Shown: piece by piece, positions 1 to 64,000 of the stretch
Position numbering within the stretch: the first letter of the stretch is position 1
Layout of the letters: every line of letters starts with the position of its first letter
From: an uncultured Gammaproteobacteria bacterium
GTDB taxonomy: Bacteria > Pseudomonadota > Gammaproteobacteria > JAURND01
Assembly: GCA_963714975.1 (NCBI GenBank)
Contig: CAVQQD010000001.1
Coordinates: 64,001-128,000 of the forward strand
Direction of reading: 5' to 3'
Length of the DNA stretch: 64,000 bases
Made by a program: the position numbers and the translations under genes
The notes under the pieces: model-generated
The model's database searches: none
What the model was told of the DNA's origin: nothing
Seen by the model: the letters and a program-made list of their open reading frames with translations, nothing else

Positions 1-370
1 GATAGAGTTCGCGCAACGCCGCGGTGAAAGCCTGATTAAAAGCCAATTCCCTCGTAATCTTGTCGTGCTCTTGTTGAGCAGCAAGGCGTGCAAAATGCTG
101 TTGTTCAGGAAGCGTCGCGGCATTCAGCCCCAAGACCGCCGGCGGAGAAAGTTCCCGATACCAACGACCGCTGGGACCTTGCATGAGACGTTGATAAAGT
201 TGCCATTCTTCTTCGGTTAACTGCCAGTCTGCTGCGGGACTGGTTGAAATAGTGATGGAATTGGCCACTTGCGTGGTAGTTTCCTGGGAATTGTTGACCT
301 GCGCCCCTGAGGAGGTAAGAGGCACTAGACTAGCAAACAACATAAAAGCGGTAATTATTTTATTGTTCAT
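1..370 (-). CDS. ICE protein, TIGR03759/PFL_4693-like (runs off the window edge)
   Basis: Translated by hand from ATG at 370: MNNKIITAF...WQLTEEEWQLYQRLMQGPSGRWYRELSPPAVLGLNA...FARLAAQQEHDKITRELAFNQAF, the typical pattern of this family; ATGA overlap with the upstream ORF. Confidence 0.8.
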   Translation of the reverse strand, partial: MNNKIITAFMLFASLVPLTSSGAQVNNSQETTTQVANSITISTSPAADWQLTEEEWQLYQRLMQGPSGRWYRELSPPAVLGLNAATLPEQQHFARLAAQQEHDKITRELAFNQAFTAALRELY

Positions 371-1020
371 TGGTCTGCCTTCGACAGCGTTAGGGTCAGG
401 GTTTTACCCTCGGGGCTGCGCCAGGTCACTCGCTGCTGGGTAGAGTCGCCTTCCAGCCATTGCCAGCTCGCTAGAAGGTCCAAGCGACGTAAGGGAATGA
501 GGCGCTGCTGGTATTCCACTACCACAAAAGGTTCTTCGCCCATCACATCCAACGAGAGGATTCGAAATGGCAGGGACGTTTCGAGTGGCAATATAGGCTC
601 GGGTGGGGCGGGCAAGTTCTTCTTGGAGTTTTGCCATTCGACGGATAAACGTTGCAGGTCCTGGTGCGTCGCCAGGGTTTGCATCCGGGTCGCTAAGGTT
701 TCCAAGGCCGACTCGATCGATAGTAAATGCTCAAGCAATGAAGACCACGATCGGGTCTGTTGGTTCAGGTGGTTGACCCCTGCTTCCAACTGGCTGAAGT
801 GTTGCAGAACCTGGCGATGCTGTTGCGCTTCGCGCTGGGTCTGGATTGTCCTATGCTGGGTGCCTCCATAGACCCAATAAGCGACAGCCATCGCAAAAAT
901 TAAGCCAGCAAATGCTAAAAGAAACGGACTATGCTTAGCACGAAGCCGCCATCGTCGCATGAGCCGATACCATCGATGCTGAAAGCGATTCCAGGGGGGG
1001 CGGGTGGGTGGTTCTTTCAT
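367..1020 (-). CDS. ICE/GI-T4SS membrane protein (one TM helix plus coiled coil)
   Basis: Sits between pilL and the TIGR03759-like gene with overlapping stop/start codons; TM segment, coiled coil and C-terminal LPFRILSLD..G.EPFVVV motif. Confidence 0.65.
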   Translation of the reverse strand: MKEPPTRPPWNRFQHRWYRLMRRWRLRAKHSPFLLAFAGLIFAMAVAYWVYGGTQHRTIQTQREAQQHRQVLQHFSQLEAGVNHLNQQTRSWSSLLEHLLSIESALETLATRMQTLATHQDLQRLSVEWQNSKKNLPAPPEPILPLETSLPFRILSLDVMGEEPFVVVEYQQRLIPLRRLDLLASWQWLEGDSTQQRVTWRSPEGKTLTLTLSKADQ

Positions 1021-1442
1021 GAGTGACCTCGGGGTCTATAAGCCGGTTTGACTTTAAAACTAATTTCACGAGTTAAAGGATCGTCGACCAAGGTGAACGC
1101 CGGTCCCACTAAAGTGAGCAACGCATGGTTCAATGGGATGAGTTCTAAGTGGCGGTGCAATAAGGGTAACGGTTTTTGCAAAGTCGTTTTTAATGCGGTA
1201 CTTTGTTGCGTTTCCGCGACTAAACTATAGCCGCTATAACGTAGCAGGTAATGAATCGCCTCTCCCACAGTGTGTACCGTCGCAGGAAAATGCACCGGCA
1301 GTGTTTGCAGCAGCAAGTCGCTCTGCTCCGGCCGTGGCGTAGGCTCAACGCTCACATAGCGGTCTACCGCCACAGCATAGGAACCCCAGGCGGTGGCAGT
1401 CAGACCAAGCAGTACGACACTCAGGTATAGTCTGGGTTTCAT
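1017..1442 (-). CDS. pilL: PilL N-terminal-domain protein of PFGI-1/GI-T4SS ICE
   Basis: Signal peptide, then RYVSV..P..EQ.DLL.Q...VHFP..V.TVGEAIHYLLRYSGYSL and LGPAF.L..DPL.R-like motifs. Confidence 0.85.
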   Translation of the reverse strand: MKPRLYLSVVLLGLTATAWGSYAVAVDRYVSVEPTPRPEQSDLLLQTLPVHFPATVHTVGEAIHYLLRYSGYSLVAETQQSTALKTTLQKPLPLLHRHLELIPLNHALLTLVGPAFTLVDDPLTREISFKVKPAYRPRGHS

Positions 1443-1484
1443 GAAATCCTCGATGAGATGAATGAAGTAGGAGTAATTAGGGAA

Positions 1485-1709
1485 CTAGTGAAAATAGTCG
1501 GCAATATCCGGGCGCAGCTTGGCTTTGGTGATTCTTCGATCGGGTGTTAAAAGCAAACTCGCGTCTTCTAACTTTTCCGCTAATTTCCAACTGGATTTAC
1601 GGTGACCGATCGCTAACTGGCGCAAATAAGTCACCTTGGTCCCGGCGACCTCAGCCACCGCTTGTTGCTCTTCTTCCGTGGTACGTTTTAGCCAATCGTA
1701 TAATTTCAT
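1485..1709 (-). CDS. Cro/YdaS-like HTH regulator
   Basis: 74 aa; VAEVAGTKVTYLRQLAIGHRK HTH and LRPDI C-terminal motif. Confidence 0.75.
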   Translation of the reverse strand: MKLYDWLKRTTEEEQQAVAEVAGTKVTYLRQLAIGHRKSSWKLAEKLEDASLLLTPDRRITKAKLRPDIADYFH

Positions 1710-1720
1710 GGGAGCAAACT

Positions 1721-4063
1721 TTAGCTAAAAACTAAACTCGGTGTCAAGCATGGGGTGACGGCTCCTGGCGCATTATGCGGAATGCTGTACTGATGCAACA
1801 ATTGACAGAGGTCTTTGCGGCCTGCAGTAAAAGCGACCCTAATGGCATCATGACCGGCTTGATTGCGACAACTCACAAACCGTTGCCAGCCCCCCTTGGG
1901 ATCAGAACGTGCCATCCGATGGGCATACAATTGTTTTAGAGTGGCTTCTAAGACAGGATGAGAGCACTGCGGGTGTTGGACTAACTGATGCAATAGCGTA
2001 TTGCCAGCCGCATCTTGTCGATAACTAATCAGGTGGGGAATTAAAATCTCACACAGCGGCCAGGGTAGCCGCGACAAGTGGTACAAATGCGGGTGAGCTA
2101 ATTCAGGTTGCTGCTGGCCAGCTTGAATCAGTTCGGTTTCTAAATAGCGTAACAAAACGACAGCGGCTCGAGATCGACTGGGGACGGTTTTAAAAAAACT
2201 CTGCTGGGCAATGCCGTGACTGGTGGTTGTGCTAGTCGTGGTTTTGGAAGCTGAAAATCGACCTTGCTGCAAATCGTGGCTGAGCATTCGGTAAGCATGA
2301 ATGGCGGCATCAAAGGTGTGGCCCTCTAAACGCAGGGACAGAGGCGGTTGATGTGCGTGGTTATGGCGCGTTATCTGCGCTTCGAAGTCCTGATAGAGGG
2401 TCAGCATTACATTCGGGTCCGGGTACGGATAGAGCTGCAAAATTTTGTGTAACACCTGCTGAATCACGCGCGAATTTAAGGTGACGCTCAACAGGCGCTG
2501 AACAAAGAGCTCACGCGTGGGGCATTGATCTCGCTCTTGACTAAAATCGTAACTGCAAAACTTCAGGGCCACTTCAAGTTGCTCAAACAGCTGCTCAACG
2601 GGATCATACCAAGTAGCCGTCCCTCCTCCATCCTGAGAGAGTGGTAAGGAACAGACTGTTTTCATCTCTTGGGGCTGGCGTTCTGCTGGAATAGAAGGAG
2701 TTGTGGCCACTGGCGCTACCGAGGTCATAACCAAAGGGGAAGTAGAAATGGTCTTTTGCTCTTCAATCACGGCAAGTAGGGGGCGTTTTTTCACTATGGG
2801 ACGAGCAGGCACGATCTCACCGGAGGAAAAAAATTGGGTTTGAATCCCCTTAGTATACAAGGCACGCTGTTTGACTTGCTGCCCCTTGAAGCTGCCGGGT
2901 TGTGGAGTATGCAAGGTACGCTTGGTTTCCGTCAGCCAAGAGTGAGTTTCGGTTTCGGTAGGGGACTGCTCTAGGGCCTCCTCGTCGTTGAACTCGTCCT
3001 CGCCCGAGAGATCATCTGGTTCCAGCGATAAGCGCCGTAGCGGCGGAGACGTATCGATAGAAGTCTGTATTAGTACCGCTTTCTGGTGTCCTTGCCAAAA
3101 AGCCAGCCCACTTAAGCTCACACTGAGTAATAACGGAATGGCCCACAACACATTAACGACCACCAGGGGACACAGGGCCAGGGGGGTGAATAGCAATCCC
3201 AAGCCAGCTGCCTGACACCCCTGGCCAGGAGCACCTTTGAGGGCCACAAACAAAAGGCACCCGAGAGCGACTAGGCCAGTGCCTAATTCAAGTCCCAACC
3301 ATAAGCTGCTTGAGAGGGCACTTAAAGGTTCGGCGATCAGTCCCACAAGCGGCAGCTGGAAGATGATCTCACCCCATAGGGTGGGGTTGGCCAGGGTTAA
3401 AAAGGCACTGGCTAAACCCGTCACCATGCCGGTGAGGCTCCAGGGCCAAATGGTCGGCTGTTGTGTCTCTTCCACTTGGCTATAGGGATCATGATGAGGG
3501 AATAAGTCCGCTGGGTTTTGAAGTAAATAGATTGGAGCCGGCCATTTCGGATCCGTCGTTGAAGCAGCACGCACCGTGGGATAGTACTGCGCCCGCGTGG
3601 CCCAGCGCTTGAGCAAGGCGTTCAACACCCGTTCGGCATCACTCCATTCGGCGGATTTTGTGCCTAGGCTGTTCAAGAGGACAGCGGTGACGTGCTGTAT
3701 CATGTGACACTGGGCTTGGAGGTCTCCGGTCAACGCAAAAGGTACCGCCTGTTTTTTGGGCCGCTTTAATTCCTTGGAGGTTTCACCCCACACCACACAG
3801 CGATAGAGTTTTTCCAGCTCGCGGGTTAAGCCCTGGGTACGCTCACAGTACTGGCGCTCATAGTGCGTCGCATCTTGAAAGTGCCAGGCACTGTGTTGGC
3901 GCGACCTAAAACGAGACGCCTTACCCAGGCGAAAAGCGGTTTCTTCCTGGCGGTCCTGGTTAATGCTGTCTTCGAGAATGCTCAGTTGCAGATGGATCTC
4001 GTGCGATTGTGAATGGCGATTCAATGCCTCCACAATGTTCGGTGTCTTAGATTCGGTCGTCAT
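1721..4063 (-). CDS. Large effector-like membrane protein with C-terminal ankyrin-like repeats
   Basis: 780 aa; hydrophobic block at about aa 205-325, acidic/low-complexity linker, D..GNTLLH and N..G.DAI..A...G..DLCQLL ankyrin-like motifs. Confidence 0.55.
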   Translation of the reverse strand: MTTESKTPNIVEALNRHSQSHEIHLQLSILEDSINQDRQEETAFRLGKASRFRSRQHSAWHFQDATHYERQYCERTQGLTRELEKLYRCVVWGETSKELKRPKKQAVPFALTGDLQAQCHMIQHVTAVLLNSLGTKSAEWSDAERVLNALLKRWATRAQYYPTVRAASTTDPKWPAPIYLLQNPADLFPHHDPYSQVEETQQPTIWPWSLTGMVTGLASAFLTLANPTLWGEIIFQLPLVGLIAEPLSALSSSLWLGLELGTGLVALGCLLFVALKGAPGQGCQAAGLGLLFTPLALCPLVVVNVLWAIPLLLSVSLSGLAFWQGHQKAVLIQTSIDTSPPLRRLSLEPDDLSGEDEFNDEEALEQSPTETETHSWLTETKRTLHTPQPGSFKGQQVKQRALYTKGIQTQFFSSGEIVPARPIVKKRPLLAVIEEQKTISTSPLVMTSVAPVATTPSIPAERQPQEMKTVCSLPLSQDGGGTATWYDPVEQLFEQLEVALKFCSYDFSQERDQCPTRELFVQRLLSVTLNSRVIQQVLHKILQLYPYPDPNVMLTLYQDFEAQITRHNHAHQPPLSLRLEGHTFDAAIHAYRMLSHDLQQGRFSASKTTTSTTTSHGIAQQSFFKTVPSRSRAAVVLLRYLETELIQAGQQQPELAHPHLYHLSRLPWPLCEILIPHLISYRQDAAGNTLLHQLVQHPQCSHPVLEATLKQLYAHRMARSDPKGGWQRFVSCRNQAGHDAIRVAFTAGRKDLCQLLHQYSIPHNAPGAVTPCLTPSLVFS

Positions 4064-4139
4064 AATGGGAAATGTAAATAAAAAAGATTTAGCGGATGGG
4101 TGGAAGGATCGAGTGCACTGAACTCAGATTTTAATCACG

Positions 4140-4175
4140 AAAAAAAAGCCCGACCAACACAAGATTGATCAGGCT
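4140..4175 (-). terminator. Intrinsic terminator (tR'-like)
   Basis: Minus-strand RNA AGCCUGAUCAA-7nt-UUGGUCGGGCU followed by a U-run. Confidence 0.8.
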
Positions 4176-4211
4176 CTTAAAACGACATTCTTTGCTAACC
4201 GCACCTACCAC

Positions 4212-4252
4212 AGGATAGAAAAAATATACCCGATTTGTTTTTACAAGGTCAA
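4212..4252 (-). promoter_or_regulatory. Sigma70 promoter with downstream -10-like pause element (pR'-like)
   Basis: Minus strand TTGACC-N18-TATATT, then TATCCT 5 nt further downstream; lies just downstream of the Q gene. Confidence 0.55.
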
Positions 4253-4443
4253 GCAATTCTTTTTATTTTTTTCATTTAATTTTCTTTGTCACTTCAACAC
4301 CCCCTTCAGGATTTGTTCTGGCGCTTGAGGTGGCTCAATTTTATTAGCAGCCGCTGAAGGAGATAACCCATCCCCAAGCAGTAGCCTCAAATTAGTCACC
4401 CAGCTGGGGGGGGTATATCCTAATGGTAGTGCCTTAAAGAGGA

Positions 4444-4863
4444 TCAACAATTTTTAGCAGGAGTCGCTGCGATAGCTGCTGATTTTCTGCGTCTGTGACT
4501 CAGCCGCCCGGCCAACCAATGATGTGCTAAATCGACATAATGTTTGAAATGGGAGTGAGACATGTTGAGTTGCTTGGATTTGCTCCGCAGGGTCCCGCGA
4601 TCAAAATACTGGCTCTTTAAGGCTTGGGCCATCACGAAATTAAATTCCGTCAATTCTTTGACTAAATGTTCCATTTCTTCGGCGGATTCATTGCTGGGTA
4701 AGAGCTTGGGGTAATTCGCTTTGACGACAATGGCCTCGGTCATTAAGCGGTATTCCGTTGAACAAGGGGGATAACCGATCCCATAGCCGTGGCCGCGGCT
4801 GTACCATTCCGCCCATTGATAGAGTCGTGCTTGGAGGTACTGCATGAATGCGGTCGTGGTCAT
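4444..4863 (-). CDS. Phage antiterminator Q family protein
   Basis: 139 aa; RLYQWAEW...GIGYP N-terminus and C-terminal HTH ending HHWLAGRL; usual position after replication genes. Confidence 0.7.
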   Translation of the reverse strand: MTTTAFMQYLQARLYQWAEWYSRGHGYGIGYPPCSTEYRLMTEAIVVKANYPKLLPSNESAEEMEHLVKELTEFNFVMAQALKSQYFDRGTLRSKSKQLNMSHSHFKHYVDLAHHWLAGRLSHRRRKSAAIAATPAKNC

Positions 4864-4890
4864 TTTATCTCCTCAATGAGGTTGTTCGTG

Positions 4891-5478
4891 TCAAGGTTGA
4901 AAATTTTTAATTCCCTCAAGCAGTTGAGATTTCGCTTCGAGCTGAGGGTGCAGATGAACCAAGCGCGGCGGAGGTGAGGAGTACCCAAGTACGGTGTTGT
5001 GATGTTCACAGAGGCCACACAAGTACGCAGGTCCTGGCGAGGGCGGCAAGGTCAGTAGTCCTCGGTAGCATTTTTGAAATTCCAGCGCACGCAACGGCAA
5101 TTCCTGCAGTGGGGTGTGACATAGCGTCACCCACCCTCCCATGTCGATAATCACGGCATGAATCAAGGGATCGGAAAACATCACGCTGTCATAAGCTCCT
5201 ACGCTGCAAATAGCTTCAGCCACTTGCGTCCAGGCCGACAAAGCTTGTAATTCCTCGTTCCCGGTAATGCCACGCACAATATCACCGATCATTGGAAAAA
5301 AGTGTCCACGCTCCAAGCTGGTGAGGTGCTGATACACCCCCTGCTCTACGACGGCAATGTCGTATTTTTGCAAGGTGACCCAGTACAGTTCACTGACCTC
5401 TTCGGTTAACGGGCGCCGATAGTGATCCCCTAAAATTTTGAGCAGCTTGGTAAAGCGCGGCATATCCTGAGTATTCAT
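4891..5478 (-). CDS. DUF6475-like phage replication-module protein
   Basis: YW..L..YD...V, G.FFP..GDI, A..AW..V..AI..VG.Y.SV.F.DP.IH.VI.DMGGW..LC motifs; AGGAG RBS before the ATG at 5478. Confidence 0.75.
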   Translation of the reverse strand: MNTQDMPRFTKLLKILGDHYRRPLTEEVSELYWVTLQKYDIAVVEQGVYQHLTSLERGHFFPMIGDIVRGITGNEELQALSAWTQVAEAICSVGAYDSVMFSDPLIHAVIIDMGGWVTLCHTPLQELPLRALEFQKCYRGLLTLPPSPGPAYLCGLCEHHNTVLGYSSPPPRLVHLHPQLEAKSQLLEGIKNFQP

Positions 5479-5488
5479 GGGTGAACTC

Positions 5489-5627
5489 CTAGCTGCTGAA
5501 TTTTCGTGCACAGCAGGTCAACAAACTGATCAAGGCCAGACACAAAGGGAGACCGATTTTTTTGTTCGGCATCGAATAATAAGATGTGTCGGAATAATTC
5601 CGGTTTCACCGTCCGGATTTTAGTCAT
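5489..5627 (-). pseudogene. N-terminal remnant of a phage replication initiator-like gene
   Basis: MTKIRTVKPELFRHILLFDAEQ, then after a frameshift KIGLPLCLALISLLTCC; resembles the MARIRTIKPEFF..AE..GLPLRLAF N-terminus; truncated. Confidence 0.6.
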
Positions 5628-6493
5628 CGGTGTTCCTCTAATAAGGGTAGGTTTTCCATCACTCTCGTAGGCTTCGGGGAATGGGTTTGTAGAAAGTGAT
5701 ATTGTTCGCCACTCGGAAGTTCTGCGATTTTCTTAGCTTGTGAAATGCTCAAGAGCTGCTGATCCATCGCCAGAATTAATTCACTAACTCCCTTTTGAAT
5801 AACGCTTTTGGCTTGGCTATACGGAAACGAACTTTTGAAACCAAGGAGCTGAGCCACTACGGTACGTGTTTTCACACCCCACCCCACTTGTGTATCGCGA
5901 TACACAAGTAAATCGTTTCTTTGACCTTGGCGGTTCCCCATCACCTGTTCCAACGCCCGACCAATCGCTATTTTTTACTCACAGGAAATTGGACTAGCAA
6001 AGGCTCTAGGGATTTTTTTCCTTGCAGCACCTCAGGTAACGAAATGGGGTGCACTAATATTGTGGTATGGCCTGCTTGTTGATGGGCCCGTAAACGGCAT
6101 TCACAGGCTATTAACTGATAGTGATTGTCAACTAACAGCGGGCGTGATTTGGCAAAAGCCTGAGCATCATCAAATACAAAATGCTCATTTTTATAAATAC
6201 TGCAGCGTTGTTGAATTCTAATTTGCTGGATCGGCAATGCAATAGCCGGAAAATTGATGATAAATAGTGGCTTGTTCTAGATTTTTTTGAATCGCAGTAA
6301 AGTTTTGAACTAAATCATGAAAATTAATATAGCCTTCACTCACCACCACGATGCGCGCGGCTTGTAAGAATGGAATTTTTTGCCCGCGATTCAGCCAATG
6401 GTTCACCGCTTGTTGCGTGACCCCAATCGCTTGAGCCAATTTATGTTGTGAACCAAAATATTTAATGGCTTTGAATAATCCTGATTGATCCAT
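5624..6493 (-). pseudogene. Cro/YdaS HTH fused to a ParB-like domain, split into three frames
   Basis: AIKYFGSQHKLAQAIGVTQQAVNHW (Cro); LLVDNHYQLIACECRLRA (ParB-N-like); G.RQGQRNDL...AQLLGF...ISQAKKIA (ParB HTH region). Confidence 0.65.
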
Positions 6494-6546
6494 CTCTTAC
6501 GCCAATTCAATAAAAATCACTGTAGAGCGGAATCGTAAAGATTTTT

Positions 6547-6566
6547 TTGACAACACATGTTGTCAA
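6547..6566. promoter_or_regulatory. Operator-like palindrome overlapping a -35 hexamer
   Basis: TTGACAACA-CA-TGTTGTCAA about 55 bp upstream of the Cro-ParB gene. Confidence 0.6.
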
Positions 6567-6674
6567 TTCCAGTACTACAGAGATTGGCGATGGAATAAGT
6601 TCCTAAAACTTCAAAATATTCCAACTACTTAAATAAAACTTAAAAGAGAGAAATTCGTATTTTTTGGAACTTAC

Positions 6675-6705
6675 GTCAATACCGTATTTTTTATACGGTA
6701 TTGAC
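6675..6705. repeat. 13-bp inverted repeat
   Basis: GTCAATACCGTAT-TTTTT-ATACGGTATTGAC. Confidence 0.8.
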
Positions 6706-6742
6706 AACAGTTGCTTTTGATGATTTTGGATACAAGCGAAAT

Positions 6743-6831
6743 ATAAATAGAGTTCTTTTATGTAATGCTGTCGAATTTATGTAACGTAATTAAGCTTCAG
6801 CGACAGCATTACATAAAAGAACTCTATTTAT
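6743..6831. repeat. 31-bp perfect inverted repeat with 27-nt spacer
   Basis: ATAAATAGAGTTCTTTTATGTAATGCTGTCG (6743-6773) and its exact reverse complement (6801-6831). Confidence 0.9.
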
Positions 6832-7094
6832 TTCCTCTAGCAATGCAAGGAAGCCTCTTTTTTTGCTGTGGAATTTTCCTGAAACACTGAAAAAAGATGC
6901 TAGTAAAATCGGTTATTTTGACTAGGAAGATATTCTGAATATTAACATGCTACTCATCCTCCTATTATGCTGAGAATTGGTCAAATTGAAGAAGTAAGCA
7001 ATACGACCACTGCATCATAAATGGTGGTGTTCATTCTTATTTTATTATGATACATTGCAGTTTTTGCCACTAATCTACAGATGGGGAAAGATTT

Positions 7095-7616
7095 ATGTAC
7101 TTCCAGAGCGAAAAAAAATCTTTTTTGCAGCAAATTATTAAGAATTTGCTTCATTTAGTTCATACACTTTATGGTCAATTACAACAAAAAAGACAAGAAT
7201 TTTTGCCCAAATACCGGCTAGTTGATTGGTATGTAAAAAAGCAAAATGGAGAAGGGTTTTGTCAAATTCAAATAATAGGTACAAGTCAAGTTTTGGATTA
7301 CCGCCCACAAGAAATTGCCGGAAATGAATCTTTGCTTTATGGTTTTTCTGCGGAGGATATCAGCACTATTGTTAACTTAGCGCATCAAGAACGACGCAAA
7401 CCAACACTTAAAATCTTGGAAATAAATTATTTAGAACAAGCCATTAACATACAAAAAAATAATGGGGAAATAATGATTATAAAAATAACGGAACTTCATT
7501 TACTTACAAAATCTCTAACTGAATTTAATTTAACGGATGCTTTTAAATTGGGTAGATTGATGGGTGATGAGGATAATAAAATCAATTTACACTTGAATAA
7601 AAGCGATGGAAAATAA
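7095..7616 (+). CDS. Hypothetical protein upstream of a VUT-family transporter
   Basis: 173-aa ORF overlapping the start of the next gene. Confidence 0.6.
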   Translation: MYFQSEKKSFLQQIIKNLLHLVHTLYGQLQQKRQEFLPKYRLVDWYVKKQNGEGFCQIQIIGTSQVLDYRPQEIAGNESLLYGFSAEDISTIVNLAHQERRKPTLKILEINYLEQAINIQKNNGEIMIIKITELHLLTKSLTEFNLTDAFKLGRLMGDEDNKINLHLNKSDGK

Positions 7617-8345
7617 TTACAACGAACTTCTACCAAAACCTTCCGCACAGGAGAGGGCTAAAAATTTCAATGCTCAAGAATATAAATATTTGACGTTTTT
7701 TAGCATGTTATACATGAGCATTATGTTATGTAACGCCATATTAACCAATCGATATACTAGTGTGGGATTTGATAATTATGTACTGGGAGGCAGCTTCACC
7801 TCTCCCTTAATTTTCATCCTGGGGATATCATCGCTGAACTTTTTGGTTATAAAGTAACTAGGAGCATGATTTATTTCGGTTTCATCTGCCAAACATTATT
7901 TGCCATTGTTTGCCAACTTGTGATCTCTGCTCCATTCCCTGGATTTTGGCAAGATTCAGATGCTTATACGCTTATCTTTGGCTCACTTTTGTATATCACT
8001 TTTAGCTCATTTGTAGCTTTCATCCTGGCTGGGTTAATTAATATTCGTATCCTTACCCATTGGAAAGCACTACTACGCGGGCGTTATTTTTGGCTCAGGA
8101 GTTTTAGTTCATCTACTTTTGCAGAAGCTATTTATTCGGCTATTGCCATCTTCATGATGGAAATAAACGCTATACCCATGCACAACATTCTCACGCTCAT
8201 TCTTACTAGTTATTTCATTAAAGTTACTTACTCCGTCGTACTTGCAGCGCCAAGTAATATCTTAGTTAATTTCATCAAAAAAACGGCTAAAATTGATGCT
8301 TACGATAAAAAAATTATCTTTAACCCATTTAAGAGTACTTCTTAA
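7606..8345 (+). pseudogene. VUT/YhhQ-family (queuosine precursor) transporter, frameshifted
   Basis: Multi-TM; GG....PL.FILG(D)II.E.FG and G..FWLRS..SS...E motifs split across ORFs 7606-7857 and 7866-8345. Confidence 0.75.
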
Positions 8346-8350
8346 TGAAG

Positions 8351-8894
8351 TTAAATTTTTGCTCTTATAACGGAGGGTTTATCTTCATCTTGTAATTCAT
8401 CTGCTTTAAAAGAAACATCTTTTTTCAATGCTGGATTGAGCAATAATTTCTGCACAAAATTGAAAGAAGCTTCATAAATACCTGACTCTTGCGATTCTCG
8501 CGGTCCAGCTATATTCAGTGTAGAAATTTTATTTTTTCGAATCCAGTTAATAAGTTGATCTACATTTTGATCTTGCAAGTAAAAAATAAAACAAGGCTTC
8601 TTGAGTTGTTCTGCCATTTTAATGGTGAATAAGGTACCTCCCATCGGTTCTCCCTTGACTCAACACGAGCGTGCCATCTGAATCGCGGATATTCCACGCA
8701 GTTCTTACCTCATAGTCTGCAGAATCTGTTTCCTTGAGGGAAAAATATCAGGAATCCGCCCATTTTCTGCTTTTCTACCCTTGGGACACCAACCCCCAAT
8801 CGGTATTTTACCCTTTAATCCGGCCCTTGAACGCTCCCTGGTCAACTCCTGCCTGACCTCCTGATACGATTTGTTTAATGATGCAATTAGGCAT
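8351..8894 (-). pseudogene. Circularly permuted YpsA/SLOG ('molybdenum carrier') protein, frameshifted
   Basis: KQIVSGGQAGVD, GGWCPKGR.AE.G, N.RDSDGTL, GGT..T...A....KP and LNIAGPRES motifs across frames. Confidence 0.8.
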
Positions 8895-8899
8895 AATAG

Positions 8900-9530
8900 T
8901 TACTCAAAATTAAAAATGGATTGCACAATAACGCCAAGGATTTTGAAATCTGGCGTGAGCTCTAATGTTTTTAAATCAGGGTCTATTGGCTTTAAATAAG
9001 CTATCCCTCCATCCACAATGTAACGTTTCAAAATAGCCAAAGGATGGTGAGCCTGCTTCACTATGACGTAATCACGATTTTTTAAATTTTTGGCTGGTTC
9101 TACAATTAATAATGAATTTTTAGGGAAGCGTAAATCAACTTCATCTTCCATCATCAGCGCAAACGCAGCCTCAGTTACCCCTTTTCCGGTGGTAATCATG
9201 CGATGACGCTTCTTGATGCTTTTAATGCCCGTCCAGTTAAGAGCTTCAACCCAGGAGATTACTGGAATTTGTTGCGGATTTTTGCTGCCTGGTACGTACA
9301 GACGACTTATATTAGCCGTTGTAGACACAACATCTCCAATTAATTCACCGATACTAATAGAAAAAAAGGCAGCAATAGGACTAAGCGTTCCTACATTAGG
9401 ATTGGTTGTGACGCTATTGATGATACGATTGATTACAGGCTGCCCTATCCCTGTTTTTCTGGCGAGTTCCTGAAGCATTTAATCCGTTGTTTTTCATTAA
9501 ATGCAGCAGATTTTTAGCAAGAACAGACAT
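8900..9530 (-). CDS. CI/LexA-like repressor (XRE HTH plus S24-like domain), frameshift near the 5' end
   Basis: ELARKTGIGQPVINRII HTH, IPVISW linker, AFAL...RFP..SLLIVEP, LKR, YLKP; the catalytic SM motif looks degenerate. Confidence 0.75.
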
Positions 9531-9740
9531 GTTACTTACCCCCGACCTAAGTTCATAATAATGATGCATAGTATCATATCATTAAATTTTTGAAAACTTT
9601 CTCTTGCTACCTACCCCTATATTTCCTTTAATTATGCAACAAATAATCCTTGCCTCTTAAAATAGGTCATGCTACATTGCATTATGCATTTATGCATACA
9701 TCCTAATACATGGGATATTAACCAACCTCAAGGAGAGATC

Positions 9741-10172
9741 ATGATGCCCAGAAAAACTGTTAACCGCTTTGACCTTAATCAACCCAATAATATTTTTAAC
9801 CTTGTAAAAGCTTGGAAAGATTCGACCGTAAATGATAGTACCTTAAATAGAACATTCAATTCCATTCCACACAATAGTTACCAAACTTCTAGTAAAAACC
9901 CTTACTCACGGGAGCGGCGACATTACTTTTTAGGCGGTAAATTTTCTGGAATTTATTTCACCCCGCAAGAAGCGCAGTGTATGCTGCATTTATTAAATGG
10001 ATGTAACTATAAAAAAACAGGATTAGCAATGCGCCTTTCCAGCAGGACTGTAAACTATTATTGCAACAGAATGCGGGAAAAATTACGCTGTAAAAATAAA
10101 AAAGAATTAATAGAGTTGGTTAGTGATACCGATTTCGTGCAAAATGCGACAGAATTGGCCAATAAAGATTAA
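9741..10172 (+). CDS. LuxR-type HTH regulator
   Basis: FTPQEAQC..LL.G...K..G..M.LS.RTV..Y...MR.KL.C..K.EL; divergent from the repressor. Confidence 0.75.
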   Translation: MMPRKTVNRFDLNQPNNIFNLVKAWKDSTVNDSTLNRTFNSIPHNSYQTSSKNPYSRERRHYFLGGKFSGIYFTPQEAQCMLHLLNGCNYKKTGLAMRLSSRTVNYYCNRMREKLRCKNKKELIELVSDTDFVQNATELANKD

Positions 10173-10959
10173 TCACACAGGGATAACTTGTCTGAAAATT
10201 ATCCCCCTATTCTGAAGTTCATAGGTAGCTTTGGCTTTAATCGTTAGTAACCAATGATAATATAGGATAACTCAAAAAAAGGCGATCAGCGTAAGGCAAC
10301 CCGTTAGCTTGATCGTCATTTGTGCTATCCTATCTGATACAGTTGGCACTCCCAGCAGCCTTGTTCCCCCTTGTTTCTTACCAGCCCGGATTAGGCTCGT
10401 GCCATCTTTACGCCGAAGCTACATATACAGTAAACAGGTGACCTATATGCTTGCCTCAAAACAGTAGTTAAGATTTTGATTTTGACGTTACTTAGATTTA
10501 ACGACGCTTCAACAACGGTTCAGGTTTATTCACCTTCCTAATCCATACCTCGCCAGCTTTTGCTGACTTTTCTTAACGCTCACTACCATTATTCCAGCAG
10601 CTTAAGATGGTTTGTAATCGACTCCTATAAGCAGATTACGGCGGTTCTACCGCCATCTTCAATGTAGCTTTGCTACGGCACATTCTATCTGGTATCTTTC
10701 CTCTGCGGTCAAATGCTTGTATTCCATTGGCAACCTCGATTCCAGTCAAAGTGGCCATTAGTTTACTTCGTTTGGCCGCTATCTTGTTATCAAAATTGCA
10801 CTTCGTATTTGAATCCGCCTCCGCCTCCAAATTTTATGGGACAAAATGGGACAAATGCCTATAAAGCGCTTGTCCCGAGACACATGAATGTAACCAGCTA
10901 ATTTTATGTCACTTTTAAGTAATGGGACAAGTAGGACAAGCGGGACAAAGCTTTTTAGT

Positions 10960-12157
10960 TTATTTTGTCTCACTCAATGAACTGGCCTCCAGTTTTTCTG
11001 CCTGCTTCAACCCAGCAGCCATCAAAATAGCATTGGTTGCCTTTTCAACTGATTCGCGTACTGGATCAAGGTCTAATCGTGCATAAATGGCAGTCGTTTG
11101 CGGAGATTTATGATTAAGAGATTTACCAATAATGGTTAACGAAGCCCCCGTTTTTGCCTGCCAGCTGCCTAAAGGTGCGGCGTAAATCATGTATTCTAGA
11201 TTCTCAATGCCGCTTCTTTAAGTACACGCCACCAACCTTTTTTAGGCTCTACTAAGTGTCCAGACTTGCCATTACCTGGAAATACATATTGGTTAGTGGC
11301 GGTTGTTTTGCGATGTTTCAGATATGATGACAGCTTCCTCAGATAAAGCGACAGTCTGAGGATCACCATTTTTGGTTGCTGGAATGCGCCACTCAGCACG
11401 ATCCCAGCTTATTTCATCCCATTTCATGGCCATCAAATTAGCACGTCGTGCGCCAGTTAGTATTGCCAGTAGAATGCAGTCTCGGATAGTTTCATTAGGT
11501 TCTTGGGCCAAAGCAACAAAAAAACGAGGTAATTCCTCAGATTGTAAAAAACGATCACGCGATTTTTCTTGAAATTTTTGTATACCCAATGCAGGATTAG
11601 GTTTATCCCAAAGGCCAAATTCTTTAGCTTTATTAAACATAACACTCAATAATGCAATGATGCGATTCGCTCCTGTTTTATGGTTCTTGCTACCCATATC
11701 AGCATGTAATTTCAGAATATCCACTTTCGTGATTTGAGATATTTTCTTATCCTTCCAATGTGCCAGGCGCGAATTAAATCTAGAAACATCAGTTTTCCAA
11801 GATTTTTTGTGCAGTTTGGCGTAGCCCTCCAAATATTCAGCGAAATAGCTCTCCTAAGGTTACCTCTGCCCGTTCAGAGCGACGCCGATCGTTTGGGTTT
11901 TCTCCTTTAGCAATCGCCGCATTGATTTCCATGGCTTTATTGCGCGCTTGCTCGATTGAAAAGTCAGGATATCGTCCTAAAGTAATACGCTCTGGTTTGC
12001 CATTAATCTTACGATAAACAATAAATGACTTATGTCCAGTGCTGGTGACGGTAATACCAAGACCGAGTGTTTTAGAATCGCAGTAATAACTTCGCTTATT
12101 AGCTTCCGGTAAAGGCAATGAATTCAAAATATGCTTGGTAAAATTTAGTTTAGGCAT
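10960..12157 (-). pseudogene. P4-like tyrosine integrase (Arm-DNA-binding N-terminus), frameshifted
   Basis: GLGITVT..G.KSF..YRKING..RITLGRYP; LTGARR; TKNG; HDLRR; GKSLNH..QTT.IYA; abuts the tRNA-Lys att copy. Confidence 0.85.
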
Positions 12158-12343
12158 CAAAATATTCCTCCATAGTAAGATACAAGCGGACATTCGGCGC
12201 TACCCTGGTGCTACTATATGGGTCAAATTTGGTTAGATTTGATCAAAGTTGATGAAAGGAATATTATGCGTAATGTACTGATTTGTAAAGATTTATTATA
12301 GATTATCGACGTAGATAGAAATAGATAAAATACTGGGTCTTTA

Positions 12344-12390
12344 GACTTTTAATCCGTTGGTCCCGCGTTCGAGTCGCGGACGGCCCACCA
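12344..12390 (+). repeat. att site: 3' half of tRNA-Lys(UUU), copy 1
   Basis: GACTTTTAATCCGTTGGTCCCGCGTTCGAGTCGCGGACGGCCCACCA; anticodon loop, T-arm and CCA present but no 5' half. Confidence 0.9.
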
Positions 12391-12674
12391 GTTAAATCAA
12401 TGGCTTACCATAAATACCCATGGGATCAATTGAATCATTTATGTAATTTTGGTGTAACCATATTATCCGCAGACATCCACATTTATGCACTTAGCAGCGA
12501 ACCAATCCATTCTTTTCAGCCAAGACATGGTACGCATGGCGATTCTTTGAAAATTGCCAATGCACCATAAAAATATATTTTGTTTTATAATAAAATAGTA
12601 ATTTTAAGTTGCTCCAACATCCATAAATATTTATAATAACGGACGAGTAAATGTGATTTAGTAGAGAGGTGACT

Positions 12675-13629
12675 ATGCAAGAACCACTACAATTCAAAAT
12701 TATACATGTCGCTGTACAACATCAATACCCATTTGATGATCTGAGCCTCATCAGTAAAAGTGAACAATTCGCACTCAAGCATCGAACTGCAGAATCACAA
12801 TTTAAAGCAGCGCAATTCATTCTACAAAAACCGAACTGCCCTGTTGTGTTAGAAAATCTAAGTTTGAATATGGGAGAGAAAGATGTGAAAAAGTATAGGG
12901 CAAAATAATCTCAATATTATTTTTCCAAATGATCTACCTGATAGATTTTTAGAACTGACTGATGATCAAAAAATGTGTCTTTATAATCAGGAAGCAGCAA
13001 ATGTTTTATTTTACTTGGGTAAAATTCCAAAATTATATCGTTCACACGACTTTCAAAATGGATTTCTTATAAAGAAGCGAGATGAAATCGGTAAACTTCA
13101 TCTTAATAGGAGAACAGGGTCAGTAGGCGTATTGGATCAACCTCGCGAAGAAGAGGCAATTGAAAAATGCATAGAAGCCTGCGTTTTGGAATATGCTGCT
13201 AAAATAAAGCAGCATCAGGAAGAGGAACAGATTCCTTTTAATACTACCGTCATTATGATATATGGTGCTGGTCATAATTTTTCAAAATACCAGGGTCAAA
13301 GATATTCTAGAACATTAAAACAAGATGTAGTAATAGAGGTAGAGGTGATTGATTGTACAGTACCTCATCGCCATGTTCCAAATCATTCTTCAAACACATT
13401 TTCTAATATGTTACGCGTTAGAATCGGCATTTTTTTAATTGTTTCTTCTGTGCTAGCTTCCGCACTAATACCCAGTGTTTCTTTTGAACCATTTGGATCA
13501 CACGAAATAGGATTATCCATCATAATACTTGCTAGTATATTTATTGGTGCTGGAATGGGTTATCTATTTCCCAAGATAAAAAATTGTTTCTCCTCTCATA
13601 CTGATCAGGTATCCCCTTCAATTTCATGA
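12675..13629 (+). pseudogene. Hypothetical effector-like protein with two C-terminal TM helices; one frameshift near 12905
   Basis: Aligns with the paralog at 18660; H...E...RE...YGAGH pattern. Confidence 0.6.
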
Positions 13630-14391
13630 CAGGAAACTAATTTTGGAATCAGGATTTTCTGAAACATATCTCTGCTGCAATTTATCCATCGCTGCCTGAA
13701 TATGCGCCCCATTCTGATGACTATACCGTTCGACCATTTGTAACGTTTTATGCCCCGATATCCGCTTTACAGTAGGTAGATCAACTCCTGCTTGCACTAA
13801 GTGCGTAATAGCCGTATGCCGTAATGTGTGGCGTACTACCTGCTTAACATCAAGGCCGGCCGCTTTTACAACCCGTCGAAATGATTTTTCAATGCTTACC
13901 GTGTGGCCTTGACTTGAATTCTTTGCTGGAAACAACCATTCTTCAGCTGGATCAATTGTCTTCAAATGTATCATTAAAAAATCTGCCAAACGTGCCGTTA
14001 TTGGCTGTTCCCGCACCCCGGACTTAGCTTTAGGGACATATATTACACGTCTGTGTAAATCAATATGGTCAATTTTGATGGACAGAATTTCCATTCTCCG
14101 CATAGCGGTTTCTAGGCCAATTAGAATAAACGGATAAATTTTTGAATTTTGATCTTCTTTGGCTATTTCCATCAGGCGGTTCACCTGGTCAACAGTCAAA
14201 TAAACAATTCTGCCCTGACCTTCCTTAAAGCGCCTTATTAAAAAGGGCTTTTTATCAATCCACGACCATTCCATAGCTTTGTTATATAAATGAGATATCA
14301 CAGCTAATTCACGATTAACTGTACCCTCTGTCGCTTTTTCAACTAAACGTTGCTTTTTATATCGTTCCACATCAGAACTGGTGATTTTGTC
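13624..14391 (-). pseudogene. Tyrosine integrase, N-terminus removed by IS66
   Basis: TVNRELA, ETAMRR.EI, K, HTLRHT, SGHKT..M..RY catalytic motifs. Confidence 0.85.
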
Positions 14392-14471
14392 GTATCCCCC
14401 CAATAATCCCACCTAACGTTTAATAAAAATTTTAGATAATCCACCTCCGAATAACTTAGAGGAGGAAATTA

Positions 14472-14810
14472 ATGAATAAAAACTTAAAAAGAAAGTTTAG
14501 CATTGAGGAAAGGCGCGACCATTATCAAGCATTTAAAAAATCAGGGATGAGCCATACTGCATTTTGCAGAGCAAGTGGCATTTCTAAATCAGCACTTTAT
14601 GTATGGAAGAAAGAATTTCAAGGAGGCGGTCATTTTAATTTTTCACCGCTGGTATTGGCTGAACTAGCCAGGGAGTCAGTCCAAGGTAGTGATGCGGTCT
14701 CCCTAGAAATTCGCTTGGCCAACCAAGTACAGCTACACATGAGGCTTCCTAGAGATCAACTAATTTCATTAATTCGAGAGCTTAATTATGAATCTGCAAT
14801 TACACGGTAA
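14472..14810 (+). CDS. tnpA: IS66 TnpA (HTH)
   Basis: SGMS..AFCR..GIS.S.LY.W.K motif. Confidence 0.85.
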   Translation: MNKNLKRKFSIEERRDHYQAFKKSGMSHTAFCRASGISKSALYVWKKEFQGGGHFNFSPLVLAELARESVQGSDAVSLEIRLANQVQLHMRLPRDQLISLIRELNYESAITR

Positions 14811-15141
14811 AACAATATGGCTTTGTCGTCGCGCGATTGACTTTAGATGCTCGATCGATGGGCTAACCCATTTAGTTATGAAGGAACTGAATCATAATCC
14901 ACGAGAAGGGGTTTATTTATTTTTTAATCGCACCCGAGATAAAATCAAATGCTTATCGTGGCACAAAAATGGTTTTATTCTGCTTTACAAGCGGCTAGAG
15001 CTGGGGCGCTTTCAGCTGCGTTTTAATAAAGAAACAGGTGCAATTGAAATGAAGGCCGATGAATTTGGATGGCTGCTTGCAGGATTAGAGTGGCAAAAAA
15101 TGAGCAATTGGCGCGAATTAGACTATGATAAATTTAGTTAA
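14788..15141 (+). CDS. tnpB: IS66 accessory protein TnpB (Orf2)
   Basis: IDFR.SIDGL, F.NR.RDKIK.L.W..NGF.L.YKRLE.GRF. Confidence 0.9.
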   Translation: MNLQLHGKTIWLCRRAIDFRCSIDGLTHLVMKELNHNPREGVYLFFNRTRDKIKCLSWHKNGFILLYKRLELGRFQLRFNKETGAIEMKADEFGWLLAGLEWQKMSNWRELDYDKFS

Positions 15142-15378
15142 AAAAAGCTTGACAGGATTTTGGTGCGATTTTTGTTTTTTCGAATCTGCTTTCGAGCTGC
15201 CTTTATTCCCAGGTTAGAAGTGGGCAATAAATGTCTATAAGGTGAGTACAAAACTATAGACATGCCCCTACCTAGTGTAAAAAAAATAAAACATCCTTGA
15301 CCGTTTTTGAGCGTCAAAATGGACCTTAAAAAACTCATGCTACAATGCCTTTAATAAAAATAAATTAAAGGGGGATTC

Positions 15379-16320
15379 ATGAGGCAAGGTGATTTTGAAA
15401 AACTACATCAAGCTTATGTATTGCGTGGAGTTGAGCTTGAGCGATTGCAGGTACATGTTTCTGAGTTAGAGCAAGAAATTGCTCGGCTCAAGGAAATTTT
15501 AAAGTTAAATCAAAATACTTTGTTTGGAACAAAAAGTGAAGTAGGATCGGGTGTTAATTCGCCATTTTCTCCCACAATCCCTGCCACTCAGGCAATCGAT
15601 CCTTCAACGCTAGAAACAGTCACAGTGGCTGCTCATACTCGAACGGTCCCACCACGTGGTAAGCGTCGCTTCAATACCCCTAACTTACCTCGGTATACCC
15701 TAATTCATGATTTATCTGAGTCCGAAAAAATATGCGCTTGTTGCCAGGGTTCCTTGCATGTCATTGATCGAGAAAAATCTGAACAATTAGAAATTATCCC
15801 TGTTCAATACTGCAGAATTGAGCATATTCGCCTAAAGTATGGCTGCCGTACCTGTGTATCCGTAGTGATGGCGCCTAAACCTATGGCACCCCTGCCTAAG
15901 GCTATTGCCGGCGCTAGCCTGTTAACTGATGTGATCTTAAATAAATATCAATACCATTTGCCCCTATATCGTCAATCTAAAATCATGCGTAGCTCTGAGG
16001 TTGATATTCCCGACAAAACCTTAGCGAATTGGGTGTTTGCTGCGGGTAAAGCCTTACTCAAAGTCTATGAGGCGATGTGGGTGGTGCTCAAACAACGCTA
16101 TTTACAGGTCGATGAAACGCCAGTTAAGGTGCTGGAGACCAATAAGAAAGGTTATGTTTGGACTTATTTTGCTCCCAACGTGGGTCAAGGGTTAGTGGTT
16201 TTTGAATTCAGTTTAACTCGCCAGGCTGAGGTGGTGAATCAACGCCTTAAAACATTTCGCGGTTTGCTACAAACTGATGGGTATAGTGGGTATGAGGGAT
16301 TGCGTAAACGTGCACTTTAA
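15379..16320 (+). pseudogene. tnpC: IS66 DDE transposase TnpC, truncated
   Basis: Leucine zipper-FG.KSE, CxCC zinc finger, KY..HLPLYRQ, VDETP, LQTDGY; ends at 313 aa. Confidence 0.85.
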
Positions 16321-16513
16321 ACAAATGACGGTTTGAATGTCGTTTATTTGTAATCTTTTATTAAATAAAAATAGTAACTATTAGAACAACCAATGTGGGC
16401 GAAGTATGATATAAGCTGTGGGCAATACTGTGAAAATACGGTATTTTCACATTTTGTCCATCAGCTTATTCATACGCCTCAACGAGTCGTCCACATTTCA
16501 AATTAATAGCTCA

Positions 16514-16785
16514 TCATTTTTCTTCATGGCTAAAATTGAGTTTTTGGGCACTGAGCAGATCATTTAAGGAAGCCTCTATGGTATTAGCAGCAATTTCTAC
16601 TAAATCACTTACCACCCATAAATAATGATGTAACAAATGGAAAGGTTGGATGAGCAAATCACGTTCCAATATCATATCTAGTAAAGACTTGGCTTTAATT
16701 AATTTTTCACTGATAAGTTCTTGAGAATCAATTTAATTTGTTGGTTTATTAACTGCGTTAGATGATTTATGCTGTGTTCAGCCAT
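16514..16785 (-). pseudogene. Small helical hypothetical protein (frameshifted) with a structured leader
   Basis: AAGGAG RBS then MAEHSINHLTQLINQQI, continuing in another frame as DSQELISEKLIKAKSLLD...HHYLWVVSDLVE. Confidence 0.45.
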
Positions 16786-16977
16786 AACTAAACTCCTTTG
16801 AAGTTTTGGTGTGGTTAGTGGCGCATATGGTCGGTGAACCAAGTGCGTCACGCTCTGTATGATTGATTCATACGGTACGTATCGTATGATCTAGTAGTCT
16901 ATTTGTCAAGCTTATAATTCATATAGTATGATCCAGTTATGGAGCATACTTAAAACAATGTAGCAAAAGGAAAGCCT

Positions 16978-17193
16978 ATGAAACAAAAAGCCATCAGAAA
17001 GACTTATACACTTACTGAACTTGATCTTGTGCTCATAGAAGAGATAAAAGATAGATTGTTAAATAAAAAGCAAGTGGTAACTGATAGCCAAGTTATACGC
17101 ATGGGATTAGCATTATTGAATTCTAGCAAAGAAGTTGATCTTGTTAAGCTCACCCAAGAAGTTCCAGCATTAACAAAAAAAGTAAAATTATAA
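16978..17193 (+). CDS. Small RHH/CopG-like protein
   Basis: RKTYTLTE.D...IEEI...TDSQVIRMGL. Confidence 0.5.
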   Translation: MKQKAIRKTYTLTELDLVLIEEIKDRLLNKKQVVTDSQVIRMGLALLNSSKEVDLVKLTQEVPALTKKVKL

Positions 17194-17211
17194 TTTTTGA
17201 AGAAGAGGAAT

Positions 17212-18293
17212 ATGACTCCCAAAAAGCGTAGCCTCCAAGATAATATGAGCAAGGCTGTGGGTTTATCAGAAAAATTGATTGATGATCTCCGGTATATGAT
17301 CAATGAAGCTCGTCATGTCATAGCTACTTCAATCAATGCAAAACTAACCATGCTTTATTGGCATGTAGGTTCGCGGGTTTTTAATGAACTGTTAAGAGGA
17401 GAGCGAGGAGAATATGGCGAGTCAATTGTCGTGACAGTGTCACGACAATTGGTAAAGGATTATGGAGTGGGTTTTCTGATAAGAATCTACGTCGGATGCT
17501 GCAGTTTGCTGAATCTTTTCCTGACGAGCAAATTGTCGCGACATTGTCACGACAATTGAGCTGGTCTCATTTTATAACCTTAATCCCAATTAAAGATAGT
17601 ATTCAACGAGATTTTTATGCTGAAATGAGCAGAATTGAGCGCTGGAGCGTTCGAACGTTACGTGATAAGGTTGGTTCTATGTTGTATGAGCGAACCGCGC
17701 TATCGAAGAAACCGCTGCCCTTAGTGCAAACGGAAGTGGAGGCTCTTCGCAATAATGACAGAGTCGCACCCGCCATGGTCTTTCGTGATCCCTACATACT
17801 AGATTTTTTGAATTTGAATGATCGATATGTAGAGAAGGATTTGGAAGATGCTATTATGCGGGAACTTGAGCAGTTTTTATTAGAACTGGGTGGAGGTTTT
17901 ACATTCATTGCCCGTCAAAAACGCATTACTATTGATGGCGAGGATTTTTATATCGACCTATTGTTTTTCCATCGGGATTTGCAACGGCTCGTGGCAATTG
18001 AACTAAAACTCGGGGATTTTAAATCTGCTTATAAAGGTCAAATGGAACTGTATCTTCGCTGGTTAGACAAGTATGAACGCCGCGCCGAAGAAGAGTCGCC
18101 AATAGGTTTAATTCTCTGTGCAGGCAAGAAGAAAGAACAAATTGAGTTATTGGAATTAGATCGTTCTGGCATCCATGTTGCTGAATACCTCACAATTTTG
18201 CCTCCTAAAGAGGTGTTGCGCGAGAGGCTACATAAAGCTATTGAACAAGCAAGGCAGCGCTTGGAAAATGAAGTGGTGAAAGAAGATTTCTAA
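17212..18293 (+). pseudogene. yhcG: YhcG/DUF1016 PD-(D/E)XK nuclease-domain protein, one frameshift
   Basis: LYW.VG, LSWSH, RDFY, WS.RTL, RDPY.LDFL, ELG.GF.F.ARQ.RI, AIELK, GQM..Y, PIGLILC. Confidence 0.9.
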
Positions 18294-18483
18294 GCCCTAA
18301 AGTATTTTTTAATCCAAAAATGAGGCTACTGATTTTGGTGTAATTCCTGTGTAATCGTGCCAAGAAAAGTATAGAACTTTGTAGCATTTTTGGGCATTTT
18401 AGAGATAGTACTAAAATTAAAAATCGCAATAAAATCAACTAGTTGGATAGTTATAGAACTTTTTAGAATAATGGATTAACGTC

Positions 18484-18528
18484 CTTTTAATCCGTTGGTC
18501 CCGCGTTCGAGTCGCGGACGGCCCACCA
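18484..18528 (+). repeat. att site: 3' half of tRNA-Lys(UUU), copy 2
   Basis: CTTTTAATCCGTTGGTCCCGCGTTCGAGTCGCGGACGGCCCACCA, identical to 12346-12390. Confidence 0.9.
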
Positions 18529-18659
18529 GTTAAATCAATGGCTTACCATAAATACCCATGGGATCAATTGAATCATTTATGTAATTTTGGTGTAACCATA
18601 TTATCCGCAGACATCCACATTTATGCACTTAGCAAATGTGATTTAGTAGAGAGGTGACT

Positions 18660-19138
18660 ATGCAAGAACCACTACAATTCAAAATTATACATGTCGCTGT
18701 ACAACATCAATACCCATTTGATGATCTGGGCCTTATCGGTAAAAGTGAAGCACTCGCACTCAAGTATCGAACAGCAGAATCACAATTTAAAGCAGCGCAA
18801 GTCATTCTAAAAAAACCGAACTGTCCTGTTGTGTTAGAAAATCTAAGTTTAAATATGGGAGCGGAAGATGCGAAAAGTACAGGGCAAAGAAATCCCAATA
18901 CTATTTTTCCAAATGATCTACCTGATAGATTTTTAGAACTGACTGATGATCAAAAAATGTGTCTTTATGATCAAGAAGCAGCAAATGTTTTATTTTACTT
19001 GGGTAAAATTCCAAAATTATATCGTTCACACGAGTTTCGCAATGGATTTCTTACAAAGAAGCAAGATGAAATAGGTAAACTTCATTTTAATAGGAGAGCA
19101 GAGGCAATAAGCGTATTGGATCAACCTCGCGAAGAAGA
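18660..19138 (+). pseudogene. Truncated paralog of the 12675-13629 gene
   Basis: Near-identical N-terminus (MQEPLQFKIIHVAVQHQYP); cut at PREEEA by an IS605 3'-end fragment. Confidence 0.8.
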
Positions 19139-19200
19139 GGCAAGAACCCACTGAAGCGAGTTGCGCACAGGTTGCGTAATCGCAGTAGGAATCCTCGCCC
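19139..19200 (+). mobile_element. IS605 tnpB 3'-end/omegaRNA fragment
   Basis: Matches the reverse complement of about 38467-38527 (CAAGAACCCAC.GAAGCGAGTTGCGCACAGGTTGCGTAA.CGCAGTAGGAATCCTCGCCC). Confidence 0.85.
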
Positions 19201-19522
19201 ACCCATTTCTGATGCAGTTATAAAATTGCTGGAGCAATCGGTTGCGGGAATGATGCGAAAAGTGGATGAAGCCAATCAAATCATCGACATGTTGTTAGTC
19301 AATATTAATAGCTTGCATCCAAAAAAATTAATTCATCCGCAACGGTGCTCTGCCCGACACTGCATTAATCATGCCTTGTCTCACTATGCGCTAAGTCAAA
19401 ATTTGCCGGAAATTATCTGGGAAGACAAGACCGACTTTGAGTTTTACGGAGAAAAAATGCTGCTAGTGCACGTGCTATTTAATCTGTTGAAAAATGCCAT
19501 TTATTTTATCCACTATCGCTAA
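19201..19522 (+). pseudogene. Sensor histidine kinase fragment (LqsS/LqsT-like)
   Basis: IIDMLL.NI, CI..AL..Y, DF.F.G...L..HVLFNLLKNA N-box. Confidence 0.6.
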
Positions 19523-20413
19523 CCCTATCCAGCCAATTTAGTTGTCAGCTATTTACGGCGCATCAAGACGCTGAACAGTTTCTCTCCGAGAAAGATGCTA
19601 AGTCTAAATCATTTAAGGCCCGATATTTGCAAATCGATTACCAGGATTTATGTCGGTATTCGGTTAACATTGAAATAGCGCAAATTTATCAAGAGCTATG
19701 GGATCGACAACGATTTACCAGAACGGCTATCCTGATTGTTGATTATGACATGCCGGGTTTGAATGGTCTGGAACTAGCGCGGCGCTTGAAATCCAAACTA
19801 GCAATTAAAGTTATGCTACTGACTGGCGAAGCAGATCAACAAACAGCGATTACGGCATTCAATCAGGGAGAAATTGATCGATTCTTACCGAAAAGTGCAG
19901 CCGACTGCAATGAGCGCTTAATCCAATATGTCCATCAGTTGCGCAGTGGGATTATTTTCGGGAGCTTTCTACAGTGGTTCTAGAGCCACTGATGGCGCAA
20001 GGATCTCATCCCTTGCAGGACAAGTATTTTCACGCGTTATTTCATCAAACTATGGAAGAATGGGAAATAACCGAGTTCTATTTACTGGATGAATCAGGGA
20101 GTTTTTTAATGCTGGATGCGTGTGGTCAGGCCACCTGGTTACTTGTCCGAACCGAGGCAGACATGGAATTATTTGATGACATGGCGAATATGGAATCAGA
20201 CGTACCCGATACTTTGTTAAAAACCCTAGGAAACAGAGAAAAATTGTATTTTTGCCGCAACAATCAGCATCAGTGCTACCGTTTAAAGATTGGTTGATCT
20301 ATGATGCAACACAATTAGCGGATCGAGAAATTTATTACTGTGTCGTGCGAGGTTGGCACAATGCGAATTGGCCCGTTGAGAAATTACTGAGTTATTCAGA
20401 ATTTTTGCAATGA
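19523..20413 (+). pseudogene. LqsR-like response regulator, fragmented
   Basis: IVDYDMPGLNGLE...LLTGEAD...AI.AFN.G.IDRF..K receiver, then I.EFYLLD.SGSFL.LD..G C-terminal domain. Confidence 0.65.
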
Positions 20414-20437
20414 TTTTAATTCAAGCTGATCCTTACG

Positions 20438-20640
20438 CTATTCTTTGGTTTCATCCACAAAGATTTCATTTAAGTTGGCGGCATCCATTACTTTTTCACC
20501 CCATAATAATAGCGTTTCAGCATCAGCTTTAGTGATCTGTCGAGCAATTGGATTTGGCACATCCCCAAAGCAATGGCGAATTAGCGAGCTCGTGAGAATG
20601 TCATAAACACAACGCGAGCCTCGGGTGAGTGCCTCTGCAC
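20438..20640 (-). pseudogene. C-terminal fragment of a hypothetical (possibly HEPN-like) protein
   Basis: IRH..GD...PIARQITKADAETLL.WGE; fused to the resolvase fragment. Confidence 0.3.
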
Positions 20641-20648
20641 AGACACGT

Positions 20649-20753
20649 TCAATTGTCAGTAAACAACTTATCAACACGAATGTTTTCAAGTTGACGCTCT
20701 GGGTTTTGATCGAAGCTACTTACGCGCACATAGCCGATGCGTTGACCGTGCAA
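20649..20753 (-). pseudogene. Serine resolvase (TniR/Tn5053-like) N-terminal fragment
   Basis: (L/M)HGQRIGYVRVSSFDQNPERQLE. Confidence 0.85.
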
Positions 20754-20779
20754 AGTGGGTACTCCGGATAATTTTTTTT

Positions 20780-20906
20780 GATTTTCTGTCAGGAAAGACT
20801 CTATGACCCATCAAGGAAGGTGTCAATAAATTCGAACTCGCACTCTAACCTGACGTATTTTGGCGTGGTCGTCTGACGTCAGGTTTGGGTATAGCTTAAA
20901 TTGACG
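20780..20906. promoter_or_regulatory. res site of a Tn5053-like resolvase
   Basis: Repeated TGTCA/TGAC half-sites (CTAACCTGACG, CTGACGTCAGGTTTGGGTATAGCTTAAATTGAC) directly upstream of the resolvase. Confidence 0.55.
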
Positions 20907-20942
20907 GTATACTTTAAACTGACATTCAACTTTGAGAAAAAA

Positions 20943-21326
20943 ATGAACGAAATTGAAGAAAAATTAGGTTTACCAGCAACTCCTGGATATCGCTATGCAA
21001 GACATGTTGGGAATCAACTCTTTATATCGGGTCAGGTGCCTCATAACAAGGCAGGTGAAATTGAAGCTCTATCCAGCCCATTTAAACAGGCGCAAAAATG
21101 CCTTTCTAATCTTGATTTATTGTTAAACTGTTATCAGTTTAACAAGCGCCATATCCAACAAATAACTATCTATGTTGTCGGCAACAGAGACGCTCTAAGT
21201 GAGGCGTGGCAAGCTGTGAAGCAGTATTTTAATGGAATTGTACCTCCAGCAACTCTTTTAGGTGTAGCCCTTCTTGGGCATGAAAATCAGTTGGTCGAAA
21301 TAGACGCAACTATTACAAAAAATTGA
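20943..21326 (+). CDS. RidA/YjgF family protein
   Basis: GNQLFISGQVP, QA..CL.NL, PPATLLGV..L....LVEIDA. Confidence 0.9.
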   Translation: MNEIEEKLGLPATPGYRYARHVGNQLFISGQVPHNKAGEIEALSSPFKQAQKCLSNLDLLLNCYQFNKRHIQQITIYVVGNRDALSEAWQAVKQYFNGIVPPATLLGVALLGHENQLVEIDATITKN

Positions 21327-21490
21327 GTCGTTTTTCTGTCAAGTCACATTAAAAGCAATCTGCTCATATGTTTTTCGTTATCGTACAATATTTTCCGTTT
21401 CGTGAACTGACCCCAAGTTGGATGCCCCATGCCTTCCCTCATCTTTCCACTGCTGTGCTATGGTCATAATTTCACCTGGCCTGCATTCAT

Positions 21491-21551
21491 AGTTGACATT
21501 TCCATCTGAAACTCTATAATTTTTATAGGGTTTCAGATGGAAATGTCAACT
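21491..21551 (+). promoter_or_regulatory. AbiE promoter with autoregulatory inverted repeats
   Basis: 22-bp perfect IR AGTTGACATTTCCATCTGAAAC / GTTTCAGATGGAAATGTCAACT enclosing TTGACA-N16-TATAAT. Confidence 0.85.
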
Positions 21552-21552
21552 T

Positions 21553-22371
21553 ATGAAGGCGAGTACTTTTTTTGAAACGCACCCTGTTTTTCGCCTAGAG
21601 GAATTCGCTCAGTGTATGCGAGAAGAGGGTAAAAAGCGAGCTGCCAGCTGGGAACAGTTGTTACGATACCACTGCAAGACGGGTAGGCTGGTTCATGTTC
21701 GTAAATCGGTGTATGCCGTAAAACCCAGCTCAGTCAATGCGGAAGAATTTTGGATTGATCCTTACCTTGTGGCTGGAAAAGCAACTCCTGATGCAGTTCT
21801 AAGCCATCACACAGCGTTAGAATTACATAATCTCGCTTATACAACGTTTGAGACACTGACTTTTTTAACCTCTCAAGCAATCAAACCATTTAGTTATCAA
21901 AGCCAACGGTTTCATGCTGTTGCTATTCCTAAACCTTTGGTTATAAGAGACCAAATAGATAGTAACGTTGAATATATTCAGCGACAGGATATTAGCATTA
22001 AAATCACTAGTCTTGAGCGGACCTTGGTTGATATTTTAGATCGGCCTGATTTAGGAGGTGGTTGGGAAGAAATATGGCGATCGTGGGAGCATGTCGTTCA
22101 TTTTGACATAGAGAAACTAATTGAATACGCCTTATTGTTAAATAAGGCTACTACCATCGCGAAGGTGGGTTATTTCCTTGAGCAGCGTCCTGCTCATCTT
22201 CAAGTTAATTCAAATTATATTGATAAATTGCTGCCTCATATTCCAAAACAAAAACATTATTTAAATCGTAACGTTCGCTCCAATGGGAAATATATTAAAA
22301 AATGGCAATTAATGCTCCCACAGGAGATTATTGAACGTAAGTGGGAGGAGCCGCATGTTGATGATGTCTAA
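21553..22371 (+). CDS. abiEi: Type IV TA antitoxin, AbiEi-like
   Basis: N-terminal wHTH (G.L..VRK.VY), LSHHTALELH, ITSLERTLVD..DRP.LGGG.EE. Confidence 0.85.
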   Translation: MKASTFFETHPVFRLEEFAQCMREEGKKRAASWEQLLRYHCKTGRLVHVRKSVYAVKPSSVNAEEFWIDPYLVAGKATPDAVLSHHTALELHNLAYTTFETLTFLTSQAIKPFSYQSQRFHAVAIPKPLVIRDQIDSNVEYIQRQDISIKITSLERTLVDILDRPDLGGGWEEIWRSWEHVVHFDIEKLIEYALLLNKATTIAKVGYFLEQRPAHLQVNSNYIDKLLPHIPKQKHYLNRNVRSNGKYIKKWQLMLPQEIIERKWEEPHVDDV

Positions 22372-23326
22372 ACAAGATCTTCAAAGAGAAGCAAAGATTA
22401 ATGGTTTTAGACCAGAAATGCTTGAGAAAGTATATCGACTATTAGATCTGTTAGGACAATTTATGGGTATTCCTTTTTTAAAAGATCGATTAGCTTTAAA
22501 AGGGGGCAGTGCTATTAACTTATTTTGTACGGATACTTTACCGCGCCTATCTGTAGACCTAGATTTTAATTATATTGGTTCAGCTAACCGTGAAATTATG
22601 CGTCAAGAAAAAGAAAAATTAGAAGCTATTCTTATTGATACATGTCGCCGGTTTCAATACGATCTTGATCGGAATGCCCACGCTCACGCGGGAGGAAAAA
22701 TGATCTTTGTTTATCAAAGTGTTTTGGGCAACAAGGGTCGTATCGAAATTGACCTGAATTATTTATTTCGCATCCCTCTATGGAGTATTGATTGGCGGTG
22801 TTCACCGGCGTGGCCTAAAGCCACCTATACAAACATATTGGATATTCACGAAATAGCTGCTGGAAAATTGCATGCACTTTTAGGTCGACAAGCAAGCCGT
22901 GATTTGTTTGATAGCCATCAATTGCTAACAAAATGGCCACTCAATCCAGAAAAACTTCGGCTTGCATTTGTTGTGTATGCAGGGATGGAGCGAGATCATT
23001 GGCAGAGAATTAGTGTGACGAATATCCAGTTTACCGCAAAAGATATTCGCGATAAGTTAATTCCTGTTTTAAAAATAAGTGAGGCTCCATTCAACTCCGT
23101 AAGTGAAGTTGAGATGTGGGCTAAGCGTCTAGTTGCTGAATGCCAAGACGCCTTGGCTAAGCTTTTGCCATTTCAAGACAATGAAATCGAATTTTTAGAG
23201 CGATTGCAGCAAGAAGGGGAGATCGCAGCAGAATTAATCAGCAATGATAATGATTTTTGTAAAAGAGTTGCACAACATCCATCATTGCTTTGGAGAGCGC
23301 AAAAGGCAGCTAGGTCTACAGAATGA
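22355..23326 (+). CDS. abiEii: Type IV TA toxin, AbiEii nucleotidyltransferase
   Basis: EKVYRL, LALKGGSAINL, PRLSVDLDF, AGKL.AL..R..SRDLFD. Confidence 0.9.
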   Translation: MLMMSKQDLQREAKINGFRPEMLEKVYRLLDLLGQFMGIPFLKDRLALKGGSAINLFCTDTLPRLSVDLDFNYIGSANREIMRQEKEKLEAILIDTCRRFQYDLDRNAHAHAGGKMIFVYQSVLGNKGRIEIDLNYLFRIPLWSIDWRCSPAWPKATYTNILDIHEIAAGKLHALLGRQASRDLFDSHQLLTKWPLNPEKLRLAFVVYAGMERDHWQRISVTNIQFTAKDIRDKLIPVLKISEAPFNSVSEVEMWAKRLVAECQDALAKLLPFQDNEIEFLERLQQEGEIAAELISNDNDFCKRVAQHPSLLWRAQKAARSTE

Positions 23327-23521
23327 TGTATGGCATCCTGCGCAGTTATCTGCCATTATACAGCATTTGCAAGATGAAAATACTCAAAACTCATGCTGTT
23401 CAAATCTTGACAGATTTGACCTCATGCCTTCCTGATAAGCCAAGCCGATGCCCCTTGAATTTTAAGGCTTATGTCACCATATAATTCATTAATACCAGCA
23501 AAATAGGGTTGATTTTTTACT

Positions 23522-24514
23522 ATGGACATTTGTGATATCGTAAACACACTTTTTCATGCGTTTGACCAAAGCGCAATACCTGCATTTAGGGCTTTTATCA
23601 ATCGACATCCTGTAGTTAGCAAATGGTCAATTGCCTCTGATTATTCGGATAATTGCTTTGCTTTTACCATTTTCCCCTATAATGAATTACCGCCAAAAAC
23701 ATTTAATTATATTCAATCTAAATTACCCAAAGACATAAAAGAAATTAGAGATATTTCAGAAAGTGTGATCTCTTTTTTCCAAGAGCCTAACAGATTTCAT
23801 ATAGCTATTGTAGTTCAAGGAAAACCGAATTTATTTATTCCTGATCCTGATACCGGAGACACTTCTTTAGATGTAGCTCGAAACTGTATTAAAGCAGACT
23901 ACACTCGCAATGCCGGAGGAACTCCAGATGCGTTAAATAAAATTAAAGCACTTTACCTTGAGTCAAAGAAAAAAAGCTTCAATCTGACTCTATTTAGTAA
24001 TATGGTCATGCTTGCTGCATTTTATGCATTCATATCTCTACTTTTATCAATAGAACAAAAAACAGAAACTATTGGTTGGTTTTCTGATCGAGATAAAATG
24101 GTTTCTTATTGTAGTGGCGTTATCTGGGTTTTTTCGATGGAAGCTTTTAGTGTATTGTCCAAAACTATGGAAATCACTTCTATTCCGGAAATTGTCATAG
24201 GAGGACATACCGAAAACCCTGAGCCAATGTGGTATGATCAACTAATAAGACCAGCAGACTACCTTGCAGGTGCATTAGCAAATTTGAATATCCCTACAAA
24301 TGGTCCGATAGCCAAAAAAAATACTAAACAATATAAATTACTTGCCGCTATCTTACCTAACAATGAAAATATAGTAATCTTACAGTTCAAATTTGCAAAG
24401 CATCCTGCCATAGCAAGTGTTGGACAAATGTTTTTTCTTCTCAAATTAACGATGATATTCACCCTTAGTAAGGATATCGAAACCATACCATCCCCAATAG
24501 ACGCGATGATTTAG
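23522..24514 (+). CDS. Hypothetical protein, possible RNase H-like/DUF3800-like fold
   Basis: W.IASDY, GWFSDRD and IRPADYLAG acidic motifs; AT-rich. Confidence 0.45.
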   Translation: MDICDIVNTLFHAFDQSAIPAFRAFINRHPVVSKWSIASDYSDNCFAFTIFPYNELPPKTFNYIQSKLPKDIKEIRDISESVISFFQEPNRFHIAIVVQGKPNLFIPDPDTGDTSLDVARNCIKADYTRNAGGTPDALNKIKALYLESKKKSFNLTLFSNMVMLAAFYAFISLLLSIEQKTETIGWFSDRDKMVSYCSGVIWVFSMEAFSVLSKTMEITSIPEIVIGGHTENPEPMWYDQLIRPADYLAGALANLNIPTNGPIAKKNTKQYKLLAAILPNNENIVILQFKFAKHPAIASVGQMFFLLKLTMIFTLSKDIETIPSPIDAMI

Positions 24515-24516
24515 AA

Positions 24517-24852
24517 TTAACCCATCTTGAATTTCCATGATTTCGACAAAATCCATTTGCTCACCTGCGGGCGACAGCCTTGGATATTCCCACTAAGGGT
24601 TTTCCCATCTGTAAAATAGGAATGTCGATAATATTTTCGTTTGATTGGCTTGTGTTGGGCAACATATTCTATGAATTTCCGTAGTTCTTCTTTCCTCTTG
24701 CAAAAACCATCATTTTTGCCCATTAGATAAGGGATCAAGGGCGATTCTATAATGGCATCTGGATGATAAAGCGCTAAAAGTTTTTCTACATCATTTTCTG
24801 ACAGTGCTGCGTCCCATTCATGGTAAATACGATCGATTGCTTTCACCATCAT
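24517..24852 (-). pseudogene. SnoaL/NTF2-like protein, frameshifted
   Basis: W..A....DVE.LLALY.PDA.IESPL. Confidence 0.7.
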
Positions 24853-24985
24853 TGTTGGATTGAGTGTTGTTTTTGCAATGACTCATAATTAATCCTCGTG
24901 GTTGTGATATATGAGATTAAATTATATATAAAGATCAAAGCTGTTGTTTCATGATGCATCGAAGTGTGATTGCACGAACAATTAA

Positions 24986-26370
24986 TTATTTTTTAATGGT
25001 TAAAAAAACGGTGATACACCCACAGAAAAAAGCTAAGCTCGCAATAATCAGGCTGCTATGCATCCCGCTAATAAATTGCCCTGAGCTAACTAATGCGCCA
25101 AAGATAGCAACACCTAACAGGCTGCCTACCTGACGGCTGGCATTGAGTGCACCTGAGGCTATTCCTGCCCGGTTTGAGGGCACGGAATGAACAGTGGCTA
25201 CGGTTGCTGCTGGCATTGTAAATGCAATACCAAAACCCAGCGCCGCAAGTGGTAAAATTAACATCCAATAAACTGGACCGTGTTCTCTTAGAATCAACAA
25301 GCTCAAAAAACCTAAAGCACCTACAATTAAACCAATCAGCATGGGTAATTTAGCCCCTACATAACTGGTCATCTTGCCGCTGAAATAAGAAGCGATTGCA
25401 ACTACACCTGTCATTGGTAGCAAAGCAAATCCAGTTGCCATGACAGAATATCCACGAATCTGTTGAAAATACAGTGGCAATAAAAACAATTCCCCATAAA
25501 AACTAATGTTTAAAACCATACCTATTGCGATTGCAGCAGAAAATGTTTTGATTTTAAAAAATTTTAACGGAAACATTGGTGAGGGTGTGCGGTGTTCTAT
25601 GAGTAAAAAAATAACGAACGTCACAGCAAAAACAATCAGATTGGCTATGACCATACCTGAATCCCAGCCAAATCTACCCACCTCAATCAGACTAAATGAT
25701 AAAGCAGCAATGCTGATGATAGAAAAAGCCTGTCCCCAAAGGTCAAAACTGATTTTACGATTACTGTTTTTTGCATTAACCACATATTTAAGTGTTAAAA
25801 ATATCCCAATTATTCCAATAGGAATATTAATAAAAAATATGGCGCGCCACCCAAATACTGTGGCCAGAAATGCACCTAAAATCGGCCCTGATGCAGCCGC
25901 TATACCTCCTGCGCCTGCCCATATTCCAATCGCTTTAGCGCGCGTTCCTGTAGGTTCTCATAAGATGCATTAATAAGCGCTAATGATGTGGGAACCATCA
26001 TAGCTGCTGCCACACCTTGGAATAAGCGGAAAATAGTCAAAACTAAAAAATTACCCGCCAACCCGCAACCCAGGGCAGTCAGTGCAAATAAGAACAAACC
26101 CCAAATAAACCTAGGTTTAGCGCCAAATTGATCCCCCAGGTTGCCTGCTGATAATAATAAACAAGCAAAAGTTAAAGCATATCCAGCTACAACCCATTGC
26201 AAATCTGCTATGCTGCCGTGCATATCATGTGCAATGACTGGAAGGGCAACATTGATGATGGTGGCATCTATGATGACCATGAAAAAACCAAAACATAAGG
26301 CAATTAACGACAAATGTTTTGAAGATTGTTTGTGTGGGGTAGATGGTGCTGTGTCCATATTATTGCTCAT
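24986..26370 (-). pseudogene. MFS DHA2 (EmrB/QacA-type) efflux transporter, frameshifted
   Basis: GFFMVIIDATIINVALP, QWVV.GY.L.FA, WRAIFFINIPIG, G.ASG.LN..RQVG. Confidence 0.9.
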
Positions 26371-26659
26371 ATCCTAATAGATTTTTTAATGACTGCAGGC
26401 CTTCCGTGGTAGGCACGATCACCCGTGATTTGGTTTTAGACCCTTATAACCCAGCGACAGAAAACTTCTAGGTCATAAATCGGGAAGGATTACCACGCAT
26501 TACTCGGGTGGTGAAATTAGTAATCTGTTGGAAGTAGCAAATAAAGTGTGTGTGTGAGAGAAGAAGGAGTAGCCCAGTGGTGAACCAGATGAAAATGATC
26601 AAGTTTGACACTAGCTCCCACAAAACTCCAGCACTGAATTTTGCTGGCGGAACGTTTCC

Positions 26660-26918
26660 GCGCGCAAATCCTTCTAATTCGCCAAATAGGGGAAAAATCT
26701 CTAGTGGTGCATTCCAAGAGCCATCACCGGCATAAACGACTATGGGTATTACCAAGGGTAAATCACTGCCTGGGTTTTGTTTTAGATGGAGTTCAATGAT
26801 GCGAATAATATAGACCAGTAACCGAAACGCCATCATAGGATCCACGGAGGACTGTTGCTCAACGAGGGTGTACAAATATGCAGCTGAATTTCCAGCTTTT
26901 ACAGAATAAACTATATTA
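26660..26918 (-). pseudogene. Rpn/YhgA-like (Transposase_31) internal fragment fused to the IS110 ORF
   Basis: IVYSVK...YLY.LVE.QS..D..MAFRLL.Y...LP.VIPIV.Y.G...W. Confidence 0.75.
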
Positions 26919-27394
26919 GCTTCAGTTAAACCATCATCAGAGACTTCTAATCGGTTTTCTTCTTGTCTGTGCATAGCGATTAAATCATCCAATCTCCTAA
27001 CCCATGGCTGTAATATTTTAATCGGTTCAGGAGTTGGTTGCCATAATTCTGGGCCTATCAACTTACAAAATCTTGCAATTAATTTTGCATCAAGAATATC
27101 ATTTTTAGAGCGGGCTAATTCACTTTGAGAAAATCCTTTAATTCTCGCAGGATTAACAACGCTTATAGGGATTTCTTGAGCATAAAGAAATTCGGCTAAT
27201 GCCTGCCCGTAAATACTGGTTGCTTCCATACAAGCTTGAGACAACACGATTTCCTTCTGGTTTAGCCATACAAGTAATTTATTAAAGCCTTGCTCGTTAT
27301 TGTTGAATTTTTGAGTTTTTATCTTATCTTCCATTAGCACAGCTACATCAAATGTATTTTTACTGATATCAATGCCTAGAAATGCTTTCTTCAT
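26919..27394 (-). pseudogene. IS110-family recombinase; only the RuvC-like DEDD domain remains
   Basis: LGIDISK..FD, CMEAT..Y, VNP.RIK.F, R.KND.LDA.LIARF; C-terminal Tnp domain absent. Confidence 0.9.
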
Positions 27395-27424
27395 AGTAGT
27401 ATCCTACATGTTGCGAATAGCTTG

Positions 27425-27605
27425 GATAGCTTTATTCGGACCAACCTTGTGAATACAGGATCATTGATATTTACCTCAAGTCCTAAGATACCGTCCGGTC
27501 TGTATGAATAAAGTACGGGGTAAATTGCTAAAATCTCCTCTACAGGCTTAATGCCTTAGGAAGTCACCGGCATATTTACCCCTATCCAAGTGCCCTTGGA
27601 TATTT
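27425..27605 (-). ncRNA. IS110 bridge RNA (5' hairpin, target-binding loop, donor-binding loop)
   Basis: 5' hairpin 27583-27602; target-loop stem 27517-27525/27574-27582 with guides TGACTTCCT and GAGGAG; donor-loop stems 27430-27442/27497-27513 with guides ACGGTATCT and ACAAG; guides match the element's own junction at 27631-27646. Confidence 0.85.
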
Positions 27606-27651
27606 AACCACATTGAGTGATTGGAATTAAGATACAAGGAAGTCAAAACAC

Positions 27652-28249
27652 TCACCTGCCAAACTGGCCATAACATAAATATCCAGCTGTTATCATCAAT
27701 AATAACCCCATGGTAAAATTAAAGAGTCGTAGGCGAAAATGATTTTTTAATAAATACGACATTTTATCGCCCAAAATTGCCCAAACGCCAAGTGAAATAT
27801 AACATACAATAAAATAAATAATGAGTAAACGTTAAAAACGGATCATAGCTTTCTGCGCTAGAGAAGATTGAGGCTCCAGATACGCAAGCAATCCATGCTT
27901 TAGGATTTATCCATTGGAGTAAAAAACCTTCGTAAAATTTGGGGATATCATTTTTTCTTATTTCCAACTCTGGTTTTGAAAAAGCTATTTTGTATCCCAT
28001 ATAAATAATATATAACGAACCTACAATCGCTAAATAGGTCAGAAAAAATGGATATGCATTTATAAACCGCGAAAATCCGAATCCAATAAAAAGCAATAAT
28101 AAAGTAAATCCTACGGTCGCCCCTGACACATAAGGGATGGTTCTCTTTACTCCATAACTAATACCAGAGGAAAGAATAATCATATTCACAGGCCCTGGTG
28201 TAATTGACATGACCAAAGAAAATGAAACCATCGCTAATAAAAGTGTCAT
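27652..28249 (-). pseudogene. LysE-family translocator, frameshift near the 3' end
   Basis: SITPGP.N..IL.SG..YG, G..Y..Y.G.KI, F.EGFLLQWINPKAW. Confidence 0.85.
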
Positions 28250-28270
28250 CGCTATTTTCCTGTGTAAAAA

Positions 28271-28699
28271 TTATTTTAATAATCCCATACTACCCGTAAA
28301 TTTATTGACGACTTTCATTTCGCCATACAACGCTAACCCTAGATACTTTAAGTGCTCAATCGGGGTGTTTTCATATTGATGAACATAGTCTGCATAATTT
28401 TTAGTGGTTAGGGTTGCATTAATTAAATCAATCACTGTTAGGTCAGGTTCATAAGCTTTTACTGCTTGGCGCATCTCTTTAAGTAACAGCTTGCTGCCTT
28501 TTAAAATTGGGATGGCCATAGTCGTAATTCCATGATGGTTATCTCCCGCATTATCTTTGTGGTCCTGACCGAGAATTTCAGGAATCATCTTACCTAAGTT
28601 AATCGATAGTATCGCTGCCGTATTTGCAATAACACCAACGGGTAAAAAATGATCAATCACAATTACACATTTCTTGGTGGATAAGTCTTTGTTATTCAT
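28271..28699 (-). CDS. DUF2000-family protein
   Basis: KCVIVID..LP.G.IANTAAIL...LG, D..G..H.G, Y.GLALYG..K.VNK.TG.M.L. Confidence 0.8.
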   Translation of the reverse strand: MNNKDLSTKKCVIVIDHFLPVGVIANTAAILSINLGKMIPEILGQDHKDNAGDNHHGITTMAIPILKGSKLLLKEMRQAVKAYEPDLTVIDLINATLTTKNYADYVHQYENTPIEHLKYLGLALYGEMKVVNKFTGSMGLLK

Positions 28700-28811
28700 A
28701 CGTTTTCCTCAAAAGCCATTCAATATAACATTGTATTGCTAGATTATACTATCCTCTGTAAAGCATGATAAGATGCTATAATTAGAATTTATTGTTCGAT
28801 AGGATGATATA

Positions 28812-29709
28812 ATGATTGATGAATTACGGGCATTGGCCATCTTCGCAAAAGTGGTAGAAGCAGGCTCATTTCGTTCAGCAGCAAATGCGCTAAAACTTTC
28901 GCCTTCGGTTGTGAGCCACCATGTGGCACAGCTTGAGGAGCGACTGGGCGTTGCTTTGCTTTATCGCTCCACGAGACGACTTTCCCTTACTCATGAAGGC
29001 GAAAAATTATTCATGAGTGCAGAAGCAATGTTATCGGCCGCAGAAAAGGGGCTTAATAGCGTTGCATACCACGCCACGGAACCCACTGGTAAATTAAACT
29101 TGACTCTCCCAGCCATGCTCACAAGAAGTCCGCTTGTTGGTGACATTGCTGCATTTGCCAAGGCGTTTCCAAAAGTAGCGCTTTCAATAAGTTTTAGCGA
29201 CATACAACAGGATTTAATTCGGGAAGGCATCGATCTTGCGATTAGAATAGGCAGACTTAAAAGATAGTGGTTTAAAATCTAAACGACTCTTTACTATGAC
29301 ACGTAAACTCGTCGTTGCTCCTGCTTTAATGAGCGAGCATAAGTCTCCACGACGGCCGCAGGATTTACTCAAATGGGATTGGATTGGGCTCAAAATGCGT
29401 TCAAATACCAAGAAGTTAATCAATCAAAAGGGCAAAACTTGTTTAATCGATTTTGAACCAAGAATCATCGTCGACAGCATGGATGCTGTTTGCCAATTGG
29501 CCATTGCTGGATTAGGACTAGCAACTCCGCCTGCGTTTCTTGTGGCAGAAGATATCCAGCAGGGATATCTTGTTGAACCTCTACCTGAATGGCAGGCTGA
29601 ATCCATTCCTGTTTATGTTGTATGGCCACCCAATGCTTCTAAAGAATCTCTGACATTTAGATTTATGGCGTTCCTAGAGATGAGAAAAAAATCTTATTTG
29701 AGCCTCTAG
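28812..29709 (+). pseudogene. LysR-family regulator, frameshift near 29255
   Basis: F..VVE.GSF..AA..L..SPS.VS HTH, DLI.EG.DLAIR, G.GLA..P. Confidence 0.9.
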
Positions 29710-29930
29710 AAATATGCCTCAATAGTGCACAGTATGCTTTTCTTGTTATTTTCTCCCTCTGTAGACGCATCACGGTTTATTTGATATAAAATCAGCCAAA
29801 CTAATTTCCAGTTGGTTGGGCGATAAAACAGTCCCCCAATACACTCGAACTCGGGTCATAAGCGAAACCTCTTGCTTAGATTGCTGGTGAGTGATTAATA
29901 AACTAATTTACATGTAAGGAAATTTAAAAC

Positions 29931-30299
29931 ATGCTTATTCCAAATTTGCTATTATTTTATGTGCAAAACCCCCTAGAAAGCGCCTTGTTCTATGAAAAAA
30001 TTTTTTCCAAAAAACCAGTCGCATCCTATCCAACTTATGTGGCATTCTCATTTGAGAATGGCCTGACATTTAGCTTGTGGTCTACCCAAGCCAAGAATTT
30101 TGTTTCAGGAGGTAGCGGCCACCGTTCTGAGCTCGCATTCATGGTTAAAGATGAGCAAGAGGTACGGGAATTACGTAAGCTGTGGGGAGAGTTGGGTGTG
30201 ACTATCGAACAAGATCTACATGAAGCGGTATTTGGGTTAACTTTTGTAGCGCTTGACCCCGATGGCCATCGTATTCGTGTTTGTATACCCGATAGGTAA
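29931..30299 (+). CDS. VOC/glyoxalase-family protein (EhpR-like)
   Basis: YV.NP..S..FY, SELAF, FG.TFVALDPDGHRIRV. Confidence 0.85.
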   Translation: MLIPNLLLFYVQNPLESALFYEKIFSKKPVASYPTYVAFSFENGLTFSLWSTQAKNFVSGGSGHRSELAFMVKDEQEVRELRKLWGELGVTIEQDLHEAVFGLTFVALDPDGHRIRVCIPDR

Positions 30300-30348
30300 G
30301 GAATGAATTTGGCAATGCCTAACTTTTTAGTCCACTAAGGGAAATGTA

Positions 30349-30748
30349 ATGGAAGACATAGCGCTTGATCTGGTTCAGCAATACATGAATGGTTGGAAAC
30401 AAAATAACTTGTCCCTCATTACTTCCTGCTTAACCAAAAACTGTATTGTCATTGAATCACACGGCCCAACATATCATGGAGTAGAGGGAAATCGAACAAT
30501 GGTTTAAATTTTGGATACAAGGAAAGAGCAAGATAATTCATTGGGAATTACATGATTTTTATTATTGTCAAAATAAATCGGCAGCTTTTGTTGAATGGGG
30601 TTTTTCCTGTATTTCAAACGCCAGTGAGCATTTATTTTCTGGCTGCAGCATTTATAAAATTGTGGATCACAAAATTGACTTCATCCACGAATATCGCATG
30701 ACACACGTTGCATACCCTTGGCGGGGGGATGTCTTAGTCTCAGAATAA
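30349..30748 (+). pseudogene. SnoaL/NTF2-like protein, frameshifted
   Basis: Y..GWK.N.L..I..CL...C.VIESHGPTY.G; EW.F; I.EYR. Confidence 0.6.
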
Positions 30749-30779
30749 AAATGGTTAAATCTGTCAAATGCTTTAGGAG

Positions 30780-31085
30780 GTGGTTATGATGTATGGCCAG
30801 CTTTGCGCTGAGTTCTACGATGTAGTTGACAGGGTCGAAGATAATTTAATGTGTGGAAAGGCTCAAAAGGGATTGTTGGAGTCTGAGCATTGCCAGGTAG
30901 CTCTAGCCACTACCGCTGGCGATGCGTTAGGTAAAATTGAAAAAGGAAATCTCTATGATTTCGCGATTTATTTGATAAAATCTTTCAATATCACCACCAT
31001 CACCCTGGAAAAATTTCCAGGGTTGAGGGTCAAGAATTTCGTAACTCACCTCAACGCAGTACTGGGCCTAAATAGGAGTAAATAA
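30780..31085 (+). pseudogene. Chimera: methyltransferase N-terminus plus receiver-domain fragment
   Basis: MVMMYGQLCAEFYD is identical to the start of 40630-41373; followed by VEDN...LLES..CQV.LA...A. Confidence 0.55.
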
Positions 31086-31086
31086 T

Positions 31087-31902
31087 ATGCCTTTTGAAGA
31101 AAGGATTATAGATAAAGTGACTGTTCCAAACGGAGAACTTTATGTTGAAAAAATAGGAAAAGGTAAACCCATTATTCTAATTCATGCTGGATTTTCTGAT
31201 CGTAGAGATTGGATGCATCAAACTAGCAACTTCGGAGAAAAGTACCAAACAATTACTTATGATCAGCGCGGTTCAGGAAATTCTTCAATTATAACAACCG
31301 CATTTTCTCCGGCTGATGATTTGAAGGCAGTTATGGAGCATTTTAATCTAGAAAAAACAGTTTTAATAGGCCATTCTATTGGTGGAACGATTGCTATAGA
31401 TTTTGCACTTCAATACCCAGATAAGGTGTTGGGTCTGGTATTGGTTGCATCTGGAGTGAACGGATACCAATGGTCAAAAAATTACCTTGATTGGATGCAA
31501 TCAATCTGGAACGTGCCTCAGCCAGAAATAATGACAGAATTATTTCTTTCTGCACCTTTTTATGACATTGGCATGAAAGAACCAACAATAAAATCCGAAA
31601 ATGAAATTATTACCAAAGAAAATTTCAGTAAAATATTAACCTGGAAAACTTTCGACGCCCGTGATGTCCATTGGTTTTTTCCAGATGCTCATGCTAAGCT
31701 GAAAAATCTTCAAACACCAACTTATATTGTTTATGGAGATCAGGATTCTGAAGACATAAATAAAATTGCAAATATTTTTTACGAAAATATAAAAAATGGA
31801 AAAACAATGGTAATAAAAGACGCTGATCATCTTTTAAATTTCGAAAAGCCAGAGGAATTAAATAGTCTTATTTTAGATTTCATTTCCACACTGGACAGTT
31901 AA
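31087..31902 (+). CDS. Alpha/beta hydrolase
   Basis: LIHAG, YDQRG.G.S, GHSIGG nucleophile elbow, G..D, H..N.EKP. Confidence 0.9.
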   Translation: MPFEERIIDKVTVPNGELYVEKIGKGKPIILIHAGFSDRRDWMHQTSNFGEKYQTITYDQRGSGNSSIITTAFSPADDLKAVMEHFNLEKTVLIGHSIGGTIAIDFALQYPDKVLGLVLVASGVNGYQWSKNYLDWMQSIWNVPQPEIMTELFLSAPFYDIGMKEPTIKSENEIITKENFSKILTWKTFDARDVHWFFPDAHAKLKNLQTPTYIVYGDQDSEDINKIANIFYENIKNGKTMVIKDADHLLNFEKPEELNSLILDFISTLDS

Positions 31903-31921
31903 AAGCTGCGATGGAGATTAA

Positions 31922-32078
31922 GCTGACTTGAACGCGGCGAAAAATATTTTAGCAGCAGGGCATGCTGTGATGGCTCGTGGAGCAAGCGCGTTGGGTGCGG
32001 CGTAGAAACGAGAACCTCATACTCGTGGCACAGCCACATGTATGGAATCTCCGGCATTTATGCCGGAGAGGATGTCAA
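31922..32078 (+). mobile_element. Orphan IS605 right end/omegaRNA copy
   Basis: Near-identical to 43848-44004, ending in the hairpin plus GGATGTCAA. Confidence 0.9.
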
Positions 32079-32195
32079 ATCCGACATCAACACTGAGGAT
32101 TAATTCATGTTTAAAGGCGTTGATCCCAAAAACCTCCTGGGGGAATCTTGCGGGAGCTCTCCTTACCACAGTTTTAAACATGGGGGGTAAAAAAA

Positions 32196-33035
32196 ATGAA
32201 AATTTGGACAGTCGATACATTTACCATTCAAGCTTATTCAGGTAATCCAGCTGCCGTTATGATTGTGGAAAATTTTCCAAAAGATAAACTATGCCAACAA
32301 ATTGCGTCTGAGATGAATCTCTCTGAAACTGCTTTTGTTAAGCCATTAGCTCAAGATCATTTTCATATTCGATGGTTCACTCCAACGGTGGAGGTGAAAC
32401 TCTGTGGTCACGCTACTTTAGCAGCTGCGCATATTTTGTATCAAAATAAGTTAGCGCAAGGAGATAAAATCCTCCTTGAATCTTTGAGTGGCCCACTTAG
32501 TGTTTACAAAAATGCAGTAGCATTAACGCTTGATTTCCCTTTGCAACCCGTGAGCGCCAGCTTAGATAGGCATATTTTTGAAGGTATTATTGAGGGAAAT
32601 ATCATTGCCGCAGCCAAGGCCTTAGATGACATTATACTGGAATTTCCGTCGGAAACTGCGGTAAGAAATTTTCATCCTATTATTGAAAAAATTAACACGA
32701 TCGATTGTCGTGGATTGATTATCACGGCCGCAGCCGATCAAAAATACGACTTTGTTTCAAGATTTTTTGGGCCGCGCGTAGGAGTTTCAGAAGATCCGGT
32801 AACTGGTTCCGCTCATTGTAAACTAGCGGATTATTGGCAGAAAAAATTAAATAAAACTGAATTTCTAGCCTATCAAGCATCTCCGCGAGGAGGTGAAATT
32901 ACGCTTTCAATTCGAGGCAGTCGTGTTCTACTCACGGGAAATGCAGTCACTATTTTGGAGGCTAATTGGCTAGCTGCTCTATCTTCTACTGAGGAAGAAG
33001 CTGGAGAAACCAAGACTAATTCCAATATTTTCTAG
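32196..33035 (+). CDS. PhzF-family isomerase
   Basis: VD.F....GNPAAV, NLSETAF, IRWFTP..EV.LCGHATLA, EDPVTGSAHC. Confidence 0.95.
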   Translation: MKIWTVDTFTIQAYSGNPAAVMIVENFPKDKLCQQIASEMNLSETAFVKPLAQDHFHIRWFTPTVEVKLCGHATLAAAHILYQNKLAQGDKILLESLSGPLSVYKNAVALTLDFPLQPVSASLDRHIFEGIIEGNIIAAAKALDDIILEFPSETAVRNFHPIIEKINTIDCRGLIITAAADQKYDFVSRFFGPRVGVSEDPVTGSAHCKLADYWQKKLNKTEFLAYQASPRGGEITLSIRGSRVLLTGNAVTILEANWLAALSSTEEEAGETKTNSNIF

Positions 33036-33110
33036 ATATTTTTAGATTCATGCATTATGAAAATGCAAAGTGTTGCATTGGTTAAAATTACTGGGTTGGG
33101 GTGGACGAAT

Positions 33111-34754
33111 TTAACATAATGCATTGGTTAATTGTTGTAATTGGGTACCCAAAAATTCGGCATTTTCTGAATAATCTACTGGGACATCGATTAAATGCAC
33201 CCCGTGAGTTTCCAAGCAATAACTCAAGATAGTTTTCAGTTCGGCAGCTTTTGTTACACGGTGCCCATGCGCGCCATAGCTTTCTGCATATTTCACAAAA
33301 TCAGGATTATTAAAATCGAGACCATAATTAGGAAAATGCATGGCTTCTTGTTTCCACTTGATCATTCCATAACCGTTATCTCTCAGCAATAAAATCACAA
33401 TATGCATATTTAAACGCACCGCCGGCTCGAGTTGATGGGAATTCATCATAAAGCCACCGTCACCACAAACAGCGACCACTTGACGATGGGGGTGAACCAT
33501 TTTGGCCGCCATAGCCGAAGACAAACCAGCGCCCATGGTGGCTAATGCATTATCCAGCAGCACGGTATTGGGCATATATGCGGGATAATTGCGAGCGAAC
33601 CAAATCTTATACATACCATTATCCAGTGCGAGGATCCCATCGGCTGGCATCACTTCGCGCACGTCTTTGACCAATCTCGGCGGGAAAATAGGAAAACGTG
33701 GATCATCACTGCCATCATCAACATGACGAGCTACTTCAACTTTGACGCGATGGTAATAGCTAAAATCCCAAAATTCAGAAGGTTTTATCATGTGGGTTAA
33801 TCGTTCAATCGTCGAACCTAAATCGCCAATCACTTCTAAGTTAGGGAAATAAACATCATCGATTTGCGCTGGACTAAAATTCATGTGAATTACTTTGGCG
33901 CCATTATGACGCATGAAAAACGGTGGTTTCTCGACGATGTCATGGCCGATATTGATGATCAAATCTGCGCGATTAATAGCACAATGCAAGTAATCCTTGT
34001 CCGATAAGGCAGCGGTTCCCAAGTATAATTCGCTACGTTCATCAATGACGCCTTTGCCCATTTGCGTATCGAAAAAGGGGATGCCTGTTTTATCGAGCAA
34101 AGCGTTCAGCTGATCTGAAATAGAATTACGGCTCGCACTAGCGCCAATTAAAATTAAGGGCCGTATGGCTTGTTCAATCAGTTCACAGGCGTGCTTAATA
34201 GCTAACAGATCCGCGTCTGGGCGTAATACGACGTTAATTTCAAATAATGTTGTGTTGCAGTCTTCTCGTGCAATATCTTCTGGCAATTCTAAATGCACCG
34301 CACCGGGACGTTCTGTTTCAGCTTGGCGAAAAGCTTCACGAACCAAGTTGGGAATGGTATTGCCATTGACGATTTGTTTGGTCATTTTCGTCAAGGGGCG
34401 CATCATTTCGACGACATCAATAATTTGAAACTTACCTTGTTTGCTTTCTTTGATAGGTTTTTGCCCTGTGATCATCAGCATCGGCATGGCGCCGAGTTGC
34501 GCATGGGCTGCAGCTGTCACTAAATTAGTCGCCCCCGGTCCCAAAGTTGCTAAGCACACTCCAGTTTTACCCGTCAGCCTGCCGTAAGTAGCCGCCATGA
34601 AGCCGGCCGCTTGTTCGTGACGCAGCACAATTAATTGAATGCTGGAAGTACGAATGGATTCCAGCAAATCCAAATTTTCTTCACCGGGCACCGCAAAAAT
34701 ATGCTGCACGCCTTCGTTAACTAATGCTTGTATAAATACATCCGAGGCTTTCAT
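33111..34754 (-). CDS. Acetolactate synthase large subunit (ThDP-dependent)
   Basis: VPGEENL, RHEQAAGFMA..YGR.TG, TLGPGATN, GDGGF.M...DN motif. Confidence 0.95.
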   Translation of the reverse strand: MKASDVFIQALVNEGVQHIFAVPGEENLDLLESIRTSSIQLIVLRHEQAAGFMAATYGRLTGKTGVCLATLGPGATNLVTAAAHAQLGAMPMLMITGQKPIKESKQGKFQIIDVVEMMRPLTKMTKQIVNGNTIPNLVREAFRQAETERPGAVHLELPEDIAREDCNTTLFEINVVLRPDADLLAIKHACELIEQAIRPLILIGASASRNSISDQLNALLDKTGIPFFDTQMGKGVIDERSELYLGTAALSDKDYLHCAINRADLIINIGHDIVEKPPFFMRHNGAKVIHMNFSPAQIDDVYFPNLEVIGDLGSTIERLTHMIKPSEFWDFSYYHRVKVEVARHVDDGSDDPRFPIFPPRLVKDVREVMPADGILALDNGMYKIWFARNYPAYMPNTVLLDNALATMGAGLSSAMAAKMVHPHRQVVAVCGDGGFMMNSHQLEPAVRLNMHIVILLLRDNGYGMIKWKQEAMHFPNYGLDFNNPDFVKYAESYGAHGHRVTKAAELKTILSYCLETHGVHLIDVPVDYSENAEFLGTQLQQLTNALC

Positions 34755-34824
34755 TGCTCACTCCAGCATTAAGGAAACATTAAGATAACATATTGATAGA
34801 ATAAAACACAAACCGTATAGGAAA

Positions 34825-37800
34825 TCACGGCAGGGGAAGGGGTGTCTGCCCCGGCAAAGCGATACTTGCCAAAGTTGAAGTCGAGGAAGCGGAAGAGGAA
34901 GAGGAAGAACTAAAATGGGATTGTCCTGTAGTGGAAGGAGCCAATGGGACCCCCATAAGCTCCCTGAGATTTGATGGAATATAGTTTTTTAACCTGTTGC
35001 AGCATTGTGGATCTTTTGCCTGGGCTGCACTAAGCACAATTCCCATCACTTCTTGAGCCAATATGATTTCCGTACAGTTACTTATTTTCTCAATGAGCTT
35101 CTGTGCCTGTTTCGGATGACTTGTTTCCAAACTTATCAAAGATTCTGGAATAGCATCAGAATATTCGCGCAAGACATCCCGCACTGTGGATAAGTAAGAT
35201 TCCAAAAAAAATTCTGTTTTAGAAAAACCATATAAAGTGGCTTCAACTGCCCGCTGGGGATATTGCCCAGCCAGTTCCCGCCAATCCCCGTCTTTTTGGT
35301 GCAATACTTCACATATCTGCGGTAAAAAATCAATATGGACCGTGCCAAGCAACTGTACACGCGTCTCATCCTGTTGCTTACTCACGACCTCCACAAAATG
35401 CTGTTCTGCTTCTATTACCATACTCGGCTGCCTACCCTCTTTACCTAACCCCCACAAAAAAAGACCGGCATGAGACAACTCATCTGACAAGAAATTTGAA
35501 AGCCATAACTTTAACAGCGCCGCATTAAGCTTATCGCTATAGTGCTGATTTAAAATTTGCAAGCTCAAAAAAAACTTAGGAAGATTCTTTAAACTCTTCG
35601 CTTCATTCAAACCCCCTTGCAAAAAAATGCTTAATCGGTCTGGAGAATTATAAGAATCCTTCTCCTGCTGTGTCTCCTAAACAATATAATTCCGCCGTTA
35701 CATAAGCTGAGCCAGATAAACCGGGAGAACCCATTTGCGCCAGACTCTTTGAGTAAAAATTTGTCCAAGTATCCTGTTTCTTCTGCAGCTTAGCAACTAT
35801 GGGTAGAAAATCGGGATGGGCTGGGGCAATCATGTCATACCAATTAAAAGAAGAGTACTTAGTACGCACTTCATCATCTAGTCTTGCCTCGAATAGACCG
35901 CAGGCCCGTGCTCGAAGCTGCTGATAGAGTGTCGCATCGTGCTTTTGCAAGGCATTGCGAATTCCCTCACTGCTCTCACCCCAATTGGCTAAAATTTCTG
36001 CCGCGTTCCGGGGTTGTAATTCAAATAAAAAAATAGCCACCGGCTCAAGGTTCTGTGACGTTTTCACTAAATTTTTTAGAAATTCTACGGTTTTTTCCAC
36101 ATCTCTTTGATGATATGGACATGGATGCAAAGCATTGCGCTCAAATAATGGCGCTATTTCTCTTGGATGTTTTACTATTGCTCTTTTTATCACTGCTTGA
36201 AACATGCTTTCTCTAAAACCAAGAGCGCCGGTATTGACTGCCGCAATTATATTTCCTAGCCGCTCGGGATGGTAAACAAGTAATTGCTTTATCGCTAAAT
36301 CAGTAATAGAAATTTTTGAAGCCCGCGAAACTTTTTCATCGTCTAAGGTAAATAATTGCTTCAGGCTTTTGCACTGTGCTTGAGTTAAATTGGGGCTTGG
36401 ACTGCTTCCTAGGTTATACAGAATCACTTCTATAAAACGTTGAGGGGCCTTCTGCAAACCTGACTGTTGTATTTTGTTATCTGCGAAGGCTCGAGCCACC
36501 TGAGGCAAAAAATCCATATGTGCAGAAGCAAGCCATGAGCTATTACCGCTGAGAGATTTGGATTCTGAAACTCTTTGCTGAAACATGGCCCGCGCCTCAG
36601 CCAATAGTGCTAAACCCTCAGGACCTGCTTCTCTTAAGCATTCATGAATACGCTCACTATTCTTGCCCCAAAAAACCAAAAATGTCGCTGCTTTTAAATA
36701 CTGAGATTCACCGTGCGATCGGCGTCGGTAAGCGAGCAGCAACCGAGCTACTGCCTGCTCATAGGCTCCACTCGTATGCTGAGACAGTTCTTTTAGCACA
36801 GAACACAATGCTCCGAAATTTTCCTCAGCCTCCTGCGGATTATCAGTACGCAGCGCTATACAGAATAAACTTACCGCTTGGTCAGGGTGACCTACTATTA
36901 ATCTTGCCAAAGCCTCCTGGCGATTTTCTAGTTCTTCACTAGGCTGTAAATAGCAACGAAGTTCCTCATGAGCCTGCTCATAAGGATAAAAGCTCAATCG
37001 ATACCATTCAATTTTAAACGCAGTAACAGCCTCTCTTGGTATTTTAGTCTGCGAAGATTTCGATTCTGCAGCTTTTAAAGCTTCTATGTCGGCCTCGGTG
37101 GCGAGGTTTGACACCGTGGGCAATAACATTGACGACGCATTCGCCAAGCGCTTTAGCCTATCGTCACTACCAGAGGCATCAGCAGCGAGCTTCTGACGCA
37201 GCCAGTTGGAGCTGAGGCGATGCAAGCTAACATAGTGGTCTGGGTCTAGTCGTTCTAATTGTCCACGAATGACTCCATTGTCGGAATTGCCAAACTCTAA
37301 TTCACCCATAAGCTCAACTGCTAAGTCAGTATTCTCTTTGCTTAGATGGAGTAAAAACTGGGCTGCAATGGCAGGGCCATGATTTTTTCTTAAATCCTCC
37401 AGCACACTAACCAGATGGTCAATGGTACCTCGGTTTTCTACACAGCTGCGACACCAAAATTGAGCAAGTGCTTGAGGTTCTTGGTAAATTAGGCTGACTA
37501 AGCTCTGCATTAATCCCATTGTTTCTGCAATGCTTTGGACTTTCTGTTGTTTATTGGTTTGATTTTTCCAATATTCCCAGCTGGTTTTTGCCAATAATGC
37601 AAGCATAGCCAATAACAACACAGACCCCAGGATCTCTAACGTCAGTACCCCATTGTCACTTTCCAGGACATCAGAAAATTGGTGTAAAGAAGCTGTCCCT
37701 ACGATGAGGAGAGTCGCTAAAATTGCATACTTCGCCTTGTTATTCCCAAGGTGTTTACTCAGCCAAGATCTTTGTTGCTCTAAAAGCAGTTCATTTTGTT

Positions 37801-38335
37801 GGCGCAAAGTCGCAACGTCGAGTTGCTTTGAATTTATATCCTCCTTTTTGTCCTCTTTAGTATCAAGGAGGGGCAGGTCAGGGACTATCGGTCTCACAGA
37901 TAGAGGTGCCGAGAAGGGAAAGGTGGGGACTGTTGTTGTACCAAAAGCGGCCGATTTACACCGGGATAAATAATCGGCAATTATATCCAATCTAGACTTG
38001 AAGGAGGCTATTTCCTCCCTCATCCGCTGATATTCTGGCTCATACTCGGTTTGAAATCCCTCGTTAAATTCGTCGAGTAACTGCTGAACATCCTTAAAGC
38101 GATTAGTAACTAAATCAGCAGCTACGCCAGAGCTTAAGCGCACAGATTTTTCAAGGTCGTCAAGTTTGCGGATAAGAACTTTCCAGGTTCCGAGGTAATC
38201 AAATATTGTTAGCTTGGTTTCTTTTATTTCAAACTCTAACTGAATTGGAGGGCTTTCCTTAGAATAATCATCAAACAGTCTCCACGGGGTTTGCTGAAAT
38301 ATCAGCTGAAATATCATCAGTCCAGACATTGCCAT
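34825..38335 (-). CDS. Very large alpha-helical effector-like protein, probably one gene with a frameshift near 35620-35650
   Basis: 895-aa and 265-aa ORFs; coiled coil, two TM helices, repeated (A)H.DFLP unit, Ser-rich tail. Confidence 0.5.
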
Positions 38336-38444
38336 TTTCTTGGCCCTCTTCTTTAAACTCCATAGACCATAACCTCATTATGTTAATTGCCCGAACTCAT
38401 ACCGTTATCTTGGCATTAAACCACAGTTTTCTTAAGAAATTATT

Positions 38445-39854
38445 TTGACTTCCTCCCCGCCCTAAAGGGCGAGGATTCCTACTGCGGTTACGCAACCTGT
38501 GCGCAACTCGCTTCGGTGGGTTCTTGCTTCCTCGAGCGACCTGACTGCGTCTTCTCTCCACAAGCTAGCAAGCGGTGCCCCCGCTCTAAAATATTGATCG
38601 CGCCAACCACATCGGCATGGTGGCTATAGCCACAACGCACGCACGCAAACTCAGCTTGCGTTTTGCGATTGTCTGCACAAACGTGCTGACAGGCAGGACA
38701 GGTTCGACTGGTATTTTTCGGATCCACCGCCAGAAAAATGCCACCGTTCCACTCAAGCTTATAAGCTAACTGGCGTCGAAATTCGCCCCAACCCTGATCC
38801 AGTATGGCGCGATTTAAACCTGCCTTTTGTCTGACCTGGCGACCGTGCTGCTCACAATTGCCTTTGGCAGATTTCGACATGGCAGCTATCTGCAAATCCT
38901 CAACACAGACGAGCGCGTGGTTTTTGCTGATCGCGGTGCTGGTTTTGTGCAGAAAATCTTGTCTGACATTGGCAATTGTGTTGTGAGTCTTTTGAACCCG
39001 CTTTTGGGCTTTGATCCAATTACGACTAAATTTTTTCTTACGCTTCAAGCGACGTTGATAATGCACAAGGCGTGCTTGATGTTTTTTGAAGCTATTCATG
39101 GGTTCGACATAGGTTCCATCACTCATCGTAGCAAAACGTGTAATACCCATATCAATACCCACTGGGGTAGTAGCTGTTGGCAAGGGTTGACTCTCTTCAC
39201 GCTCGGTCTGCACTGATACAAACCACAAGCCATTGCATTGCTTAACGATGACGTTTTTAATTTTCCCTACTACATCGCGACTGTTGCGATAGCGTATCCA
39301 TCCCAATTTTGGCAGAAAAATACGGTTATTATCTTGATCCAGCTTAAACCCTTGTGGAAAACGAAAACTAGCTGATGAGTGAGCTTTTTTCTTGAATTTG
39401 GGGAAAGCAGCACGGTGGGCGAAGAAGTTTTTAAATGCGCGATCAAGGTCTTTAGTGACTTGTTGCAAGGTTTGGGAAGGCGATTGTTGCAGGTAGGGCA
39501 TTTCTTTTTTCCATACTAACAACCAGTGATTCATACCAAAGCTATGGGTAAACGGTTTGTTTTCGGCATAGAGCTCTTGTTGACGCGCTAATGCTAAATT
39601 CCAAACCTTACGTGCATTACCCGCAAACTGACTCATCGCGCGTTTTTGCGCACCATTCGGCTCAATACGGAATTTAAATGCTTTCTGGATTTTCATGCGA
39701 CTATTATATTCTGGTCTATGCCAAACTCAATACAGTAAGGAGCGAATCCAAAACGGCTAGACACTACAGTACATTGAGCAGCAACCAAAACCCAAATAAT
39801 CGAAGGAGTGCCTTACATCCCCGCCATGAATGACGGGGTCTTACGGCACGATGG
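38445..39854 (-). mobile_element. IS200/IS605 element with intact tnpB and internally deleted tnpA
   Basis: Left-end hairpin 39818-39838, right-end hairpin plus GGAAGTCAA ending at 38445, tnpA stubs at 39718-39799. Confidence 0.85.
38488..39696 (-). CDS. tnpB: RNA-guided endonuclease TnpB
   Basis: HTH_OrfB N-terminus, VGIDMG / VEDL / ADVVGAINI RuvC triad, CPAC..CVRC zinc finger. Confidence 0.95.
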
Positions 39855-40110
39855 ACAAGGCAAAATAATAGTTTAAGTGGAGTGAGAAAGTACAAAAAGC
39901 TGTTTTGCGCGAACACACGATAAGCTAAAATGGTTGCAACCATGATGAAAATCTCCGGTTAAGATTTTTGTTGTGGCCAGCAGTCGGCGAGGTGTTGAGA
40001 CCTCGTCGATTGCGCTTGAGTATTATCATCAGACTTTCTTAACAATGCAATACCTTATTTAATTTTTTTATGTAATTTTAAATTTGACAAAGACTGAAAG
40101 GAGCTTAAAG

Positions 40111-40605
40111 ATGGATAAGCGTAGTGAAAAAAAATCATCACAAAATGCTAACGTGGCTTTTTGGATTAATACGATGTCTGGTATTCACCGTTTTCCTTTC
40201 CCATCACATGGTTTCTTTACTACGATTAAGGCACAAAAACCTGTCAAATCTTCTGACATAGCTCCCAAAAAAAAAGAATTGAAGGAAGCTGTAAAAAAAC
40301 GGGAAGAATCCTCGTTTGTGATTTTAAAAAATGGTGCTGAACATCCAAAATCTATTGTGATATTACTTGCCAACACGTTGACTACTTTAGCTCAAAAAGA
40401 GCCATTTATTTTTTACGAATTAGTACAAAAATGCCGAGATCCCAACTATAAAGTTTGGCGAGATCCACTAAAAAGACTCAAAGAGCTAAATTTTATCGAT
40501 TCTAATGATGAAATACATGATATTACAAAAGACATTCTTTTATCATCAGTTACAGGAAAAGATGAGGAAATGAATATAGGGGATCCGATAGCTAGAGGGC
40601 CTTAA
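40111..40605 (+). CDS. Hypothetical protein
   Basis: Open frame with GGAG RBS; effector-like composition. Confidence 0.5.
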   Translation: MDKRSEKKSSQNANVAFWINTMSGIHRFPFPSHGFFTTIKAQKPVKSSDIAPKKKELKEAVKKREESSFVILKNGAEHPKSIVILLANTLTTLAQKEPFIFYELVQKCRDPNYKVWRDPLKRLKELNFIDSNDEIHDITKDILLSSVTGKDEEMNIGDPIARGP

Positions 40606-40629
40606 TTAAGCCCAAGAATGTTATTTTCC

Positions 40630-41373
40630 TCATTTTACAGCAGTGGCTATAAAAGTTATATGATCACTTCCATTCAAAAAACGAGTGATACGCTTGATAT
40701 TTTTAAAGCCGAATTTCTCTAAAAGTAATGCCATTTCAAATTCGTAATACCACATTATGTTCATTTGCTCATCTTCTTCTGCAATAATTTTATTATTTGA
40801 ATACTTAGTGTAATGTGTTTTGGAAAGCATATGCTGCTTAAATTTATCGGCTGTAGTATGGTTTTGGATTTCTATCCATTCTCCCGAAGGAAGTACAGTT
40901 TTGCGAGTACTGATATCTACCTCACCATTGTCGTATAGGGCTTCCCACGGCACAAAGGTATCTATGATTAGCTTGCCGCCAAGAGTCAACATCTCATTAA
41001 ATTTTTCTAATGCGGTCTCAGCATTTTCGCGAGGATAGAGCAATTGAAAAGAGCCAAATGGAATAATAATACCTTGATATTTCTGTGGCGTTGACCAATA
41101 CTCAATAGCACCCTGATATAATACAGCATTTAGGTGTAATTCTTGTGCACGTTGCCTGCAATGATTCAGCATAACCAAGGAACTATCCAGTCCGTGAACC
41201 TGATAACCGAGCTGTAACAATGGAATTAGCAGCCTTCCAGAGCCGCACATAGGCTCAAATAATAAATCCTTATAGGTAAATATCTCTTGATAGAGCTGCA
41301 GTTCCTCAGCTGAAGCAAATTTTTTATCTGCATCATAGAATTCAGCACAAAGCTGGCCATACATCATAACCAT
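40630..41373 (-). CDS. Class I SAM-dependent methyltransferase
   Basis: EPMCGSGR, GLDSS..ML, L..GGKLIID. Confidence 0.9.
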   Translation of the reverse strand: MVMMYGQLCAEFYDADKKFASAEELQLYQEIFTYKDLLFEPMCGSGRLLIPLLQLGYQVHGLDSSLVMLNHCRQRAQELHLNAVLYQGAIEYWSTPQKYQGIIIPFGSFQLLYPRENAETALEKFNEMLTLGGKLIIDTFVPWEALYDNGEVDISTRKTVLPSGEWIEIQNHTTADKFKQHMLSKTHYTKYSNNKIIAEEDEQMNIMWYYEFEMALLLEKFGFKNIKRITRFLNGSDHITFIATAVK

Positions 41374-41660
41374 CTGCTATTAAAAATGTAAACGAATATA
41401 CTCACCATACCGATAACCTGATCAGATAGCCGCTGCTTCTTAGCCTTAGCATCGGGCACCTCTACTTGAATGGCAACAAACCAGCGATCTGCTGTTCGTG
41501 ATACGGTGGCTCCTAATATCTTTCCTTCAAAACGGAGGGCTTCCGTCATTTTAACCCAGCCTATTTTAGGTAGGCGGATGGATTTTTCAGCTGCGGCTTT
41601 TTGAAAATATTCTTTTTGTGGTACTGTCGGATTGAGCGCAATTTTATGGGTCAATTGCAT
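41364..41660 (-). pseudogene. IS607-type TnpB fragment, internally deleted
   Basis: HKIALNPT..Q..YF.KAA, IRLPKIGWVKM.EALRF.GKI..ATVSR.ADRWFV. Confidence 0.75.
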
Positions 41661-41953
41661 TTGACCTCCTGTTTTAATGCCTCATTTAATTTTTTACGAT
41701 AATTTCTTAATCCGTATAATCGGGAAGAAAAACAATGCACAATGGTCATTAAATCTTGCACCATTTCTTGTTCTGGGGATAGCCTCTCTTGATTTAATAC
41801 CATAATCTCACACCAAAACGATTTAGCAAAATGTTCAAACCATTCAAAGCCAAATCGTGTTAGTCTATCACGATGTGCAAGAATTAATATCTTAACTTCT
41901 CTTCTTCCTATTTCATCCATTAACATTAAAAATTTTTTATGTAAACCACTCAT
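41651..41953 (-). pseudogene. IS607 serine recombinase TnpA, C-terminal part
   Basis: HRDRLTRFGFEWF, SPEQEMVQDLM.IVH.FS.RLYGLR. Confidence 0.85.
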
Positions 41954-42246
41954 TCACCCATAACCTCTTTGACCATCTTGATAGAGGCGAGTTCGTTTTT
42001 AAAATCTTCCGGATTTCGTATAAATCGGTCGATGTTGTAAACAGAAGCGACGGTGGCCATCCGTTTTGAATTCCTTTTTTCTCCAGGATGGCCCTGAAGC
42101 ATTAACCGCAATAGTTCGCGCCCCTCTTCTTGGAGCAGTTTTTCAAGTTCGGATAGGTTCATGGTTCTAGTATGATGATTTTTTAATGTTTCCGTCAACT
42201 CAGTAAATTTACATTCAGACGCTTCATAATAATTGGTTATTTTTAT
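41950..42246 (-). pseudogene. ISKra4-family transposase fragments
   Basis: ELE..L.EEGRELLR.MLQGH joined to GEK.N.KRMATVASVY.I. Confidence 0.65.
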
Positions 42247-42318
42247 CCTCCTGCGCCGTAAAACCCCGTCATTCATGACGAGGATATAAGGCGCACAACC
42301 GCGAAGCGAAGTGAGCGC

Positions 42319-42732
42319 TTAGTGGGGAGAGTTCTGTTGCTCGATATAGTGTCGAATGACAGAGATGGGCGCTCCTCCACAGGAAGCAGCAAAGTAACTG
42401 GGAGACCACAGTACTCCTTTCCAATAACACTGCAGATTTTGAGAGTGTGCTTGGCGAAGGCGACGAGAAGAAACGCCTTTGAGGCTATTGACTAACCGTG
42501 ACAACGATATTTTGGGTGGCTAATTAACCAATAAGTGCACATGGTCACGCTCTCCTTCCATTTCGACCAATGTTGCGTCAAAGTCTTCGCAGGCACTATA
42601 AAATACTTCACTCAAGAGCTCTAGCATGGGTTTTGTAAAAACACATTTGCGATACTTTGTCACAAATACCAAGTGAGCATGTAAATTAAAAACACAATGT
42701 CTGCCGTGTCGGATGTCCATTGAACTATTCAT
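42319..42732 (-). pseudogene. tnpA: IS200/IS605 Y1 HUH transposase, frameshifted
   Basis: HLVFVTKYR, E.DHVHLL, LKGVSSR, LWSPSYFA, YIEQQ. Confidence 0.9.
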
Positions 42733-42758
42733 AGACCAATAGTATATTCATTGGTACT

Positions 42759-43931
42759 ATGAAAATCAAAAAAGCCTATCGTTTTCGCTTAAAATCCAGC
42801 CAAGAGATTGAGCAGCAACTGTCCGCTTATGCAGGACATTGTCGATTTGTATGGAATAAATGTTGCCGCATGAATTTGGAACGCTTGCAACGACAGGAGC
42901 GTATTCTGCGCTATGCAGAATTTGATTTTTGGGTGAAGCAATGGAAGCAATCTGAAGAATATGGTTTTTTGAAAGAATGTCCAGCACATATCGTGCAACA
43001 AAAATTGCGTGATTTAGATCGAGCATTTTCCGATGCATTTGACAAAACGCAGCCAAATAAACGATTACCTCGCTTCAAGAAAAAAGGTCGTCACGATAGT
43101 TTTCGATTTCCGGAGCCGAAGCAAATCGAATTAGAAGGCAACCGTCTGAAATTACCGAAATTAGGTTGGATTCATTTTTACCGAAGCCAGGAGGTCATAG
43201 GGGACATACGAAATGTAACGGTATCACGGCAAGGAAAACATTGGTATATCAGTATCCAAGTACAACAAGACATCTCTTCGCAGTCAACAGCAGTCGATAG
43301 CGTAGGTATAGACGCAGGCATTGCAAAATTCGCGACCCTATCCAATGGTGACACTATAGAATCCTTGAATAGTTTTAGGCAGATAGAAAAAAGATTAGGG
43401 ATAGAACAGCGCAAATTAGCGAAGAAGCAAAAATTTTCTGGGCGATGGAAGAAGCAAGTGGCTCGAGTAGGGGCACTGCATCAAAAAGCATCGAACATGA
43501 GACGAGATTTTTTACACAAGACTACAACCCGCATCAGCAAAAGCCACGCGGTAGTGGTTGTGGAAGATTTGCAAGTAAAAAATATGAGTCGATCCGCATC
43601 GGGAGACTTACAAAATCCCGGGGTGAATGTTGCTGCGAAGTCTGGATTAAACAAGGCGATATTAGACCAGGGCTGGTATGAATTCAGGCGACAATTGGGA
43701 TATAAGCTGACGTGGAATGGAGGGATGTTCATTGAAGTATCACCCCACTATACCAGCCAGCGTTGTTCTCATTGTTTGCATGTTGCCAAGGAAAACCGTC
43801 AGACCCAAAGTGAATTTGTGTGTGTATCGTGCGGATATGCAGCAAATGCTGATTTGAACGCGGCGAAAAATATTTTAGCAGCAGGGCATGCTGTGATGGC
43901 TCGTGGAGCAAGCGCGTTGGGTGCGGCGTAG
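42759..43931 (+). CDS. tnpB: RNA-guided endonuclease TnpB
   Basis: VGIDAG / VVEDL / NADLNAAKNI RuvC triad; CSHC..CVSC zinc finger. Confidence 0.95.
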   Translation: MKIKKAYRFRLKSSQEIEQQLSAYAGHCRFVWNKCCRMNLERLQRQERILRYAEFDFWVKQWKQSEEYGFLKECPAHIVQQKLRDLDRAFSDAFDKTQPNKRLPRFKKKGRHDSFRFPEPKQIELEGNRLKLPKLGWIHFYRSQEVIGDIRNVTVSRQGKHWYISIQVQQDISSQSTAVDSVGIDAGIAKFATLSNGDTIESLNSFRQIEKRLGIEQRKLAKKQKFSGRWKKQVARVGALHQKASNMRRDFLHKTTTRISKSHAVVVVEDLQVKNMSRSASGDLQNPGVNVAAKSGLNKAILDQGWYEFRRQLGYKLTWNGGMFIEVSPHYTSQRCSHCLHVAKENRQTQSEFVCVSCGYAANADLNAAKNILAAGHAVMARGASALGAA

Positions 43932-44482
43932 AAACGAGAACCTCATACTCGTGGCACAGCCACATGTATGGAATCTCCGGCATTTATGCCGGAGAGGATG
44001 TCAATGTTGGAGCTTTGGCTTGCATTAGCATATCCTTTTGGCAGAGGTTAGAAAATAGGGGGATAACTTTAAAAGAGGGAGTAATGTATAGGATTCGTGA
44101 GATTTTTTCGAGCGAAAAATGATCTAAGTCTTTGAATTTTTTAGGTATTGGTGTCGTTCTAAATCAGCCGCACCCTTAGCCAATCAACAATTACTTAGAG
44201 ATTGGATTGAGCTTTACGCCTATCAACCCGTTTTACTCGAAACATTTGTTGATTCTCGTCGCTTTGTAGGAGGATGTTATAAAGCAGCCAATTGGACCTA
44301 TGTAGGTAAAACAACGGGGTGTGGGAAGTTGGATAGAAATCATCAAGCAACTATTCCCGAAAAGAATATTTGGCTATATCCGTTAACAAAAAAATTTAAG
44401 GATATTCTATGTGGCTAGATGATGGGCGGAACGAATATTTACAGAAAATTATTTGTAATTCATTGATTCCATTGAACATTCC

Positions 44483-44559
44483 TGGTCGGGGTGATAGGAT
44501 TCGAACCTACGGCCTCTGCTTCCCGAAAGCAGCACTCTACCAAGCTGAGCTACACCCCG
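44483..44559 (-). tRNA. tRNA-Pro(CGG)
   Basis: CGGGGTGTAGCTCAGCTTGGTAGAGTGCTGCTTTCGGGAAGCAGAGGCCGTAGGTTCGAATCCTATCACCCCGACCA cloverleaf. Confidence 0.95.
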
Positions 44560-44697
44560 TTGTGACAGTGCCGGAGTTTAATCGATGCCCAAGAGGCTTG
44601 CAATAAAGAAAGGGCTTGTATAATTATTAAACAAATTTTGCAAGTTTCTCCAAAAAATGGTAGGATTACGTGTTTTTAATAGGTTGAGGGGTAATAA

Positions 44698-45360
44698 ATG
44701 CGAATTTTATTGGTAGAAGATGATGAACTTTTGGGCGATGGTGTCCGTATTGGCTTGGTGCAGTATGGATATGTTGTGGACTGGGTCAAAGACGGTCAAG
44801 CGGCTTTACAGGCCATTTTATCCGAGAATTTTGATACCATTGTATTAGATTTAGAGTTACCGAAGCGTTCAGGTCTTGATGTTTTGCGGGCTGCCAGAGC
44901 TAGGAATGTCACTACTCCGGTTTTGATTCTCACGGCGAAAGAATTAGTAGAAGACCGTGTCAGGGGCCTAGATGCTGGGGGCGACGATTATCTCGTCAAG
45001 CCGTTTGATTTTGAGGAATTGTCAGCGCGGATTCGTGCCTTACAGCGTCGATTTGCGTCTCGAGCCGAGCCTATCATTGTTTATGGCAATATTACCTTGG
45101 ATCCAGCTTCTCGTACCGCCTACCTTAATAATGAAACGATTATTTTGTCCCGGCGAGAATTTGCCTTGCTATTCAAGTTATTGGAAAATGTGGGCCGGGT
45201 TCTGTCACGTGAGCAATTAACCCAAACTCTCTACGGCTGGGGAGATGAAATTGATAGTAATGCATTGGAAGTGCATATTCATAACCTACGTAAAAAGTTT
45301 GGCCACAACTTGATACGAACGATCAGGGGCGTTGGTTATGTTGTTGAAAAGGTAAAATGA
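44698..45360 (+). CDS. pmrA: OmpR-family response regulator (PmrA/QseB type)
   Basis: RILLVEDD, VLDL.LP, GLDAG.DDYL.KPF, SNALEVHIHNLRKK. Confidence 0.85.
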   Translation: MRILLVEDDELLGDGVRIGLVQYGYVVDWVKDGQAALQAILSENFDTIVLDLELPKRSGLDVLRAARARNVTTPVLILTAKELVEDRVRGLDAGGDDYLVKPFDFEELSARIRALQRRFASRAEPIIVYGNITLDPASRTAYLNNETIILSRREFALLFKLLENVGRVLSREQLTQTLYGWGDEIDSNALEVHIHNLRKKFGHNLIRTIRGVGYVVEKVK

Positions 45361-46766
45361 CCTCCTCAATTCGAAATTTTCTCATTACCAACTTGCTATT
45401 GAGCGTGATTTTAATCACCTCACTTAGCATGGTTGCTAACTTCTTCATTGAAAATAAAGACCTGCAAAATCATTTGGACCAAAAATTGGTTGAGTCAGCA
45501 TTTGCCATTCAGGCTTTTATGAGTCAAACGCCCCCGCCTGAGGAATTAGAACGCATCCAAAAAAACATCGATAGCCTTTCTACGGTACGATACCCCATAA
45601 AATTGCACAATAAAAGTAACTTCTTCAGTAACACTCAAGAGGAATTTCGATTTCAGGTTAACAATAAATATGGCCAGATAATTTTGCATTCAGCCACTCC
45701 ATTGCCTGCGAGCTTTTCTAGCGTTTTTATTGGGTTATCGCATCGTACCTATAAAGAAAAATCATGGCGAATTTTTGCCACCATCGATCCTATTAGTAAA
45801 GTAAAAATTATCATTGCAGAACAATATGATTTTCGCCGACTGCTTGCAGGACAAATCACCCAGGAATCCATGTTAGTCATGCTGATTAGCTACCCTTTTT
45901 TAGGGATGTTAATTTGGATGATTATTGGCCGTGGCTTGAGTAGTTTGCAGCGGGTATCGGATGAAGTTCGCAGGCGTGCCCCCGATCATTTAGAACCCAT
46001 TGATGTGAACCAAGTACCGATTGAAATTCAAGCGATTGTGGAGGAATGGAACAAGTTGTTTGCTCGGTTAAAAGCGGCGTTTGAACGAGAAAAGCGTTTT
46101 GCGGCTGATGCCGCTCATGAATTAAAGACGCCATTGGCGGCTTTGAAGGCTCACACCCAAGTAGCCTTAAATGCAAAAAATGAAGCGGAACGAGAAGCTG
46201 CGTTGCGAAAAATACTCACCGGGGTAGACAGGAGTGCTCATGTCGTACATCAACTACTGACACTCAGCCGAGTCGGGCAAGGATTAGCCTTAGAACATTC
46301 TATCCGAGTCAATATCGTTCGTCAGGCTAAAGAGGTGATGGCTGAGTTGGCTCCAGAGGCTTTGCAGAAAAATAGTGAAATTGAATTGATTGCCCCGGAA
46401 AAAGAACCTCTGATCCAAGGCCATTCGACAGCAATAGCCATTTTAATTCGAAATTTGGTCGATAATGCGATTCGTTACACGCCAGAAAATAGCCTAGTAC
46501 GCGTGATCATAGAAGAACAAACGGCAGGTGTAGTATTAAAAGTCATTGATAATGGCCCGGGAATCCCGGAGCATTTAAGGCAGCAGGTTTTTGAAAGGTT
46601 TTTTAGGCTATTAGGAAACAAAAGCCCTGGCAGTGGGCTCGGTTTAGGAATCGTGCGACAAATTGCTGAGCTGCATAAGGCGAAAATTTCGCTTGATACC
46701 CCTCCTGGCGGACAAGGATTACAAGTAACCATTATCTTTCCAGTTGAACGTACTGCTTCCTCATGA
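45357..46766 (+). CDS. pmrB: Sensor histidine kinase (PmrB/QseC type)
   Basis: Two TM helices, HAMP, DAAHELKTP, NLVDNAIRY, D.GPGI, GSGLGL. Confidence 0.85.
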   Translation: MTSSIRNFLITNLLLSVILITSLSMVANFFIENKDLQNHLDQKLVESAFAIQAFMSQTPPPEELERIQKNIDSLSTVRYPIKLHNKSNFFSNTQEEFRFQVNNKYGQIILHSATPLPASFSSVFIGLSHRTYKEKSWRIFATIDPISKVKIIIAEQYDFRRLLAGQITQESMLVMLISYPFLGMLIWMIIGRGLSSLQRVSDEVRRRAPDHLEPIDVNQVPIEIQAIVEEWNKLFARLKAAFEREKRFAADAAHELKTPLAALKAHTQVALNAKNEAEREAALRKILTGVDRSAHVVHQLLTLSRVGQGLALEHSIRVNIVRQAKEVMAELAPEALQKNSEIELIAPEKEPLIQGHSTAIAILIRNLVDNAIRYTPENSLVRVIIEEQTAGVVLKVIDNGPGIPEHLRQQVFERFFRLLGNKSPGSGLGLGIVRQIAELHKAKISLDTPPGGQGLQVTIIFPVERTASS

Positions 46767-46781
46767 TGTAATCACTTCCCT

Positions 46782-49358
46782 ATGGTTCTAATCACTCCCA
46801 ACCAACGGCTTAGTGCTTATTTTCAAGCTATGCCTGCTTGGGCCGATTTTCACTGCGTCCCAGTGAGTGATTGGGTTACTCAGACTTATCAGAAACTGTA
46901 TCGCAATTCAGGGCAAAAGCTGCCCTGGCTGCTGAGCGACACGCAAAGCTTAATAGTTTGGGAACAGATCATTAGGGATTTTTGGCAACAATCTCCCCAG
47001 GAATTTTCTGTATTCTCTTATCATCAGCTGGCTAATATTGCTTACGAAGCATGGCGCCTGTTACAGCAATGGCAAGTGCCGCTATCACCACTCCTACAAA
47101 TGCCCTCCGAAGAAACCAAGGCCTTCTTAACTTGGGCCCAGGCATTCCAGGATTATTGCCAGCAGCGGCATTATGTCGACAGTAGCCGTTGTGTAGAATA
47201 TCTGCTGACGCAATGTGAAAAGCAGCCAATATTAGGCGCGCAACAGCTCATTGTCGCGGGTTTTGACGAAATTCCTCCGCAAATACAAGCACTATTGTGT
47301 CGCTGTAGCTCGAAAAAACTCCGTTTTTATCAATCTGAGATGCAGACCGACACAGTTCAGCGTGTTGCCTTGCTGGATCTGGAACAAGAGCTGCAAACGA
47401 TGGCAGCCTGGGCTAATCAACAAGTGACCCGCAATCCCCAAGCGCGCATAGGCTGCGTAATACCCCAACTAAGCCTAATTCGCGATAAAGTGCATCGGGC
47501 ATTTAGCAAAGCTATCTCTTCTGAAGCTGGCTTCAATATTTCCGCGGGTGAGTCTTTTGCTGCTTATCCCATGATTGATACTGCCAGGCAAATTTTGCAA
47601 CTAGGGCCAGGAAGAATTTCACTGGAGGAAATCAGCACTTTATTACGTTCGCCTTTTATTGGCGATGCGGAGACGGAAAAAATAGCTCGTGCCCAATGGG
47701 ATGTGGTGTTACGCAAGCGAGCTACTAGCGAGCTAAGCTTGGTTTCTGCCCTGAATTTTGCTGAAAAAACCAGCTCGTGCCCCGAATGGCTAGCTTATGG
47801 GCGCGCTTATCTGGCAAGCTGCGCAGCACTGCCAACTAGGCAATCACCAAGCGAATGGGCTCGACATTTCACAGCTCAACTCGAAAGTTTTGGGTGGCCT
47901 GGGGAACGCTCTTTGACTAGCGATGAATATCAGCAACTGCAACGCTGGCAGGCTTTATTAGAGGAATTTGCTAGCTTTGATCTGGTGCATGACGACATGG
48001 ACCGTGAGCAGGCCTGTTATTATTTAGGTAATTTAACCCAAAATATTTTATTCCAAGCCCAAACGCCACCGGCTCCCATCCAAATACTAGGTGTATTAGA
48101 GGCAGCCGGGATGCTTTTTGATCAGCTTTGGGTGATGGGAATGAACGATCAAACCTGGCCCCAGCCCCCTGCGCCAAATCCATTTATTCCGGTGCACATC
48201 CAGCGTAAGTTTAATATGCCACATGCTTCAGCGCAGCGAGAACTGGATTTTAGTCGCCGTTTAACTGAGCGATTTTGTCATAGTGCCAAGCAGGTGCAGT
48301 TTAGCTATTCGCAATTCGATGGCGATTTGCCGTTAGCGTGCAGTCCTCTCCTGCAGGAGGTTACGGAAGTTGCTGCAGAAGCTATGCTTACCCCTCATCC
48401 GCCTTCGGCACCTTCTCCCACAAGGGGAGAAGGAATAAGGTCGAAGGTTTATGAGGAATCAGCGCCGCCGGTGGTTCCTGGGCAAGTGCCAGGGGGGACG
48501 AATGTATTAAAAGAGCAAGCGGCTTGCCCATTCCGCGCATTTGCCAGAATAAGATTAGGTGCAGCAAAATTGCCGCCGATTAAATCCACCTTACTGCCTC
48601 AAGAGCGAGGGGCTTTGTTGCATGAAATGTTGGATCGGGTATGGGCAGAATTAAAGGATCATAAGACGTTATTGCAGCAGTCTGCTGAAGATTTAGAGTT
48701 GCTCATCGCAAGGGCAGTGGCCAGCGCTTTACGGACTTATAATGCACGAGCGCTAGAGCCACTGCCGCCACAGTTTCAAGCAGTGGAATCGCAACGCTTG
48801 CAAGAGCTGGCGAAAGAATGGCTGGAGCTTGAAAAACAACGCCCACCTTTTCTAGTAATTGCGCGAGAAGCACAGCACGAGGTGGAGCTGGGGCAACTTA
48901 ATTTCAAATTACGCATTGATCGTGTCGATCAGCTGGCGGATGGCAGCCAGATTATTATTGACTATAAAACGGGCCAACCGCGAATTGAAGATTGGTTTGG
49001 TGAAAGACCGGATGATCCGCAGTTACCTCTCTATTGTTTGCAGGATAAAGCAGCTATTGATGGCCTCGTGTTTGCCCAGATTCGAGCGGAAAAGTTATTA
49101 TTTAAGGGCATCAGTGCAGCAGAGATCAGCATCTCAGGGGTGCAAACCATTGCTGAACAACGCATTGATCCTGCGATTACTACTTGGGAAGCCTTTAAAA
49201 ACAGTCAGCATCAAAAGTTGACGCAAATAGCAGCGGAATTTCAAGCGGGAATAGCCCGCGTGGATCCAAAATATCAAGAACAAACCTGCCGACAATGTGA
49301 TTTGCACATGCTGTGTCGGATAGCAGTTCCTTCCCCCACAAGGGGCGTTGTTGAATAA
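46782..49358 (+). CDS. addB: AddB-like inactive helicase plus PD-(D/E)XK nuclease
   Basis: ITPN.RL, ACPFRAFA, RIDRVD, IIDYKTG, QLPLY, C..C...C Fe-S cysteines. Confidence 0.8.
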   Translation: MVLITPNQRLSAYFQAMPAWADFHCVPVSDWVTQTYQKLYRNSGQKLPWLLSDTQSLIVWEQIIRDFWQQSPQEFSVFSYHQLANIAYEAWRLLQQWQVPLSPLLQMPSEETKAFLTWAQAFQDYCQQRHYVDSSRCVEYLLTQCEKQPILGAQQLIVAGFDEIPPQIQALLCRCSSKKLRFYQSEMQTDTVQRVALLDLEQELQTMAAWANQQVTRNPQARIGCVIPQLSLIRDKVHRAFSKAISSEAGFNISAGESFAAYPMIDTARQILQLGPGRISLEEISTLLRSPFIGDAETEKIARAQWDVVLRKRATSELSLVSALNFAEKTSSCPEWLAYGRAYLASCAALPTRQSPSEWARHFTAQLESFGWPGERSLTSDEYQQLQRWQALLEEFASFDLVHDDMDREQACYYLGNLTQNILFQAQTPPAPIQILGVLEAAGMLFDQLWVMGMNDQTWPQPPAPNPFIPVHIQRKFNMPHASAQRELDFSRRLTERFCHSAKQVQFSYSQFDGDLPLACSPLLQEVTEVAAEAMLTPHPPSAPSPTRGEGIRSKVYEESAPPVVPGQVPGGTNVLKEQAACPFRAFARIRLGAAKLPPIKSTLLPQERGALLHEMLDRVWAELKDHKTLLQQSAEDLELLIARAVASALRTYNARALEPLPPQFQAVESQRLQELAKEWLELEKQRPPFLVIAREAQHEVELGQLNFKLRIDRVDQLADGSQIIIDYKTGQPRIEDWFGERPDDPQLPLYCLQDKAAIDGLVFAQIRAEKLLFKGISAAEISISGVQTIAEQRIDPAITTWEAFKNSQHQKLTQIAAEFQAGIARVDPKYQEQTCRQCDLHMLCRIAVPSPTRGVVE
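48391..48433 (+). repeat. REP/RPE-like palindrome inserted in frame in addB
   Basis: CCCCTCATCCGCCTTCGGCACCTTCTCCCACAAGGGGAGAAGG, encoding PHPPSAPSPTRGEG. Confidence 0.8.
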
Positions 49359-49378
49359 TTCCCCCACAAGGGGAGAAG
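49329..49378 (+). repeat. Two partial copies of the same REP-like palindrome at the addB end
   Basis: CCTTCCCCCACAAGGGG and TTCCCCCACAAGGGAGAAGG. Confidence 0.7.
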
Positions 49379-49412
49379 GAATAGTGCTGGGGTTTATTAG
49401 AGAGAGGGTAAA

Positions 49413-52016
49413 ATGCCAGACTCACAATTACGCCAACGTGCTTTATCTCCCAATGATTCCTTCATTGTGCAAGCTCCCGCGGGCTCAGGTAAAACGGAAT
49501 TGCTAGTGCAGCGTTTTTTAGTGCTGCTGGCCCATGTGAATGATCCAGAAGAAATCTTAGCACTGACCTTTACCCGTAAAGCGGCAGCAGAAATGCGTCA
49601 GCGTATTTTGCGAGCATTAACAGCAGCTGCGTCACATCCCGCGCCTGCTGAACCTCATGCTTATAAAACCTGGCAATTAGCGACAGCTGCTTTAACTCAG
49701 GATCAAAAACAGCAATGGAATTTGCGTCAAAATCCCCATCGGTTACATGTGCAAACTATTGATGCTTTTTGTGCCCGCTTAATTCGACACATGCCTTTGT
49801 TATCAGGTTTGGATAGTAGCATGGCCATTGCGGAAGATGCGGCTGAAATATATTTATTAGCAGCAAAACGATGCTTGGCTAGCTTGGAAGATCAACAACC
49901 TTGGTCAAAAGCCTTGGCAGAGTTAATGTTGCATTTGGATAATCAAATTCCTTTATTGGAGCAATTACTGGTGAGTATGCTTGCCAGGCGCGATCAGTGG
50001 CTACCTTATTTGATTTCACACGCCAAACCTTCTAATCGCACAGAACTCAAGCAGCGCCTTGAGCAAGGCTTGCAACATATTGTCTTAGAGGCTTTGGAGC
50101 AATGTCAGCGTGCCATGCCAAAAGACTGTATGCAGGAAGTGATTGATCTGTTGGAGTTCGCGCAGTCTCATAAACCCTCAACATTATTCCTTCTCCCCTT
50201 GTGGGAGCAGGTGGCCGAAGGCCGGATGAGGGGAGATTTCTGGTCCGCCGTGGCCCATTTATTGCTTACCGAAAAACATACCTGGCGCATTCAAGTTGAC
50301 AAACGCCACGGATTCCCCCCCGAAGCTAAAACAGAAAAAAAACGTTTCGCCGAGTTGTTGCAAAAATTACCTGGCGAAGAATCCTTGCGCATTGCTTTGC
50401 AACAGTTACGTAGTCTACCGCCTATAACCTATAGTGAAGCACAGTGGAAAATTCTGGAGATTTTGTTTGAAGTTTTACCGATTTTAGTCGCGGAGCTTAA
50501 GCTATTATTTGCTGAAAAAAACGTGGTGGATTTCACAGAAATTTCTTTGGCGGCGTTACGTGCCTTGGGCGATCCGGATTCGCCCACTGATTTAGCCCTG
50601 CGACTTGATTATCAATTGCAGCATATTTTAGTTGATGAATTTCAAGATACTTCCAGCACTCAATATCGTTTGCTTGAACAATTAACCAGCGCTTGGCAAC
50701 CCAATGAGGGCCGCAGTCTGTTTGTGGTGGGTGACCCGATGCAATCGATTTATCGCTTCCGGCAAGCCGATGTGGGCTTGTTTTTAAAAGCGCAACAACA
50801 AGGCATCGGACCGATTGCCCTCGAATCCATGCAGTTGCAGGCCAATTTTCGGGCAACTCCGACACTCATTGCCTGGGTCAATACTCAGTTCCAGAAATTA
50901 TTTCCTCTTCAACCTGACATTGCTTTAGGAGCAGCGCCATTTCATGAGTCGATTGCTATGCAGCCCGACTTGGAGGGCTCCAAGGTAAACCTGCATTCTT
51001 GCAAAGATACACATGCTATGGCTGAGTCAATAATCCAGATTATTACTCAACAACTGCATATGGCATCGGAGCAAAGCATTGCGATCTTAGTGCGTTCTCG
51101 TGCGCATTTAGTTGATATCCTCTCTCGATTAAAAACAGCTGAGATAAAATTTCATGCCGTAGAAATGGAATCGCTCATGCAACAACCGGTGGTATTGGAT
51201 TTAATGGCACTCACCGGTGCGCTATTACATTTAGGAGATCGATTAGCCTGGCTCGCCATTTTGCGTGCTCCTTGGTGCGGATTAAATTTGGCTGATTTAC
51301 ATGCGATTGCTGGACAAAATCATGAGCTGCCTTTATGGCAAAGCTTGCAGAATTTTGCGCAAATTGCTGACTTAAGTTCGGAAGGCGCTGAGCGTTTGGC
51401 TCATATAATTCCCACTTTAAATGCGACTCTTGCACAGCAAGGACGATTAAAGTTGCGCGTCTGGATCGAGAATACCTGGGAACAATTAAATGCTCCCGCT
51501 TATTTCACCGCAGCGGAAAAAATCATCGCAAATGCTTATTTTGCTATTTTGGAGGAATTACAGTCGGAATATCCAAAATTAGACTCCACAAAGTTAGCGG
51601 AAAAATTGGCGCAACATCACCTTAGCTCGACAGGTGCTGCGGATTGCAAGTTGTCAGTGATGACAATTCACAAGGCCAAAGGTTTAGAATTCGATACCGT
51701 CATTGTGCCGCACTTGCAGAAACGAAATCGGCCCGATGGAGCACAACTGCTTTTGTGGCTTGACCGCCCCCGCTTGCATGGTCACAACGATTTAATTTTA
51801 GCGCCCATTAAAGCCAAGAAGGCGGAATTTGATCCCATTTATAATTACTTACGAGAAATTGAAAGAGCGAAAACACGTTTAGAGATGACTCGATTACTTT
51901 ATGTCGCAGTAACCCGAGCACGAAAATCCTTGCATTTATTTGCAGAGACCCCGGAAGAGGGCAGCTCGCCCTCGCCGGATAGTTTTTTGTCTCTGCTCCC
52001 CGAATGGGAAAGATGA
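49413..52016 (+). CDS. addA: AddA-like UvrD helicase with no C-terminal nuclease domain visible
   Basis: APAGSGKT, LTFTRKAA.EM, TIDAF, VDEFQDT, VGDPMQSIYRFR, MTIHKAKGLEF, LYVAVTRA. Confidence 0.85.
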   Translation: MPDSQLRQRALSPNDSFIVQAPAGSGKTELLVQRFLVLLAHVNDPEEILALTFTRKAAAEMRQRILRALTAAASHPAPAEPHAYKTWQLATAALTQDQKQQWNLRQNPHRLHVQTIDAFCARLIRHMPLLSGLDSSMAIAEDAAEIYLLAAKRCLASLEDQQPWSKALAELMLHLDNQIPLLEQLLVSMLARRDQWLPYLISHAKPSNRTELKQRLEQGLQHIVLEALEQCQRAMPKDCMQEVIDLLEFAQSHKPSTLFLLPLWEQVAEGRMRGDFWSAVAHLLLTEKHTWRIQVDKRHGFPPEAKTEKKRFAELLQKLPGEESLRIALQQLRSLPPITYSEAQWKILEILFEVLPILVAELKLLFAEKNVVDFTEISLAALRALGDPDSPTDLALRLDYQLQHILVDEFQDTSSTQYRLLEQLTSAWQPNEGRSLFVVGDPMQSIYRFRQADVGLFLKAQQQGIGPIALESMQLQANFRATPTLIAWVNTQFQKLFPLQPDIALGAAPFHESIAMQPDLEGSKVNLHSCKDTHAMAESIIQIITQQLHMASEQSIAILVRSRAHLVDILSRLKTAEIKFHAVEMESLMQQPVVLDLMALTGALLHLGDRLAWLAILRAPWCGLNLADLHAIAGQNHELPLWQSLQNFAQIADLSSEGAERLAHIIPTLNATLAQQGRLKLRVWIENTWEQLNAPAYFTAAEKIIANAYFAILEELQSEYPKLDSTKLAEKLAQHHLSSTGAADCKLSVMTIHKAKGLEFDTVIVPHLQKRNRPDGAQLLLWLDRPRLHGHNDLILAPIKAKKAEFDPIYNYLREIERAKTRLEMTRLLYVAVTRARKSLHLFAETPEEGSSPSPDSFLSLLPEWER
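50189..50233 (-). repeat. REP/RPE-like palindrome inserted in frame in addA (opposite orientation)
   Basis: CCTTCTCCCCTTGTGGGAGCAGGTGGCCGAAGGCCGGATGAGGGG is close to the reverse complement of 48391-48433. Confidence 0.8.
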
Positions 52017-52062
52017 ATGATTACCTTATTTTGTAACTATTCACCACATTGCCAAGGCTGGC

Positions 52063-52188
52063 AAAAACAGGCAGCTATGAGCCTAGGTTGAAGTAACGAA
52101 ATTGATGAAAAAGCGGAGTGTACATGTTAGTACATGAGCATTTTTCAGATATTTCGTTGGGAAAGATAGGCCATAGATGCCTGTTTTT
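52063..52188. repeat. RPE1-like palindromic repeat
   Basis: Terminal IR AAAAACAGGCAGCTATG..CCTA / TAGGCCATAGATGCCTGTTTTT around the core GCGGAGTGTACATGTTAGTACATGAGC. Confidence 0.6.
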
Positions 52189-52430
52189 ACCTTATTTTGA
52201 TGGCTGGGGTGGGACTAATTGAGCCTGAGCCGCTGGTTGGTCACTCGCCCCAACGGAAGTCCCAGGTTGAAATGAAGCATATACACCTGGTTTGCAGCCA
52301 GTGAGCACTAGCGCTACAACAATTAATAATAGTCTACGCATAAATTAACTCCTTTTTTGGTTGCTAAAATTATGTAAATTTATCATTTTATGATAGTATT
52401 TCAGCTCCTTAACCACTGAGAGCAAGGTCC

Positions 52431-53999
52431 ATGCAATCGCCCCTAGCACCAGAAGAAAAATCAAATTCTTTATACACCTCTGAACAAATAATGCAAGCCA
52501 GAGCAAGCCGGGCGAAATGGGCCAGTCGTTCTTTGCGGTATTTAAAAAAATATAAACCTGCTGATTTCGTGGCAAGAAAGCAATATTGGTATGGACAAGC
52601 AATTTTCTTAGACGCACTTTTCCGTAACCTGGGGGGTTTTTGTGAACAGAAATTCGCAGACCCTAAAGCAGCTCTCGATGCTCGCATTGCCCAATGTCTT
52701 GATGATCCAAAATCCTTAGATATCTTTATTAAGTATGTAGAGGATATGCACGCTCAGGATCCAAAAAAATTAAAGGATCTAAAAGAGGAAAAAAATAATC
52801 CAGTAAAAAATCAACTCTTCCGTAATGCAAACATTATTGCGATAGTGACAGAAATCAGTAGCCGCGGTGAATTGCCCGTTGTAGGTGCTGCTGCTAATTC
52901 AAATCGCGATGGTTCGGCCAAATATTTTAAAGGCTCTCTGGAAGAACTACTGTGTCGGCATACCAACTCGATGTTTGCCCTAATGACTCATTTTAAGGTG
53001 GAAAATAACCCGGAACAAACCAAGGAATTTCAACGTCGCTACGCCCGCCTCTGTTTTCGAATCTTGCAGAAGGTTTTAAAGCAAGGGGACCCTTATTTGG
53101 AAAGTCATGTTTTTTTGCAAGACTTGGTTACGGAACGGGGAGATGCTAAAGGTACCAGCACTCCCTCCGAACCTATTTTTTTTGATTTTGAAAATACAGT
53201 GTATGAAGTACCTGCTGGGTCTGGACATGCCAGCTTTTGCCAATTTGTGCCCGAGGTTTGTGGCAAAGCCGAGGATTTAACCAAAGCCTTAAATGAGCCT
53301 GAGCCTCCTCCCACTTCCCCCATAGTACTTATTTCTACCGCAGCGCCAGATCGACGTAGGCTGGAATCTAATTTCGATAAACGATGTAGTACAAATCACT
53401 TATTACAAACACCAGAAAAAGACTCGACACTCCAGGAGATGATTGTAGGTGGAATCAATTTTCAGTGTACCAAAGCTCTAGAATTAAAAGCCCAGGGTCA
53501 AAAACCTCATGTGGTATTTGTATTGCCAGGGTGTGGCGCTTTTGCTAATCCGCTGCACAAGACCGCAGATATTTTTGTTGCTGCAATAAAGAAACACCGT
53601 GAAGAATTAGAGGCTAAGGGTATTCCTTTTTGCATTGTAGAGCTGAATCGATTCACCTATGCGGCGTTATATAATGCTTGGCATCATCCCGGAATGAATC
53701 AAGAAATTGCTCAACAGAATGCGAAAAAATATGCCGTCTTATATGGCCTACTGGGATTTTTTTCTGGAACTGTTATAGCAGGCGGCTGGAGATGTTATGT
53801 ACATGGTTTAGAGGCAATTAACGTTAAGGATTTTGCAGCCAACATAAAAGAATGGCCACCGGTTTTTTATAATACCCTGGCTATCATGGGCGGGATTTTA
53901 GCTGCTTCCGCGCTGCTAACTCTTTTGATTTATTATCGTAAGAAACCAATCCCTTATGAAGAGATCAAGTTTTCACCTGAAACAATCATAAAAAATTAG
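52431..53999 (+). CDS. Divergent PARG-type macrodomain protein with two C-terminal TM helices
   Basis: AAN...GSLEELLCR.T, STAAPD and PGCGAFANP motifs. Confidence 0.55.
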   Translation: MQSPLAPEEKSNSLYTSEQIMQARASRAKWASRSLRYLKKYKPADFVARKQYWYGQAIFLDALFRNLGGFCEQKFADPKAALDARIAQCLDDPKSLDIFIKYVEDMHAQDPKKLKDLKEEKNNPVKNQLFRNANIIAIVTEISSRGELPVVGAAANSNRDGSAKYFKGSLEELLCRHTNSMFALMTHFKVENNPEQTKEFQRRYARLCFRILQKVLKQGDPYLESHVFLQDLVTERGDAKGTSTPSEPIFFDFENTVYEVPAGSGHASFCQFVPEVCGKAEDLTKALNEPEPPPTSPIVLISTAAPDRRRLESNFDKRCSTNHLLQTPEKDSTLQEMIVGGINFQCTKALELKAQGQKPHVVFVLPGCGAFANPLHKTADIFVAAIKKHREELEAKGIPFCIVELNRFTYAALYNAWHHPGMNQEIAQQNAKKYAVLYGLLGFFSGTVIAGGWRCYVHGLEAINVKDFAANIKEWPPVFYNTLAIMGGILAASALLTLLIYYRKKPIPYEEIKFSPETIIKN

Positions 54000-54001
54000 G
54001 C

Positions 54002-54138
54002 AACTCCCCAGATGTCATCCCGAGCGAAGCGAGGGATTCTCATGAATGTGGCAAAGCATACGGTAAAAAAATCTGTATGAGACTCTTCTTTGAACAACGA
54101 GATCCCTCGCTTCGCTCAGGATGACATCTGGAGAGTTA
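54002..54138. repeat. REP doublet (REPIN-like)
   Basis: AACTCCCCAGATGTCATCCCGAGCGAAGCGAGGGAT ... ATCCCTCGCTTCGCTCAGGATGACATCTGGAGAGTT. Confidence 0.85.
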
Positions 54139-54149
54139 CAAAATTAGTT

Positions 54150-54659
54150 AATAACGGTTTTAGCTTAAATAAAATTTGCTTTTCAGTGACAGCGCCAAAA
54201 TAGCGAGAATCCCAGGAATTTTCAGCATTGGTACCAATAACCCAATAACCCTGCGTGGCTGCATAATGCCCTCGGGGATAAGCAGATAATTTCCTGCCTT
54301 AAGCAATCTATGCTTTGGGTTTTATAGGGATATTTGACCTCATTAATTACCATGTATTGATTAGTAAGAACAATATCATCTCCTGGCACGGCAATTACTT
54401 GCTTTATCAACGGAATGTGCCCACCACATATTCTTCCAGGCTCAAGATATAAATTCTTTAATCCTAATGTCTTATAAGGTTCTTTTAAACAAAAAAATAC
54501 TAGGTCGCCCCTGTGAATTTGGCCGTAGGTTCTAACATACAGCCCTGGCTTCATGCTCGGAGTAATATTAATTTTTATGCCTACAAAATAACTAGTGAAC
54601 ATTATTCCTAAGAAAATTATTGAAACAAATAGTGGAAATTTTTTTTTAAGTCGCAACAT
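54150..54659 (-). pseudogene. traF: Conjugative pilin signal peptidase TraF (S26), frameshifted; 3' end approximate
   Basis: IN.T.SM..GLY, RGDLV.FC, C.G...PLIK.V.AVPGD; SWDSRYFG in another frame. Confidence 0.8.
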
Positions 54660-54737
54660 TAAAGAACATTTTCATTAAGGTTTTTTTAGGGTACAGTATC
54701 GTTCAGTCAATTCAAACTAAGTAGAAGCGCCAACATT

Positions 54738-55724
54738 ATGACTAGTTACTTTGATTACAATACAATAGGCTTTAATCCTTATCAAGTGTTTACCATCTAC
54801 CCTACCGAATTAAGCCTATTTGGTTCTCATACATTTCATGAGCTCATGATTGCAGATAAAGTACGCATGAATGCGTATAAAAATGCTATTAAGCAAGCAG
54901 GCAAGGATCACCCCCAAGCAATTTGGATAGATGTAGGCGCAGGTCTTGGTCCATTGTCACTGTTTGCGGCAAAGTGGTCAGATCCTAAAAAAATATATGC
55001 CATTGAACAAGCAGAATCAGTGGTTACTTTAGCAAGGAAAGTTATTAATTCACAACCAACTTTGCTCCGCGAAAAAATTGAGCTTCTGCAAGGATCATCC
55101 CTAGACATAACATTGCCACAACAAGCGGATATCCTGCTGACTGAAACCATCGGAAATTTTGGGATCGAGGAAGGAATGCTACAGTTATTAAACGATGCTA
55201 AAAAACGATTTTTAAAACAAGATGCCATTATCATCCCCTCAGAAATCGAATTTATTATCGCCCCCATTGAATCTAACCGCTGCTATCAGCGGATAAATTT
55301 TTGGAAAAAGCTACACTGTGGATTAGATTTTTCAGCAGTCGTTCCCCATGCCGCTTCCACAGTGTATCATCATCGCGCCCTCCCAACAGAGCTGCTCGGA
55401 CCTCCGCAAAAAATGGGGAGTATCGAATTTACTAGCCCCAAGATAATTGAGGAGCGTATTTTTCTAAATAGTTCTCACATTATCACTCGCCCAGGTACTT
55501 TGCATGGCTTTATTGGTTGGTTTAAAGCACATTTGTATGGGAATACATTTCTAAGTAACACCCCATTAACAAAGCATACGCCATTTAATTGGACCCAAGC
55601 CTTTTTCCCTATAGCAGGAATTGAAAATAAATCCCTTAAAATAAAAAAAGGACAACTGATTGCATTTTCAATAGACTGGAACCTCGTAAATAATCAGCTG
55701 CATTGGAACTGCGAGTTGCAATAA
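54738..55724 (+). CDS. Protein arginine methyltransferase-like (PRMT-fold) protein
   Basis: HELMIADKVR..AY..AI, IDVGAGLGPLSLFAA, YAIE, double-E loop TETIGNFGIEE, HGFIGWF, NWTQ.FFP. Confidence 0.8.
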   Translation: MTSYFDYNTIGFNPYQVFTIYPTELSLFGSHTFHELMIADKVRMNAYKNAIKQAGKDHPQAIWIDVGAGLGPLSLFAAKWSDPKKIYAIEQAESVVTLARKVINSQPTLLREKIELLQGSSLDITLPQQADILLTETIGNFGIEEGMLQLLNDAKKRFLKQDAIIIPSEIEFIIAPIESNRCYQRINFWKKLHCGLDFSAVVPHAASTVYHHRALPTELLGPPQKMGSIEFTSPKIIEERIFLNSSHIITRPGTLHGFIGWFKAHLYGNTFLSNTPLTKHTPFNWTQAFFPIAGIENKSLKIKKGQLIAFSIDWNLVNNQLHWNCELQ

Positions 55725-55730
55725 CAAGAA

Positions 55731-56397
55731 TTACTTCGTGGTAGATTGCTTAGTTCTGTAAGCCTGGCCTGGATGCTCTAGCATTTGAGGATATTTGTAT
55801 TGGAGTAATCCCTCTTTTGTCATAGGTGTGAGATATTTACGCACCAAGCGTTTTTTATCTCTCTTTAAAATTGCCGCAAGCTCACTAGTCGTCATTTCTT
55901 TCCATTCACATAGAGCAATTATCGCCTCCCGAAGCTTAGTAGATGGCACTTTTTTTCCTAACTGAGTAAGGATGAATTGTAAGTCATCAGGTAAGTTGCA
56001 GAATTCCTCAAGCTGGTGTCCTTTGCCCTCAAATTGGTGTTGTTCTTTTAAGGGGGCAAGTAGTTGTTCCGTTGGCAGATAATAGGTTTTAGAGCCTTGA
56101 TTTTTTGCTTCTAATAGGCCTAAGTCCCTTAAATTGCGCAAAGAAGCACTAGCAGTCAAAGTGTCCACTTGATTAATATTGCGATAGGCATTGTTATTAA
56201 TAGCACCCACTTCTTTAGTGAAGACAAGTGCCCTGGCTTGTTCATCTGACAATTGCAACGATCGAAAATTTGCTAACCATTGCAAATCTTCTTCCCCTAA
56301 AAAATGATGAAATAAAAAAATGGTGGTGAATAAATCACGGCTTCTATCCGATTCGAATAACGGCGGAGATAAACCCATTTTTTGCATGTTTTCACGC
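55731..56397 (-). pseudogene. C-terminal part of an ATP-binding/RecG-C-like multi-wHTH protein, cut by the mini-IS605
   Basis: GL.PP.FES.R, I.N..YR.IN.VDTL.AS..L..LRD.GLL, P...HP.QAY. Confidence 0.6.
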
Positions 56398-56585
56398 TTG
56401 ACTTCCTTGTCCTAAAGGGCGAGGTTTCCTACTGCGGTTACGCAACCTGTGCGCAACTCGCTTCGGTGGGTTCTTGCTTCCTCGAGCGACCTGACTGCGT
56501 CTTCTCTCCACAAGCTACGCAAGCGTTTCATGCAGCTATTATATTCTGGTCTATGCCAAACTCAATACAGTAAAGAGCGAATCCA
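56398..56585 (-). mobile_element. Mini-IS605 derivative: tnpB promoter fused to omegaRNA/right end
   Basis: 56398-56525 matches about 38445-38575; 56526-56585 matches about 39691-39750. Confidence 0.9.
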
Positions 56586-56858
56586 CTACTTATGTGGAGC
56601 TCCACATAAGTGATTGACCTTGGTCTTCCGGATATGAGTGGCTTAGCATTAGCGCGAATTATTCGCAGGTTTCCAGATAAAATCGGCGCGCTACCAATTA
56701 TCATTTTAACCGCACATGGCACTGAAGCACATAAAAAAGAAGCTCGGGAGTGCGGTTGTAATGGCTTTTTGTTTAAACCACTGCTCGGAGAAGTATGCCA
56801 GGAATTGGTTAACAATTTAGTAGCATCCTATGACAAAGATTATTTTATGGAAAACTAG
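56586..56858 (+). pseudogene. Response-regulator receiver fragment
   Basis: IDLGLPDMSG, PIIILTAH, G.NGFL.KP. Confidence 0.7.
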
Positions 56859-56883
56859 GCATGTCGTGAATTAGCCCCCCCTA

Positions 56884-57062
56884 CGTCGTCCCGCGGCTTG
56901 TCCGCGGGATCCAGTTACAGGCAGAGCGGTCTTTATAATCTATCCGATGCATACAACTCATTTAAGGCTCGTCGTCTCGGCATGGATGCCGGGATCCACG
57001 GCGCAGGAAGCGAATCTTTCACATCCTTGTGAACTGGATCCCTGCATCCTGCAGGGACGACG
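56884..57062. repeat. Cluster of REP-like hairpins
   Basis: CGTCGTCCCGCGGCTTGTCCGCGGGATCC, GTCGTCTCGGCATGGATGCCGGGATCC, GGATCCCTGCATCCTGCAGGGACGACG. Confidence 0.8.
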
Positions 57063-57350
57063 AATTTGCTCTGGCGGACCTTAAAATGAGATATGTGCAT
57101 CGGATAGCATAATCTACAGATATTGCAATTCCTTTCCTGCATTTAACTTAATTGCTTTGGTTTTGCCGATTTTTATCCGATAATTTTTTTTGATCTAGTG
57201 CTATCGATTCACTATATTGCTCCCTAATCCTTTCCTTTTTACAATATCGGAAGATTGAATAGGTAAGTAAAATTGCTCCAGTCACTAAAAAAGCAGTACC
57301 TAATGATATTGCATATTGATTAGAAAAGTCATTTAAATTTTTAAATTCAC

Positions 57351-58142
57351 CTAAAAATGTTTGACTATCAGAGGCAGCAAATAATACACTTCCACTGCCG
57401 ATTGAAACAGCTCCAAAAGAAAGAAAAGTGCTGTATAATTTAGATAAGAAGAATATAAATTATCTAGCTTAATGAAATTTTTCAAATCCTGGGGTGAAAT
57501 TTTTTGATAAAATTCTTCATAGCTATTTTTTAAACTTTGTAAAAAAGTTGATTGCTCGAGTTCCTTGCGTAAATTTCTTCTTATGTCTGGCTGAATAATA
57601 GCACCAAAATAATTTCCATTTGTATCACTTGACTTGGTGATAGAGATAAAAGAATTAATTGTTAGGTCAGTTTCATTTTCATATTGAGATGGTTTGATAT
57701 TAGCACTCTCGAGCTGTTTTGTAAGTGCAGCGATAAATTTTCCTAAGACTCTTGTCGTTTCTTTTTCATTCTTTTGTATTAAGCATTTTGAATGTAAATA
57801 CAATGTGAATTGACCATGACCATTAAATCGCTCTCGGCTACCTCCATCATCAAAGCTAGACATTTTTCTATCCTTGTCAGGATTAACCCATTTAAAAGCC
57901 ATAACCGTTTGGTTTTTCCCTGTTGCTCGGAAATATTGCTTGTGCAATTCTGCAATTAATTGATTAATAGTTTCAATATTTGTTTTATTGTAACTCTCAC
58001 TGTTAATATTAATTCTTAGTTTAACAGCATTAGTAATTTCTCCGGGTCCTATGTTATAAAAATGTACTTCATCGAAAATACTCAAGGGGACTAAAGGAGC
58101 TGCTTTAGGAGGATTAAAATATCGTCTTTCAAACATTAGCAT
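57351..58142 (-). CDS. Hypothetical effector-like protein
   Basis: AT-rich 263-aa ORF with a hydrophobic C-terminus. Confidence 0.5.
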   Translation of the reverse strand: MLMFERRYFNPPKAAPLVPLSIFDEVHFYNIGPGEITNAVKLRININSESYNKTNIETINQLIAELHKQYFRATGKNQTVMAFKWVNPDKDRKMSSFDDGGSRERFNGHGQFTLYLHSKCLIQKNEKETTRVLGKFIAALTKQLESANIKPSQYENETDLTINSFISITKSSDTNGNYFGAIIQPDIRRNLRKELEQSTFLQSLKNSYEEFYQKISPQDLKNFIKLDNLYSSYLNYTALFFLLELFQSAVEVYYLLPLIVKHF

Positions 58143-58556
58143 TTCTCGTGAGTTAAAGGTTATACATTCTTGCCAAAACAGATTTACTTAGTTTTGTCAT
58201 AAACTCTAACATTGCGACCTTAAGTTAACATTAACCACAGGCGACCGGTTTCAAACACCCTCTCTTAAGGCTCACTGCCATTAAGTTAAGCAGGGCAGCC
58301 TCATTAACATGCTGAGGGCAACTCTGCCAGGGCCGGCCAAGTCGGTGAACATGCTAATTTTACTCCATAGGTGTGGGGTGGATGGCAGACGCAGCCGTAG
58401 GGGTGACGCGTGGGGAAACCACGCCGAGCGCAGCGTGCGAGCACGGCGGGTGACCGCGCGGCAGGACCCCGAAGGCGGCGAAGTGGCTGGAACTTAGGAC
58501 TCTCGAGCTAGAATGTAGTAAGGTATAAACTTCAACGTTCATGCGTCTCAATGGCA

Positions 58557-58587
58557 TGGATCCCGCGATCAAGTCGCGGGAAGACGT
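58557..58587. repeat. REP-like hairpin of the 56884 family
   Basis: TGGATCCCGCGATCAAGTCGCGGGAAGACG. Confidence 0.7.
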
Positions 58588-58699
58588 TTTCGCCGAGAAT
58601 GGTGTTTTCGCCGAGAACAATTGCTGCCCTCCCAACTTTGCTGCTGAAACCTTCAAGAATTAAAGGTATCATAAGCCACAAAAATCGAAGGATATTTCT

Positions 58700-59314
58700 A
58701 TGACTACCAAAACTGCGCCTCCTGTGGTGCTGGCCAGCAGCAATTTAGGCAAGCTACAAGAATTTAAAGAGATCTTAGGCGACGTGCATATTTCCATTAT
58801 TCCGCAGTCGGACCTAGGTGTGATAGAAGTGGAAGAAACCGGTCTGAGCTTTGTAGAGAATGCTATCTTGAAAGCACGGAATGCGGCGAAGCAAACCGGG
58901 CTGCCTGCCTTAGCGGATGATTCGGGATTAGAAGTGGATATCTTAAATGGTGCTCCAGGAATTTATTCCGCTCGTTATGCTGGACCAAAGGCTAATTTCC
59001 CTGAAAATTGTAAAAAACTGCTTAGTGATCTAATTGCTGCAGCAGAAGAAGAGCGCACCGCGCGCTTTCAATGTGTCTTGGCTTTATTGAAACATGCTTA
59101 TGATCCAAGCCCGTTAATTTGCCAAGGAACTTGGGAAGGGCGGATTTTATTTGAGCCACGCGGCAATTTAGGCTTTGGTTACGATCCTTTGTTCTATGTT
59201 CCTACTCATGGTTGTTCTGCAGCAGAACTGCCCTCGAATGTGAAAAATCGGCTGAGTCATCGCGCTCAGGCAATTGCTATACTAATTCAAGGTTTACGGA
59301 CTAAATTTCAATAA
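58700..59314 (+). CDS. rdgB: XTP/dITP diphosphatase
   Basis: [45 protein letters not shown]. Confidence 0.95.
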
Positions 59315-60435
59315 TGACAGCAACCCCCCAAGATGCAGATGTGCAGAAAGTAAACAACACCCTGCAGTGTCAGGGAGATTGGACTTTAAATCATCTGAAT
59401 CTTGTCATTGCTCAGATTAGAAAAATTAAGCTGACTACGCCTGAATTAACTGTGGCCGGAGAGGCTATTACTGCTATGGACAGCGCGGGTGCTTGGACTT
59501 TAGCGAAAATCCTTTCAGCCCTCCAACAACGTGGCACGAAAATTACTCTGTCCGGCTTTCATGAAAAACACCAAGCGCTACTGGCCCTGGTTGAGAATGA
59601 AGCAGCGAAATTATCCGAAGTTATTCCTCCGCCCGCACAATTACCCGTGCTGGCAAGAATAGGAGTAGCTACCGTAGCGAAGCTAGATCAAGTACATCAA
59701 TTTATTGCCTTTTTGGGCGAAGTAGCGGTCAACCTGTGGAAAAATCTCCATCAACTTCGTTCATTTCAATGGCGCAGTTTTCTAAATACCATCGATGAAA
59801 CGGGCTATCAGGCCTTGCCGATTGTGGCTTTGTTATCCTTTGCTATTGGTATCGTACTTGCCTACCAAAGCGCTAATCAATTAAAAAACTATGGGGCCGA
59901 TGCTTATATCGTCAGCATCTTGGGGATTGCTATTTTACAAGAATTTGGTCCCCTGATTACTGCTATTATCATTGCTGGCCGTACTAGCTCGGCTTTTACT
60001 GCGCAAATTGGCACGATGAAAGTTAATGAAGAAATTGATGCCTTGAGCACCATGGGGCTCTCGCCAATCCGTCAACTCGTATTACCCAAAATTTTGGGTT
60101 TGATTGTTGCTTTACCGCTATTAGTGGTGTGGGCGGATATTTTTGGTTTACTAGGTGGTATGATGGTGACTAAAAATATGCTGGGAATAGGACCCTATAA
60201 TTTTATTCTAAAATTTCCCAAAGTAATTGAGCTCAGCACTTTCGTTTATGGATTAATAAAAGCACCTGTATTTGCAGCAATTATCGCGCAAGTCGGGTGT
60301 TTTCAAGGATTTCGGGTGACTGGAACCTCAGATAGCGTAGGCCGGCAAACTACTAAGAGTGTCGTGCAAGCAATTTTTTTAATTATTATTGCCGATTCCA
60401 TTTTTTCCATCATTCTCCCTTGGCAGAATATTTAA
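59314..60435 (+). CDS. mlaE: MlaE-family ABC permease with N-terminal STAS domain
   Basis: MDSAGA, E.GPL.TAIIIAGR..SAFTAQIG.MKVNEEIDAL. Confidence 0.9.
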   Translation: MTATPQDADVQKVNNTLQCQGDWTLNHLNLVIAQIRKIKLTTPELTVAGEAITAMDSAGAWTLAKILSALQQRGTKITLSGFHEKHQALLALVENEAAKLSEVIPPPAQLPVLARIGVATVAKLDQVHQFIAFLGEVAVNLWKNLHQLRSFQWRSFLNTIDETGYQALPIVALLSFAIGIVLAYQSANQLKNYGADAYIVSILGIAILQEFGPLITAIIIAGRTSSAFTAQIGTMKVNEEIDALSTMGLSPIRQLVLPKILGLIVALPLLVVWADIFGLLGGMMVTKNMLGIGPYNFILKFPKVIELSTFVYGLIKAPVFAAIIAQVGCFQGFRVTGTSDSVGRQTTKSVVQAIFLIIIADSIFSIILPWQNI

Positions 60436-60437
60436 AC

Positions 60438-61217
60438 ATGACAGCGCCTTTGATTGAAATTACTGGGCTCGGGAGTTATATTGGCAATCAATGGGTACAC
60501 AAGGACCTGAATTTAACAGTGCAACGAGGAGAAATATTGGCTGTTGTTGGGGGAAGTGGCACCGGTAAGACTGTGTTGTTACAAACCCTATTAATGCTAC
60601 GTCGCCCTGCTATGGGCAGAATTAAACTATTCGGGTGCGATTTAGCCAAGTGCAATGAAGAGGAAGAATTAAGCATTAAGCAGCGTTGGGGCGTTTTATT
60701 TCAACACGATGCCTTATTTAGCTCGCTGACAGTGCTACAGAATGTGCAATTTCCACTTAAGAATTTTACCGAGCTGCCCTTTTCGGTACAAAAAGAAGTG
60801 GCTTTATTGAAAATTGCGATGGCAGGTTTGCCTATTGCTGCCGCAGAAAAATATCCGGCGGAATTAAGCGGCGGAATGCAAAAACGTGCTGCTTTAGCAC
60901 GGGCAATTGTGATGGATCCAGAGCTGTTATTTTTGGATGAACCTACGGCAGGGTTAGATCCGCAGAGTGCGAGTGCTTTTGATGAGTTATTATTGGAGCT
61001 GCATCGAGGCTTAGGGTTAACCGTGATGATGGTAACCCACGATATGGATTCCATTTGGCGCATATCGGATCGAGTGGCCTTTTTGGGTGACGGTCAGGTG
61101 ATTGCCAGCTTACCCTTAGCTGAGTTAGTGCAGCACCCAGACCCGCGCATTCAGGCCTTTTTCAGTGGCTATCGAGGAATGCGTGGGCAAGAGGGGGGCA
61201 CATGGAACCAAAAGTAA
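60438..61217 (+). CDS. mlaF: MlaF-like ABC ATPase
   Basis: GGSGTGKT, LSGGM.KR, LDEPT, VTHD. Confidence 0.9.
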   Translation: MTAPLIEITGLGSYIGNQWVHKDLNLTVQRGEILAVVGGSGTGKTVLLQTLLMLRRPAMGRIKLFGCDLAKCNEEEELSIKQRWGVLFQHDALFSSLTVLQNVQFPLKNFTELPFSVQKEVALLKIAMAGLPIAAAEKYPAELSGGMQKRAALARAIVMDPELLFLDEPTAGLDPQSASAFDELLLELHRGLGLTVMMVTHDMDSIWRISDRVAFLGDGQVIASLPLAELVQHPDPRIQAFFSGYRGMRGQEGGTWNQK

Positions 61218-61999
61218 ATTACACCGTGGTAGGGCTATTTGTTGTCGTACTCACGGCGGTTATTATATTTGGCTTATTATGGTTTTCCGCAGGTAAGCGC
61301 AAGGAACATCTCAATTATCTCGTTTACATGAATGAAGCGGTTACTGGCTTAAGTGAACAAGCACCCGTGAAGTTTAATGGTGTCGAAGTTGGGTATGTCA
61401 GCGACATTAGTCTTAATCCAAGAAATCCTGCTCAAGTCCGGCTTATCCTGAGTGTCGTAACCGGCACCCCCATCAACCAGACGACGGTGGCTAAATTAAT
61501 GTTGCAAGGCATTACCGGCGTCAGCTACATTGGCCTACGAACGGATACCAGCAAGCAACCGCTGCCGTTAGTCAAATTACCAGGGGAAAAATATCCCATC
61601 ATTCCTTCAGCACCTTCCCTTTTAGTACAGTTAGATACTACAATTCGTGAACTGTCGCAAAACTTAAAATCAATCCGTATTGCAGTGCAAGGAGTATTTA
61701 CCAAAGAAAACCAGCAAGCACTGAGCAAAAGTCTGGCAAACATTGCCGAGTTTACTGATGTGCTAGCCAAAAATAGCAAGCAACTCGGGCAAGGAATTAA
61801 AAATGCTTCCTCTGCCTTTGCCCAGGGAAAAACTGCGGCACAGACGGTGTCTGAGCAAGCGTTGCCACAAATTATTCAGGCAATCAATAAATTAACCGGC
61901 GTAATCAATAACTTGGACCAATTTTCTAGCACATTGAAAAATAATCCTGCGATTTTAATTCGCGGCAAAGCTACACCATCCCCAGGACCAGGAGAGTGA
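61202..61999 (+). CDS. mlaD: MlaD/MCE-family protein
   Basis: N-terminal TM, V.GL...APV.FNGV.VG.V, QGITG..YI.L. Confidence 0.9.
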   Translation: MEPKVNYTVVGLFVVVLTAVIIFGLLWFSAGKRKEHLNYLVYMNEAVTGLSEQAPVKFNGVEVGYVSDISLNPRNPAQVRLILSVVTGTPINQTTVAKLMLQGITGVSYIGLRTDTSKQPLPLVKLPGEKYPIIPSAPSLLVQLDTTIRELSQNLKSIRIAVQGVFTKENQQALSKSLANIAEFTDVLAKNSKQLGQGIKNASSAFAQGKTAAQTVSEQALPQIIQAINKLTGVINNLDQFSSTLKNNPAILIRGKATPSPGPGE

Positions 62000-62002
62000 G
62001 AC

Positions 62003-62650
62003 ATGTGGAAACTTTTGAGAAGATTGAAGCTTTTTAAATCCCCCCTAACCTCCCTTTTCCAAAGGGGGGGAGTGGTTTTGTGCGTCACGCTGTTGTTAGG
62101 CGGATGTTCTTTGTTTAGCCCGGTTGAAACGCCTAACAAAACCTATTTATTAAATCCTAGTATGGGAAAAGTGCGCTTTGCACATTCTAAAGATGGGGTC
62201 ATTCTCATATCAACACCCACGGCCAACCCAGGCTACGATACCGAGAATATGGTTTACACGAAAACCCGCTACGAATTAAAGCATTTTGCCGAACATAGTT
62301 GGGTAGCTCCTCCTACCCAAATGCTTGCGCCTTTGCTGGTACAAAGCTTGCAACAAAGCGGGTGTTTCAAAACAGCAGCCATGGCGCCATACTCAGGAGA
62401 AACAAATTATGTGCTGAACACCCAGCTAGTAACTTTGCAGCAAGAATTTCAGGATGAAGGAAGTGATGTAAGATTGGTAATGGAAGCGACATTAGTAGAT
62501 AATCTGAGCCACGAAATAATCGCACATCGCCGCTTCCAGGCCGTTGTTCCAGCATGTCAGAATACTCCGTATGCGGGAGTGATTGCTGCTAATCAGGCTG
62601 TGGCGAATGTGTTAACACAAATTGTGCGTTTTACCTGTACTCATAAATGA
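62003..62650 (+). CDS. ABC auxiliary lipoprotein (PqiC-like)
   Basis: LGGC lipobox, W.APP..ML. Confidence 0.8.
   Translation: MWKLLRRLKLFKSPLTSLFQRGGVVLCVTLLLGGCSLFSPVETPNKTYLLNPSMGKVRFAHSKDGVILISTPTANPGYDTENMVYTKTRYELKHFAEHSWVAPPTQMLAPLLVQSLQQSGCFKTAAMAPYSGETNYVLNTQLVTLQQEFQDEGSDVRLVMEATLVDNLSHEIIAHRRFQAVVPACQNTPYAGVIAANQAVANVLTQIVRFTCTHK
62036..62072 (+). repeat. REP-like hairpin in frame within the signal-peptide region
   Basis: AAATCCCCCCTAACCTCCCTTTTCCAAAGGGGGGAG, encoding KSPLTSLFQRGG. Confidence 0.55.
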
Positions 62651-62662
62651 AAGGAGACCATC

Positions 62663-63106
62663 ATGTTTCATGGAATAAAACCAAAAAAAATATATGTCTT
62701 AGTGGCCAATGCCAGCGAGGCACGGCTTTTTGAAACCACTCGCCTGGGTCACAGCTTAAAATTGCTCCGGGAATTTAGCCACCCAGAAAGTCGCGAAAAA
62801 GATCTTGAGTTATCAGCGGATCGCCCTGGCAGCTATAAAAGTCGGGACGAGGCGCATGGGGCGATGGAATATCCCAAAACGCGCAAAGAAGTAGAGATGG
62901 AGCATTTTGCCCTGGAATTAGCCCATGCGTTAGACCATGATGGTTACGACCAATTAGTAATTATGGCCCCACCGCATTTTCATTCTTTACTGGATCAGCA
63001 TCTAAAAGTGAGTACGCAAGATAAAATTGCGTATAAGGTAGAAAAGGATTACACCAAGGTGCCAATACATGAGCTGGTGTCGTATTTGGAGGAGCTGAGG
63101 GGGTGA
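62663..63106 (+). CDS. Host-attachment (AtsE/baeRF-like) protein
   Basis: VLVAN...ARLF, D.PG, E.E.FA..LA..L, L.I.APP.F, KDYT. Confidence 0.8.
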   Translation: MFHGIKPKKIYVLVANASEARLFETTRLGHSLKLLREFSHPESREKDLELSADRPGSYKSRDEAHGAMEYPKTRKEVEMEHFALELAHALDHDGYDQLVIMAPPHFHSLLDQHLKVSTQDKIAYKVEKDYTKVPIHELVSYLEELRG

Positions 63107-63112
63107 AGGAAT

Positions 63113-63829
63113 TTATTCGGCATTAAAATAAACATTTTGCACGTCATCCAAATCTTCCAACATTTCTTGCAATTTTAGGATTTTTTCGCCTGTTTCTGGG
63201 TCAAGACTAACTTGAGTGCTAGCAATCCAAGTGACCTCAGCATTATCAGGGGTTAATCCGGCTGCAATCATGGTGTTTTTGACTGTTTCAAAGCTAGCAG
63301 GACTGGCATACACATCGATGCTGTGATCGTCATTCGTCACCACATCTTCAGCGCCTGATTCAATCGCAACATTCATAAGCTGATTTTCATCGGCATCCGG
63401 TGCAAAACTCAGGATGCCACACTCATGAAATAAATAAGCCACCGAACCTTCTGTGCCTAAATTACCCCCGCATTTCGCAAAAGCATGTCTTACTTCTGAC
63501 ACCGTGCGGTTGCGATTATCAGTCAGACAATCCACAATCACAGCCACACCACCAGGTCCATAGCCCTCATAGCGAATCTCCTCCATTAAATCCCCGTCTA
63601 AGCCACCTGCCCCTTTTTTCCGTGCCCGCTCTACCGTGTCCTTCGGCATATTATGACTTTGTGCTTTTTCAATCGCCAAGCGTAAGCGCGGATTAGCACT
63701 GGGATCGCCGCCTCCCCTCCGCGCCGCAACGGTAATTTCCCGAATTAATTTGGTAAAAATTTTTCCCCGCTTGGCATCTTGAGATTTTTTGCGGTATTGG
63801 ATATTAGCCCATTTACTATGCCCCGCCAT
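63113..63829 (-). CDS. yebC: YebC/PmpR-family protein
   Basis: [39 protein letters not shown]. Confidence 0.95.
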
Positions 63830-64000
63830 GAACCTTGCCTGCTGCAACTGAGTTTAACTTTAATCCCAACTCAACTAATTGGGCCTGACTGACGGGGGTG
63901 GGGGCGTGAGTCAATGGGCATTGTCCAGACTGAGTTTTGGGAAAGGCAATTACTTCTCGAATTGATGTACCTCCTACTAATAAAGTCACCAAACGATCCA

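Follow-up and report, generated by a model that had tools for sequence, protein, structure and literature searches.

A predicted IS621-like bridge RNA that very probably guides an IS110 insertion sequence into the right ends of IS200/IS605 elements

What does the non-coding DNA ahead of a broken IS110 recombinase gene encode, and to which sites would it have directed the element that carried it? The question is raised by positions 27395 to 27636 (minus strand) of a 64-kb window, the whole stretch of DNA analyzed here, which belongs to a gammaproteobacterial genome of 2.56 Mb. The initial annotation proposed that this locus specifies a bridge RNA programmed against the right end of the IS605-TnpB element resident in the same window, and its coordinates for the guides, the junction, and the IS605 near-target were all correct on re-reading of the sequence. 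Judged from sequence comparison, the segment very probably represents the left end of an IS110 element resembling IS621, with a predicted bridge RNA encoded in it that guides the element into IS200/IS605 right ends in one orientation.

Several features place the element in the IS110 family. Its left end is a 242-nt non-coding segment (delimited by motif in a five-copy alignment) that opens with TGTATCTTAATTCC and whose last letter abuts the recombinase ATG at 27394. The genome holds four full copies, each 1225 bp long, together with two left-end remnants, one of which is the window copy. All four full copies have CT at both junctions, and the ends (TGTATC... and ...GGTATCT) form no inverted repeats. 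The full-length recombinase of 321 aa, intact in the copy at C3:467983-468945, carries PF01548 (85.7 bits, aa 6-150) and PF02371 (100.1 bits, aa 193-277). Across 312 aa it shares 43% identity with an E. coli protein whose annotation reads "IS110-like element IS621 family transposase" (E = 8e-88).

The window copy retains PF01548 without PF02371. Its gene (26926 to 27394, minus strand; about 156 codons), as delimited by Pfam and by homology to the full copies, encodes the DEDD/RuvC-like domain only. Homology to the full copies stops at 26926, in keeping with the earlier description of the recombinase as truncated, and past that point the open reading frame is an in-frame fusion to unrelated DNA reaching 26468 (Pfam: DEDD_Tnp_IS110 at aa 6-150; Transposase_31, a YhgA-like fragment, at aa 160-238). 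This copy is dead: the 3' half of its gene is missing, and so are its right end and the IS605 that hosted it.

The left end is predicted to fold into a 5' hairpin followed by two modules, each consisting of a stem, an internal loop, and a second stem (MFE -62.1 kcal/mol, z = -3.0; equally stable folds in 3 of 200 shuffles). The putative bridge-RNA core, with the target-binding module ahead of the donor-binding module, was assigned to 27429 to 27585 (minus strand) from a covariance match, the fold, and alignment to the IS621 family; the left ends of the window element and of an IS621-family element align module by module. The covariance model, R1, draws on 13 relatives, one of them an E. coli element annotated as IS621-family, and excludes the genome's own sequences. 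It matches the 64-kb window once, at 27429-27585 on the minus strand, with 67 bits (E ~1e-14) and over model positions 1-156 of 156, so the region fits a bridge-RNA model as the initial annotation anticipated.

Covariation points the same way. RNAalifold recovered three helices, with compensatory changes at 9 of 16 pairs. Across 27 distinct sequences, in an alignment fitted to the model and hence favoring structure, 92.3% of cells are paired, compared with 81.6% after shuffling and 19-39% after sliding, and compensatory change occurs at 10 of 17 pairs. In the target module, the outer stem was examined by eye only, in the window element and IS621. Rfam 15, searched with E up to 10, returned no match for 27300-27750 and none either for the IS621-like left ends of two relatives (L035 and L036); the library therefore seems to lack a usable model, and the result is uninformative either way.

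The two internal loops contain the putative guides, at places homologous to those of the E. coli IS621 guides. Along the 5' side of the first loop, the left target guide TGACTTC plus CT (27558 to 27566, minus strand; letters TGACTTCCT at 27566-27558) equals the element's left flank plus core, and it sits at the alignment columns where relatives bear their own flank sequence. The right target guide GAGGAG (27540-27535, minus strand; possible extension GUAGAGGAG at 27543-27535) is the reverse complement of CT-CCTC and aligns with GUAGA of relatives. In the second loop, the left donor guide ACGGTATCT (27486 to 27494, minus strand, read as 27494-27486) repeats the 9 nt that close the right end, core included; it equals the right-end tail ...GAGACGGTATCT in all four full copies, a motif that relatives keep as ACAGTATC. 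The right donor guide ACAAG (27446 to 27450, minus strand, read as 27450-27446) is the reverse complement of CT-TGT and so complements the core plus the left end, whose first letters past the CT core are TGTATC; relatives show little or no variation in CAAGG. The junction reads TTGACTTC-CT-TGTATC at 27646-27631, the ground on which the initial annotation called the loop assignment self-consistent.

Both target guides, as TGAC[T/A]TCCT and GAGGAG, agree with the flanks of three full on-target copies and two remnants. Position 5 of the left target guide is T or A among copies, like the two IS605 tail alleles. The guide agrees with the copy's own flank in three of the four on-target copies with a known guide; the copy at C3:330344, also on target, has guide T against flank A, a single mismatch. 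Although these guide-like 9-mer and 6-mer stretches are found 70-100 nt into the element, they are identical to the flanks of independent copies elsewhere in the genome, and the agreement between guide and flank is far beyond chance. The loop 9-mer likewise equals the left flank in three relatives (L035, L058, and L060).

Insertion sites across the genome show what these guides correspond to. Left junctions read TTGAC[A/T]TC-CT in five of six cases, a sequence that recurs at the terminus of intact IS605 copies, and right junctions read CCTCGCC(C)TAAAGGGCGAGGATTCC (also written CCTCGCC(C)TAAAGGGCGAGGATTCCTACTGCGG), the IS605 right end, in three of the four full copies. The initial annotation had named beforehand the flanks to be expected; three of four full copies do lie between TTTGACATC-CT and CCTCGCC(C)TAAAGGGCGAGG, and the identical IS605 tail stands ahead of both left-end remnants, the window copy included. 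In the window, this left target half consists of the tail remnant TTGACTTC (27646-27639) and the CT core (27638-27637), together 27637 to 27646 on the minus strand. The DNA beyond TTGAC is unlike at all five sites, which indicates five distinct IS605 locations, and both tail alleles, T and A, are found among the occupied sites. Relative orientation is identical in all three complete IS605::IS110 composites, and the insertion separates the IS605 hairpin from the 8 nt, GA[A/T]GTCAA, that end that element, just as first described. The off-target copy occupies GTCCTTC-CT-CCTCTAC, a site with the core and, beyond it, 7/7 of the extended right guide, versus only 4/7 for IS605.

Could one event account for these composites? 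After a single ancestral insertion, an IS605::IS110 unit might have been spread by TnpA or by recombination, leaving a pattern of shared ancestry with no repeated targeting. The copies at C2:654160 and C3:467741 are almost identical (2/1225 mismatches in IS110, 0/288 in IS605), and these two insertions could be one shared event. As an explanation of the whole set, however, such spread is very improbable. The copies at C3:330344 and C3:467741 are near-equal in IS110 (7/1225), but their adjoining 1200 bp of IS605 differ by 34 mismatches and 15 gap columns. Two tail alleles are occupied, and the off-target copy, which has no IS605, still obeys the core and right guide. Moreover, the presence inside the RNA of guides that spell the junctions would be left unexplained, and TnpA would have to cut at TCAA 1.2 kb from the hairpin, contrary to the established mechanism of IS608 and ISDra2.

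The off-target copy also bears on whether the recombinase might itself read the DNA, as a hairpin or as a sequence, which would make the matches between RNA and flank incidental to a 5' untranslated region. That site keeps the core and right-guide match without an IS605 hairpin, and among relatives the loop 9-mer follows each different flank at the same alignment columns. IS621, for its part, has been shown experimentally to be RNA-programmed (PMC11208160). The target here does adjoin a hairpin, and a target stem-loop is reported to add specificity for ISPpu10 in a 2026 preprint (10.64898/2026.03.19.712850), but direct recognition as the explanation of the matches is hardly credible. Guidance by the RNA remains the reading that we prefer.

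The window holds a candidate target as well. An intact tnpB-only IS200/IS605-family element of 1414 bp lies at 38445 to 39858 (minus strand; delimited by blastn against the genome), and its uninterrupted tnpB (38488 to 39696, minus strand) encodes 402 aa with Pfam domains HTH_OrfB_IS605, OrfB_IS605, and Cas12f1-like_TNB. The family assignment draws on a TnpB with OrfB_IS605 and a zinc ribbon, on the right-end hairpin, and on the presence of a Y1 TnpA in the genome; Y1_Tnp was found at three places, all in a second IS605 family and one without a stop. At the right end of the window element is an unoccupied near-target, TGACTTC-CT-CCCC (38446 to 38458, plus strand; letters TGACTTCCTCCCC), with one mismatch. 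The predicted TGACTTC-CT-CCTC therefore matches 12 of 13 positions, as had been claimed, the odd base being C38457.

It had also been proposed that changing this base would perfect the hairpin, and this holds on inspection: C38457 forms a C.A mismatch in the stem CCCCGCCC/GGGCGAGG, where T would pair. The subterminal hairpin CCCCGCCC-TAAA-GGGCGAGG (38455 to 38474, strand not assigned; folded as DNA from the element top strand) has a predicted energy of -8.5 kcal/mol (z = -2.9) in the window allele, and the T allele of the occupied copies gives a perfect stem at -13.1 kcal/mol (z = -5.0). Because every occupied site has CCTC, the window IS605 copy, with its CCCC allele, is probably a poor target.

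No unoccupied perfect 13-mer target occurs in the 2.56 Mb of the genome; six sites, the window near-target among them, differ from the predicted 13-mer by one mismatch, and three of the six are IS605 right ends. All three intact IS605 copies have a one- or two-base mismatch to the target and are unoccupied. Degraded or left-end-truncated IS605 make up 3/3 of the occupied copies versus 1/4 of the empty ones with a complete right end, a difference that is not significant (chance 4/35); the left ends of the occupied copies adjoin other repeats.

The proposed mechanism can be laid out from these parts. In loop 1, the left guide TGAC[U/A]UC-CU and the right guide GAGG-AG would specify TGAC[T/A]TC-CT-CCTC, that is, the last 8 nt of IS605, the CT, and the 4 nt that open the subterminal hairpin. 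In loop 2, ACGGUAU-CU and ACA-AG would recognize the element's joined ends, ACGGTAT-CT-TGT. A DEDD/Ser recombinase together with the RNA would then insert the circular IS110 between the hairpin and the terminal GA[A/T]GTCAA in a single orientation. By established IS110 biology, the RNA may be transcribed once circularization has restored a promoter at the junction; by counting, TTGACA in the right end and TATCTT in the left end, separated by 17 nt, form a candidate sigma-70 promoter across the RE-LE junction. An RNA so made would be some 160-200 nt long, judging from the 177-nt RNA of IS621 and the 157-nt model match, and would begin a few nt into the left end, about 7 nt past the TATCTT hexamer. 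A scan of the integrated left end found no minus-strand promoter, which is what a promoter confined to the circle would give, though it is no evidence for one.

What such an insertion would do to its host follows from the place where it lands. In published TnpB biology, the right end encodes the omegaRNA scaffold and the guide starts at the element boundary, and the target element would be built in this way too. From the established biology of IS110 and IS200/IS605 elements, we infer that insertion at this point would break TnpA excision, immobilizing the occupied IS605 copy, and would part the omegaRNA scaffold from its flanking guide.

It may be instead that the IS605 right end is a neutral safe harbor, a multicopy, non-essential, and hairpin-flanked landing pad like the REPs used by IS621, with no antagonism involved. 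This has a substantial chance of being right, though short of an even one. Relatives insert at REP-like hairpins (G063, and the IS621-like L035, which sits in a REP-like repeat), three intact IS605 copies remain unoccupied, and Tn21-family terminal repeats are targets of some IS1111 members, by the reference list of PMC11208160. Even so, the geometry, with the insertion separating the hairpin from the cleavage site or guide boundary, makes it difficult to see how that copy could go unaffected. The neutral account and the preferred one differ only in the consequence for IS605.

A more elaborate scenario is an arms race, which we offer tentatively and consider rather doubtful. IS110 guides would have been retuned to the IS605 tail, with U/A alleles at position 5 matching two tail alleles; every perfect site would have been filled and those copies inactivated. 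Intact IS605 copies would survive through escape mismatches (CCCC for CCTC in the 4-nt right target, or a G at position 5 of the left target) and pay for it with a TnpA hairpin that pairs imperfectly, and a sister IS110 would have moved to the second IS605 subfamily.

Searches beyond this genome bear on how widely the arrangement occurs. The best protein identity among 400 genomes of the class is 55%; a search of genome contigs listed 50 loci, mostly cyanobacterial, with best-segment identity of at most 56% and a best near-full-length identity of 54%. No same-genus species appeared among the 60 relatives returned, and no close relative sharing the guides was found among those 60 relatives, the 50 contig loci, and the 400 class genomes. 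Since these searches found nothing closer than ~55% protein identity, IS605 targeting cannot be replicated in a second genome, with the sole exception of one low-depth metagenome contig. With tblastn (the two TnpB types of the genome, E up to 0.01), TnpB was found beside none of the relatives' IS110 copies at 67 foreign loci and at none of 10 in a further search that took in the flanks of the G063 copies, over 1.5-kb flanks and with the limited sensitivity of BLAST.

Metagenomes containing small parts of the sequence came from soil and freshwater only, and no RNA sequencing run was listed as containing it. Contigs from four metagenome runs were short pieces, none of which crossed a left junction. 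One 404-nt contig (depth, 4.4) has an IS110 right end running into an IS605 hairpin of family 2, a weak hint of a sister IS110 on a second IS605 subfamily.

If guided insertion is the correct reading, the locus offers a clean natural case of one RNA-guided mobile element aimed at the functional end of another. IS200/IS605 right ends, evolutionary cousins of REP/RAYT hairpins, would join REPs, attC sites, and Tn21-family repeats among the natural targets known for IS110/IS1111 elements. A single genome also provides a natural specificity series, with targets that match fully or with one or two mismatches, two alleles of the guide, and one insertion off target, which suits the study of bridge-recombinase specificity and half-matched insertion. 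Should insertion disable TnpA cleavage and the omegaRNA, IS110 elements could curb the spread of IS605/TnpB. No report of an IS110 inserted in an IS200/IS605 end was found in the literature consulted; the supplementary natural-target tables of PMC11208160 could already include such cases.

Among known systems, IS621 is the closest point of reference. As described in PMC11208160, loop 1 of its RNA reads the target and loop 2 the donor, the 5' side of each carrying 8-9 nt of top strand and the 3' side 4-7 complementary nt, core included, and the layout of the RNA described here agrees with this. Both elements have DEDD and Tnp domains, a left-end RNA with two loops, a CT core, 9-nt left and 4-7-nt right guides, and a promoter split across the RE-LE junction (a predicted one in the window IS110). 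Donor motifs are also nearly identical (ACAGTATC versus ACGGTATC, and CAAGGTTGGT). The differences lie in length, the window IS110 (1225 bp) being shorter than IS621; in the right guide, GGAGA here versus TAGA in 13/13 aligned relatives (GTAGA in 11 of them); and in the target, an IS200/IS605 right end here versus REPs, with the wild-type target ATCAGGCCTAC, for IS621 according to PMC11208160.

Other relatives show a similar mixture. G063, from the same class and with 46% protein identity, shares the left-end start TGTATCTTA and the right-end finish GACGGTATCT, and its junction-promoter geometry is alike (TTGACT, 17 nt, TATCTT; the window element has TTGACA). It differs in that 5/5 copies lie in a REP-like hairpin, at AGCCCAAC-CT-ACAT beside a GTTGGGCT/AGCCCAAC stem. 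ISPpu9 and ISPpu10 of Pseudomonas putida (PMC12288879; 10.64898/2026.03.19.712850) are likewise bridge-RNA guided and target a multicopy repeat beside a short stem-loop, but their targets are REPs with the stem-loop reported on the left flank, whereas the hairpin in the present case belongs to the right half of the target. Insertion sequences of the IS1111 subgroup that reside in transposon ends resemble the window IS110 in having a DEDD transposase, one position, and one orientation; their seekRNA is at the opposite end, and their victim is a Tn3-family DDE transposon rather than an RNA-guided HUH/TnpB element. The mechanism proposed here is that of the known bridge recombinases, and the novelty is the class of target.

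The IS110 element is very likely guided by RNA to the right ends of IS605 transposons. Four full copies lie in the genome searched (2,559,048 bp, 3 contigs), each 1225 bp long from TGTATC... to ...GAGACGGTATCT, and besides the window copy there is a second left-end remnant of 42 nt at C2:270049 (C2 and C3 are contigs of the same genome). The initial annotation had claimed that the bridge RNA is programmed for an IS605 right end and proposed tabulating the flanks of full copies; these bear the claim out, with an IS605 tail (TTGAC[A/T]TC-CT) at five of six left junctions and a common sequence containing the IS605 hairpin at three of four right junctions. Left and right flanks are ...TTTATTTGACATCCT and CCTCGCCCTAAAGGGCGAGGATTCC... 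at C2:654160, ...GGTTCTTTGACATCCT and CCTCGCCTAAAGGGCGAGGATTCC... at C3:467741, ...AAAGTTTTGACATCCT and CCTCGCCCTAAAGGGCGAGGATTCC... at C3:330344 (minus strand), and ...CCCCCTGTCCTTCCT and CCTCTACGCCCAAC... at C2:1202801; the window remnant (...GAGTGTTTTGACTTCCT) and the C2:270049 remnant (...AATTCTTTGACATCCT) have lost their right flanks. The right-flank sequence extends up to 1.3 kb further, where it is a tnpB element of the same type as window 38445-39858. Because the DNA outside TTGAC differs at every insertion site, TTGAC marks an IS605-type element boundary (the element strand ends ...GA[A/T]GTCAA).

The IS110 copies differ from one another at 2-9 of 1225 positions. Those at C3:467741 and C3:330344 show 7 differences over 1225 positions, while the adjoining IS605 sequences show 34 mismatches and 15 gap columns in 1200 bp; at C2:654160 and C3:467741, both the IS110 part and the adjoining IS605 part are nearly identical. 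Judged from these sequences, at least two separate insertion events are required, and probably more; C2:654160 and C3:467741 possibly descend from one shared event. An unrelated second IS110-type family with a 335-aa ORF is also present in four near-identical copies (C2:68808, C3:402878, C3:459880, and C3:520647), three of which share the same downstream flank for >60 nt.

In the window, the non-coding left end occupies 242 nt of the minus strand (27636-27395), starting TGTATCTTAATTCC and stopping at the recombinase ATG (27394). On this strand lie the left and right target guides, TGACTTCCT (27566-27558) and GAGGAG (27540-27535), the left and right donor guides, ACGGTATCT (27494-27486) and ACAAG (27450-27446), and the left junction TTGACTTC-CT-TGTATC (27646-27631); the near-target TGACTTCCTCCCC is found at 38446-38458, in an IS605 right end. 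The motif coordinates given in the initial annotation are all exact. The recombinase is truncated, as had been claimed: Pfam assigns only DEDD_Tnp_IS110 (aa 6-150) as an IS110 domain, after which the ORF enters a YhgA-like Transposase_31 fragment; homology with the full copies extends no farther than 26926. The surroundings of the stump are a patch of rearranged fragments, with the YhgA-like (Transposase_31) fusion at 26468-26925, then an MFS transporter gene, and upstream a LysE-family gene (27652-28249) apparently split by a frameshift near 27764. Elsewhere in the window are a group II intron domain D1-D4-2 (10548-10654, minus strand; Rfam, 81.5 bits) and a tRNA (44486-44559, minus strand).

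The fold of the left-end RNA (212 nt) comprises a small 5' hairpin, another hairpin, and two modules of stem, internal loop, and stem, with a minimum free energy of -62.1 kcal/mol (z = -3.0; 3 of 200 shuffles fold equally well). In the IS621 bridge RNA, as described by Durrant et al. (PMC11208160), the first internal loop reads the target and the second the donor, the 3' side of a loop pairing with the top strand over 4-7 nt. Here, the 5' side of loop 1, UGACUUC-CU, equals left flank plus core, and its 3' side, GAGG-AG, is the reverse complement of CT-CCTC (core plus right flank); likewise, loop 2 carries ACGGUAU-CU (right end plus core) on its 5' side and ACA-AG, the reverse complement of CT-TGT (core plus left end), on its 3' side. 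The window RNA is an exact fit to the IS621 layout. The loop 9-mer also equals the left flank in relatives with other targets, TACCCGGCCT at locus L035, TTGCGCCCT at L058, and TTGCACCCT at L060.

The element belongs to the IS621-like branch of IS110. Its full-length recombinase (321 aa) carries PF01548 and PF02371, and the protein of an E. coli IS621-family element (L082) is 43% identical over 312 aa (E = 8e-88). Another relative, L035 from Enterobacterales, shares 80% DNA identity with E. coli elements, L082 among them, that carry the annotation "IS110-like element IS621 family transposase." The left ends of L082 and the present element align module by module, sharing AUGCC before the left target guide, AGA-UUU after the right one, and a donor loop framed by ACCGGAC.GUAUC and CAAGGUUGGU; by eye, the same alignment columns pair in the outer stem of the target module. 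Rfam 15 gave no match on the bridge-RNA region, which is uninformative because the left ends of the IS621-like relatives L035 and L036 gave none either. A covariance model was built from 13 relatives, the present genome excluded (the E. coli IS621-family element, two Enterobacterales, one genome of the same class, and nine cyanobacteria). It matched the 64-kb window once, at 27429-27585 of the minus strand, with 67 bits over all 156 model positions (E ~1e-14 by rough calibration), so the expected fit to a bridge-RNA model was obtained. Across 27 distinct sequences aligned to the model, a procedure biased toward the structure, 92.3% of cells pair (81.6 +/- 0.8% in shuffles, 19-39% with slid partners), 10 of 17 pairs change on both sides, and the covariation score reaches 0.431 (0.220 in shuffles). 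RNAalifold, run independently on a MAFFT alignment, finds 9 of 16 pairs with compensatory change. So far as can be judged from sequence, the element works exactly like a bridge recombinase. In the Microcoleus relatives L009, L017, L029, and L048, GACTCTCG or CACTCTTG replaces the conserved right-donor-guide motif CAC-AAGG, which may represent natural reprogramming of the donor loop.

The targeted family is represented in the window by a 1414-bp tnpB-only IS200/IS605 member (38445-39858, minus strand). Its TnpB (402 aa) carries HTH_OrfB_IS605, OrfB_IS605, and Cas12f1-like_TNB, and at its right end the hairpin CCCCGCCC-TAAA-GGGCGAGG is followed, on the element strand, by AG and GAAGTCAA. Fuzzy searching found 11 right-end-like sites in the genome, with extents taken from blastn and gene integrity from tblastn: three complete copies with intact tnpB (the window copy, C2:609394-610809, and C3:487790-489200), one without its left end (C3:268401-269640), three occupied by IS110, and the remainder fragments. 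A census of TGAC[A/T]TC-CT-CCTC on both strands of the whole genome found no perfect unoccupied site; thus, every perfect site is filled. Six sites have at most one mismatch and 106 at most two. Among the six are three right ends of the targeted family, reading TGACTTC-CT-CCCC in the window copy and at C2:610805, and TGACGTC-CT-CCTC at C3:268402. C3:487791, the remaining intact copy, is mismatched at two positions (G and CCCC), so none of the three intact copies agrees fully with the guides. The hairpin has a C.A mismatch with the C allele and is closed with the T allele. The site at 38446-38458 is, as had been noted, one base from the guides, and T there would complete the hairpin. It is reasonable to infer that the window IS605 is a poor substrate.

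A second IS605 family with tnpA (Y1_Tnp) and tnpB is present in three copies (window 42334-44003, C2:507709-509378, and C2:659197-660866), and Y1 transposase (PF01797) is confined to it in this genome. Its tnpA has an in-frame TAG in the window copy, only the C2:659197 copy being free of a stop, and its TnpB is 44% identical to that of the first family. Its right end, TGACATC-CT-CTCC-GGCATAAATGCCGGAG, has two mismatches to the guides and the same tail as the targeted family; it is unoccupied at its own six sites among those listed in the census. A solo right end of this family lies at about 32065-32077 in the window. A miniature tnpB-only IS605 derivative also lies in the window (56398-56585), in which some 130 bp of the right end abut some 60 bp from near the left end. 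At the right end it has the sequence TTGACTTC-CT-TGT-CCTAAAGGGCGAGG, where the TGT that opens the IS110 left end takes the place of the hairpin's 5' arm; this may be a scar left by deletion of an earlier IS110 insertion, or a chance match (1 in 64).

The off-target copy at C2:1202801 (locus L072, about 1220-3830) is inserted at GTCCTTC-CT-CCTCTAC, interrupting a 455-aa ORF near its 5' end at about codon 12; the ORF resumes at a TTG within the IS110 right end. The left target matches the guide at only 4 of 7 positions; on the right flank, all 7 of 7 positions outside the core match GUAGAGGAG (right guide plus three bases). The IS621 paper (PMC11208160) reports that extended right-guide pairing favors some genomic sites, and a 2026 preprint mentions half-match off-target insertion in its title and abstract. 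The left target guide varies at position 5: three copies have U (window, C3:330344, and C2:1202801) and two have A (C3:467741 and C2:654160); IS605 tails have T, A, or G at the equivalent position. The guide equals its own flank in three of four on-target copies with a known guide, the exception being C3:330344 (U versus A).

Counted on the ends, the IS110 right end has TTGACA followed by 15 nt ending in the CT core, to which the left end contributes TG followed by TATCTT; joining of the ends in a circle would thus create a TTGACA-17-TATCTT promoter. The relative in G063, a genome of the same class, is arranged likewise (TTGACT-17-TATCTT). A promoter scan of the integrated left end saw no minus-strand promoter, a combination that would agree with the model published in PMC11208160. 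The IS110 gene and tnpB are convergent at occupied sites, and the insertion puts 1.2 kb between the IS605 right-end hairpin and the last 8 nt, TCAA boundary included. In IS608 and ISDra2, TnpA requires the hairpin and the nearby cleavage site together. The omegaRNA of TnpB extends from within the right end into flanking DNA. All three occupied IS605 copies are damaged (tnpB is broken in two, and the third keeps tnpB intact, with the final 108 nt of the left end missing), as against one of four empty copies with a complete right end, a split with a chance probability of 4/35. Damage in all three occupied copies is consistent with immobilization. Harm to IS605 from the insertion seems somewhat probable; a true arms race between the two elements is doubtful.

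No element above 55% protein identity was found in a collection of genome contigs, 61 genomes, or 400 genomes of the class. The contig collection gave 50 loci; matches occur in 10 of 61 genomes at E <= 1e-30 and in 10 of 400 scored genomes of the class at E <= 1e-70, the present one counted in each. All five copies of the G063 relative lie within a REP-like hairpin, and tblastn (E <= 0.01) detected no TnpB in the 1.5-kb flanks of foreign IS110 loci (0 of 67 and 0 of 10). One contig from metagenome run X4 (404 nt, depth 4.4, 1 other letter in 43) joins an IS110 right end to C+TCCGGCATAAATGCCGGAGATTCC, the hairpin of the second IS605 family at the equivalent position; this single contig hints weakly at a sister element targeting another IS605 subfamily. 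Known IS110/IS1111 targets include REPs and the ends of Tn21-family transposons, according to published reference lists. A full-text literature search found no IS110 directed at the right end of an IS200/IS605 element; such cases may be present in the supplementary target tables of the 2024 paper, which lay outside the search. Within the literature searched, the IS200/IS605 right end is an unreported and biologically pointed target for an otherwise known kind of element.
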